DNA of 64,000 nt from Pelomyxa schiedti (lineage: Eukaryota > Protista > Evosea): the NCBI GenBank assembly GCA_020536535.1, contig JAHLWZ010000150.1:1-64000 (forward strand). Direction: 5' to 3'. Shown here piece by piece: positions 1-64,000 of the stretch. The notes under the pieces were generated by a model. It was not told the DNA's origin, did no database searches, and saw only the letters and a list, made by a program, of their open reading frames with translations. How positions within the stretch are numbered: position 1 is the first letter of the stretch; every line of letters starts with the position of its first letter. Position numbers and translations under genes: made by a program.

Positions 1-295
1 GCATGCCCGAAAAGCCACACGGCCACCACCCCTCCCCGTCCGACGGAGTCGTGGTAGTTGGTGTCGCTGCGTCCCCCATCACTGATCCAACAACACTAAA
101 ATCGTTCGCCGCTTCTCACTTCGACGTTCTAGTGAAAGCTCAACACTCTAAGTAGGCGACGCACGTCCATTTCACATACACACGGAACACCAGTAAGGGA
201 AGACGATACTGCAAGAAGAAAGGAGAAGCAGCTGAGTGACTCCTTTTTTTTTCCCAACAACTTGTCTTGTCCACCACCGTTAAGTTCACCGTGAA

Positions 296-617
296 ATGAC
301 CGACAACGACGACGTAGCTACGCCGCCCACCTCCAAGAGACCGCGGAAGCGTATAGCGGGACCGCGCTCGCAGACGCGGTCGTCGTCTTCGTCCTCGGAC
401 TCGGACTCGGACTCTTCGTCATCGTCACACCCTTACCTCTCGTCAAAACATAAACTGGCATCTTTGAAAAAAGCAAACAAGGAGTTGGCCAGAGAAAACA
501 AGGAGTTGGCCAGAGAGAACAAGGAGTTGCTGAAAAAGAACCTGGCACTGGCTAGTGAGAAAGAAGAGCTAAAAAGTTTAAATAAAACCCTTGCGACATC
601 TCTCGACGAATTGAACA
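296..617 (+). CDS. 5' part (Ser-rich plus coiled coil) of the REase-kinase gene that continues at 24646
   Basis: ATG at 296, MTDNDD...NKELARENKELARENKELLKK...LDELN; its 3' 121 bp equals 24646-24766. Confidence 0.75.
476..529 (+). repeat. 21-nt tandem repeat encoding the heptad NKELARE
   Basis: aacaaggagttggccagagaR twice plus a partial third copy. Confidence 0.9.
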
Positions 618-717
618 NNNNNNNNNNNNNNNNNNNNNNNNNNNNNNNNNNNNNNNNNNNNNNNNNNNNNNNNNNNNNNNNNNNNNNNNNNNNNNNNNNN
701 NNNNNNNNNNNNNNNNN
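618..717. other. Scaffold gap (100 N)
   Basis: Run of N. Confidence 1.
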
Positions 718-3700
718 TTCCATCTCGGGGTGATTCTTGAGCGATTCCGAGCAGTCGAGGAACGTTGTGCAACACGATGCCTCTGATGGGCCGTAATGAT
801 TGTGGAACGTGATGTCTTTTCCAAGGCAATCAAACACCTTGTGGACCAGTTCCCAGTGGAGTGACTCGCCTGCGGATATGATGGTCCGCAGTGACTTGAT
901 AGGTCTGGGGGAAGCACTTCCGCCTTGCAGTGCAACAGTTGAAATGAACTCACGAAGCATCGTTGGAACCAGAAGCAAGACAGTGACTCTGTTGTCCCTC
1001 ACCAACTGTAGGAGCTGCTCCGGATCTTGGTGAGCACCAGGAGGAGCAATCACAACACAGGAACCGGAAGCGAGAGATGCAAACACCTCGAGGGCACACC
1101 CGTCGAAGAAGAACGGTGTCTTGTGGAGGATCCTGTCTTCGGTTGTGAGTTTGTATTCGTCCCTGAGCCACATCACAAAGTTTGCCACACCGAGGTGGTG
1201 ATTCACTGCTGCCTTCGGTTTCCCTGTCGATCCAGACGTGAAGATCGCATAAACTTCTTCTGATCCTGTCTCGATGTTGTGTGGTGGGTTCGTTGTTGGG
1301 AACGATTTCCACAAGTCACCATCCTCCAAAATCGAGATCACTTGGAACGGCTGTTCAGGTGGGAGCTGTGATCTGAGTGACTTGTGTGACAGGATGACAA
1401 AGGAAACAGGTGAGATGTCTTCGAGGATCGCGGAGATTCTGTCGGGGGGTGATTCCGGGTCGATGGGAACATATGCTGCTCCCGCCTTGAGAACACCGTA
1501 AAGTGCAACGAATTGCTCGATTGACCTCTCTGCGATGATTGGGATGAACTTGCCTGGCCCAACAGCCTCGGGGTGTGTCGATTTGAGGAAGTGTGCAAGT
1601 TGGTTGGTCCTGTTGTTAAGTTCGTCATAACGCACTGTAACATTCCCCAACTGCAAAGCGGGAAAACTGGCGTGCTTTGATACGGACTCCTCGAACATGA
1701 AGTGAACTGCCTTTCTTGTTGCTTCCTCGGAGGTTTTGAAGTACTTCTCGGTGGAGTTCCAGGTAGCAAAGCGTTTTATGTCGGCATCATTGATAACCTT
1801 CAGCTGCGAGATGGGCTTGTTGGGAGTAGAAAGAACACTTCTAATTAGAGTGTCCATGTTGTTCGCCAGGCGGACTACCGTGGACTCATCAAGGATGTCC
1901 TTGGCGAACTCAAACTGGAGTTCCAGAGACCCATCTGGTTGTGGCACGGCATTGAGGGTGAGGTCGACTTTGGACATGGCAGGAGGGATGTTATAAAGAG
2001 GCTTCAGGTCCCTGATTCCCTCCATTGTGAAATTCTTCTTGTCTAAAAACTTCCAGTCATCCATCACAAACAGGACCTGAACCAGTGTGTGCATGCTCAT
2101 CCTGGTTTCGATATGGGTAGCATCCACAATCCAGTCAAGTGGTACGTCCTGTGCCTCCTGTACTGACAAAATCTTGCCTTTGACATAGTCCAGGGTTTCT
2201 TTGAAGGATTTCGATTCCTCGATGATAGTTCTGATGGGAAGCGTGTTGACGAAGAACCCAAAGAGGGATCCCACACCAGTGTAATGCCTGTTAGCTGTTG
2301 GAATCCCCACAACCATGTCACCAGTGGTGGTGTGGACTTGGTCTTGGAACCACCTTGGGCTGTGAAGGTGCAAAAGGAGGTTGAACACTGTAAGAACAGT
2401 CATGAACGGTGTTGATGTGCTTATGGTTCTGCCGAGTGATGACAAGGCTGAGAACAGTGATGGTGGGATGATGTGGATGTGGAATCCAGCTGAGTAAGTA
2501 CGGTTGTCAGTCCTTGGTCTGTCTAGGGGCAATTCGCACACTGAGTTGACACCCTCAAGCTCCTTTTTCCAGAATGACATCTGTTTCTCCTTCAGGTCGT
2601 TGGAAGGACCGAGGAGCACTTCCCTCTGCCAAATCGCAAAGTCGGCATATTGAAACGGAAGTGGTGACAGGGGGGCTGTTTCCATTTGTGCCGTGTTTGG
2701 TTTGGATTCTGCAAGGACTTGGTTGTAATTACATGACAATTCTTTGAGAAACAGAACCATTGACCACCCGTCAGTGATGATGTGATGTGCTATTATGAAG
2801 AGGACTGTTTCTTCCTCTGTGAGTCGGAAAAGGGTCAACCTCACAAGTGGACCTCTTTGAAGGTCAAATGGAATGTTCACCTCCTTCCGGAATTGCTCCG
2901 AAAGCCACTTCGCTTTTTCTTCGGCAGTGGGAATGCCCTTGTAGAGCTCCTCCGAGAATTTGATGGCAGAACCTGGATCATCAGGAGGAAGAACCAACTG
3001 GTAGCTCTCGGCCGATCCATCGTCAGTCATGAACCTTGTTCTGATGCTTTCGTGTCTCACGGCGATCGAATTAGCTGCTTTCTGCACTGCAGAGCAGTTC
3101 AGAGGCCCGATCAAGTGGATCCCTCCAAAAACGCTGTATTGAACGGAGTTGGGCTGAAGTTGGTCCAAGAAGAACAGCCTGTGCTGTGACAATGACAGCG
3201 GTGCCTTCCTCTTGCCCAATACCTTCGTGGATGCTGTAATTGGAGGATACCTCGCCTTTGTTGATGTTACTGATGAAGAAGAGGTGCTGGCAGCAACGAG
3301 AGCTGCCACGGACCGGATTGTCCTGGAGCTGAACAGCTCCACTATGCTCAAGTTCCACCCAAGGTTGTTCGCTGCAGTCAGCATCTTGAGTGCTGCAATA
3401 GAGTCACCACCCGCTTCAAAGAAGTCCTCGTCGATTGAAGATGGCGGTGCTGGCAGTGCTTCACACCACAGCTCGTGAACCTTCTTCTCCACCAGTGTAA
3501 GTGTTGAGGTGTCGAGCTTGGGTGTTGGTGTTACTGTTGTTGATATTGGAAGTGCTGTGGGTTCCTTTGGAGGATCATGAGCAGTCACACAGTTGATGAA
3601 TGTGGATTTCTTTTTAAAAAGGGCCCCACAGAGGTTGTGAGTCAATATTCCAATTCCAGGTGGTCCAAAGTCGAAGATCTCCACTGAGTCACATCCTCCA

Positions 3701-5203
3701 TTGCACGAAATGCCTGCCCTAGGGTATTTTTCAGTCACAGTTAGAGATTATTTTTTTTACTTGACAGTTTCAGGCCAGTCTATTTTGTTTTCAATTGAGT
3801 CCCTTTGGAGACGAATCACGAACGAGGCTGCATCCAGCTGGATATTGTGAGAATTAAAATAGTGGAGTTGGGAACTTATACCTGGGAGGAATCGGTGTTG
3901 GTGCTTGAGCTGATGGTTGTGCAACCGTCACTCAGAGGTGCAGCAAAGGCATACCTCTCTTTGGGATAACTTGAGATAAATTTGTTCTGCACCTCTGTTT
4001 GATAGAATGATGTATGGTAAGCTTCCTTGACAGGCAATAATTTAAATTGCTGTGGGGCCAACGTCCGAAGTTTTTCGAGAGAGTCAGGGTGCCCTACAGT
4101 GAAGCTGAGTGGGAACTTCCTTTACAGAGAAGAAAGTATGCGCACCACATACAACCGTCTGGTTTGGCGCAAGGATGATGGATGCAAAGAGCGGAGTTTC
4201 CGGGAATTCGGCATTGACTTCAGTGAGTCTCTTTTCCACAACGTTCAGTGGTCCTTTCACAAGGGACATCCACGACTTTCCCATGAGTTCTTTCCCCCAC
4301 TGCTTGTTGTGGCTCTCAAGGGTAAAAAGACAATTGCTGGCACCCACCATCATCAGGTCCACACAAAATGTACCCATTTTATCCATCGAGTCTGGAAACG
4401 AGTCAGTACAAACAAAACAAACAATCTTGAGTGTCAACAAACAAACCTGATTTTGAGATTGCAGAGGCAGGGGAGACCCCGGCCGAGTAACCCAGCGCCA
4501 CGTCGAACGACCGCGCGAACCGGCGCAGCCTCTCGTCCCCATTTGGGTCGCTGTCCTCTGCGGCAGCATCCCATAATGATGCCGCCTCTGCGCCCCCGCC
4601 GTGAGGTCGCTGTAGTGCCGCTCCTCCTGCGGGCGCGGTGGGGTCTCGTCGTTGGGTTGCCGGATCCAACGCGGCGGCGACGAAGCAAGCACATGAGTAC
4701 AGGTAGATCAGCGGCACTAGAATTACGGGAGCGCCCAGCACCGCGTTGGGGGGCCGCGTGCTACGGTCCACAATCCTGTTTCATCGTTTCGGTTAGACTC
4801 CGGTTTCCGGGAAGGGACCAAAGGAGAGAGTGAACAACACTCACCAGGAATACACGTTGTAGTAATCCACCGAAGCACCGTTCACGTGAGAGAATACTGC
4901 AGCAGTAACGTCGAGGGCGGCACACTGGCGGTCGATGAGGCCTCCCTCTCTGGCCTTGGTCGAGAATGACACGCAGACACCGCGAACCCAACCGTCAACG
5001 AGCACCTTCCACTTGGGCCGCGTGGGGCAAGGCAAAGCCTCAGCGGAGGTGGAGGTGAGCGGGGAAGAGCCGATGTTGAGATTATGGCCGCACCATAAGG
5101 CGACCTTGTCGAAGAGCCAAGTAGAGATGTCGGGGTCTTCGTTGAACCCCGCACAAACTGCAATGCGCCTCGGTCTGGCTGATAGCCGGGAGTTGGTGGC
5201 CAT
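718..5203 (-). CDS. Hybrid acyltransferase-carrier-condensation-adenylation (AT-T-C-A) NRPS-like synthetase, truncated at the gap
   Basis: ATG 5203; five frame-preserving GT-AG introns (4761-4844, 4392-4446, 4094-4145, 3838-3881, 3719-3760). AT motifs GYSAG (4478-4492), NQTVVCGHP, AYHT (4011-4022), FDFGPPGIGILTH; carrier DFFEAGGDS (3400-3411); C domain HHIITDG (2767-2787) and FFVNTLPIR; A domain YAIFTSGSTGKPK, FFDG, NHYGPSE. Confidence 0.9.
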
Positions 5204-5366
5204 GTTGTGCACCGGGGTTTGTTTTTTCAGATAAAGTACCCTTTTTGGCCTCCGGGGGCGTGACCTCTGGTTTTTCAAGGGCTTGGGGACTAAGACTTTT
5301 GACCTAAATCACACCTGTTCAATGAACATTCACCAATCAGCTCTTTTTTGGCCAATTCAAACCTCC

Positions 5367-8300
5367 TTAAATGACGAAGCCAACCTTTCTGGTGATGGAA
5401 AAGGAAAAAGTTCTTAACTTAGAATATGTGTCGCGCCGCTTGGGATCTGGCATTTTCCGTACAATTTGGAACTGTGGAAGAGTTTTTAGATTGGAGTTGA
5501 AAGTTTGTACGTTGTTTACGAACGGGAGAAGGTTGGTGGGTGGTGGTGTGGGGGAGGCAGTGTGGGGCGGGGGGGTGCCCGCGTAGACATTATGGGAGGC
5601 AGCTGTGTTTGGTTCGATATCCTCTTTGGCGGGAGTGACCTGATTGATGTTGGGGTTGTGTTGTGGCCTGAGGACCCTGGTGAATGTATATGCTGTGATG
5701 GTGATGGTGATTGTAACTGTTGGTGGTGGTGTTGGTGCTGATGTCCAGGAGGTGTACAACACTCCACTCTGGGTGGCAGAACTAGCGGCGGAAGAAATGC
5801 ATGTGGGAGGTGGTGATGATTCTGATTCGCCGGTTGTGTGCTGTGATGAGTTTGAGAGGTTGTGTTGTAGGGAGTATTTTCACAGTTGCTATTTGTGTTT
5901 GTCCTGCCGGGGGAGTTTGTATGTACATTATTTGGAGTCTGTGATGTTAGGTTCAGGATGTCCGATGCATCGGGGAATGTACATATTGCACAAACTGAAG
6001 TGTGGCAAGTCCGGGCTGATGACATGGACCTGCCCATGTGCAGCAGCAATAATTTACACTCGGAGCAAACTTGGACTTTCCGGTCGTACAAGGGGGGTCT
6101 TCTGTTCGCGGAGATGAATAATGAGATGGGAATAGGAAATTGCTTGGATTCCTCACGTTAGCAAGAAGTTGCGTGCTCTTCTTTTTTTGCTAATAAGCAA
6201 TCTGATGTCTTCTTGGTACTGTGCCTGCTTGTTGTGGTTGCTGCGCATCCTGAACAAGGTTAAAAAAGACAACCTTGTTGGATAAAAGGAGATGGATACT
6301 TGTCCATTCGGCATTCTATTTGATACTGCACCAGACTCATTTTAGGGGATGAACTCTCCTAAAATGTTTGGCGATTTATCGAATGGAAAAACTCATCTTG
6401 GAACCTCGATACAGGGTTTCGTCTCAATGGTGTGGCATTGTCTTTTGCACCGTTCCACTTCACGCTGCTGTTGAATAATTTTAGATTCGTTCAGGCGTTC
6501 ACCGGGCAATGGCACTTTTACCTTTCTTTCTGTGTCAGCGACAATTAAAAGGGTGGTGGCTAATTACTTGTATTGGATCTTCATAGAGTGCGGTGCCCAT
6601 TTGTACCTTGTTGAAAGTTAGTTTGCACAAATAACCAACAAGAGGTTGGTGACACAGTGGGTTCGATGTCAGGGTGTTCCTCATTTGTTTCCTCCTCCTC
6701 ATTCCCCCAGCTGGCAATCAAATTAATTTAGTTGAAGTCTAGTGTAGAACCATAGTATGCTTACAAGCAAGGCTCGGAGCTAAAGTTTATTGCTGTCTCA
6801 ACCCATTCCTCTAAGTGACTATGTATCTTCAAGTTAGTTCTAAATAAAAACTTAAAAATGCTGCACTCAACTGTTCCCTCGCTTCTAACTCTGAATCTGG
6901 TGAAGCCGGCGGAGAAATTGGAAGTTCCTCAAGTTGCTGTGCAGGGGGACCCTCACCTGGGAGCGATTTTGATGGCGAATCCAATACAGGTTTTCCGGTA
7001 GAGATTTCTAGCCCTGGAGGTGAAAACCCATTTGTGGGGATTGTGGCCACAGGAGCTTGCCTTAATGCAGTCCCTTCTGGCGACACGTTACTATCAAGAG
7101 GTGTCTGTGTATAACATAGATTGGCTTCAACCTTTCCAATTGATGAGTAATTGGGGAAATATGAAAAACTACTCACTCCAACACCCAGTTTGAGGCGTAT
7201 GCTACCTCCTTGTGAATAGCACTCTTTGCATAAAGGCTCCAATTTGAGTTGATCCGTTTCAACAAGATTTCGAGGAGTTCCCAAAGTTTCTAAGTCCAAC
7301 TTTTCACCGCAGGTGGTGCAGGTGAAACAGGTACGATGCCATGCTCTGCCAAGAGCCTGAATTTTATCAAGTACAGTAACTAGGCCTCCGCACTTAGCAC
7401 AGCTGTGTGTCCGAGGAGTGAGAATGTGAGGAGTAGAGCAAGGTGATGCAAGTTTAGGACTGGTGCTTGTAGGAGATAGGGATGGGGAAGGGGGTGCAAT
7501 GTCTAAGTTCGGGGAACTGGGCTGGTTTGTTACAAGTTGCCGCACTCTGTGAACATGTTTCTCCCGCTCAGTTTTAGCCCAGGATTCTGCTTCTTCTTGC
7601 TGTTGGAAGAGTTGCTCTTCATCTTCAAAGTCTTGCCCAGCAAGGACAGGTTCCCTTGAGATCTTGGGAAAAAAGGGAACGCACAGGGGTATTTCATAAG
7701 GAGTACCTGTTGCAACGTAGCTCTTTTTGTGAAGTGTGAGCATGAAGAGACGAAGTGTATAAAGCTTAATTCCTTTGCTAAATCACACCCAGACAATACA
7801 AAGGCGTTTTCAACATCTTTTACATTCTGAAGGGTTTTTAGTTATAAGGAACTCCAGAATAATATCTACCAAGCAACAGTAAGAACTTATGCGCTGGATC
7901 GCCAAGGAAGTCTGTACTGGTGATAGAATTCCATCCCCATCAGAATCCCTGAATGAGTAAGATGTCAAACCAACAGTTACATAAAGAGTAGTAGGCACTA
8001 CAGGCTTATGAAGACATCCTTGATAAAGTTGAATTGTTGTGCATCAAAGCAGAGCCTTGACGTGGCTATGCATTGAAGTGTACAAGTAATTTCCGCTTCT
8101 GTAGTGAAGGGAATAAGTTTATTCAGTGACCCATGAGTTAGAGCTGCAAAACAAAACATGAACCCAATGAAGTCTAGATACTGAGGAAACTGTGAGACAA
8201 ATTAAGGAACAGGTGACATACACCATATCCAAGCATTTTCGATAAGGTTGATAATTTGCTTTGTAAATTGGTATCAAGGCGGGGAATCACTTTCGCCACT

Positions 8301-9416
8301 GCCTCAGGAAAGCTCTTCCTGGGGATTTGATTTTTGCCGGTTATATCCAAGAACTTTTTCTATTGGTACGGAAACACTATCAGATCCAAATGTGTAGCTA
8401 AGTGCGCAGATACTTTGATTCCAGAAATAATTTCATCAGGTAATGGGTCAGGTAAAAACTGGAACCACATTGCTTGCAATACGGCCTCATTGCTTTCAAG
8501 AAGTGAAGTCTCTTCTTCAGTAGATTGAAGCTGTTGAGGTTGCGGAGGTTGTGGGGAAAGTGTTGTATTTTCTATCTTCAAATAAGTCACAAAGGAATGA
8601 AATCAGGATAAAAACCGTAGAAAGGGATTGGCGATGGAGGGTTTACTGGTGACCGTGATCTGCCAGAAGATGCCAAGCAAAAAGCATACAGGATTGCAAC
8701 AAACGGGATGCTACATATCCTCAGAAAGAAGAGAAATACAGTGGAGTAGAAAAGATTCTTTCTAACCTTCCGTTTTTGTCAACCCACAAGGTACGAGTGA
8801 AAAGGGAAATAACAGATTGTGAATTTGTTGGAGTGTGTTGAAACAGTGACTTTGCAAGCTCCGTTTCATCACTCTTTGGAATAGTGGAATCTATTTTGAG
8901 TCGGTTGGGGAGAGTGTTCTGTCTGTTCACTGCATACCAGCATGTGAAAATTGATCAAAAGTGTTAGATAGTGAGTATGATTCCACTGAACTCAAACTAC
9001 GTTGCTCATCAGGGGGTGTGTAGTTCACATCAGGCCTCATATATAATTTACTCAGATATTTATCTAGTGATTCATAAGCTCTCATAACGAGAGCTAGGCT
9101 GAATTTCCCTGAAAAGAGCCTTTATGAGAGTGGCAGCGGGTGTAGAGTTATGGGACAACACCTCTGGATCTGTGCCCAGAGTGTTTCGTGAGCAAGTTGG
9201 CGGCAACTTGCGTGTCAATGCATGGGTGATTACGTGCCAATGATTGTATTATACAAACGCCCTCTTCTTCTGTTACCTTCCCATCATTGTCTTTTTGTTG
9301 TTTTGAATAAACACAACAAAAAAAGTGAGAATGACATAATCGACTGGCGTAGGTGCTTCACCTCTATCATACACCCGAAACACCGTGGGCAAGTTGTCTG
9401 CTGAACAGTACAGCAT
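5367..9416 (-). CDS. Multi-exon LIM-domain protein with an EF-hand-like motif and a Pro/Thr-rich tail (boundaries approximate)
   Basis: LIM CAKCGG...WHRTCFTCTTC...CKECY in ORF 6829-7743; EF-hand-like DSDGDGILS near 7920-7950; plausible splice junctions continue the frame past 6829 towards 5400. Confidence 0.55.
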
Positions 9417-9741
9417 TCTCAACAAACTTCCAGTTCCGAGAACTTGATGTACTAGCAGAGTGATCAGGAGCAGATTCGAAATTGCGTTCAAAGCGACGAA
9501 GGTGCGGGGCAGATCTACGCAGTAATGAGGAAACGAGGCGGAGGGCGAAATAGCAAGCACTTGGACGACCAGATACGGGCCGCTATGTTTCTAAATGTTC
9601 ACTTTTGTTAAAACAAAACCAACTGGAAAAAATCCTCATATTGCTTTTGCTGTGCAGTTTGCTTTCCTTCTACCTCTGGTTTTTGGTGTATTGTTTGTAT
9701 TTTGAAGTTACGTAAAAAAAAAATGACGGCTGGAATTCCAG

Positions 9742-12700
9742 GCGGATGACGAAGAGGACATTCGGCCTCAACCAACTTGGAAGGCACGGCGCGGGCGACG
9801 ACCTGCAGTGGCACAACCACCTTCTGCGGCTACAAACAAGAATCTTTCAGGAGTCAAATCGAAACCAACAGATGCACCCAATTCGCGCAGTTCGCCCGAT
9901 TCCAGAATCCCGCCGACAGATGCCATCCACAGTCCTGAGGCTATTCAGATGAAACTATTTCTTCTCAATAAGGACTTGGCTAAACTGAACGGGAGGAAGT
10001 CCTCTCCCACGTCACCACAGCAACTGCTGGAGACAGCTCAGCAGCGTCATTCGTTGCAACAAGAAAAACGACAAATGCAAAGGACACTGAAACAAAATGG
10101 TGGGAAGAACACAGCCGCCCCTCAACCTGTTGGCAACTGTACTGCCCATTGTGCCCCAACCCCTCTTTCACAAAATCGCCCCCAAAGGGGTGTCAGGGAA
10201 CCAGAAGAGATTCATGCCCAAACCAATCTCGGAGCCACTTCACGACAGCCCCAACATCAAAGTCGCGGCAAGGTAGGCAGACCTGTTCGGAACTTGCCTC
10301 CACAAAAAGTAGCATCTGAGACAGAAGAAGATTCGGAGGCGGAGGAGGAAGAGGAAGTGGAAGATGAAGAGACCGAGGAAGATGAAGAAGTAGAGGATAA
10401 TGAAACAGAAGAAGAAGAGGAGGAGGAAGAAGAAGAAAGTAATGAAGATGAGGATGAAGACGAGGATGAGGAGGCATCGGAAGAGAGTGAGGATGAGGAG
10501 GAAAAAGAGGCTGGGGAAGACGATGAAGATGAAGAAAAAGCTGAGGATGAAGATGAAGATGAGGAAGAGGAGGCCAACTCTAATGAAGAAGGAGAGGAAG
10601 ACAATGACCAAGAAGATTCTGAGAAGACTGGAGTAAATCCGGCTGTAATAAAACGTCAGCAAGAACTTCGAATGCAGAAAGCACGTGCAAAGGCAGCAAA
10701 GGAACCAAGATGGAAGCACCCAGCCTTCATGCAATTAAGAGATATTGTGCCACAATCCGTTGTAGGGAAAAAATTTCACCCAATTTATCACGTCAGCAAT
10801 GGTACCTGAGATTACCAAAATTACACCTCTAAGAAACAACAGGAAAGCGATATGTGGAACCCTATTGGAGCATTTCTGTTTGGTATACACCTTCCCCTCA
10901 ACCTGCTGAAACGTTGATGACTTTTTTGATGAAGCACGGGCCGCAATATGCAAGCAAACTAGAAGAGATGGTACCCAAACACCTTTGACAACCACTTCAT
11001 TAACAAGTTGTTAAGGCGTTCTGTTTGAAGAACGGGCTTGTCACAGTTCAAGGGAAAACAGCTGTTAATCCAGAACTTATCGTAAAACAAAATCAGCAAA
11101 TTTCATGCTTGTAAGACACCACCACGCTGATTTCAAAAAGTAAACTACAACAGCTATCACATGCATGAACCGCCAACAACTGATCAACTACCTCACATAA
11201 TTGGGGAAACAAAGGAGTTGCTTGCAATTTACAAACCGGCATCTCTTATTGTACGCTCCAGAAACCTCTTTTATATTACCAGTTCTAAACCTGCCTTCAC
11301 AGATGCACCCAATTGGCGCATGGCACTTCAACACATTTCTTGGAATTACCAACAATGTTTTGGGATACCCAAAAGCCACTCGTGTGTAACCTTAAAGGGA
11401 AAAAACCTGTGTACTTAGGTGTGTGCAGTACTTCACAGGTTGGATCGAGTTACGTCAGGAGTTTGTATAGTTGCCAAGGATCGTGACAGTTCCGCAATTA
11501 CAAAACATCTGCGCCTGATAGCCGACCATAAGTTTCGCAAGTACTACCTTGCTCGGTGCAAAGGCCACTTCCTCTGGTATACCACTGTCCATTACCACAA
11601 CCCAATGTCACTAAGAGACAAAACCCAGGCACAGCCTTAAAGTGAATAAGCCTTTGGTTATGCTCTCTGACTCAAAGGGAGCTGTTTCCCTCAAGGGGGG
11701 CAAGCCCGCAGTAACTAAGTTCAAGCGTCTAAAATATTGTCCCCACAGCGATACTACACTGCTAAAGTGCAGTCTTGAAACAGGGCGCACACATCAGATT
11801 AGGATTCATTTGTCATACCTTGGTTAATAATCCACCATTTCCTTGTAACTTAACCATGTGCAGGATTTCCCATTGCGAATGACACCACATATGGAGGAAC
11901 TAGTAATTTTCTATATGAAGCTCACAGCAAAGGTGACATCGAGGACATTGATGATTATTTTTTGGAAGGTACCCTGCAAGGAAAAACCGCCGCAAAGGAA
12001 ACAGTGCGTCGTGCCAGAACGGCATTTGAAGAGTGGCAAAGGAAATATCCAATTCAAGAAACCTCAAATGAAACCAGTGGTGAACCCATCCCTCGTCCAA
12101 ATGCAGAAGCGACGGAACCAACATCGTCAGGTCCTGTAGTTGCAGAGACCTTGTCAACAAAAGCACAACCAGCAACCAACACATCAATTAACACCAGCGA
12201 AACAACTCCAGCTTGCGCAACAGCAGTAACACCCGGAAATCACCCACCAGCCGAAAAACTATCAGCCGCCAACAAATCAATTAACCCCAGTGAAACAACC
12301 CCAGCCTCCTCCACACCAGAAACAAGATCACCCGGGAATCTCCCATCTCAACAACAACAACAACCCAATGCAACTCCTGCCACTGCAGCTGCAGCAACAA
12401 CAACAACAGCGGCAAAAACAGCCGGATCACCTCACACACTGCCCTCTGGGCCAGAGAATCACAACACCCGAGAGAAAAACCGCACAAAGAAACGGCGCCG
12501 TTTCAAGAAAGGCATAGATGGAGACCCACAGGGGGATTCACCGAATTCCAGCGTGCACGTGGCCAGGTTCAACTTCCTGCACGCGGACATTGACAAGCCG
12601 TCTGTGTGCTGTGGCCACGGCCTTGCAAGGCCATGGGAAGACGGGGACGACAACAACCACACATCGCAGGACCAGTATATATTCCTGCTTGCATTCAAGT

Positions 12701-12756
12701 ATGAATTGCCTGGCAAGTGGTCTTTCACAACACCAACCCTCCCCTACTGGGTTTGA
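9742..12756 (+). CDS. RluA-family (RPUSD2/Pus8-9-like) RNA pseudouridine synthase; start codon unresolved
   Basis: Spliced motifs KRYVEPYW, HEPP, YKP, HPIG, LHRLDRVTSG (catalytic Asp), KYYLAR, TGRTHQIRIHL, FPIAND..YG. Confidence 0.88.
10310..10625 (+). repeat. Glu/Asp-rich low-complexity coding tract
   Basis: GAR/GAY codon run within ORF 9808-10809. Confidence 0.9.
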
Positions 12757-12888
12757 AGCCATTTTTCTCCCTTAAGTTTGGACAGGAACGAATGGGAGTC
12801 CGAGTTTTTTTTTTCTGTGTTTGTACGCGGTAACGAAATTTTGATCGTTCTCAAAAATCAGTTTCATCACAGCCAATCAATTAACGGA

Positions 12889-15800
12889 ATGAGGGGACGC
12901 GAGGGCAGCCGAGACCACAGGGGCAACTACGTAGGCGCCCGCGCAGATCTAAGCACAGAGAGCGGATCTACGCAGTGGGGTGTGTCGCAATTACGGGCGG
13001 CGGTGTTGCGCAGGGGCACAAGGATCGGCGGTTTCCTGCGCGAATTTGACCGCACGGGATTGGGCCGCGTGACCACCTCGCAGTTCGAACGAGCCGTCGC
13101 GTCCGCCGGCGCAGTGGTTCCTCCCGACGTGATTGCCGCCGTCGCGGCCGCGTTTCCTGCTCAGGGCTACGATGGAATGGTGTCTTGGAGAGATGCTGCT
13201 GCTGCCATAGACGGAGGCATGTTAATGCTCATGTTTCCTATGAAATTGCGTTAATTTTATCTATGGAGTGAAATCTTTTCTTTTTTAATTGGAATATGCA
13301 TTTATTTTTATGGCAGTACATGAGGGACGACCTCAAACTGGAGAAGAAAGACCAACGGAATTCAGTACTGCAAGAGCAAGACCACTCTCACCTCGAGGGG
13401 AGGAGGACTTACACAGGTGTGCCTTTTTTCTCCCTGGGAGATCCTAAATTTTTGAATCAGATTGCTTGCAAGAATACAAGAAGTTGTCAAGTCTAAGAAC
13501 ATCTGCTTACAAAATTTATTCCAACCTTTTGATAAAATGAACACTGGGTAATTGATATACAACATATGTTTCCTGCTTATTTCCACAGGTTTGTCACACA
13601 GAAGCAATTTGAGTGTGCCATACCCTTTGTTAACTCGTTGGAGCAAAGGCAATTGCTGGTACGAAAGTTTGGGAATCGTCAGACAGGAGATGTAGATTAT
13701 GTGGCTTTTCATAAAATGTGCAGTGCCTTCGGCAAGTGGTTTTTTCTTGTTGTGGGACGTTTAATAATAACTGTTGTTGATATCAGACACCGCGGAAGCA
13801 CTTCGCAGTCGGCCCCCAAGTGCGCCCAAGCAAGAGCTTACACTTGATGACATTCTATCCAAAATAGCTGCTGGTGTGAGAGCTCGTGGTCTTAGGCTGA
13901 AATCCTTCTTTGCTGATTATGATAGAGTTCGAAATGGTTTTCCACTCACAATAAGACAATTGGATATAGTAACTTACTTGCAAATTCATTAACATCCTTA
14001 CAGGCTGGATACCTGAAAGTAAGTTTTTGTCAGGCTTGTCAATCAGCCTTGTTGCCCCTTGGGCAACACAAACCGATATGGAGAAGATAGTTCGCAGTTT
14101 TGGATCTGATGGACAAGTGAACTATATAGCTTTTTGCAGCAAAGTGGAAGATGGTAAGTACCGAGTAGTCAAGTCTCTTTCTTAAAAAGTACAGATGGCG
14201 ATAGTTCTTTTCGTGCAGTTGAACCTGCTGAACCTGTACAGCTGCACTCTCCTCCTGGCACGCCTAAAGAGGATAGCCACAGAGGCTACTCATCACAAGT
14301 AGAATCCTTAAAGTTATAGTTTCAGAACACTCAATCCTTTCCCTTTTTTTTTTTTTTTTATTAAATAAGGACAAGCCAAACCCGCAGAAAATTATTTCGC
14401 GGGTTCAAACTATTATTGCCAGCAGAGGAATTAATCTGTGGACCTGCTTTTCTGACTTTGATCGCCAAAGTACGGGGAGGATAAGCCCGCCTCTTTTTAG
14501 GTATAACCTCTTACATATGTTAGACAGTATGAAGGCGTGTAATGCGCTTCCTCGTTAACTGCATTTCCCAGGCGTGCATTGTGTTCAGTCGGAATAGAGT
14601 TGAGTGAAATGGAATTTCAGCTACTCACTGACCAGTACTATATCGAAACGCACAATTCCGTTAATTATGTCTCTTTTATCCGTGATACCTATCCTACTGG
14701 TTTTTTCTTCAGGTCTTGATACTTAATCTAAGCCCTCCACAGAAAGATCTTCGAGCAGAAGTCGAACACCTGCCACTTTTGTACAGCCGAACTCAGCGCG
14801 ACCCTCCCCAATTAAAGAGAGACCCGATGTCCCAATAAGCAGCTGTCTAACTCCTAGTCGTGCAAGAGAGGCTTCAAGGGTTGCTATGGCGAGCCCGGGT
14901 AGGGCATATTCACCGAGTTCAAGTCGCACAACCAATAGCATAACCATCACAACATCACCCATTGCAACTACTTCACCAAGATCCGTAACTCTTTTGGATG
15001 TACTTGCCAGAATATCTGCCTTCTGCAACTCGCGTAGCATAAACCTTCGCGATTTATTCAAGGATTTCGACACAAGGAGGACAGGTGCCGTCAGTAGGGA
15101 CCATGTAAGTTTCAGCTTCCTGAAGAAAGCCTTACTTGCTGTAGTTTTCTCGTTCCCTCAGTCAACTCTCATTGAATCTGAATGGCAGGGAACTTGAATT
15201 AATTGCCAAGGAATTCGAGTCCAACAAAACACCAGGGTACATCAATTATAACTTGTTTGTATCCGCCTTATATCCGGCCGTTCAAGGTACACCTCAAATT
15301 TGGTTGTTGGTCTCACATATACTTAGATACTAGCACAACACGCTCCCTGTCATCTACTGGGATAAGATCCGAGGGTACACCAGCGGTACAGAGAACTCTT
15401 CCCCCTTCTGGAGATAATGGTATTTACAGTACATTTACCCTACACATTTATCATTAAACTCAGTTGATAAGCTTCTTCAACATCTGCGGCAGTGGAGCGA
15501 CTCCCAGGGCCTCCTTATCACCCCTTTTTTCAAGGCACTCATTTCACGTTTGTTCTCTTTTTAAAACGACATGGATTGTATTGTTGTTGTCTTGAAACTA
15601 AATTCTAAAAACCACGTAAGTATTATCCTTAATTTCCACAGATTTTTGACCAACACAATCGAGAATGTATCACTAGAGAGCAATTTTCCCACGCTTTCGA
15701 ATCTATGGGCAGCAGCCTGTCTATGGCTCAGGTAGGATCGTGATGCATTCAGTGGTGGTTTTAATTCTTACCTGAAAAAGGTTGCCCTTCTCTCCTCTGA

Positions 15801-16686
15801 GTATATGCTACCAGATGGTCGTGTTGACTACATATCTTTCCTGAAAGACATAGAAAGTTACAGCCCAAATACTGGACCACCAGTGAGCTCACGCAGTCTC
15901 AGTCGCTCTGCAGGCCCCAAAATACTAACGATCGATAATTTGTTAGCCAAACTTCAACAGCGAGTAATAAGTCACTCTATCAACACCCAAGACTTTTTCA
16001 AAGAGTTTGATCCTTTGAGTATGGTCATCTATCTCACTTTCAGGCTTGTATCATAATTACAACTTTGTCAACTAGGGAGAGGCATCATACCACAAACCAA
16101 ATTTCGGGCTGTCCTTCAGTTATGCGGGTTCAATTTAACGGAGGAAGAGCTCTATGTTATAGAATCTCATTTCAAAATCGACGAAGTCTCCCCCATACCA
16201 ACTATTGATTACCACAGCTTCTGTGCTAGCATAACCCCGAGTATCTCCAATAGCAATTTTCCAAATCTCTTTACAAATTTACCCAACAAGGTTTTCCTGA
16301 AAGAAATGAACAACCAGAAGATACTAACTGTGTGGAAAGCAGGCTTTCACAGCGCGAAGAAGACCAAGTTCGGGGTATCCTTACTGACTTGAAGAACTTT
16401 GTGAGACTGAACAGGATCAACTTGTTGCCCACTTTACAAGATTTTGATATGTGCGCCTCTTACCCTCCTCTCATTGGAACCTTTCAAAAAGTACTCACCA
16501 CACAGCAGAAAACAAGAAGGAACCGTGACACGGGCGCAACTCCTCTCTGGCTTCCGGATTCTCAGATTATCATGCATTACACAACAAGACATAGAGCTTC
16601 TGGCTCGCAAGTTCGCCCACAAATATCGCCCAGAGTTGGTTTGCTACCGAGCACTCATCAATGCACTCCAACCCAAAGCACCCTGA
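12889..16686 (+). CDS. Multi-EF-hand repeat protein (EFCAB6-like)
   Basis: About eight repeats of the type FLREFDRTGLGRVTTSQF, LFQPFDKMNTG, FFADYDRVRN, FSDFDRQSTGRIS, LFKDFDTRRTGAVS, FFKEFDPL, LQDFD, separated by introns. Confidence 0.75.
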
Positions 16687-16828
16687 TCTCATTCACCACT
16701 TTTGGCTTTGTAGTAATTCGTTCGTTCATTCGCCTCATTTGATGATCATCTCACTATTAGCAGAACTGAAGTAGGGGCAATAAGAGAAGGAAAAACAGAA
16801 GCGGAGTTGGTTGTGTGTCAAGGCGGCA

Positions 16829-19450
16829 ATGTCGACGTCGTGTGGTGAAGTGACAGTGGACAGGGATTTTCTCATACAAGTGCCGGCAGGACCACCGGAG
16901 ATAGACCCCGACGAAATCGAGGTTGAGTAGTGGCGTGCATTGCCATTGCTTGTTTAGCTATGCCATTGACGATATACTACAGTACTTGGATAAGGTCGGG
17001 GAGGGGTGTTTTGGGAGTGTGTGGCTTGGGAGGTGCAGGAGACAGTTGGTGGCGGTAAAGGTACTGAGTGGCCACGCGGACCAAAATGCTAAAGCGTCAT
17101 TTCTCGCTGAAGTCAAGATAATGAGGCACAGTTTCTTTATCCTTTGGGGTGTTATTTCTTACAATGTGGCAAATGAAGTAAGGTCACCAATGCAAATGTA
17201 TGCCTGTTCTTTGGGAGTTCAACTGGGCCCGACGGAGAACTTGCTTTAGTTATGGAATATCTTCCAAAGGGAGACCTCGAGTCTTTACTGTCATCCAAGT
17301 ACTTTCGTACTACCATAATGTGGTAGTGGTGATAATGTGCAGAGAGGAACTGCCTTTGTTACTCAGGTTGAGAATGGCATGTGACGCTGCACGTGGTTTG
17401 GTTTGGCTACACAAATCGAACCCCTTGATCCTCCACAGGGACTTGAAAACTAGCAACCTTCTTGTAAATGACCAATACCGAGTAAAGCTATGTGGTACGT
17501 ACCGTTCTCTCATTCATTCATGCAAGTAAGTCGCAATCAAGACTTCGGGCTTGCTGCACTCTGTCCTAGAGGAAAAGCCCTGAAATCTGGGGAAGCTATT
17601 GGCACGCCTGTCTACATAGGTATCACGGAGTGGTTCAACCTTTACAACAGTGACATTACTCAGCCCCTGAAGTACTTGTTGGTGAACAGTACTCCAGCAA
17701 GTCGGACGTATACTCATTTGGAATATGCCTGTAATGTGACTTCCCCTATCCCTTCCACACTCCTGCCTCAGAGAAGAAATAATCAAGCTTACATATCATT
17801 TAGATGGGAAATATACACTAGAGAGGAACCTTTTCCTGAGACACAGACTTTCAATGGTTGACTCCGACATAGATCTCAATTCTGGCAATTCTAATCAGTT
17901 CCTCTTTAAAGATGTTGCTCGCGCTGTTGTTGTAAATAAAGAAAGGCCTCCAATTTATGCTGATTGTCCTGCTGAGCTGGCTCAATTAATGAAAAGTTGC
18001 TGGCATGAAGTAGGGATCATTAGTAGTTACAATCAACTCAATTGCACCTAGAACCCTGCTGATCGGCCCAATATTTCGGACGTGTTAGACCAGTATGTAG
18101 TTACCATAAGATATTTATTTGACACTTTGCAGATTAGAAAGAATTTCAGTGGAACTTGCCATTGCTGACGACTGGGGAAGATACTTTTGGATAAGGTATT
18201 ACAATACTATAAATGTTAGTTTTAAAACACATGTAGCTTCTTCCCAGGAGAGGTTTGTAAACGACTCTGTGTCTGTACTTGTCCATTTCTCTTATGGCAA
18301 TTAGACGTCAGTATATTGGGGCGAATTTTGGAAATTCTTCTTGGAACAGTATCCTGGCAAAAACTCTGTGACACCACAAATTAAGGAATGCCTGCGACTG
18401 ATATTATGTATGGTATCCCATGTATCTCAGTTTTTTAATCTTTCTAGGCGACCCCAAAGATAAAAATCTTGTGAGCATTAGCAATTTTGACAGGCTCTTC
18501 CGGTTGTTTGGCAGTGGTTGGGATGACGTCTCCGGGAAAGTTGTCACTACTGTATGCACAATAACTCACTTTGAAACATCTAAACTGTAGAAAGGTGCAT
18601 AGCCTGTGCTCTCAACTCTATTTCCATGGGGAACTCACCAGTGCTGAGGCGTATGATAAATTGATCCCTCTATCCCAAGGCCATTTCCTTGTGCGCTTCA
18701 GGTTGGTATTGTCTTTCATGTCCTTCATTCGTTTAACAACAAAAAAAGCACAGAGGTTGGCTTTTTCACCATTTCCCGGCGAGATGTTGACTCTGTTGAC
18801 CACCATAGGTTTTACTACTCCTTTGTTCCTTGCAGTGCTTAGTTCTTCCTTGTCAGAGTCCAACACATGCCAGATGGAAAATTACTGTTGGAGGGCCTTA
18901 CATTCGAGAACATGTCCGAACTGGTAGTGTCTTGTCTTCCTTTGTAGCTGGTACTTATCATACTCAACAGATTAGTTCCTTCAGCTGTGTTCTGACTAAC
19001 CCATGTCAATGTTCCACTTTTGAAAACATTTTCGTTCAGCCTAGCCCAACAGAAACCCCGATAAGGCGTGCTCGGTGGAATTCGAGCAGTGGAATCAAGA
19101 AACTATCTGATGTGGCAGCAGCCAGAACTGCCCAAATGAAAGCCAAAACTGAACTCACCATATGCACGAAAGCAACACCTCCCACGTCTACAGCGCACAG
19201 TCCGGCACTGCTCGTGCCACCCCCTTCCCCAACAGGTTATTTCTCTTCTCGTACCCGTGCATCGGGCGCTCACCACCGCGCAGAGCGAAGAGCGTCACCA
19301 CGCAGATCTCTTGTTGAGCTATCTCGATCTCTCTCACCGTGTCCCCCCTCGCAACGGCCCTCTGTGCAACCACCCTCCACTCTCCAACTAGGAACAGTAA
19401 ACCCTCCCATACCACCGCTCCTACCAGAACCGTCCACAGGCGGTCTCTGA
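16829..19450 (+). CDS. Shk-type tyrosine-kinase-like kinase with a C-terminal SH2 domain
   Basis: GPPEIDPDEIE, VGEGCFGSVWLGRCRRQLVAVK, HRDLKTSN, DFGLA, GTPVY, and SH2 YFHGELTSAEA...GHFLVRF; this order matches the Dictyostelium Shk kinases. Confidence 0.85.
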
Positions 19451-19659
19451 TTTTTTTAGAAATAATGATAAAAAATACTAACATCCGAGTATCTTTGGAT
19501 CTCGTTCCCCTTAAATTTCATTACCCTTGTTTCGTCGAATGATCGACCGGGGATTGCTGTCAAAGACGCAGGGGAGTGGTGCATAGAAAAGCGGGAGGCA
19601 GAAAGTTATGTAGAAGTCGTCACAAGTGAAAATAAAATAAAATCAAGCAAGAAGGAGGG

Positions 19660-20603
19660 ATGAGCTGCGTTTTGTTGTGCGACGATGGACAGCAGTACAG
19701 CGTAACTATCTCACCAAAGGGGAAAGGAGTCGGTACTATTCAGGCAACGGGAATGACGTCGTGCGAGATCTACCAGGGAGACTTCCATACTGGCGACTTA
19801 CCTCCTAAAGCCATGATCTCACTAATAAGCTCTGGAATCTTATTAACGTGGTACGTCCACAATTTACCTCTTTTTTTTATTTCTAACTGATGCAAAAAAA
19901 AAGTCGTTCTGAAGATCCAGCATTGACCAAAGTCGATCCTATCCGTGTCTCTCAGGTCCAATTGTTCCCGGAATTGAACACCCTTCTTCATCCTTCAACT
20001 TCGAAGAGAGATTTCTGCACTGCAACCCCGAGTCCAGGGTATACTGCCACACGGAATTGTGATACTCCGCTCTTATTGAGGCTTGAGTTCCACGGCTCAT
20101 CAGTAAATCTCACAAGGATTAACCAAACCCCCTTGGAGCAAAGGTTGATGCTCCATGAAAGGGTACTTACAGCTATCGAATCACGTTCCCGGGCTTCAGC
20201 AAATGAGCTGGAACACAAGATAGAGGCTCTTCGGAAAGAAGTGGAAAGCATTACATTACGCCAAGTGCCTGTTGTAACACCATGGCAAAGTTTCTCTACT
20301 GGCACCATTCTGCAAGTTGAACTCGCCACCCTTGGAATTACTTCAATGGATCACTATGTTTGCGAGTACCGCTTTGGCTCCGACTCTAAGGTGTTCACCC
20401 TCACTACTGACACTTGTTCTCAGGCCAGGGGTGCTTGGTTTTGTGCCGGAACATTCTGTGATGGAGCCAGAGTGGGGCTAGTTGTATGTGAGAATCACCC
20501 CATCATTGGTATAGGGCTATGGTTACCCTCAGGCACACCTCCTCACTACTGCACAAGGGAAACTTGGGAGATACGATTCAAAGTATGGGGAAGGAGGTCC
20601 TGA
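19660..20603 (+). CDS. Hypothetical protein (short coiled coil plus beta-rich C-terminus)
   Basis: ATG 19660, probably one intron, 237-aa ORF 19890-20603; no family recognised. Confidence 0.55.
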
Positions 20604-20803
20604 TGCATTGACCTGAACTCAGTGTCCGTCTCCAGAATTCAAGATAGAAATATCCACCTCTAGTACCTATTTGTGAAATAGATCAACATAAGACCATCGG
20701 CTCAATTGCACCGAAAAAAAAAGCGAAAAAGAAAAAAAAATCAAAAGGAAGAAGTTTCATTACTATCAAATAAATCGTTCCCCAGCACACCGTATCGACA
20801 CAC

Positions 20804-22808
20804 ATGGGTCTCGACATTTTGTTGTTCCGAGCAGACAACGCGGACGGACAGGGGCCTGAGTCTGTAAGGGACTCTCAGCGACGTCGTTTTGCCCCCGTTG
20901 AGCTCGTCGACGAAGTAATCCGTCTCGATCAAGAGTGGAGAACCGGTATCATATCACGCGTCCTTTTTCCCATTCAACTCTATGGGTTTTTTTTTCCCCC
21001 GTTTTTCCGTTCCTCTATGTTACCAGTTTCTTACGGGGTGTGATAGCGCGATTCAACTTGGACCAGGCCAATAAGGAGCTTGGGAGACTGAAAAAGTCCA
21101 TTGGTGAAATGCAGATTGCCAAGAAGAAGGGCAAAGCTGTCTCCGCCGAGGACGAGCAAGCCGCACTCGCCAAGAAAGTTGCTCTCGAGGCCAGCCTCGA
21201 GGGTCTTGAGCACAAGGAGGAAGAAGCCAAGAACGCCGTGGATGCCAAGTTGCCTCACATTGGAAACATTGTGCACCCTTCCGTGCCTGTCAGCGCCGAT
21301 GAGGTGTGTCAAGAATATCTTTCTTCTAATTATTGTTATTATGGTGTATTGTTATGACTGGTATAAGATTTTAATGAATTGGGGGTGTCCGTTGTAAATT
21401 CTTTTCTTGTAGAAGGACAACTTGGTTTACAAGACGTGGGGCGAGCCTGTGCCCCTTGAAGGTGGACACTATCACTCTGAGCTTCTTGCTATGATTGATG
21501 GTTATGACCAAGAAAGAGGTTTGATAATTTTCGTACTGTTTTCTCCCTATTAAGTGCAGTGACGATTTTGGGTTTTGTAGAAATTTTTACTCGAGTAACT
21601 GACTCTTGATAAAGGTACAAAGGTTGGCGGCCACCGTGCATACTTCCTCAAGGGATGGGGTGTTAAGCTCAATCTTGCTCTCATCAACTACGGCATTACC
21701 TTCCTCGAATCAAAGGGCTACACACCAATGCACACACCCTTCTTCATGAAGAAAACTGTGATGGCACTTACTGCACAGCTATCAGAGTTTGACGACCAGC
21801 TCTACAAGGTCGGAGAGGGGACTGTGAAGGATCCTGATGACTATGATGAGAAGTACCTCATTGCAACCTCAGAGCAACCTTTGTCCGGTTTCCATCTTGG
21901 AGAGTGGATGGTACCGTCATCACTTCCCCTCAAGTACTGTGGCTACAGCACAAACTTCAGGAAGGAGGCTGGTGCTCACGGCAGGGTACGCTTTCTTTTG
22001 TTTTGTTCTCGAATTTTCCAACCATTGTTAGGATACATGGGGAATCTTCCGTGTACATCAGTTTGAGAAGATTGAGCAGTTTGTTTTGAGCAAACCAAGC
22101 GAGTCATGGGCCGTGCATGAGGAAATGCTTGCCACTGCAGAAGAATTCTACCAATCAGTACGCCGCAATTCGGCCATTCTTTCCCTTAATATCTCGATAG
22201 CTTGGCTTCTCTTACCGAGTTGTTTCAATTGTAAGTGGTGCTCTTAACAACGCTGCCGCTAAGAAGTACGACCTTGAAGCATGGTTCCCCAAGTTCAGGG
22301 AGTTCAAAGAGCTCGTCTCTTGCTCAAATTGCACTGACTACCAAGCTCGATCACTCGAGGTATTTCTTTTTCAACTACAAGAAAATAGCCGTTCTGAAAT
22401 TTGCTTCCACAGGTGAGGTGCGGCATGAAGAAGGAGGGAGTCAAGAAGAAGGAATACGTCCACATGCTCAACAGCACACTTTGCGCAACTGAGCGAACTC
22501 TGTGCTGCCTCCTTGAGAACTGCCAAACGCCACAAGGTATCAGAGTGCCGGCACCACTTAGACCATTCTTGGGTGGTGTGGAGATAATTCCCTACACGAA
22601 GCCGTGCCCCAAGAGGCCATCCACTGTCCCCGCTCCAACAGCAGCCGCTACTACTACAACAACCTCATCAGCAACAGCATCCACAACAACAACAGCTACT
22701 CCAGCAAGTACCCCAGTTACTACCCCAGCTGTTACCCCAGCTACTACACCAGCTGTTACCCCTGCAGCTGAGACACCCGCCAAGCCCACAACTGGAGGAA
22801 GCTCATAA
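20804..22808 (+). CDS. SARS1: Cytosolic seryl-tRNA synthetase with a Thr/Pro/Ala-rich C-terminal tail
   Basis: [72 protein letters not shown]. Confidence 0.97.
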
Positions 22809-22921
22809 CACCCACAGTTCCACAAGACAATCCACTTGTTCTTTTGAAAATGAGGAAAAAAATGCACTTTACAAGCCAATTGGTTTTTTTTTACAGTACA
22901 GTGGTTTTGTGGAGTAGAATG

Positions 22922-24503
22922 TTACGTTAGGGAGAGTAGAAACTGACGAAGGTTGTCAGGGGTCGAGGCGTGCCGCCGTACTACATTTAAGTAGAGAGAG
23001 GAATACTTTACAGTTGAAATGAGGTGTGACTTGTCTTTGGCGGAGCAGTTTTGAAGAACATCCAACCACTCTTTCACTACCTGTGGGATAGGTAAGTTCT
23101 ATTAAGGGGTTTGACTGTAGTGAATGTACCCCAATATTACTGGACTGAAGATAGGGGTTCGTTGGAGAGCAACGATCCCATAAGACCAGGGATCCTGTTA
23201 GAGCATAGGCAGCGAGATTTTCATCACAAAAGAATATCGTGGACAGACGGTGTTCTAGACTTTAGTTGACGTAAAAATTGGTATGAAAGGAGGATTCATC
23301 GTACCAGTTAAGGGAGCCGGGATCTGGAGTTAACATGCACGCATACGAATTAGCAAGCAGAACCAATTTGTCGAGAACTTGAAGGGGCATAAGATGTGTT
23401 ATACATGATTGAAGTTCTCGGGTCATTGGATCTACAAGAAATATCACAAACAATAGTTGAGAAATAGACCTCACCAGAATTAGCAAAGAAAAAAGCCATG
23501 GAATTAATCAAAGAGGAATCCTTCTTGGAATCTTCCGGCATCGTGTCAAGTAAACGGTGATAGTAAGCTAGAGTGTTTTGTAAGTGCGGTTTGGACATCT
23601 ATCGAAAGTTCAGAATATAGGGAATAAGGAACTTATACTTTGATGTTATCAAATTTTATTGCGAATTCGAGCATTTGGCAAAAGTCGAGAACACTCCAAG
23701 CAAAGGAAGAACTTGTAGGAGGAAGTGTCACAATAGAACTCACAGCAACTTTACACTTAGCATCTTGTGTGTGTTATGGGATACATTTCAGAGAAGTATT
23801 GTACTCAATTCTTGTCCAAACTTATAATATTCCAGGAGTTCATTTATGATGGCCATTATCGAAGGCATAGCTTCTTCATGAATGCCAGCAAATTTGTATG
23901 CCTGCAGGCCTTATTTTGGTGACTGACGTTTTTGTAATGTTTATTATGTGGCTCTCAGGCTTAATAGTGTTTTGTGACTGAAAAAAAAAAAAAGTAGTGG
24001 CACCTCCGAAATAAGAGACGCACAACCCTGTAATTGCTCTATTTTTAGTATGAATTCTCTTCCCCTGTCAAAAAAATCTGGCACCAAGAGTCATGCACGC
24101 GTCAATAAGTTGAAACAAGTACTCACCACAGCGTTCCCATCTCAACACGGCCAATTTCCAAGAACTCTCAGCTTTCACAGCCACACGCATCAGCACCTTT
24201 GCCAAACCTATTACATATTTATAAAAAAGAAGGTCAGAAATGATAAGAGTCCGTTCACAGCCATAACAACAAACGGTAATCAATGGTGACACAAGAAGAG
24301 TGCGAAGTACCTTCCCAAACGACCTCGTCGTTGGCCAACAGACGAAGTGACTTGCACGTCGCGGACACGTTGCGGAGCGAGACGCAGTCCAAGAACGACA
24401 GCACCAACTTGATCACGTGCTCAGGCATGCCCGAAAAGCCACACGGCCACCACCCCTCCCCGTCCGACGGAGTCGTGGTAGTTGGTGTCGCTGCGTCCCC
24501 CAT
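22922..24503 (-). CDS. F-box protein with a helical (TPR-like) C-terminal region
   Basis: F-box MPEHVIKLVLSFLDCVSLRNVSATCKSLRLLANDEVVW; downstream short exons end at a TAA at 22922. Confidence 0.65.
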
Positions 24504-24545
24504 CACTGATCCAACAACACTAAAATCGTTCGCCGCTTCTCACTT

Positions 24546-24645
24546 NNNNNNNNNNNNNNNNNNNNNNNNNNNNNNNNNNNNNNNNNNNNNNNNNNNNNNN
24601 NNNNNNNNNNNNNNNNNNNNNNNNNNNNNNNNNNNNNNNNNNNNN
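24546..24645. other. Scaffold gap (100 N); true length 375 bp if filled by 122-496
   Basis: Flanks match the two ends of 1-617. Confidence 0.9.
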
Positions 24646-26581
24646 AACAAGGAGTTGGCCAGAGAGAACAAGGAGTTGCTGAAAAAGAACCTGGCACTGG
24701 CTAGTGAGAAAGAAGAGCTAAAAAGTTTAAATAAAACCCTTGCGACATCTCTCGACGAATTGAACAACCTGTGTAAGGTAGACTACATCTTTCACATTCT
24801 TTCGTTTTTACGTAGTTGTTTATTTTATTTTATTTTTTTAATTTTATTTTGTATTTGCAGAGTGAAAGAGACCAAAATGCCAGGAGACTATCTCTTTGCG
24901 CAAAGAAAACCGAGGAAACTACAACAGGTTGTAGTGCATCATACTTCAGTGACAGGACAGAACAAAAAGCACGCCGACAGTACCTTAGAACAATGAAGGA
25001 GATGGAGGAGGAAGGTCCAATTAAACTGTGGACTCAAAGCCCACTTTGGAATAAGCTTACAACTGGTATATCCGAATTCACGGGCAATGGTGTGCATTGT
25101 GACAGTCCATAGGAGAAAGTGAGAAAAAGCATCTACAACCAGCCTTTTCTGAGTTAATCACTTCTCTTGAGAAAGGGAGCTGTGGGCTTATCCATTTACA
25201 AGATACTCATTCAACGTTGTTGCATTCCTTTCTTGTGGTTTTTTGACTGCGTTTAAAGAGGATTCAAATTGGGGAAGCATCATGTGAAGCCAGGTGCTGT
25301 AGGCTTGATGACTGCCCGGGCTCATCCTATCCCACTGGAAGTCGCTTTCTTTGTGGAGTTAAAATCAAAGAAGCTCCCTATAGAAAAGGCTGTTGGACAA
25401 GTAGTGCGATATTGTGTAATTTTGATGAAGCAATGTCCTCCCGTTTTCCGGGAACGGGTAAGGTTCTGCTCCTACTCGATATTTTTGTAACACATTGAAG
25501 GCAGTTGGGGTTGCAACAAATGGCAGGGACACACGGCTTATTGAAGTCAGTCGGGACGATATCGAAACTCAAAATTACCAGGTACTTAACATTTAGCAAC
25601 CTGTACTTTAACACTTCAAGTGCTTCAACTTTGATGAGTTCCCTTTGGCGCAACTGCTTGGTACTTTGCTGAGCCAAAACAAGGAATTCCTTCTTGGTGC
25701 AAATTCATTGGAACCCTTTGAATTCAATGGGGAAACCATCTTGCCTGAACGTCCTCTGTCGCATGGAGCAACTAGCAGAGTATTTGTAGGTGTGTACTCA
25801 ATGTGTACTTTGCCCAACTTGACTGACTATATCCAGACAATTACAAGAAAGTCTGGAAAGTTGCCAGAGACGAGGCACTTTTTCCTGTTCTGGAGAAAGA
25901 GGCTGATTTGTTACAACGGTTTTTTCGGGTGTAGTACCAGAAGTTTGTCAACCCTATTAACGCCAACATTAAAAGGAACATATTACAGGCGTACCAACTG
26001 TAACCGGGCAAGTGAGTCACGGATTTTGCATGGAAGAATGTGGCACTCTCCTGAGAGAAAACAGGTTACTTCTGCGAGGACTCAGCCATCAATATGTGGA
26101 TACCCTCAAGCTAGTTGGCGCTTTGAATTATGTTCACAGAGATTTGAGACCTGCAAATGTGTGCTAAGCAAATTATTTTGCCTTGTTCATAATAACACAC
26201 CAGCTTCTTGTGTGCAATGGAAAAGCATTGATCATTGACTGGGGATTTGCTGTATGCTGTGGCATTAACGGATACCAGGGGACTATCCGCTATGCCTCCT
26301 TCAGAGTTTGGAAGCAACTATCAGCAAACCGGTTTACTGTTGGAACTCCGACTGACGTGCAACTGGCAGACGATCTCGAGTCCCTTGTTCTTTCCATTGC
26401 CGCACTAAGTGTTGCAGGTTATGACAAGACGGTGCTTGGTACCCAACTCCAGGACATTTGGACCAATGTTTGGGATCCAATTTTCAGTCCAACAAGTGCC
26501 TGGAGCCCTCTTCTGGATGCAGCCCGAACCTGTAACTATTCTGAGCTCCACCGTCTGTTTGACGCCCTTCTTTTTCCATAG
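24646..26581 (+). CDS. Crinkler-type PD-(D/E)xK restriction-endonuclease-fold plus protein kinase fusion (5' end lies in the gap)
   Basis: DTHST...VKPG...FFVELK...GQVVRY, then the kinase SHGATSRVF, KVARDE...E, YVHRDLRPAN, IIDWGFA, GTIRYAS, DDLES. Confidence 0.7.
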
Positions 26582-26650
26582 TCTTGCGAAGAACCCAATT
26601 CACTTCACAGTAATTCTACAGAATGAAGAATATTGTGTTGTCAAATTCTA

Positions 26651-28075
26651 TCAGTGACCATTTGTGTCCCTTAGCAAAGAGTCGAGTTCTGCTTGGACTT
26701 GGGGGTTGGTGATGAAGGAGTTGCCTAGATACAGGCACTGTGACTGAGGCATGAAGGTGTCACAAGTAGTGATGGCTGAGTCTTCTGATGTAATCAGCTC
26801 CACTGTGCACCCGTGGACGAGTGCCATTGGACAACCTGCCAATTATCGTCACTATCAGAAAGGCGATTGTTGTACCTACGCTCATCCGCTTCACCCATAA
26901 CTATTTGTGCCATAGAACTGAGGTTGTCAGCGAGGGCCTGATTTGTGATGCGGAGAGGCCTACCAAATAGATCGTTGCACTCGAGTTTGTTTACAATTGA
27001 TCTATATGAAAATAAAAGGGAAAACGGAAAAAAGTTTAGTCAGTGGCATACTTGATTCCACACACAGCTACGGCGAGGCCAGACGTACCTTTTCTAAGAG
27101 GCTGAACTGTGCTATCTGTCATTATAACTCCAACATGCACTCCCCACCTCCGATAGATTTCTGGTAAAGACCATCTTAAGCTTCAAAACAGAGAAAAGGG
27201 CAAGAAAATACCTCTCCAAAGTTTAAGGACAGTTAAATCCGTATTCCTTGGAAATCTAATGAAGTTTCCTTCACCAGAATTGCTCCGGTCAATACCAGAG
27301 TTAGGTAAAATGAGTCCCTTTCTCATGGTGGTGATTACATGTGGGGCATCTAGCTTAATCTTAATATGGAATGTTGGTTAATTGGTTACATGCATCCGAC
27401 AATAGAGTCTGCATCATCCAAAATCGCCTGAATAAATTCAGGAGGCAGCATAGTCCTGCAAGATAAGTATTAGTTAGTTAAGGAGGGANNNNNNNNNNNN
27501 NNNNNNNNNNNNNNNNNNNNNNNNNNNNNNNNNNNNNNNNNNNNNNNNNNNNNNNNNNNNNNNNNNNNNNNNNNNNNNNNNNNNNNNNGGAATGTTGGTT
27601 AATTGGTTACATGCATCCGACAATAGAGTCTGCATCATCCAAAATCGCCTGAATAAATTCAGGAGGCAGCATAGTCCTGCAAGATAAGTATTAGTTAGTT
27701 AAGGAGGGACGGGGAAAGAGGCACTTTGTAGCCAGTGGTGCAGCCAGTGGTGAAGTCACTTTGATTGAAGCAAGCGAGAACCTCTCCCCCTCAATGAGGC
27801 CACATACTTTGCTTGACACCACAATCACGTCTCCTTCCTTTGTTTCCACGAACCTACAACTTTAAAAAACCCACACGTAACAAACAAACAAACAAACAAA
27901 CAAAAAAACCATTCAAAAAAAAGGGAAAAAAATGCCCCCCAAACGAAACAAACAAACCAACCTGAGGAGCGGCAACAGACCCAGAATCAATAGCGCGTTG
28001 TAGTACCTCCAGCAGATCGTCGCCCTCGTGTAACACACGCCACGCCTTAACTCCGCTGCAACACACCCGCGACAT
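26651..28075 (-). CDS. cofE: CofE-family (F420-0:gamma-glutamyl ligase / FolC2-like) gamma-glutamyl ligase, spliced
   Basis: Exons give GDDLLEVL, EGDVIVVSSKVCGLIEG, PNSGIDRSN, VGVIMTDS..QPLRKGTSGLA, DLFGRPL..T.QALADNL, MGEADE, PMALVHG. Confidence 0.85.
27368..27709. other. False gap: a 121-bp overlap duplicated either side of 100 N (27489-27588)
   Basis: 27368-27488 is identical to 27589-27709. Confidence 0.95.
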
Positions 28076-28329
28076 CACACGCCCCCTTGGCCTCCTCGTG
28101 GGCTCTTATTTATTAGTTTATTGTGCCCCAACAGATCTGTCTGTGATTGAACTTCGCTGAGCCGGTGCATTCCATCTTCGCCGATGAACCTTTTTTTCTT
28201 TTTTTAGTTGTTGTGTCTGTGTTGAGCAATTAAAAACTGTGTTGTTGAGGGCAGGTTGGATTTCAATGCTCAACCAAGGTAAGCTGAATATGATAATATT
28301 ATATGTTATACTGAAGGACGGTGTGTGGG

Positions 28330-29553
28330 TCAGTGGAGAATTCTGAACCTACCACTAATAGGGTAGTGGTCCGAGAGTTCCATTGCGGTTTTGGAGCCAC
28401 CCTTGCGTGATGGAAGGCTGAAGCTTGTGTTGTCCTGAACGGCAACTTCCAGGGGCAAAATGTTTCGGACAAAGAAGTAGTCTAGCCTGTAGCTTTCGGT
28501 GCCGTGTGAGAAGAACTGCTTCAGGGAGTTCCTGCTGTCACTGGTCAGGAAGAGTTGGTTTGTTGTTGTCACTGCTACAGTAGAGGTTGAGGGCGGAATT
28601 TCCGGCTTTATTGCAGTTGTAGTTGTGGTAGTTGCCTCACTATTTTCTGCAATGCTGGAACTTGTTTCCACTGTCGTGGTACTTGATGTGACTTCCGCAC
28701 CGGTTGTTCCTCCAGTTTCTGCTGAAGGTGTACTGTGCGCCATTGGTACAGCACTTGGCGGAGAGAAGGTAAGTGGGTGAAGCATTCGAAATGCATCACG
28801 AAGACCCTTCGAGGCTAGCTGCTCACACATAATGGAGTACTGCCCAGTATAAGCGGTGTAGTCAAGGTTGAGTTCAGCAATGTTCATATCACCCATCAGA
28901 ATCACCGGCTCGTTCCCGTCCGGAATCACAGACAGAACTTTCCGCATGTTCTCCTCCCTGCAGTCCAGAATCTCCCTAGCATTTGGGTTCGAGTAGCAGT
29001 CTGAGCCAACAACAGCAAATCCGGCCTGCAAATGTGTGACAATGATTCTGACACCGTCAACAACGACGCTAGAAACGCCTTTGCAAGCAAAAGCGTCCCA
29101 GCCCGCCAGCTTCTCGAATTTCACAAACGTGCATTTGTCGAATGCCTTGGGCTTCTTGCACAAAAGCAGGATCCCGCCTCCCATAAGCGGCGAAAACGCG
29201 CTCCCGCGGAAGGCCAGCATCGAGTTGTACAGCCGCGCGACCGATCGCGCGATCGAGTCGGCCAGCGACGTGCTCCAGACCTCGCACAGGGCAACGAAAT
29301 CGGCCCCCGACGACATAATTAGTCGCGAGATCGCGGCGGCGCGGTCGGCGTCGTAGTAGGCGAGATTCCGCGCGAACGTGGCCGCGAAGGTCCCCGCGAA
29401 GAGGTGCGTGTTCAGAAACAGGAACCTCCGTATTTCGACGTCGTTGTCGTCGCCGCTGCCGCTGTCATTTCCAGGTTTTTTAGGACTGAGGAGGCTCTCG
29501 TTGGCGCAACTTGACGCTCCGAAGGATGAGCCTCCTGAAGGAGAGGCCGCCAT
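28330..29553 (-). CDS. Exonuclease-endonuclease-phosphatase (EEP) family enzyme, sphingomyelinase/phospholipase C-like, intronless
   Basis: FLNTHL, DFVALCEVW, GGILLL, DAFACKGV, THLQAG, MGDMN, RLDYFF, LSDHYPI in one ORF; first in-frame ATG at 29553. Confidence 0.85.
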   Translation of the reverse strand: MAASPSGGSSFGASSCANESLLSPKKPGNDSGSGDDNDVEIRRFLFLNTHLFAGTFAATFARNLAYYDADRAAAISRLIMSSGADFVALCEVWSTSLADSIARSVARLYNSMLAFRGSAFSPLMGGGILLLCKKPKAFDKCTFVKFEKLAGWDAFACKGVSSVVVDGVRIIVTHLQAGFAVVGSDCYSNPNAREILDCREENMRKVLSVIPDGNEPVILMGDMNIAELNLDYTAYTGQYSIMCEQLASKGLRDAFRMLHPLTFSPPSAVPMAHSTPSAETGGTTGAEVTSSTTTVETSSSIAENSEATTTTTTAIKPEIPPSTSTVAVTTTNQLFLTSDSRNSLKQFFSHGTESYRLDYFFVRNILPLEVAVQDNTSFSLPSRKGGSKTAMELSDHYPISGRFRILH

Positions 29554-29719
29554 TTGTTCGGTGAAGTTTTGATTTTCGTTCGAACGGAAGTTTGTGATTG
29601 TTTTATGCAAAAAATGTTCAGGTCTAGACCGAGGGGCCAAGGGGAAGTCAAATGTACAATTGGGGACTTTATTTATCTTGCAAGTGGTGTATTGGGGTGA
29701 GGTATTGAGGGAGGGCCGG

Positions 29720-30379
29720 TTACTCTTGATACTCAAATACTAGTTTATACAGGTCTGGTTCCAGGTGAGCCAGTTGCACATGGCAGTTTCGTGCATGCCA
29801 TGATGCATTCAACCCATCAATAAAGCTGTTGAGATTGGATAGTGTTGACCCGTATGAGACATGCCCGACACTGGCTCCGGTTCCGCCACCAAGAGCTCCT
29901 CCAGCAACTGTATAATATTATATTAGGGAAAAAGGAAAACCAAGACACAAAACACAGGGTGTTAAATGGTACGTAGATGTCTGTGATCTTCTTATATTGG
30001 GTGTTTTTTGTTTTTTTGTATTGCTTTGAAGCATACGTAAAATTCCAGCAGAAAAAGGAATCCCCATTCCAAGGGTAGCTATACCCACTACCGCAGCCAC
30101 TGGAGCTGCCACCAGAGTGCCCACGAGAGTGCCGTACTTTGCTCCCTGTTTTAGTACATTAACTAACGAGCCATGTAACTGCGGCTTTTTATAATACATT
30201 ACCGTTGATTTGGGGTGGCACTCGTGCACAATGTGGTTTACTTTGCTGATGATGTCATTGTACTCAGCTGGCAAAACCAAAAGGCGCAGCAACTGCGGCG
30301 GCATCGAGTTGTCAAACAGTTGCCCTGTCGTTCGACTAACCACTATTGTCTTGGTGACGACTAGTCCGGGTTGCAGCAT
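29720..30379 (-). CDS. Small membrane protein with a Gly-rich hairpin, weakly Erf4/GOLGA7-like
   Basis: FDNSMPPQL...EYNDIISKVN, hydrophobic GxxxG segment, one intron, then LNSFIDGLNASWHARNC...YQE stop. Confidence 0.45.
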
Positions 30380-30686
30380 GGACCGGTTTTCAACGGTTTT
30401 TTTTTTTTTTGTGCTTGGCCAAGTTGAAAAACATTCTTTGGCTTTTGATGGCACCAAGTCGATCAGGACTTGCAAATGCGGTTCCCTTTCCTGTTGCATA
30501 ATAGCCGCTGCGTTTTGTGGGCTGTCTTGTGGCAAGACATTTGTTGCAAGCAACAACGCTAAAGAGGAAGAAGAAAACTAGTGTTCAAAACACTTATTAT
30601 TATCTTCTGAAAGGGTATTCACCCACACACATTTACAACTGGGGATTCATTTGTCAAAGTGGAAGCGTAATCGCCGCACTTGCTGC

Positions 30687-31262
30687 TCAAGACGACGACT
30701 TGCTGGAATCCACAGAGGCACTGCTAGAGTTGAACTTGGTGACGGCCTTTGTCCCCTCGCTCACAGCGTGCTTGGCCAGCTCACCGGGCAGCAAGAGCCT
30801 GACTGCGGTCTGGATTTCCCTGCTTGTGATGGTGTGCCTCTTGTTGTAGTGAGCAAGTCGAGAGCTCTCAAGGGCCAGGCGCTCAAAAATGTCGTGCACA
30901 AAGCTGTCCATGATGGCCATAGCCTTCTTGCTTATTCCAGTGTCAGGGTGCACTTGTTTCAACACCTTGGGTTTGTGTGATTAGAATTGTGTCTATTTAC
31001 GCGGGTGACACAAACAAAGGTAACGCCGCGAGCATGGGAACAACACCAAAAAACCAATAAAAACAAAACGATAAAACGCGAACGATACCTTGTAGATGTA
31101 GGTCGAGAATGAGCTGAAGTTGCTCTTGCGGTGTTTGTGCTTGTCATCCTGACTGGCGCTTGTGCTGCTCTTCTTGGGCGCTGCTTTCTTCGATGTTGTG
31201 GCACCTGCGTCTTTCTTCTTTGTCGCCGCGGCGTCCTTCTTTCCTCTTCCTTCTCCTGGCAT
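30687..31262 (-). CDS. H2B: Histone H2B (one intron, 30966-31088)
   Basis: YIYK|[31 protein letters not shown]...[29 protein letters not shown]. Confidence 0.97.
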
Positions 31263-31523
31263 TTTGGCTTGTTTGCTTTGTTTGTTGTTTGTTGTTTGTT
31301 TGTGGGCTTTTGCTTGTCGCGAGTTGTTTTTTTATAAAGAAATGATTAAAATTTTCTTGATCCTTTTTCTTAGTCAGCCGAGCAGGCGATTTAAATTACG
31401 TAATTCGAAGGATTTCTGACCAATAGCAGAACAGTTTTTTTGGACCGGAAAGAAAAGAAAAATAGAAAGAAACCCAAAAAAAAAAGAGGCCAATTTCTAA
31501 GTCCCTGGACCAGATCCGGGCGA

Positions 31524-34500
31524 TCATCCCAAGCGGCGTAGAGCGAACAACTTGATTTGCGTGGGAGCGAGCTCCGGCCGTTGGTTCACGTACACCATTC
31601 CCCACATGTGCTGAAGTAGCCACTGCTTGGTCTGGTCGGTCACTGTGTATTGTCTCCAGGTGATGGCGGGGGGTGTGGGCAGTACTCCAACAAGAGTGAG
31701 CTTGGAGAGCAGGGTGGTGATGGCCAGGGCGTCGTCGGAGCTGTGTGGGTTGTGTCTGTAATTGATGGAAAGAACGTGGGGCGAATACCTTCCGGTGATG
31801 ACTTTTTGTATCTGGGGTGAAACGAACCGCTCAAAGGCCAAGAAGGGCTCAGTTTGCAGCTGCAACTTTCGTTTTATTTGCTCAAACTGTTGCTGGGATG
31901 AGACTTGCATTTGTAAGAACAAATAGGAGTACCCATTCGGCTGTAGGGACCCATTCAGCAGAAACTGGAGGAACGATCGTGCTACTGGAGGTTGTGGTAG
32001 TTGTGGTAGTCGTGGTTGTGGTTGTAGTTGTAGTTGTGGTTGCTGCTGTTGCTGTTGCGGTTGCGGTTGCAGTTTCTATTGGGGTAACGGGTTCACTTGG
32101 TGTCTCAGGTTTTGCTTCAGTTTGCACTTCTGTTGCTGCTGTTTCGTTTGGAGTTGTTTTTGGTTCACTGGTTGTGGTCTGTGATGTTGTCGGTTCACTT
32201 GGCAACATTGGCGGGACCAAAGTTGCTGGCGTTGTCACAGTTTCGGTTGATTGTTCAGGTTTGTTAATCTCTGTCTCGACCTTCACTGGAGGAACTAGTT
32301 GCTCAAATGTGACTTGGTTCAGCTTCTGGAAAGAAGTGATGCGGCGTAGAACACAATAAGCAAGGGGAATATTCCCTGAAAGGAGTCAATTTGAATATGC
32401 TATGCTGTAAGGAACCTTGGTATTGGTACTGCATAAGCGAGTGCATTGCATCCAGAAGATGCATGGAATAGGTAATATTGCGAGGGGATTGTCTGGAAGG
32501 CTTAACTACATTTGGGAGGCAAGGGGAAGTACTTTATGAAACTTATCCTGCTAACCAGATCAAACAAAGATACAAGTGCAGAAACAGTTTGCATCAGCAA
32601 AGACTTGATAAACGGAGCTATGTTGGTCATCAGAGTAACAAAGCCCTCAGTAAGAGGCCCTTTTCGTACCCCCTTTTTACCATTCTCCTGGAAACAAAAT
32701 GAGGAGGGAAAAGAAATAATGCTCGTAATACTGTAATAACAACAAGCTTGCAGAATAGCTACATAGGTGTCAGTGATATTAAATTACAATATGGAAAGCT
32801 CACGAGAATGAGGAAATCTGCCAGGTTTCCATTTACAGGATTTATTCCAAGGAAGTATTTCCTTGGGTACCATGGAGCGTTGAGAGCAGTATTGAATTCT
32901 CTGTCTTCGCTTAAGAAAAGTAGTATCATCAATCCATTTTGGACCATTCCTTGATAAGCTTTTTTTTTTTTAGAAATAAGTACAGGTTAAGTTAACAGAG
33001 ATGCGGCGAAGAGAGTCTCAACCAGGATCCTTTAGTCCGTGATCAATGAAGAAAAGAAGTGGAAGAATAATCTTTGGAATATCTTCTCTGCTTGTCAAGA
33101 AACTCCTGAAACCCTAAGACTCTCTTAACAATTGAATGCAGGCCTAAGTGTCCCACCTGATTGTAGTAAACGAGATACCAATAAAATAGCATCATCTCTT
33201 TGTAACATTCAGCACTACGGGCAGACCAAGGTAGATAGTGGTTAGCTGCATTGATTGGTGAACTACAATTCAAGTTAGTCACGATACGAGCTTGTGTTGA
33301 CTTACTACAACAGTCGGTCAATTCCAGCAAACATGAATTCGAATTGATCTTGAACTTTAATGGATTGAATGGCTTTGACAAACATGCTTGTACTGCGTTT
33401 TATTGGTTGCTGAGGAAGTGGATCAGGGTTTGGTAATGCAGGCTCCTGGGGTTTTGCATCACTGTCTACAGTTTGTTGTGCTGGATGTGGCTCTTGTGCT
33501 CCTTCATGCTCAACTGCCTTAGGAAGTTCTTCTGTTTCAACTTTCTCCGTTGATGGTAAGACATTTGGCTCATAGGAAATCAAAACTGAAAGAGGTTATT
33601 CCCGCATGAGAGCTTGAATTAGCGTACGCATAAGGAAGTGGGAGGAGGCTTTCACGAGCTCTTCAGGTACTATGGACGAAACAAGGTGGTTATATGGAAT
33701 ACCCCACCCAATGCTATCCCACGACATGATGATATTCACGAGAGAATAGAACAAAACAGCTGTGTGTGGAAGGGGTGTTATACCACCTTTGCCAACACCT
33801 GCACCACACAAGTATTCAAGGGCATAGTTAGGTGAAGTCTTGATGCAATCTGTCATTGAGTGAGATTACTGGTCCTAGATAATAGAAATCATGACCAGGC
33901 GTGTGGTAAAGAGTTCCACTACAGAGAGTGATGAGACACTTTATTACTTCAATTCGGTTGGTAAGCATCCCTTCAGTCACTTCGACCCACCCACCCACAG
34001 GTTTCTCAGAAGTTAGGCCAATTCCATGAGCCCTGGTGAGAAAAAATTACCATAACTGCAAGTTCAAGGACACTAACCATAAGTAGGTCAGAGGAATGGC
34101 ACTTGAGGATCCCGTCAACATAGGGAGTCCCGTGTTCACTGTGAAGCCAGGCAAAAACAATAGGTCAAGGAGTGCGTATAAAAGCTTGCCACCCAAAGAT
34201 TGGGCAATAGAAGCTGAGGCATGGTAAGAAGTAGTAGTTTCTTTTTTTAGGCTGAATACCAGGGGCAGATAAATCGGAGCTTTCCCAAATTACCTCAGGC
34301 GCCTCATCGAGAACTAGTGGGATAATGCGAGAGAGAACTCTCATAGAAGAGCGGTAAGTTGCTTCAAAAGAGGATGCGCTGACACTGGGGGAACCAGGGG
34401 ATGAAAGTGGCCTGCTCCTAAGTCGAGAGAGGCACTGGTTCAACAAGGCAGTGAGATTTGCAGGTTGAGTCCTTCTCATGATCCTGAAATTTTGTGTTGA

Positions 34501-34816
34501 GTGCTATGGTTTTCGAACGAGTATTGTTGCATCAATTTAAAAATAGGTGTGTGAAAGGCAATGACTCCAAAAATTCCATACAAACAAAAAAACCGTACTT
34601 TATATCGTCAGGAGCAATGGCATTGACAACGTCATCGTACGGGTACAGTGCTATCATTTTCGAGTTGGCCCAAAACTCAATCCAAAACTGCTCGTCGCCT
34701 TTGGGGTGCGGAAGGCTGGGATCTGCGATCTTTGGAATCGGCACACTGGGAACAGGTTGAGACGACAGCGCATGTATCCTTGCCGACAATGACGTTACGC
34801 TCTGGTCGTTTCCCAT
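31524..34816 (-). CDS. HID1: HID1/Ecm30-family protein
   Basis: Myristoylation-type MGNDQS, DEQFWIEFW, IRIMRRTQPANL, MRVLSRIIPLVLDE and C-terminal MWGMVY...IKLF. Confidence 0.8.
31985..32075 (-). repeat. Thr/Ala codon repeat inside HID1
   Basis: (GTT/GTG/GTA)n and (GTTGCG)n on the plus strand. Confidence 0.85.
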
Positions 34817-35119
34817 TTCTACACACACCCGACTCCGTGCTTGGGGTTTTTTTTTTGGTGTTTTTGTGTAGTTTGTTTTGTTTGACTTCGCATTCTGATG
34901 AATTGTTCTAGATATCAGGCCAGTCACAAGTTCACAGCCCAGGTGTTCTTTCCTCCCTTCAATGTGTCAAACCATGATTAAGAGCCCGGACACTCTGCCA
35001 ATCGGCTTCCGGAAACACACTAACATAGCCCAAGCATTCTTAGTAAACAAAAGCCTAGTCGTATGATAGGGGTGGAGAGCGACTCGGGAGTGCGAGGGGG
35101 TGTTGGTGCTGTGCACCAT

Positions 35120-37018
35120 ATGGCACCGGACAACACCCCTGTGTATGTGAACGAAAAGACGCTCGTTGACATGTTCACTGAAGTCATCGCTGCCACTGAA
35201 GACGACGTGCAGACTGATTGTGTGTTTTCTTTTGTTTTGGTCGGCAGCGCATAATGGCCTGTTGTCTAAGATGGTGGGAAGCAATCAGAGACTGCACAAC
35301 AAAAGTCTATTGATTCTGATGCAAAGAGAAGAAAATTGCTGTCAATGTTACAGTGGGGTCCATTATTTTTTTTTTCCCCCATCTCATGACAACTAAGAGA
35401 GGTGGATGGTGAACTTGATTTCATGCTTCAGGTTGTCAACCTTACCCTCGAGTCTCGCTACTTGTCCTTGGAATCATTTCCTAGGTCTCAGACAGACCCG
35501 CAGTTACTCAAAAAGAATGCTCTTGTCAATTTTGGTCAAAAGATTAAAGTACAATTGACCATACCTTTCTTCTCCACTAACTCCCTACACGCTCACCAAA
35601 GGCATTATCAACAGCTGGAAGTGTTTTGCGAGAAGCTGGACATGCCGCACAAGGTACTATGGCTGCACAACTCCGTTACCTCTCAGACTTGAGTGCGCTG
35701 AGAAAGTTCTGGAAACTTTTCTTGACAGTTGAGGCAACTGGTGTTGTTCTCACTCACGTGGAATATGGATTGAACACAGGCATGCCAGTGACTCCTCATT
35801 CCTTTCACAAGTTTCCACTGACCTGTGTGGTTATTCCTCAGTCGGTGCCGATTGTGGTCAATCTTTTGACCTCGTTGATTACTCCAGCACAGGGCACACA
35901 CAAATAGTAGCTCTTACAGGCCCTGCGTTTGGGCCACATATACGTCTTTGCGTGGAAGAAATACCCTCTCCATGTTCATCTCAGGATTGTGGCCTCCAAA
36001 CAACGTAACAAAAATCAAACAAGAGAAAAGCGGGAGGGAAGAAGAGAAGATTGCGCGTGTAACGCATAACCAGTTCTTCTACAGTTGAACAATCTCTTGA
36101 AACTTCAATTGGATTTTCTGAAAATCACGAGATGCTGGTTGCTTGGCAACAGTCTGTATTTGCACGACAAACTTATCAAGAAGTGAACTTTTACATGACC
36201 CTCTCAATTTTTCCTAATACCTGTAGCTCTTCCGGGATGCTGTTAAAGGGTTTGCTCCCACAACTCATGTTGACGAACACGGCACAATTATTTGTGATGT
36301 GGCGGGATACCCCCAACTTAATGTCTCTCTACAACCTGAGCAGCTTCTGAATGTACCTCACGAAAGATAATTATCTTATCATAACACATGTTCTGTTACC
36401 TGTAGCAGCAACCTCCAAGAAGACGAAAAATTCTTGAAATTGCAGCCCGTGAATTGTTAATGCAACAGTTCTCCACATGGAAGCATAAGAATAGGAAGCC
36501 ATCAGCCTTGTGGGTTCCCCCAAAACCCTTACGACCGCAGGACTCACCAAATAAAAAATGGTATGTGTTTCAGTCTAACTCTTTTCCTCAACACGATGCA
36601 GCATTCTCTCCACTGTAATGGAGATACATGCCCACCAATCCGCGTGCCGCCAGGCAATATCCATTTTTGACAGAATCGCCGCACAGTATAGAGGATTCTC
36701 CTTTCACATCAACACACTCCCGGTTTTGCAACCCTCTCTGGTAACGATATTTCAGCTGCAGTTTTTGAGGTTCGCTGTTAGTTTTTATGTGATTTGAGAA
36801 TAACCTTTCCCAGCCAAGAGCTGTGGTCTTACCTTCAGGGAACTGAATTCGTGCTCAATCCCTCAACTGAAGGGCCTTATTTCACTGCCCAAGAAGTTGT
36901 TCAACACTTTTTCTCCAAAATTTGCAGGTTTTGTCCCCATTCTAGTCATATGCATTACTTATGTAAAAACAGCACCAACAGCCACTTGGCGCCACTGTTG
37001 CTATCCCTCAACTTTTGA
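35120..37018 (+). CDS. Multi-exon hypothetical protein
   Basis: ATG 35120 MAPDNTP; chain of short ORFs with GT-AG junctions ending TNSHLAPLLLSLNF stop; no family recognised. Confidence 0.5.
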
Positions 37019-37094
37019 AATGGCAAATCCTTTTTTTTTGTTTTTTAAAAAAGAAACACCACTTGTACAATGCCCAATTCTCTTTACTTGGGTA

Positions 37095-40000
37095 TCAAGG
37101 CCTGTGTTGGGCCACACAATCCAACAACGAGGCAACCAAGGCAGTCCACCCAGTCTGATGCGATGCACCAGCACCACGCCCTGTGTCACCACAGAAGTAC
37201 TCATAGAACACCACACAATCCTGGCCATCACAAGTCCACAAGGAAGTGTTGTTGGTGCTGCTTGTGTGTGCTGTCGGGGAGCTCGACGTGGATGGCGTTG
37301 CACTCACGGAAAAAGGCCTAACTGGGTGGCAGGTGCAGGTTCCCTTTGTTGGGCATGAACAGGGAGGAAGGAGCATAATGCTGGTAAGCCTCCGGCATAT
37401 GTCCAGGCTGATTTCCTGCGATTTGAGGTATTTAGTTCTCGTATCTACGGGGTTTTTGTGTTTGGTGGAAGATGTAAAACTCAACCTCGAGAGTGACTTT
37501 TGGGCCATGTGGATAGGGGTGACTGTGTAAGAAAGAGGACTGGTAGAATCGCCCGTATAGTTGCAGTGCTTCCACTATAAGTACATTTACGGGGAACCAA
37601 ACAGGGCCACGCCAATTTGAGTTGCCTCCAAACATGTCCGAATCGGATTCCGCTGTAATGAACGTGGATTTAAATTTGAGTACATTACCTCGGGAAGAGA
37701 TAAACCTGGGGTGTAGGAGACAACATGTGGGGTTCCTATCGGGCATATGGGACACTGGATATTAACTTGTGATTTGGAGAGGGAGCGAAGTCCATAGGGA
37801 CTTAGAAACTCATCTTCTGCGGACATGAATCTGGATGGAATTACTATTTCATCCTAATTTGAAATAGAAGACTTACTGCAAAAGACTGGAAAGTCTATGT
37901 AAAGGAACCAAGGCAAGTAGTAAATCACAAGTACCACTAGTGGAACATTTGCGCGCCACATGCTTGTATTTTCTCAGTTGAAGGAATTGTTCAATGATAT
38001 ACTGACCTGTGCCAGGTTCGGCCTGTTGGCGAGGAACCAGACCATCCGTCTCGTGAAATTTGGCAGTAGGTCTTGGTCTGCTTTAGATATTATCTGATGG
38101 CATTAGCAGAAACAATATTTTGTACTTCTACTTGAACAGCGATGATTGGAAGCAGCCCCACAATGGATCGGCATTTAATTTTTTTTACCACTCCATGCAC
38201 CATAACTTGATCATAATAGAATGAATCAACAGTGTCCCATAAGCCAGAGCCTCCAATATTCTTTTACTAAAGTTGGGAAAGACCAAAAGAGTTGAAGACA
38301 ACATTGATGGCGTCTATAATGGATATAAAGTGCTCAAAAAATTTGCTAGCCATGTCCTCATATCTACAGATAGATGAGAATGAAATAGCTATTCTTTGAG
38401 GGACTCACACAATATTGTGTTGTGTTGCAAGTATAAGAGAAATACGAAGCATAATTCCACAAAAAAATCCCATCCAGGCAGTACCATCAGCTTGCTCAAG
38501 GCTTCCTCCACTTTTTTTTCAAAAAAATTTCTAAGAAATTCGTTTTATATAAGACTTGAAAGTACCCAGGAAGTGGCTTACTCCGATCAAAGAGACCCAC
38601 ATTATCCAATCCCAAAAACCCTGGAGCATTTTTAAAAAGGAATAAATTGTAATAGAATTTACCGCCAGAGAATAAGTTCCTCCCTGAAGGATCTTTTCTG
38701 TTCACCCACCATGTGAAATTGAGTAAAAGCTTGTGAAAGCATCGTTCCAAAAACGCGAAGTCAGTGCCACCAGTAGATTCCCAAACTCGCAAGCAGCTCC
38801 ATGCATGAACTGGGGGATTGACATCACTGAAATTAAACTCATATGCAGGCAGCTGACCATTTGGGTGCATGTACCTAAATGGCGTTTGTATCAAGGCTAT
38901 TGGTAGGGGATATATACCATTCCCTGGTAAAGAGTAAAAGCTGTTGTTTGGCAAAAAAAGGATCAATTTTTGACATAGGCACCATGTGAAAGGCCAGATC
39001 CCACAAGGCAAACCATCTACACAATTAGTAAAGGAGCACCATAAGGGATTGCACACGGATATTCCCATTTGTCAGGCATTGAGATAATATCGTTCATAAA
39101 GCAGTGCTGTGTGCTAATATTAGAATTTTCCCAGAAATTAAGAATGAAAAGCACCTGCCAGTCAGAATTTCTGATGGCGTACCGTTGTGGGGGAGGAGGG
39201 GGATATGCTGGATCTCCTGTAAGCCACTCTATAGGAAAAGTAAGTGCAGAAAGGCATTTTTCAGAAAAATACCAGGTACAGAGTAATGATAAAATTGCTT
39301 GGACCATAAAAGACCAGCACAAGCCTTTCGGTATATCATTTTCTCATCAGTAGTGAGATTGCTTGGTATAATGGATGCATAGAAGTCATCAGCTTCTTGC
39401 TTTCTTTTCTCAAATATGAGAATGGCTTCTTCTTCTGTAATTGGGACTGCCCCTGATGCTGCCTCTCGCAATTGGAGAAAAACAACACCAGATTCTTGTG
39501 GAGGGATAGAGGGAAATTTGAACCACGCACTGCACTTGGTTCCAATTCCTCGTTCATTGCAAGCTTTGCTCTCATTTGCGATAACTCGTCGGTTAATGCC
39601 ATCTTTGGTGAAACCACACTTGTTTGGTACTCCATACAAAGTATGCATATTTGTCTCATTCCCAGTGAACAGAAGCTCTGGTTGCACTAAGGAGGCACTG
39701 GAAAGTGTGGGAAACCAATGAAACTTTCCAAGGGTCTCATGTTGGGCGACTATATAGCTCCCACTGGTTGTGGAAACAGCAGTGAGAAGTGGCCTGTTTG
39801 TGCAACCCTCGTGCTTGCAATCCCTGAAAATTGATCAGTGAAAAGAAAAAGAAACAAGAGTTGCCACAGGTAAAACACTTAATCAAGGCACAAATACCAT
39901 CAATTTAGCAGGACAAATAACAAACCATGACCATGTGTTGCGGAACCACAGGGTAGGTAAAATGTCAAGTGAAGCTGATTGTGTGTTACTCATATTTTTT

Positions 40001-40758
40001 GCAGTAATTTTCATGAGCAAATCATTGTCTGACACCTTGGCATACTCGACAACAACATCAAAATATGAATTGTCAACAAAAGCACTTGTGTCAGTGATTT
40101 CATATTCAGGTTCCTTCCGTGTTCTAGATTTGTTTGCTGCTACAAGTGTTGCATATGGGAATGCACTATGAGGATATTTGTAAGAAGCTTTGAGGTAAGA
40201 TGATGTAGGGGTGGCATCAATATGGAAATAAAGCTCCTACAAAAGAGAGGAAGAATCAGAACATGTGAAGCCAAAAATAGTAACCTTGACATCTTCTCCA
40301 TGATTTCCCTGAGAATTTGTAAGTCCAAATAGGCGCTCTTTAAGAATGTGATCGTGGTGGTTCCACAGGGCCACAGAAAAGCACAGCCTACATTTTCTAT
40401 CACAAATTCCCAGCAATCCGTCCTCTCCCCAGCGATAAGCCCGGCTAATGCAAGCCCGTTAATACAACGCCACTCCTTCCTGATTGCATACCACACAGCC
40501 TGCTCAAAAGGAAAATACTTCCACACATCTCCATCATGGGACTATCCAAACCAAGCATTAATCCCAATTTCCACCACCCATAAGTAAAAAAAAAAAAAAA
40601 AAAAAAAAGCCAAAAAACCAAAAAAAACCTACGTAGTCTTCTCTTACAGTTCCCCATTGCCTGTCAGATAAATATGGTCCCCACCTCTTCCAGTCATTTC
40701 CCCCTGGTGTTCTAGCACTCTCAGTCCTCAGTCTCTCCCACTCAGCGTTGCTGCTCAT
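37095..40758 (-). CDS. Glycoside hydrolase family 63 (MGH1-like / YMR196W-like glucosidase)
   Basis: [94 protein letters not shown]. Confidence 0.92.
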
Positions 40759-40905
40759 CTCACGAACGTCACACCGTGTGGCAGGAGTAAAATACCGGCT
40801 CTGCTGCCAAAACTTCCAACAACCACAGAAAACCCAAAACCAAAACGAAAACCAACAACAAACAAAAAAAAAAAAAAAAAGCAGAGGGGGGTGGTGCGGT
40901 ACTGC

Positions 40906-41138
40906 ATGTCGTACGACACGCGAAGTAAGCGACGAGCGACGCAGAGGAGACAAGCACCGTTGAGCTTTCCTGCCACTCCTTCGGCGCCCGCGGGCGACCG
41001 GTCGGCTCACGCTCCGCCTTCGTCGTCCCCGCTTAATGTGAGTGGTTCTGGCACGGCGGAAACAAGTGCGAGCACGGCGCCAAGGCAGACTGTGTTGGAG
41101 CAAATGATGGTGCTACTGTCTGCCAGTTCTTCTGCCCC

Positions 41139-41169
<31 letters not shown>

Positions 41170-43912
41170 ATCATCGACGCACAGGAACAACAACAACAAC
41201 CGTGCGGCGAGGCTAAGCCATCCCCACAGCCGGCCTTGGTACAGTTGCGAATTGGTGCTCAAGGCCAGATACAAAAAGACATACCTCCTCCAACATCCGA
41301 GCAAGTTGCACACAAGGAAGGTGAAGTGAAAATCCCACCAACCTCATGTGAAGGGGGTGACAAGAATGTGACTTCTCCTCCACCATCAACAATCCACAGT
41401 AACGCACAAATACCTACTGAATCAACAACTGCCAAAGAAAAAGACCCGGTTGCAGAGTATGTACCAATCTCTTTACTTGAATATGTCACAGAATGCGTAA
41501 GGTCCTCACAAAAAGAAGCTACTGAGACATCTCAAAATGAAAGTCAGAGCAGAAAAAGAGGAAGGAGTGAGGAAAAGGGACCTAAAAGCAAAAAGAAGGG
41601 TTCCCATAAATCTCAGGGACAAGCCAAAAAAAAGTCTTCACCAAGAAAATCCACATCAAAAAAAACTGCCACAAAGAAGACCAGGAAAAAATCAGATAGT
41701 GATAGTGATTTTTCTAATACTTCCTGTGTGAGTAGTGCAAGTTCTAACGAAAGTTCGGAGTACGCAGAGGATGCCTCTGAATCTAGTCCCCCTCAAGGTG
41801 ACAATCTTCTTTGCATTAGTATTCTAATCTCCCCTAAGCAAAGAAGTCCAGGAAGGAAAGAAAGATTGGTTAGAGTTCTCCTAATCTTCTTCCATGGTCT
41901 TACAAATGAGTAGACAAGAAACGAAAACCAGCATTCCACAAAGGGAGTCATTTTTCCCCTTACCCAAGGACTAAGTACAACCCTTTTTAATAGCTTGGAG
42001 CTCATTCACTCATTTCCATAAGGATTCCAAATGAACCTTTGGCACTGGCATTTCCCTTGTGGACACCAAAGTTTTCTTCAGTGACCGAGTACATTCCATT
42101 TTCCAAAGAAAACTTGTATCAACACAACATTCCAAAGGGACCCTCTGTCTTATTTTCCGCAAGCACTCCAAAATTCCTTCAAATTCTGCCCTCGGGAGGC
42201 GAGAGTAGTGATTGACCCATTTCACTCGTCAAAACAGAGCTGCTCCGTTACGAAAACTCATACACACCACTTTTTAAATGCCTGTGGGCCTGTTTGGGCA
42301 ATGAGTTGGTGCCCTTTTACACACAAAGCTGGTTTCTACCCTTTCTTTTTATTAGATAAACTAATGAGAAATCTAAGTTTGTACACTTTGCTGATTATTT
42401 GTCACATCAAGAAATGCAGTATTTGGCGATTTCAACCCATAAAACAAGGCAAACTCAACATTCTGTTTCGAAGACATACACAGGCAAAGGTATCATACAG
42501 CTCTGGCAGATTCCTGTTACTGGATCTGAGTATGTCCTTCTCTTTGTGGATGGGCTTGGCCCGTTTGTTTACTTAAAATCAAGGGATGCCAAGTTTGTTT
42601 TCGGAATCGCACATAATGCAGATACGGTTTGGGATCTCCACTGGTTACCGACAGGAGGATATATGGAGGCATCGAAAAATGCTCCACCTGAGAACATGGG
42701 AAGGCTTGGCGTTATCGCAGCGGCACTTAGTGATGGTTCAATCAATGTATACTGTGTCCCACCCCCAGAGAGTTTACCAGCCTTCGACGGTACTTTTTCA
42801 AATATAATTAAAAGTCTCATGTTCACATAAGAATCCCTACCTTTGGATAAACGCGTAATAATGCTTGAACCTTCGTGGACAACACGACTCCAAGATCAGG
42901 CTTATATTGTTTCCTTGCGTTGGAGCCCCTTTTCTCAGTTTTATCCTCTTCTTTTGGCTGGTGGCTCTGATGGTACGTTCTATCCAGCCACTTAAAATGA
43001 TCATGCTCTAATTTACTGCAAAGGAAACGTGTATGTATGGAACACTGCCGAGCCTTGTGCATGTGGCCCCATATTTCAGTGTGCCTGCTCGTCTCATGGA
43101 GTTCAGGGAGTGTGCTGGTCACCGTTGGACCCACTGATTTTTGCCGCCTGGGGAAAGTCATCCCCTGTTGTGCTGAGCATATTCAACACTCAAAAGCCAC
43201 AGGCACCGCTCCTGTCCCTGCAACTACCCAGCACAGGTTTGTGGTAGAACTTCAACAATAACTAACCCACTCTAAGGATGGGGTGCACACATTGAATGGT
43301 CGGAGTTACCTCAACCAGCTGTGGTGGGTGCATCTGATAATGGGTCCATAATTTACAACAGCTCGTTCATCAGCCACAAAAACTTAATGTCACATGCTGT
43401 TCACTTTTTCAAGTCGGGGGCTCACTATCTGGCCTATAATCACCGTTTGCATCTAATGGCTACCTGCACAGAAGATGGGATAATTGCACTGGTGCCAAAT
43501 TATAAACGGGTTCGTTTCTTGGAGGAGTTTCAACTTACGTGACCAAACATAGCCAAAATCCGACTCAGCCGTCCACCCTGAAGGAGCCGCGCTTATTTTG
43601 GGAACTCTGGAGCAAGAAACTGTTCCGCCTACCTCTTCTTCTCCCTGTGTTTGTGATGCACCCGACTCTGTTGCCAAAGAGAGATGTTTTGTATTTTCTC
43701 ATACTAACCGGGAGCTGGTTCCAACACCAGAAGAGTCATGGGTTACAGACAAAATGACACCACTCTACAGGTTCTTTCTTCCCTTTTGCTTCCACCACCT
43801 AAGAAGCAAATATAGGGTATGCTGGAACCCAAACGAAATTGCTTCCAACATGATAGCTTGTGGTGGGTTCTGTGGCCTTGTTTTTGTGTTCCCTGTTGCT
43901 GAACAACCCTGA
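40906..43912 (+). CDS. GTF3C2: TFIIIC WD40 subunit (GTF3C2/Tfc6-like)
   Basis: Low-complexity N-terminus, then [55 protein letters not shown]. Confidence 0.75.
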
Positions 43913-44107
43913 ATAAAAACTATTCAGTTTTTTCCACTTTTTCCGAAGTTTTTCACACTTCCCCAACATCCCCGGAATGCGCTCTCAACTTCATCAACTC
44001 CCGCTTCGGGACAAATCTCGAGGAAACTTCCCAGACGGCTGGCTTTTTATCCAAAAGCCACTTGGTAGAAAAACACACAAAAAAAACCCAGCACCTCCCT
44101 GACAGCC

Positions 44108-45311
44108 ATGGCTACAAGATGTTACAGCCCGGAGATGGACGTTAGAGACCTTCAAGCTGCCCTTGCGAGTATTTCCCTTCCCCCATAAGTTGATACCTTG
44201 GATCACCCTGGAACTAGAGGACAAGCAGGATGCACTTGTTGATTTCTTTGGAGGACGCCCGAGAGACCACATAATCAGAGCCGGGATGATGCTTGAGGGG
44301 CAGTCCCTTGGGGGCCTTGAAATGGCTGCAATGGGCCAAGAACAGCACTTCCGAGACATGATGGTATCACTCGGTATATTATCTTGCCTGTTTCATCATC
44401 GTCGTTTACTAAGTTGAACCTCAGCAAAGACATGGAGAAAAGATATTGCAAAGCAAGTTCATGATGCCATCTCAGGCGTTGGCACTGATGACAAGGCATT
44501 GATCGATATCTTTTCCAGTTCATCGATGGGGGATGTGGGTCTGTCTACTCATGTGAGTTGGCTACTCACTGTGAGGTCTTTTCAACTAACTATGTGCGTG
44601 TTTCCAGTCCTACGAGGAGAAGTATCACACCACCATGGAGGGAGATGTTGCTAAAGATACCAGTGGGGACTACAAAAAGACTTTGCTGGCAATAATCAGA
44701 GTCAGAGGATTCACAGTTCCCCATTTTAGATTTCTTACATTTGGGTTTCCAAACTAGGGCACCACTGGCAACACTGCGCTCGCGGCATCCCTGCGAGCTG
44801 CGAGAACAGTTGAAGAGCACGCACTGGCACTTCACGCATCAGGCGAAGGCCGAATCGGCACCAATGAGGATGTCTTCATCGAACTGCTGACCACCTACTA
44901 TCAGAATTCCCCAGAGCACATACAAGGAATCTGTGCCCATTATCAGAAGACATACGGCCACTCTCTCCAGACTGCAATTGAAAGAGAGACCAGTGGGAAG
45001 TTCAGAGATCTGTTGATTGCCCTGTCGCTCCCCAGGGATGTTTACGTGGCTCGTCGCGTGCACGACGCCATTCAGAGTAAGTCACTTCACTCCATTGTGC
45101 TTACGCCTCTGACAAGATTCCACAACAAAACACAATAGACTCAGACAAGGCACTCATCAAGCGATTGTGTACCCTCAACCCTCGCGACACTTTGGTATCA
45201 GCAGGGCAATTATACGCTACGGAACACGGTGACCTTACAGCGGCATTAACCACGGCCTTTGGCAGTTCCAGTTTCGGCAAGCTCCTGTGCCGTCTCTTCC
45301 AGCCCCTCTGA
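44108..45311 (+). CDS. Annexin
   Basis: AISGVGTDDKALIDI, DTSGDYKKTLL, IGTNEDVFIELL, ETSGKFRDLLIAL. Confidence 0.9.
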
Positions 45312-45528
45312 ATAAACAACTAAACAAAAAAAACCAAAACCCCAAATTGTTCGAAAATTCCGCATGCCATCTTAGTTTGAGAGACACTCCTCAACGGTCA
45401 ACCAACACCCTCGGCTTTGATCACGAGGGCCACCCTACCATGGGTCGGTGTCATCCCTCAGACAATGATTTCGCATCACAGTGAAGTTTTTCTGCTAAAC
45501 CCGGCTGTGAGAATTTTGTGTGCTGTTC

Positions 45529-46945
45529 ATGTATCGAGTGGACAGTGACTCTGACGACGACGACGAGGAGCCGCCGCCGTCTCCTACGTTCGACGTAGTT
45601 GGCGGCTACTACGACGCGGTGCTGATGGCCGGACGACAACAAGCTGCCGGTTCGTCGTCGGCTGCGCAACTTGCGCCCGAGACCGAGAACAACCCAGGCT
45701 CGGCGCCCTCCGTGGCAATGTCGATTATGGGAGTAACAAACATCACCCACAAGGCATCTTCATCAACACACGACCCCCACACAACAACAACAAAACAAAA
45801 AACACAATTACAACAGCCCCCACATCAAAACGCCAAGAAGAAAGGCACAACAGCAAACGATATCAAGAAAATGAAAAAGAGAGACAAGGCCAGGAGAAGA
45901 ACCAAGCTGAGGGACTTCAACTCGTCGTTTTGTGATTTGCCAAATGTGGTGGAATTCGCGGAAGACCAGGACGGCGGAAATAGCAGCAGTCCAAGTAGCA
46001 TCCGTGACTACAGTGGCTCGGAAGTTCCTGCAAAAGTCTACGAGCATGTGGTCATGGTGCCCCCTGTGGCTGGAGAAGCGTGAGTTTTTTTTGCTTGCTT
46101 TTACCGATAAGTTTTTTGTTATGTTAGGCGTAGGATATCGGCATATTCTCACGGAGTTTGTTATTATTGTAAGAGAATTAATATAATATACATTAATATT
46201 AAACGTCGCCTGTGTATACCGTTTATCACCTGATATCCTAATACTAGTTTTTGTTTTTGGTACTTTATAATAGCACTCCCCTGCTGGCTGAACCTAATTG
46301 TTTGCAGTTGTGCCTTCCTCCATTTTGCCTGTGGTATGCCTTCAAAATCAAATTGCCTCCCCCACATAAAATTTTTTTCATCAGCACCCGAGGTATTCCA
46401 CTGACGACCAAGAGTTCTCAGTTGGATGGTTCTCCTGGGGAAGAATTCTTGCTACGTGGATCAAATTACTACTCGTAATCACAATGGGAACATGGATTCT
46501 ACTCAACCTTGATTACTTCTCCATGGGAGAAGGGGAATGTATCGCAGTTCGCAAAACCTTTGCCGGCTCAATTATTGTCTTATTTATATCTGTCCTGGGT
46601 GATGCTGCCCGCCTAGGAATTCACTCATACCGCGTTTACAAAAGAAACAATGTATTTAGTAGCTTCCCAAAAATGTTTTTCCTTAACCCACATCAAACCT
46701 GTTAGGTTCCCTCATTTGCGCTGTGGCTCTGGGATATTTTGCAAGCCGCCATTGACTCCCTCCTATTCTTCATTCTTGCCATCCTGGCCACTCTCACACC
46801 ACTATTATCTGGAAATTGTGTCGAGGATGAGATCCTTACAGCAGTTCCATGCCTTGCATTTGGAGCCACTATGTGCCTAATCACAATTCTACACGCTCTG
46901 TGGTGGGTAGTTCTTGCAATCCTCACGATGCGGTCAAGGCAGTAG
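45529..46945 (+). CDS. Hypothetical multi-pass membrane protein
   Basis: Polar N-terminal ORF, then exons with about four hydrophobic helices ending AILTMRSRQ stop. Confidence 0.55.
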
Positions 46946-47057
46946 TAACACCAAAACTTTTCATTGGGTGCTGATCAACAACCCAAAGAGATTGTATTTT
47001 TGGCTTAGTAATACCAAAATTGCTTTCTTGAGATAACAAACAGCGTTGTTGGCCGCG

Positions 47058-48397
47058 ATGTCGGGACAGGGGGGTAGAAGTAAAATAGGATTGAAAGTGT
47101 TGAGTTTGCATGGTGACACAATGGAGTTTGTTTTGGAAAATGCGGAACCGGAGGTTGCAAATGCCCTTAGAAGGTGTCAAATGCACTTGTGCCAGTAAAT
47201 GTCCGCGGTGATGAGGGTAATAACGGCATCACTTGTAATAGGGTTATACTTGCTGAGGTGCCCACAATGGCCATTGATCTGGTCTCTGTGGTAGAGAATA
47301 CATCGGTATTGCCAAGTGAGTTCATTGCACACAGGCTTGGGTTGATACCTCTGGTCTGCAAGAACGTTGACAAGTTCCTGTATACAAAGGTTCAAGATAT
47401 TACGAAAATGATGTGTTAGTTAACCAACTGTGATAAGGATTGTGATTGTATGGAATACTGCCCAAAGTGCTCGGTGACGTTCACTCTCGACGTGGAATGT
47501 CAGGCTGATATCCCTTACAAAGTGACATCAAACGATCTTCACTCCGAAGCAGGGAATGAGGACGTTTTTCCTGTGCACGGGTTAGGCTTGGACATTGTTA
47601 CCGTTTATTCCTGAATGTGAGATAATAGGGGTACCGACGGATCTGAAGGAATCCTCATTGTGAAGTTGAAGAAAGGTCAGCGCATGTCATTACGGTAAAT
47701 GAGCTCAGCGCGAGATCTCTGTCTATGTCTAATAGGAATTCAGTGCAACTGCAAAAAAGGGTACGGGAATGGAACACGCGAAATGGTCGCCAGTCAGCTG
47801 TGTGACTTACCACTATGCACCCAAAGTGGTCCTTGACCAATCAATCCTCAGTGAGATGACAGCGGACCAAAAAGAGGCCTTGTAAGTAAACAGAGAACTG
47901 AACATATCTTACTCTTACAGAATTCTGAAAGTTTTATTAATTTGTTGGCGATGGATACAGACCTAATTCTACACAAAACAACAGAGTTGACTGCTGTCCC
48001 ACCAAAGTTTTTGAACTGAAGGAAGGAATTGTCACTGTGACAAATGAAAGTCACTGTATGTTCTGTGATGAGTGTGTGCACTGCTGCACTCGAATCAATA
48101 AAGAAGGTGCCGTAAAGATTTCTTTGAGGCCTGAGAGGTGTCTCTTCACTGTTGAGGTAACAAGTTCATTCGTTTTTAAATATATTTTATTTATTTAGTA
48201 AATACCAATATATTGCCACCAGCAAAATTGTAAATATACCTCTCAAGCAATGGTAGCCATAATAATAAAAAAAACAGACAACTGGGGTGATGGAACCTGA
48301 AGAAATCGTGTTGTCAGCATTGAACGTGATCAAGGAGAAGCTGCTGGTTGTCAAGCAATCACTAAATGACGCCTCTGATTCTTTGGGCTGCACCTAA
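47058..48397 (+). CDS. RPB3: RNA polymerase II subunit RPB3, paralog 1
   Basis: ANALRR|[26 protein letters not shown], Zn loop [43 protein letters not shown]; six introns. Confidence 0.92.
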
Positions 48398-48665
48398 GCA
48401 CATCGTCTTCTATTTCAGTTTGTGAGACAAAGCAGAGGTCATCCACAATGTTTCCTTTTATGTTTAAACACCAACTCCGTTGTGTCATTCAAAGCCGTGC
48501 TGGTTGTCGTATACCAGAGCAAATCCACAAAGAGACGGAAAAAACAAAACAGTGGAATAAGATACAGAAAGTTGTAGGTAGATACCAGACAAGGAACAAC
48601 ACACAATTGTACAATATTCATTTTCTTGGTATGTATGTTACTGCGGTAGATAGAGCTGCACAACA

Positions 48666-49691
48666 CTACAGCTTTGGATAGGGTGGGAGAGACGTGAGGA
48701 CGTCATCAAAAGATACATCATTGTTGAAAACAACGGTGCTGGGGGAGGCAGGAGGGGAGGTTGTGTATGGTGGTACCATGCCCCACATAGGAATGACAAC
48801 TTGTTCATATGCATTGTACACTGCGGTAGCAACAGAGTGCAGGGCAGAAGTGTTTTTTGTTTTCAGTGAATTCCGCACTGCTGCTGGAATTTCAAGTTGG
48901 ACTGCGGGGATGCCTAAAGATACACTTTGGTGACTGAAAGTGGCCACATTAGCACCAGGACCCCAGTAGCCGTGCATCGATGGATTGGGATCAACTGTAC
49001 AATGAAAGTGATGAGGCTCTGTGCTGTCAAATGCGTTTGGAGCTACTACTATGTCAACTGTAGACAAAGCTCGTTCTATTCCAGTGCACAATGAAGATTT
49101 GAGGGCCTGTGTAAAGGCAGTTTGAGGTTTCCACAGAACTTCCATTGGAGCCATCCCCACATCAATGCAACAAGAATTTGATCGGTCGGCTTTGCCATGA
49201 ACGTCCTGAGAATGTCATGAATGGAGATTAAAGGGACGACAGAAAAGCAATTGGCAGACCACAAGTAAGCAAGGAATCCGTGAAGCTACCCAACGTTCCT
49301 TGAATTCCTCCAAGGCCATATGCCAGGGTGACATTCCAAACTGCTCAGTGGATAAGAAGTTGGGGTCAAGGTCATTCTCCAACGGGGCCTTTGGCTGTGG
49401 GTTCCAAATCATGAAAGAACCTCCCGAGGCCAATGCCGGGTTGTTTCTGGACTGTGCTATCTGCGCAATTGCACCAGCCAGCGAAACGCAAATAGACGCG
49501 GTGTAGAATTCAGCAGCGTGAACATCGCGAGCAGGCGATGCAGGAAAACCACGGTACAAGTTTCGCGAGTGAGGCGCCGAGAAAACGATGGGTCCGCGCA
49601 TGCAAAAAAGATAACGCGAGGACCACGTAAATGGCCTCTCCGTGTTGGCACTAGCACCACCGTTTCTCGTAGATCCCGTAGCTCCCCTCAT
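48666..49691 (-). CDS. Zn-dependent amidohydrolase of N-formylglutamate amidohydrolase-like fold
   Basis: IVFSAPHS...EFYT, DVHG, DVG, GIPAVQLEI: the typical PH / E / HG / QxEI metal-binding pattern. Confidence 0.55.
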
Positions 49692-49792
49692 CTCACTTCT
49701 TTGTATGATGAAATGAAGAAAGGCGGCTGTTATTTGACAAGCGAAACTATCAGATTCTGTTCTTTTTTTCCTTGTTTCAGTGGGTGACACGA

Positions 49793-51156
49793 ATGGCAGC
49801 GGCGGGAGGTCGACCCACAATTTCGATTGAAAGGCTCGAGGGTGACTTCATGACCTTCATGTTGGCCAATGCCGACACTTCCATGGCAAATGCACTCAGA
49901 CGGTACTTTTTTTTTTTGTTTTTCCATCCCATAGTTTTTTGTGCCTTTGCACTGTTACTTTGCTGCTATTGGTACCATCGTAACACTTTTTTTTTTTTTT
50001 TTTTTTTTCCCCCGCCCGTTTAGAGTCATGATTGCTGAGGTGCCAACTATTGCCATTGATCTTGTGAACATCATCGAGAATTCATCAGTGCTTTGTGACG
50101 AATTCATCGCACACAGGTTAGGTTTGATCCCCCTTGTGAGCCGTGCGGTTGACAGGCTTCTTTACACACGAGTGAGTGGGTCGAACCTAACTCAAACTAT
50201 GCGAAAGCAAACACAACCCAAATAAAATTCACACCAAATGCAAGGACTGCACGACGTGTGTGGATCACTGCCAGCTTTGCTCTGTTACTTTTACGCTTGA
50301 TGTTGAGTGCCAGGGAGACATTCCGTACCAAGTGACATCAAATGACTTGCATTCTAATCACCGCGAAGTCAGCCCTGTTCAATCGTAGAACCCTTTCACG
50401 CCTGTAGTAGTACCAGAATAATTCTCTTATAGGTTGGATACGCGTCCTGGTGCTGCGCAGGATGCAGAGCCTCCCGGTATACTGATTGTGAAGTTGAAGC
50501 GAGGGCAACGTCTGCACTTGGAGCTTGTCTTTTTGAGCTGCGATGATATCAACTAACTCTACCTAGGGCAATCGCAAAGAAGGGTACAGGAAAGGAGCAC
50601 GCAAAATGGTCCCCTACCTGTTGTGTGACATATCAATTTCAACCCGATCTTCATTGGAATCACGCCCTCATTAATCAAATGACCGATCAACAACGTGAGG
50701 ACCTGTGAGTACCCTCCCTTTTTCTTCTTCTCTGCCGGTATTTACCAACATTAACACCCAAACCAAGAAAAGCAAGCTGCCCCACAAAGGCATTGGGTGT
50801 TCCAAGCCAAGGTGGGTCTGAATATGGCCAACTCAACTTCGACCCTATTGAGGCAACAAATACTGACAGGCACTGCATGTTCTGTGATGAATGCGTTCAC
50901 TACTGCGACCTCATTGGCAAAGTCGGTGCTTTGAAAGTATCACAGAAGACTGACAAATTCCTTTTCACATTAGAAGTGAGCAGTCCCAACAACAAAAATA
51001 ATTTTCAGTGTAACCGTTACAACATTTGCTTTTCTTTTACAGACTACAGGGGCTCTTTCTCCCGAAGAAGTTTTACTGGCTGCTCTGCAAGTCTTGAAAA
51101 ACAAACTTGAGACTGTAAAGGCCTCACTTGTTGAGAATGAATCCGGCAACTTGTAG
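49793..51156 (+). CDS. RPB3: RNA polymerase II subunit RPB3, paralog 2
   Basis: ANALRR|[72 protein letters not shown]; same six intron positions as paralog 1. Confidence 0.92.
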
Positions 51157-51310
51157 ACCTTCAGTATTAGTCAGAATGCCACCATCAGCTCGGCTTAGTC
51201 TATGACCTGTGTCTGTGAAGCATCAACTCAAAAAAAAAGTAAAAAAGTAATAACTCCATGTGAACGACTAGCCACAAGAAGACAACAAAGTTTTGCAAAC
51301 AATTTGGGAA

Positions 51311-53940
51311 TCAAAAAAAAAAAAAAAAAACCTTTGAACTTGAATGTCTTTGTGCCAACTTATACATGGGGTTTGCCCACATAGTACAGCCTTGAAAAAC
51401 TGTGGTAGGTAAAGAACAGGAGTAAATATGAACGAAAGCGCACAGATTGACCTCAGATTCGAACCAAGAAGAGAGGTCAAATAGGGAAATGTTACTTTCC
51501 ACACAACGTCCTGAGTGCAAATATGATAGAAATATTTGCATGTCTTGTGCAAAATGAAACTCGTTGTGAGGGCCGAAAGAAGGCCTTACTTGGCTTAAGG
51601 AAATGAGATCATGGGGGTTCAGATGGCAGAATATCAGTAACCAGATGTCAACAGGCACATTGAAGACCAAGTGCTTTGTGATCACAAAGCAATACACATC
51701 TCCAACTGGAGCTGTGGCCTGTATGCCACCATAAACGAGCAGGGAATTATTCCGCGGTACATGCACAACAGAAAAAAACTTGTAGAATTCCCTTGGTTAG
51801 ATTAGCCTAACAGTTAAGTACCTGTCGTGGGTCCAAACTTGCTGTGGTGACCAATAATCTTTTCCACTGTAGAGTATCTAAATCGAGCCTGACTGGGAAG
51901 TGAGTGGTTCACCAATGAACTTTTACGACTACAAGAACATGGAGAAAGTAGTTTCTTCTTCACAAGAGCAAGCCAGGACAAATTGGTGGCCATTTACTAA
52001 ACAACCCACACCCTGGTGGCGTGCTTCCGGGCCTTCCCCAGTTGTGCTGTGGATAACCCACTCAGGGGATGGATCCTTCATTGATAGACTCCACATATCC
52101 GTAAGATGTGCATGAGGGCCACTCGATCCTCCATATATGAAAAGCCTTTCTCTTTTTATTTTCTGTAGGATAATGTATGAGGCAGATAAATTTAAACCTG
52201 TAGCAAAAGGATGAGTGATGATATCGTGATGGAGGGACAGGAGGCACATCCTGCTGGCATCCCAACCAAATTTTGGACGTTAAATCAAATACTGTTGGAA
52301 ATTTTTATTGGGAATAATAGTTAAGATGCGAAAAAAACCGTGTAGTAATTGTGTGGGTCCCAGGGTTCTAGAGAAACCTCCAAAGAGGTATAACTTGCCT
52401 TCATAACTATACGAATAATTAAGTGCAAGCAAATCAAGGGGGCAAACCAAGAAAGTGAGGCACCGTAACACATCCCCGGAAATGAGGGTCCCACTGAACC
52501 TGCGCTCTCCCACAAAATGTGCCAGAGACCAGTATTTACATCCAACATGGAGAGGCAATGGGTACATGTACACTGAGAATCAGGGGAGGCAGCCCAGTGG
52601 GGGCACATTCCTCCAAAAAGATAAAGCTTGTTTTCAATTGAGCACTGAGCTGCAAAGTGCCATTCGATAGCTCTGCTCACGTGGAGGTCATCACGAAGTA
52701 ATTGGCGTACATTCGCTCCCAGTGGGTCTGTCCACGCACCCTCCTGAGGAGGTTGTTTTGTCCAGTGATAAACAAGCGGGGTGCTCCAATTGCGTGTGTG
52801 CAATTCGAATCTGGCCACGTCACTATGAAGCCCAGAGCTATCTCGCCCTCCGATAATGTACATTGTATCCCTATAAAATCCGCAGGTGTGCCCGTAACTG
52901 AATTATTAATTAAGTGCACTTAGATCTTGGCTGATATGGAGTTTCCAACCTGGGTCTCAGTTGGTGCAGACATAACGGTTCCCAGAAATACTCTTCCTGT
53001 GCATTCTTTGCACACTGAGAACTGATTTCCAAAGCCGTTTCCTTTGCAATTTCTGCCACATTTAGGGTTGAAGAATTTGGTGGAGATTGGCATGGCTGTG
53101 TGGAGGTCACAGATGGCTGGCCAAAGAGTTTAGAAACAAGCTCCGCAATATCTGCAAATAACCCTTGGTCACTGTAAGTATGAGAGACTCTTTCTGTGAT
53201 GAGTATTCTTACCCCGAGTAGGGGCAGGTACAGGTGCACTGGAATGTATCTGGAGTAGCTGAAGGATACAATCTGACAGCTGTTTAACACCGCGATCAGT
53301 TCGCACTTCAATAAAGTAGTAAGCGCTAATCGTACGTGCAACCTAGGAGAATATTATTACATGCGGAAATTTTATAGGATGATACTGCAATAGCTGTTGC
53401 ATAGTAAGTAGACTGGTAGTAGTAATTCGAGTAGAAATTTTCTGGAACAAGACCAACCAGAATTATCTTTCGGGCTACGTTTCGTGTGAGATCAATGGAC
53501 ACCTTGAGGAGTAAATAATAAAGAGCGTAAGAAAATAAATTACCAAACGGGCCTGCTCTAGGCTTCGGTCAGAGGAAACATCGAAGCACACCAACAAAAC
53601 TGCGAACCCAGGCGCTTGTCTGTATACAGCATAGGCCTCGAGACCTCGAAATAAACAAACGCAGTAAGTAAGTATGAGTAGAGAACTGGCACCTACCGAC
53701 CAGTGAATAAGCTGAGAGATGTGAGTTGGAAAAGAGATCCTGCGACGTTGCATTCGTGGTAGTGTTTCGTCTGTTACTAATTTCTTCATTGACAGCAGTT
53801 CCCGGATCGACTCGCACAAGTTGAGCAATTAGCCTCTCCTGTTGGCAGAGTTTAGAATTGTGGACCCACAACCAAGACTGACAGCAAACCCTTTCGGCCC
53901 TTGCCACCCCCACAACCGCCACCCGGAATCCTTCACTCAT
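51311..53940 (-). CDS. Degenerate Ras-superfamily GTPase domain plus Kelch repeats plus C-terminal F-box (3' end approximate)
   Basis: FRVAVVG, LLVCFDVSSDRSLEQA, IILVG; Kelch MYIIGG, LYLFGG twice, FIYGG, LVYGG; F-box VPVDIWLLIFCHLNPHDLISLSQ|VCKYFYHICTQDVVW. Confidence 0.7.
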
Positions 53941-54239
53941 CCTTCTGCCCCAAAAAAAACCTCCTTCCTTTCTCCAATCAGATTCCACACCCGTCGGACG
54001 GGTGAGAGTAAGGGAATCCCACTCGCAACAGTCTCAGAGCGGAATCTATAGAATTAGGACTTCCAGCTCTGTTGGGAGTGCCGCACACATAAACCCGACT
54101 ACCGCAAGCTCGAATCTAATTGTGGGACTTAATTTGGTGCTCGAGTACAGTAAAAGGAGTTTTGTGTGGGTATTTATGTTGGTTTATTGAGTTACACAAA
54201 GACACTCATGTTACTGTGGCCGTTCTTTTAAAACATTTA

Positions 54240-57200
54240 TCAAACTAGTGGAGAGGTATAAGTAAAACGTAGGCAGTGTGTAATAAGGTGGGGAGCATAC
54301 CACATTTTTATATCAGTGCTTGTGTTGCTGCTTGGTTTGCTCCAATAGAGTTTGAACAACTCCAGGGGAGAATTCCGCACACAACGAAGAATACATGTCA
54401 CAACAATAATGTTCAGATACAAACGTCTGTTGAACCTCCATCACTTTTGTTTTTACTTGGACCTATTTCTTCAGGGTGAGAGAGCTAAAATCGGGAGAAG
54501 CATGTTTACATTGTGTTCTTGTCCTCCCTCATACCACCACATGAGAATAATCTCTTCAAATCGTAGTAGAATCTGCATTCCTATTAATATCGAGTGCACT
54601 TGAAGTCAAAAATCTACCGCTGTGTACACATTCCCTGGAGCAGAGGCAATCCACATGTTGTCACTTGTTGGATTCTCAATTTCATAGCTCACACCGCCAA
54701 GCAAGACTTGTTGTGTAACGCCAGGATCACACTTATGTACCCGAGCTATGGAATTTAAATCGCCACTGCTTGGTTTCCATGAACCGGGATTGGTTAGGAT
54801 GGCTTGTGGTGGGCTGGTTGAAAGCACGGCATAGTATATTTGGGGAGGTGATGCTGAATCAGGTGAGAGAATTGTTACATGCATCTTCTAGGTGTGAAGT
54901 TAGTTTTTTTCTTAGTCATTATTTGGGATGTGTACATCGAGCCAAGATCTCCATTTTGAGAAATGGTTAATAACTGCCAGTCTCCAATCACTAGTAGTGT
55001 AAGACTGATTAGGAAAAGGTTTTTCACACACAAATCGGGATTTGAAGCACATAATGGTTGCAAGTGGGGAACAAATCTGGAAAATGGTGACAAATAAGGA
55101 CAAAAGGAAGAAAAACGAACTTTGAATATTGAGAGCACTTTTGTGAGGTGTTGTACCAGTGTTTGCAAGTCATTGCGCAGACATTGACTTCTTTCACTGA
55201 GAGATATCTTCGAAGGTTTTGTCAGGATGATTTGGGGGAATGGAAGGCAACTTGAAAACTATCCTTAAAATATTTACAGGTAAACATTGTACATGCTGAG
55301 AATTTTCATTTGAAGTATTACCCCCAGCAGCTGCAAGTAAGTGGCTGGTTGTGGAAAAAGGAGGTGTGTGATTTGTTGCAACCTAAAGCTTTAGTTCAAA
55401 AAAAGGAGGGCTTTCCAACAAGCAATTTTTTTTTTAGAAATGAGTAGGGATTAACCTTGAAGGGTGTGGCATAGGGATACCACATGCTGGGTTGTTTTGG
55501 GTCCAGTCCAACGTGAAGTAAACTGCTCACAGCAGAGTCAAAACCATGGGCCGCTAGATGCAATAGTGAATATTTTGCTCCAGGAGTGTTGAGATCCACT
55601 CCCGGAATCGAAATTGTATGTGCAAACAACTGTGGACAAAACATTAACAGATGCAATAAAGTCCATCCACTTGTGGTGGCAGCACTCAAAGTACCACGAA
55701 GGTGATTGGCATATGCGGCGGCAGCAGAAGCCGCAGCAGCCTGACCTGCCTCAGCTGCCGCTTTCACAGAAAGGTCATACTTGCTGATAGCAGCTATGAA
55801 GTCCCGTACAAGCACAAAGTCCCCAGTGGCCATGGCCCAATAAAGGGCATTTCTTCCAGCCCGGTCTCTCATCGCCACATCAATGCCATTGCATGACAAC
55901 ATGAAGCGCACGACTTCACTGTTTTTGTTTTTGACTGCCATAATCAAGGGTGTCTCCCCGTCATACGAGCAACTGGCATTGATGTTTGCACCAAGGGAAA
56001 TTATATCCCTTGCCACTGTGGCTGATTTAGCATAATGCAGTGGTGTTTTCCCCCACTGGTCCAGCCGTGTTGCGTCACAACGTGTGCGTGCGGCACTGTT
56101 TACAATCATATCCAGAACATCTGTCATATTATTTTCAACCAGGGAAAAAAGCAAGTCCGTGATATTGGATCCAAGGGAGATCAACTTGGGGATAATGTTA
56201 AAATGTTTACTGTGCATTGCAATTAATGCGGCCGCTTCCAAGAAAATTGGATGAAGTACTTCCGGGTGCTCAAGGAGTAAATCCACAATGTGGTAGGAAG
56301 AGGGAGAATTTAGTCGCCAGACGGCAAGTTGTAATGCGGTTTCGGCATCCTCAGCCAAAGTATTAGGCCTCACAGTTGGTGCTGAAAGCAAAATTTTGAC
56401 GGCATTTTCGTCATAATTTCGCACTGCATGATGGAGAGGGGTAAAGTTATGGCACAATAAATTTGGGTCAAGCCGATCACACTGGAGCAGAACCTGCATG
56501 GTGGAGTAGTTGTGCCATTTAACTGCAATATGCAAAATGGACTCCCCCACAGTGGAGAGGATATTTGGGTCAATTGACGGTGTCTCAAGTCCGACTTTAA
56601 TAAACTCGGTAGCAAGAGGATCATTTAGCGATGCTAAAGCGTGGAAGATGGTAAACCCAAGAGAACTTTGCACAGTAACCGAAGCTGGGTAACGTTGACA
56701 TAGGATCTGGAAGTGCGGAAGGGATCTAGCGTATATGTATGTATAATGTGCAACACAGCGACCTCTTGTGTCGCGGTTGCAGAGTACTTGTTTTGCTCCA
56801 TGTGATATAAGTGCATCAAGGCACTCTACATTCCCGGCCTGTGGAGCGAATTAACATAGAATCACACACAAAGACTGCTCACAAGGATGGCTAGATGACC
56901 AACATTCAAAAAGGAGTGATTTTGAACAGGAGGTATATCCTGCGTAGAATCTCTGTTACAATAAAAATAGAAGAAAAGGTACTAACAGAAGTAGCCGATC
57001 GGTCCAAGAGTAGTTTAAGCATCTCTAAGTTACCCGTGAGGCAAGCAAGGTGAATGGGTGTGTTCCCCTTGTCATCTGGATCCAATACTGATTGAGGGGT
57101 TGCCTTGACGCTTGCAACGGGAATATTCCCCGTGAAAGCTGCAGAAAATAACTGTGGTAGGTTTAGATTGATAACCACACACTGTATTTTGACTTTTAGT

Positions 57201-58710
57201 TATTATACGTGGGATTATACGTTAGGTGCAGTGTTCTTCATGGGAGAGTAGGAACCCTTGGGACCCGAGTAAACAAGGCCCTCAGAAAGTAGTTTGTGAA
57301 AATAAGACATCTCCATGGCATGAACAGCCACAACCTCAATTGGAACCAGTGACCTTTTTAGTCTCTGTAGTATAAAACTGGGAAAAAAACCATATTTAGT
57401 CTGGGGAAAAAGAGACTATGGGCAGGAATACTTTAATCTGGCTTTCAGAAGTTCAATCACTGATGTAGTGCTGGCTTGTGAATTTGACGATTTGGGCAGT
57501 GAATTGATCACTTGCAACACCTCCCCAAATGAGCTTCCATTGATGGAAAGGGAAGGAAAAATCATACAATTTGGACAGATTTTGGTAAATCTTTCAGTGG
57601 ATCAGCATCCTTGGCCAGAAGGGGGTGATTTTCGCGTGCTTCATTAGAAGCTAACTGGGAAAATTCCGTCATGGCCTGTCCCCAAGGAGAAAAGTCTTTG
57701 ATATCTGCTACTTCAACACAGGACCTAGCTTCACCCTCAACGGGACTGGTTTCAGTGGACTTGGTCTTGTCATGTTCCAACCAAGATTGCCGTAGGATAT
57801 TGCAGGAGGCGGTGATTTCCGCCAGGAGCTTGTTCAAATCAGTTATGGGTGCACTCACAACAGCATGCGCGCTCTTGACTCCGGTTCCGCCGGGCACAGC
57901 CGAGCCGCTGGGGTTCGGCGAAGACGACGTCGACGCGGAGGAAGCCGCCGGGGGGTTCTTCTGGGCTCCCTTTGAAAACGCGGCGGCGGCGTTGGCGAAC
58001 ATCGTAGCCATGTTGAGCACGCTGCCGGTCCGCTTGTGCTCTGATTTGGGAGGCGGCTGGGGCGTCGGCTGCGGAGTCGGCTCGGCGGGCTTCTCGATGT
58101 TCATGCTCGATATCAGCTGGTTGATGTTGGTGCTCCTTCTCCTCGCGTGCCTCGATGTCGGGGCATCTGCCCCGGTCGTGCCGGTTGGCGTCGAAGCGGT
58201 CGCCGTGGGGGTGGGGGAGGGCGGCCGGGCTGCCGGGTTCGCGATTGTGGGTGTGGTGGTGGTGCTGGCCTGAGGAAAAGTCGAAGGCGAGGGGGTAGAG
58301 GAAGAGGGAGAGGGGTTATTATTATTAGACGAGGGAGTGGCGAATTTGCTAAACAGGGTGTCGAACTTGGCACTCCTTCGTCTCGAGGCCGAGCCGCTCG
58401 ATCCCAGGGAAGCGAGGCTCCCGTCCCCCGAGTCTGCGCTCGAGTTGGATGTCGACGACGACGCGGTGGTGGCCGACGCCGACGCGGACGCCGAGGCACT
58501 TATGGGATTGGCGGTGCCGACGGGGCTGATGCGGCGCGTGTGGTGGTGGTGCTTGTGCTCCTGCGACGCCGAGGACGCGGTGGGGAGCGGCGGCGTGAGT
58601 GCAGGCGACGACGAGGCGGCGGAGGGGGACGGCGCGACGACGGCAGCGGGGCCGCGCACGACCGCAACGCCCCCCTGCGATCTGCGGCTGCTACCTTCTC
58701 GGAACGACAT
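54240..58710 (-). CDS. Large ankyrin-repeat protein with a low-complexity N-terminus (joining of exon blocks inferred)
   Basis: GNTPIHLACLTG, GESILHIAV, FTPLHHAV, GKTPLHYA, GETPLIMAV, GRNALYWA within 55396-57178; flanking ORFs appear to splice in. Confidence 0.6.
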
Positions 58711-58927
58711 TTTGTATGGAATAAAACTTATTGGTTAATCTGGGTGTTTATCTGCGCGTCTGTTGGTATTACTCTATCCAGAAGCGGTGCACCGCGCGAA
58801 CCTTTCGCCATCTATTTGGATAACGCTGTTCCCATTCTTCACATTCACGACCACAACTCGAAAAGTCCCCCTTTTGTTGTTTTTGTTCCATTCTCCAGTT
58901 TCACCCCACTCTATCAGTCCCATTTTG

Positions 58928-59538
58928 TCACGTCGAAGTCGTCCTGGCTACTGCCTCGCGGAGTGCGCCCAAGTCCACGGGCGTGTTGATCTCCTCGGGG
59001 CTCTCGTAGTGGGTGATGGTGCCGCCGCCGTCCACGACGATGGCTGCCCTGGCCGACACCCTGAGGTCCTCGACCAACAGCCCGTAGCGAGTGATCATGC
59101 CGCACTTGAGGTAGTCGGAGCACAGCTCGACGTTGCTTATCTTGTGCTCCTCCTGGTACCTCTTCTGCGCAAATGGCAAATCCGCGCTGCGTTGTGTGAG
59201 TCTGACACTATTATGGTATATTCCATCCACTCTCTTGCATTTATGTTTATTATTAGCTTCTCACACTAATATTTACACAACTCAAACCTTACTACAGCAA
59301 CGTGAACTTTGTCCTTGGGCCACTCCTTTGCCATGTTGTCAAGCTCCACAGTCTGGTTCTTGCAAACGGCAGTATCCAAAGACGGCACCGCGTAGATCAC
59401 ACAGCACTTCCCCTCAACAGGCAGAGTCACAGGTGACAACCCAGGATCAACCAAACCACCCACGCTCGGCGCACGCCCTCCTAATGCGATATCTGGGGCT
59501 GCCGCCACACTCACCTTCTTGCCATTGAATGTCTTCAT
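58928..59538 (-). CDS. tpx: Thiol peroxidase (Tpx-type peroxiredoxin), one intron (59187-59287)
   Basis: AVPSLDTAVC, VVS|ADLPFAQKR, SDY, YGLLVED, ARAAIVVD, matching the bacterial Tpx signature. Confidence 0.9.
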
Positions 59539-59788
59539 TTGTTTGAAAGGAATTGAATGACTTGCTGTTTGTTCTTTCTATCTACTTCACTCTTTTTTCT
59601 AGTGGACAAATGGACACCTTTATGGAGGCATGAGGTTGTTCAGGCTTAGTGGTGGTTGTTGTGTTTGTTCAAAAGGCAAAGAAAGGCCAAAAGAAATATG
59701 TATTAGTGGTCTATGAACAAAGCCAAAATCCAAAATTACTCCTCCATAAACGAAGGGGTGTGGCTTGCAAAAAGGTGCCTAGAATCCT

Positions 59789-60878
59789 CTAGGACAAAGA
59801 CAGTGCCGCACTCGAATTGGCCACAGCTCTAAGTATGCTGTTGTGGAGCTCATGAGGCTCCAAAGAGGAAGGAGCTTGCTCAGCCTTCAGGGCTAGTGGG
59901 GACAACAACAGAGAAGGGGAGCCGGATGGTGGCGTATCGTTTGGTGAAGATGTAGCTGGTGGGTTGGTATTGAGGGGCGTGGGGACTGAGCTAGTGCAGT
60001 GAGGAGTGGGTGATGCCGGGACTGTAGTTGGAATTACATTTAGTGTACTGTTGACACCTGACGGGTAATTCAAAACATTCTCAATACTATTCGTGCGTCT
60101 CTTGGCTTCCTTTTCTTGTCTAAGTCGTTTAGAAAACTGGAGACCACATGCATTGCATAATCTGGGATGCTGTTAGGATAAATAAGAGTGGGAGTGATCC
60201 CGTACGTGTTTGGCCCATCTTTTCCGCGTCTCCACTCAGGTGTATTGGAGGTTCCACACTCGGCACATTGCAGTGGCTTTTTTACTGGAGGACGACCTCT
60301 CTTTCTTCTCATAGGTCCGCATTTCTCATCCAGAGGCACTTGTTGCAAAGACATGGAAGCGGGTGACAGAGATGGTGCAGAATCCGAAGCCGCTTCTGTT
60401 GCACTGGCACCCAATGCAAGGAAGGGAGTCACAAGGGGCCCATACTGTGTGCGTGGCATTGCAGTCCTGCGAGAATGACCACCGCCATTAATAGTGGATG
60501 ACGCGGATCCTTGAGGGAGGGTCGACGGAGGTGGTGGAGGAATAGTGACGGGATTTTCTTCTTCCTCCTCGGGGCTGTTGGCAGGAGGCTGAGTTGCATT
60601 TAGCAAGAACTCGGTGCAAAACTCTCGACCATAGACGTTAGCGGCCGGGGTGCGTGATTGCGTTTCCTATGGTTGTGTAAGGAAATTATGAGAGAATAAG
60701 CGACACCAACCGCACTCAGGTGCATGTGACCCCCCACAAGAGTAGCAGCTTTAAGCTCACGGATCTCGGCAACAAGTCTTATAGCTAGCATCTCAGTCAT
60801 TTCCAATTCAGTCGAGGTAATAGGTCTAATTTGTCCTTCCTTGGCAATACGCAAAACGACCTCGGCAATGGGTGTGAT
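59789..60878 (-). CDS. GATA zinc-finger transcription factor (5' end unresolved)
   Basis: CAECGTSNTPEWRRGKDGPNT|LCNACGLQF, a type IV C-x2-C-x18-C-x2-C finger split by an intron. Confidence 0.85.
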
Positions 60879-61463
60879 CTACGTGACATGACAAGTTAGC
60901 AGGGTGTTTTTGCTAGTGTTAATTACATGGAGGAAAAAAACAAAACACGACACAACATGCCAAGGTGTCAAAAAGTTAAGATGCCAAACGAATACCATTT
61001 TGGTCCACGTGTCTTGCTGCGCCCACATTTCGACAACCAGCTTGTACCCGTGTTTGTTTTATTTTGCTTGGTTGAAATTTTGGACAAAAATTGTCACTTC
61101 GACGCTAAGTTCTGTGTTTTGGAGATTACCGTTTCCGGTCCATCGTGCACATTTTTCCTCAAAATTGCCTGTTTTTTGGATTTTGTGGTCGATGCTTTTA
61201 TCGCTGAATGTGAGTCGGGTGCAAAGCCGGGCCAGGCGAGATCGAAAATGCAGATTCCACGAACAACAGGAAATTCCACAACCCACGTTTGGCAGCAACG
61301 TGCGCTAATGCCCTGGGTTTTTCTGGGCCAAACGACTCCGGAAGTGGCTTACTCTGCTGTGTAGATTTGGTGGGTTTGGTTGTTTATTCGATTCTCGTGA
61401 CTTCAGGTAACAGGGTTGAGAATGCCTTCACTGGTTTTTGAACTGGTGTGGAATTCTACTTTC

Positions 61464-63656
61464 TCATAGTTGCTGAGGTCTCCCGTTTTCCGTATCGTCA
61501 CATTGAGGTGCACCTTCGTCCTCTGCCATGGCAATAGTCACGGCTTTTTTTTCCTGTGGATTGTAAGAACTCTTCCTTTCTGAGGGTAGTGGTGACACAT
61601 ACTAGGCTTTCAAGGGGAAAGCCGGTATCCGCTTTGTGAATGGATGATATGGCCTGTTCTATTTCTCTTGCAAACGGCAAAAACTGGTCTCGGCTTTGTG
61701 GAGTCATTTAAAAAAGAGGGTTGGGGCAGCGGTAACCTTAGTGTTTGAACCCATACGCAGTAATCATCAATGAAAAGGTTATTGAGGTAATGTCTAAACT
61801 CATGCGTTTCCATAATCTTTTTGACTGCAATAAGAGACCGTACTATGGCTCTTAGAAAGGGTCAGCCCTATGTGCAAGAAAGGGACTCAAACCTTGGGCC
61901 AAGCTTGAAAATTATTACTGCATCCTGCGCTACTCGAACAGTAAGATCCCAGTGTCTGTATAGAGGGAATGTGAGAGCCCGTCTGTAGCATCCAACCAGT
62001 GCGTCACGTGTATTTTGAGGAGTCTAGGAATGGTTACAGGCTCCAAAACAATTGTGTGGAGTACATCCAACCAAGCCAACAATGGTGTTAATTTAGAAAT
62101 TGTCCATGCAGACTCTACTGTGGTTTCGTCATGGGTAGTTCGAACGTCATAGCAATATGAATACATAATTTGCAGTAATCCGTTCAGCAGTTCCTGAGTG
62201 TTTGATATCAAGTCTGGATGAAGGCATTTAGAATCAAGCCGTAGGTAACGTTCTTGGCACACATTCTTTTCGAGGCAATGACAGGAGTGTTTGAATATAT
62301 TCAGGAGGCATCTGAATTAAATCGACCTCAGCCTGGTGTGCAGACATTTTGGTTGTGAATTCTGTGTTTGTTGTCTGAGACAAAGGTTCTTTCGTGTCAG
62401 ATGTGTCAATTTGGGAAGTTGGGGTTGATTGGGGTGTTGTTTGCGTTGTTGTTAATGTTGGTGCCGTGGTTGCATTTTCTGGTGTTGGTTGAGTGGTGAT
62501 GGAAGTTCTATCAAGAATTGCCTGAACCAATGTGGCAGGATTTAATACTAGTAGTTTTAGTGCAGAATAAACATCATTCAAGAAATACCGGCACGTTGCT
62601 CTAACGAAAGTGATGCAAAAGACTCTGTACAAACACTTATAGGTGGCGTGGTGGATGCAGTGGCATGTTTACAGATTCGGCTGTGTTCAACACACCACTG
62701 GGGTTCAAAAGCAAGGTGCTTTTCAATTTCTTCATCATCAATAAAGTCAACCCTGAGGGTGGTCTCCACATGAAATGTGATAAAGAATGTACATGTAATG
62801 GTCCTGTTGCTCTTCAAATTTTGCGTTTTCTTGCTCGATACGAAGGGTGCGTCGATTACTTACTGTAGTGGAGTCTGGTTCCAATAAGTCCAGTAATTCC
62901 TAGGCTATGTGTTACAAAGGTGTTGCTTTTTTTTTTTAAATCTTTTCTTGTTTCCTTGTTTCTTTTTTTTTTTTTTTTGAACTTACAGAAAACCTTGATA
63001 TCCTCTTGAAGGGGCTGAAAGAAATTGGAGTAGCAATTATTGAATCCATATTGCGGTTTGCATGCGAGTACATTTAGAGATTCCTTTATCAATATGTTGG
63101 CAACGTAAAACAAAATGAGTACCTCGGCATAATACAACCTCCTCAGGGATGCTCTGTTCAAAAGACCAATCAGGCTCCCCTTCTGTATGCTCCTCTGGTT
63201 GTGCAACACCTTCCATAGCTTCCGTGGCGCAGCTAGCATCACCTCCCACCACTTCGATTTTTGGAGCAAGTTTGGCAACTCTTGGAGTTAACAGCGAGGT
63301 GACCATGTCCAGTCTAGGAAAGAATTCACCACGAACAGCCTTGGGCACCCACACCACAAGTTGCCCCGCCACTCGATCAAAAGTAGCTTTCTGACTCCCG
63401 TCGTCAGTGACTTCGCAAGGAAACGTCAAACTCAAAAAGTACGGATGGGCGTGGAACTTGAACAGTTTTTCAGTGATGACAATGTCCTCTTCTCCCAGCT
63501 TGTATTTTCAAATTGAAAAGCGAATCGCGTGAGATCAAACCGCAAAACGTCGGTCGTTAATCGCGTGCGTAAACACACCTTCAAATACCCCGGGATCTTC
63601 ATAGTGATGATAATGTATTGTTCATCCTGCGTTACACTGAACCTCGGTGTCAACAT
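61464..63656 (-). CDS. SHQ1: SHQ1 H/ACA snoRNP assembly chaperone
   Basis: MLTPRFSVTQD, PYFLSLTFP, YGFNNCYS, YCYDVRTTHDETTVESAWTISKL, RALTFPLYRHW. Confidence 0.92.
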
Positions 63657-63765
63657 TATGCCGTAGAGTTCTCGTTTTTATTTTTTCTTCTTTTCTATGA
63701 AAATTTTTATAAAACAACTGGTAATAGATCTCCTGCGATAGGATAGAATAGAACTAGACATTAGA

Positions 63766-64000
63766 CTAGGTGCTGCTTTGGGTTTTCTTTGCGTCGAGGT
63801 ACCTCCTTGTGTGTGTTAGAATTAATTCAATTAGAATAGAATTGTTTGGGGAGTGGGCGAATTACATAAATGATTGATGAAGGTTGTTTAGAACATATAG
63901 AATGTTAAAGAAGGAATAACTAACCTTCTCGCGGCCTCCATTATGGCTCTCTGCCTGGCAGCAAAAGCTTCCTGCCGTTCATGTGCCGTGGCCGCAAATG
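63766..64000 (-). CDS. 3' end of a gene carrying an AUP1/gp78-type G2BR (Ube2g2-binding) motif, partial
   Basis: Spliced across intron 63803-63924 to ERQEAFAARQRAIMEAARR|YLDAKK, resembling AUP1 ERQESLQERKQALYEYARRRF. Confidence 0.45.

Follow-up and report, generated by a model that had tools for sequence, protein, structure and literature searches.

A nuclear, intron-bearing NRPS gene of Pelomyxa schiedti with a probable FAS-AT/SAT-type acyltransferase fused to T-C-A

The minus strand of the window, by which we mean the whole 64,000-nucleotide stretch of Pelomyxa schiedti DNA that was analysed, carries a gene for a non-ribosomal peptide synthetase (NRPS) whose features are collected in Table 1. 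After removal of five introns, a stop-free frame of 1408 aa runs from the ATG at 5203 to the N gap at 618-717, and the spliced protein matches the GenBank entry 'non-ribosomal peptide synthetase, partial [Pelomyxa schiedti]' (P0001) at 100% identity. The introns are five in number, as in a preliminary description made from the letters alone, all of them GT..AG, and each motif quoted there is present in the spliced protein: LGAPVILVPLI, GYSAG (Ser217), SIILAPNQTVVCGHP, LPVKEAYHT (His338), IDWPET, FDFGPPGIGILTH, GGDS (Ser514) and HHIITDG. Its remark that the ORF track misses the acyltransferase (AT) is true of the naive ORF list only; the public annotation already includes the N-terminal AT exons. 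The proposed splicing is confirmed by contigs of single-cell RNA from the same study for three of the five introns (2, 4 and 5), with introns 1 and 3 lying outside these contigs, which also join AT exons 4-5 to exon 6. As the last AT motif and the carrier (T), condensation (C) and adenylation (A) domains share exon 6, the fusion is real and its parts are not transcribed separately, a point that the preliminary description had named as decisive.

Table 1. Features of the AT-T-C-A gene and its 3′ gap (positions in the window)
Feature	Position	Strand	Details
Whole visible gene	718..5203	-	6 exons, 5 introns, 1408 aa; 3′ end truncated by assembly gap
Exon 1	4845..5203	-	aa 1-119 + 2 nt; start ATG at 5203
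Intron 1	4776..4844	-	69 nt, GT..AG, phase 2; outside RNA contig coverage
Exon 2	4447..4775	-	aa 120-229; LGAPVILVPLI, low-complexity insert, nucleophile elbow GYSAG; RNA contig over 4447-4774
Ser217 codon	4484..4486	-	predicted acyl-accepting nucleophile (G-Y-S-A-G)
Intron 2	4392..4446	-	55 nt, GT..AG, phase 1; RNA joint 4391>4447
Exon 3	4146..4391	-	aa 230-311; SIILAPNQTVVCG at its end
Intron 3	4094..4145	-	52 nt, GT..AG, phase 1; outside RNA contig coverage
Exon 4	3882..4093	-	aa 312-382; HPDSL... and LPVKEAYHT; RNA contig
His338 codon	4014..4016	-	predicted catalytic His of Ser/His dyad
Intron 4	3838..3881	-	44 nt, GT..AG, phase 0; RNA joint 3837>3882
Exon 5	3761..3837	-	aa 383-407; IDWPETV; RNA contig
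Intron 5	3719..3760	-	42 nt, GT..AG, phase 2; RNA joint 3717>3760, cut +1
Exon 6	718..3718	-	aa 408-1408; AT end (EIFDFGPPGIGILTH), linker, T, C, partial A, one open frame
Acyltransferase region, predicted FAS-AT/SAT type	3547..5203	-	aa 1-~465, introns included
Pfam SAT match (PF16073)	4014-4501	-	aa 212-338; partial, profile 106-239 in P0001
Carrier (T/PP-binding) domain	3295..3483	-	aa 487-549; PF00550, E 1.3e-12 to 2.5e-12
Condensation domain	1780..3207	-	aa 579-1054; PF00668, E 2.3e-70, profile positions 4-451/456
Adenylation domain	718..1695	-	aa 1083-1408; PF00501, E 6.3e-59; profile 1-330/384, then N gap
Assembly gap	618..717	.	100 N; hides A-domain remainder and anything downstream

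The gene belongs to a family with at least five related loci in the P. schiedti genome, including a stand-alone AT. The P0001 gene has its five introns at the same positions and in the same phases as the paralogs P0121, which reads AT-T-C-A-T-C... with a full A domain, AMP-binding_C and T, and P0124, the stand-alone AT, which is without biosynthetic neighbours. Where the A domain begins, the models of P0002 and P0003 close with a tail that is out of frame, which may point to decay or misassembly in parts of the AT-NRPS family. Exon 1 of the P0001 gene covers the first strand/oxyanion-loop region (RRIAVCAGFNEDPD), and this N-terminal motif is kept in P0002, in P0124 and upstream of P0121.

The assembly derives from amplified single cells and Nanopore reads, with polyxenic cultures as the source (PMC8887013), and the T-C-A part is closest to bacterial NRPSs, at ~30-35% identity. 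Both facts would suit contamination from bacteria or fungi, or an assembly error that made a chimera of an AT gene and an NRPS gene. We nevertheless reject this explanation, whose residual probability is negligible, on the five spliceosomal introns (three of them RNA-verified), the RNA joints and the exon that the AT end shares with T-C-A; the same architecture and intron positions recur at independent loci, 93-99% of the sampled words of the stretch are present in two DNA runs, and a single 23-kb contig of run X2 spans positions 1594-5400. It is likewise improbable, if less extremely so, that an old bacterial transfer left here a non-functional locus in decay, transcribed without a product. 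The truncation of the gene in the assembly, the frameshifted tails of P0002 and P0003 and the lack of biosynthetic neighbours in the window would fit such a relic (we found no biosynthetic gene cluster there, the large ORFs being LIM, Exo_endo_phos, ankyrin or unassigned). Yet the frame stays open over 1408 aa and six exons, the RNA is correctly spliced and the catalytic motifs are all intact; the truncation is an N gap rather than a mutation; a DNA contig from run X1, 1824 nt long, extends 1406 nt past position 718; and the frameshifts of the paralogs could be assembly errors, given amplified single cells and Nanopore reads (PMC8887013).

Exon 6 alone yields the Pfam matches to PP-binding (at 1.3e-12), Condensation and AMP-binding listed in Table 1, which are far beyond chance. 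The predicted phosphopantetheine attachment site is Ser514 of FFEAGGDS (codon at 3400-3402), and the C domain displays HHIITDG at aa 719-725 (2767-2787). Among solved structures, the nearest to this C domain are Txo1/Txo2 (194-202 bits), with other elongation C domains next (110-120 bits for TycC, LgrA and PCP-C), as against 47 bits for the starter C domain CDA-C1 and 70-72 bits for that of surfactin. By this ranking of scores it is an elongation-type C domain, which fits an acyl-S-T donor. Lipoinitiation by a starter C domain was rejected, as the C domain has a T domain before it and the scores to starter C domains are far lower. Pfam gave no AMP-binding match in aa 1-480, so that no adenylate-forming domain is seen upstream of the first carrier and FAAL/AL-ACP lipoinitiation in cis was set aside as well. 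Read by eye, the specificity residues of the A domain are tentatively about D-G-L-T-I-A-H-C-C here versus D-A-F-T-M-G-A-C-S in P0121.

The N-terminal ~465 aa are supported, by sequence profiles and structure models, as a very divergent AT of the kind found in fungal/actinobacterial type-I fatty acid synthases (FAS-AT) and at the N-terminus of NR-PKSs (SAT). The Pfam SAT profile, with a curated cut-off of 22.8 bits, matches P0001 at 29.1-32.5, P0002 at 28.1, P0121 at 36.2 and P0122 at 37.5 bits; the five small exons searched singly match nothing in Pfam, the pieces being too short, and it takes the joined protein to reveal the match. NCBIfam adds a weak match to the malonyl-transacylase mdcH (E 2e-4), and an ESM feature search (score 0.94, 190 of 256 features in common) lists only SAT, FAS_AT or Acyl_transf_1 families. 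phmmer and profile searches of PDB sequences return PksA SAT, fungal FAS and PKS AT, hits that are consistent but non-significant (E 0.6-1.8); in such non-significant alignments Ser217 falls on the GFCMG active-site motif of PksA SAT and His338 on the AT His motif of a PKS AT. Beyond Pelomyxa, ordinary searches fall silent: an exhaustive phmmer search, with aa 1-480 as query and 1.84 billion representatives as target, yielded Pelomyxa proteins and none from elsewhere at E<=0.001, and word-indexed searches, whether started from this region or from a profile of paralogs, returned Pelomyxa proteins alone even up to E<=10. The alignment could therefore not be deepened, and both AF2 models are of low confidence (mean pLDDT 42.8 and 49.5), without confident modelling of the AT's C-terminal half or its small, ferredoxin-like subdomain. 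Even so, with the low-confidence model of the paralog P0124, whose confident half is the part that matches, the top ~34 Foldseek matches in the PDB are all FAS-beta AT, SAT, FabD or PKS AT (best 7q5s_B, E 4.9e-4), the top 30 in the Swiss-Prot AFDB are all FAS-beta or NR-PKS N-termini, and VIA-align gives Z of 11.3 for FAS AT, 10.1 for PksA SAT, 8 for CazM SAT and 6-7 for generic MATs; an ESM Atlas shape search ranked SAT first. The structure searches thus bear out the family behind the by-eye alignment with fungal FAS beta-chain AT/SAT in the preliminary description, its scope now being fungal/actinobacterial type-I FAS-type, and together with the Pfam SAT, T, C and A matches and the ESM searches they uphold the proposed AT-T-C-A architecture.

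This very divergence, with no homolog at E<=0.001 outside Pelomyxa among the 1.84 billion representatives, and the Tyr that replaces the His of GHSxG in P0001 (GYSAG) could suggest that the AT is catalytically dead, or a structural or docking remnant, with the first T domain primed in trans, for instance by a FAAL-type enzyme. We consider this unlikely on the pattern of conservation. Across paralogs of only ~45-50% identity the nucleophile is Ser (four paralogs) or Cys (GYCGG of P0121), the elbow retains its Gly-Tyr and its second Gly without exception, the His at the catalytic position (EAYHT/EAFH) is present in all paralogs whose sequence extends that far, and the VVxGHP and DFGPxG motifs persist, even in the stand-alone AT, which has no other domain to serve.

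Malonyl-specific ATs have an Arg at a set position, which P0001 lacks by our own reading of the ungapped spacing from the nucleophile; this suits an acyl group that is not carboxylated, whatever its length. The best structural matches being the acetyl-transferring ATs of fungal FAS beta, the same architecture could instead draw acetyl, or some other short acyl group, from CoA and produce an N-acetyl- or short-acyl-capped peptide rather than a lipopeptide. We hold this to be a possible but less probable outcome: the hexanoyl- and other acyl-specific SATs and secondary-metabolism FAS-beta chains (HexB, aflB, PksA, CazM) score about equally, so that chain length is not readable from these data.

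We propose, with a probability of about 0.68, that the gene encodes the initiation module of a nuclear, intron-bearing P. schiedti NRPS that works as follows. The AT would take an acyl group from acyl-CoA or a partner carrier protein onto Ser217, with His338 as the general base, and would hand it to the neighbouring T domain, onto the phosphopantetheine arm of Ser514. Next, the C domain (HHIITDG), being of the elongation type, would join the T-bound donor (acyl-S-T) to an alpha-amino acid that the A domain has activated and that sits on a further T domain, predicted beyond the assembly gap. The outcome would be an N-acyl-aminoacyl thioester, which later modules may extend or release, by analogy with P0121; the truncation leaves the release domain, like the acceptor T domain, out of sight. 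The fused AT would thus probably let the enzyme load its own acyl starter and yield N-acylated peptides; the parts of this scheme that we infer are AT activity, the acyl group that is loaded, the amino acid and the resulting product. No PPTase or acyl-supplying enzyme was located.

Acylation of the first residue of a non-ribosomal peptide is known to proceed through a starter C domain, through FAAL paired with an ACP, or through an acyltransferase that is a protein of its own. The first two of these, with surfactin and CDA as examples of starter C domains, share the predicted outcome, an N-acylated first amino acid, but the Pelomyxa C domain is nearer to elongation C domains and no adenylating domain stands before the first T. 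The closest known analogue, likened by role and not by sequence, is the emericellamide-type system, in which the AT EasC loads a CoA-activated acyl chain on the first T domain of the NRPS EasA, which begins with that T domain and whose next C domain couples this chain with the first amino acid (PMC4515620, PMC3901194). In this system, as in the scopularide and W493-B clusters, the host is a fungus and the AT is stand-alone and acts in trans, whereas in Pelomyxa, an anaerobic amoeba, it is fused in cis to T-C-A, with no PKS or CoA-ligase neighbours seen in the window. Pelomyxa, too, possesses a stand-alone AT (P0124), and EasC is not among the top 30 Swiss-Prot structure matches of the Pelomyxa AT model.

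The SATs of NR-PKSs (PksA, CTB1, CazM; PF16073) resemble the Pelomyxa AT in their place at the N-terminus of a megasynthase, the Pfam score above the cut-off, the Ser/Cys and His residues and a Z of 8-10, and by analogy in their role, the selection of a starter acyl group and its transfer to a carrier domain. They precede KS-MAT-PT-ACP, whereas the Pelomyxa AT precedes the T-C-A of an NRPS, and the identity is only ~10-15%, with no homolog detected by single-sequence search. The best structural match is the AT of type-I FAS beta, fungal and actinobacterial (Z 10-11, Foldseek E 1e-4 to 5e-4), with three collinear motif matches in the W..P..P.PLI, VVSG.P and DFGPGG regions; unlike it, the Pelomyxa AT lies outside a FAS, without ER/DH/MPT, and has GYSAG for GHSxG. 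In the AT-ACP loading didomains of modular PKSs the AT loads the adjacent carrier, as we propose here, and in PpsE-like KS-AT-ACP-C a C domain follows the ACP, as in Pelomyxa. The PpsE cluster appears in the ESM neighbour list as the nearest multi-domain analogue for aa 1-1060, a search that found no cluster with SAT and Condensation; the ATs of these PKSs, however, belong to Acyl_transf_1 (PF00698) and have a KS ahead of or after them, in contrast to the predicted FAS-AT/SAT type of Pelomyxa, which is without a KS.

The AT-T-C-A order is, as far as the literature we found goes, previously undescribed: the full-text literature gave no description of an NRPS enzyme with AT-T-C-A, SAT-T-C or AT-ACP-C-A order, of an NRPS lipopeptide enzyme of this kind with a SAT-like or starter acyltransferase, or of such an NRPS in Mastigamoeba, and nothing relevant stood among the top matches for NRPS or PKS in Archamoebae. 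The preliminary description called NRPSs little described in this lineage, in accord with the searchable literature, which discusses none for it; the Pelomyxa genome paper makes no mention of NRPS or PKS (PMC8887013). The search it suggested for further AT-T-C-A proteins led to the related Pelomyxa loci and, among the 1.84 billion representatives, to AT relatives nowhere else. At even odds, Pelomyxa has a lineage-restricted, intron-bearing NRPS family, self-primed by a cis-fused FAS-AT/SAT-type AT whose lineage has no detectable sequence relatives elsewhere, which would make N-acyl peptides and constitute a further route of acyl initiation beside starter C domains, FAAL-ACP and trans-acting ATs. 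With its AT in cis, an AT-T-C-A module would offer a compact alternative that primes itself, and a new part for lipopeptide engineering; the AT, too divergent to be placed by ordinary sequence searches, lends itself as a test case to studies of how the FAS-AT/SAT fold evolved. That a free-living, anaerobic amoeba maintains and expresses an NRPS gene family, and has enlarged it, points to unknown secondary metabolites in its bacteria-rich, anoxic niche.

We reconstructed the minus-strand AT-T-C-A gene (acyltransferase, carrier, condensation and adenylation domains) at 718-5203 by translating 3600-5260 in three frames and joining six exons, which yields a stop-free coding sequence of 4224 nt (1408 aa) containing each of the motifs quoted in the preliminary description. 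A search with exon 6 recovered the GenBank protein P0001 (1408 aa; 'non-ribosomal peptide synthetase, partial [Pelomyxa schiedti]'), which is the same as the spliced model letter for letter; hence, the N-terminal exons are already in the public annotation, and the remark that the ORF track misses the AT domain does not carry over to GenBank. The organism's genome paper rests on DNA amplified from single cells, on Nanopore and Illumina sequencing and on transcriptomes made with Smart-seq2 (PMC8887013). Two DNA runs contain 93-99% of the words sampled from the stretch, and two RNA-seq runs from single cells in that study contain parts of it. Joints in the RNA contigs at 4391>4447, 3837>3882 and 3717>3760 (cut +1) exactly match introns 2, 4 and 5, so that three of the five introns are spliced as modelled, with introns 1 and 3 uncovered by these contigs. 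A single RNA contig connects exons 4, 5 and 6. Moreover, the last AT motif (EIFDFGPPGIGILTH) and T-C-A share one uninterrupted ORF (433..3738), and the fusion is therefore independent of any splice; the proposed joining of an N-terminal AT to an NRPS module is thus borne out by both the ORF and the RNA contig.

Features of the AT-T-C-A gene, its Pelomyxa schiedti paralogs and its surroundings
Feature	Position	Remark
Exons 1-6 (minus strand)	5203-4845, 4775-4447, 4391-4146, 4093-3882, 3837-3761, 3718-718	splice model
Introns 1-5		69, 55, 52, 44, 42 nt; GT..AG in 5/5
PP-binding (T)	aa 487-549	Pfam E 1e-12; GGDS Ser514
Condensation (C)	aa 579-1054	Pfam E 2e-70; HHIITDG
AMP-binding (A)	aa 1083-1394	Pfam E 6e-59; aligned to 1-330 of the 384 profile positions, gap cuts rest
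P0121 (KAH3764772)	within L001:6690-16507 (contig JAHLWZ010000259.1)	AT-T-C-A-T-C..., cut by contig end
P0002, P0003, P0125		AT-T-C or T-C(-A start) fragments
P0122, P0123		fragments
P0124 (KAH3760971)	L002:10001-11589 (GCA_020536535.1, contig JAHLWZ010000573.1)	stand-alone AT, 436 aa, ends in stop codons
Large ORFs near gene	6829-7743, 28330-29736, 55396-56673 (all minus strand)	LIM, Exo_endo_phos, ankyrin-repeat domains; none biosynthetic
Other N gaps in window	24546-24645, 27489-27588	

The reading frame is interrupted by a 100-N gap at 618-717, beyond which lies a plus-strand coiled-coil ORF (296-617) with no NRPS sequence; accordingly, the assembly lacks the 3' portion of the gene. That ORF, which is rich in Ser and Asp over one stretch and has a coiled-coil with NKELARENKELARENKELLKKN repeated, enters the same gap from the opposite side, so that the gap either hides two gene ends or marks an arbitrary scaffold join. 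It is closable, since a DNA contig of 1824 nt (run X1) extends 1406 nt beyond position 718. In run X2, word depth reaches 300-1160x at 1076-1135 and 1272-1342, inside the A domain, versus a background of ~44x; these peaks are probably conserved A-domain cores common to the paralogs or to bacterial NRPSs of the polyxenic culture. Loose ends are seen at 1342 in DNA as well as RNA.

The GGDS carrier and the HHxxxDG C domain and A domain that follow it were correctly recognized in the preliminary description, all three being strong in Pfam on exon 6. Outside Pelomyxa, the proteins closest to T-C-A are NRPSs of bacteria (cyanobacteria, Acidobacteriota, myxobacteria) with ~30-35% identity. Among solved structures, the C domain scores 194-202 bits with Txo1/Txo2, 188 bits with an A-T-C protein, 110-120 bits with the elongation C domains of PCP-C, TycC and LgrA, 70-72 bits with the surfactin starter C domain and 47 bits with that of CDA. 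By this ranking, it looks like an elongation-type domain, which would expect a carrier-bound donor.

Pfam gives zero matches to the AT exons taken singly. On the joined N-terminus of P0001, the SAT profile (PF16073; starter-unit transacylase domain of fungal non-reducing PKSs) scores 29-32 bits (cut-off 22.8), and it reaches 28, 36 and 37.5 bits in the paralogs P0002, P0121 and P0122, respectively. In NCBIfam, mdcH, a malonyl transacylase, is matched weakly (E 2e-4). Against PDB sequences, neither single-sequence nor profile searching reached significance (E 0.6-1.8); the three best chains in this non-significant range are the PksA SAT, whose GFCMG pairs with GYSAG, a fungal FAS beta subunit, matched in three collinear segments (the W..P...P.PL, VVSGPP and DFGPGG regions), and a PKS AT. 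An ESM feature search (0.94, 190/256 features in common) lists only the SAT, FAS_AT_central, Acyl_transf_1 and VinK-type AT families, the best cluster being a 375-aa stand-alone SAT family from Ascomycota.

AF2 models built from five-sequence alignments are both poor, with a mean pLDDT of 42.8 for P0001:1-480 and 49.5 for P0124:15-415 of the stand-alone paralog (60-88 over its first ~230 residues), and do not by themselves prove an AT fold; searches with the P0124 model nevertheless all agree with one another. With this low-confidence model, the first ~34 rows of Foldseek on PDB (best E 4.9e-4) contain only FAS-beta AT, NR-PKS SATs (CTB1, CazM, PksA), M. tuberculosis FAS-I, FabD and PKS ATs, and the top 30 in Swiss-Prot AFDB are only FAS-beta subunits or NR-PKS N-termini aligned over their AT/SAT region. 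VIA-align Z-scores of the same model are 11.3 for FAS AT, 10.1 for PksA SAT, 9.7 for CTB1 SAT and 8.1-8.3 for CazM SAT, versus 6-7 for generic malonyl transferases; in an Atlas shape search, a SAT cluster ranks first. The modelled strand-elbow-helix at GYSAG and first strand at RRIAIAAGF are compatible with an AT core. The suggested kinship to the fungal FAS beta AT and SAT domains is supported by Pfam, the ESM families and these structure searches.

SAT domains use either Cys or Ser as the nucleophile, and Ser/Cys alternation is typical of them. In the paralog alignment, the elbow reads G-Y-S-A-G in four members and G-Y-C-G-G in P0121, the alternation falling exactly on the nucleophile position, and the His of EA(Y/F)H and the VV(C/S/G)GHP and DFGPxG motifs are kept. 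Judged by ungapped spacing, Arg is apparently absent from the site where malonyl-specific ATs bind carboxylate, which suggests a non-carboxylated acyl substrate.

When aa 1-480 were compared by phmmer with 1.84 billion representatives, only five proteins matched, every one of them from P. schiedti, and word-indexed searches with the AT likewise found no relatives outside Pelomyxa; on this sequence evidence, the AT lineage is an orphan, lineage-restricted family. The five AT-region introns are identical in position and phase in P0001, P0121 and P0124, indicating that the family diversified after intron gain, i.e., within the eukaryotic lineage. The N-terminus of P0121 is lost in an N gap (L001:9701-9800) that hides its true start, with the RLRVALCSGLSED motif seen upstream, and its second C domain displays HHLIIDG. 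It adjoins, head-to-head, an MFS_1 transporter gene, with an Aminotran_3 gene further upstream, and these surroundings may constitute a small biosynthetic neighbourhood. Downstream of P0124, T-C-A was looked for and is absent, making this protein a possible trans-acting acyltransferase; a partial copy, P0123 (KAH3760956), lies on the same contig. In P0002 and P0003, the C-terminal tails as annotated (..KKREKQ.TSCSRSPSQSMEISQP) resemble an out-of-frame translation of the A-domain start (window 1338-1769, minus-strand alternative frame), whereas P0125, from the same 90% cluster as P0003, continues in frame, which indicates a frameshift or assembly error in the former two; such tails in some paralog models may reflect assembly errors or decay.

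Neither biosynthetic cluster partners nor a PPTase were found among the large ORFs near the gene within the 64-kb window. In the limited libraries searched, we found no description of AT-T-C-A or SAT-T-C in NRPSs, none of NRPSs in Archamoebae and no large ESM cluster combining SAT with Condensation, and the Pelomyxa genome paper never mentions NRPS or polyketides (PMC8887013).

Read from its domain sequence, AT-T-C-A is most economically explained by self-priming: the AT would take up an acyl group and move it to the adjacent T domain, and the elongation-type C domain would then join the acyl-S-T with the amino acid that the A domain is predicted to activate. Among described systems, the nearest analogue is that of the fungal emericellamide, scopularide and W493-B pathways, in which EasC, a separate acyltransferase, hands a polyketide activated with CoA to the initial T domain of EasA (PMC4515620, PMC3901194). 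In the Pelomyxa gene, the AT is instead fused in cis, and there is also a free copy (P0124). The T and second C that follow A in P0121 imply that the product of at least one family member extends beyond one N-acyl amino acid. AT-T-C-A is assembled from known parts, in an undescribed domain order, with an orphan AT lineage and in an unusual host.
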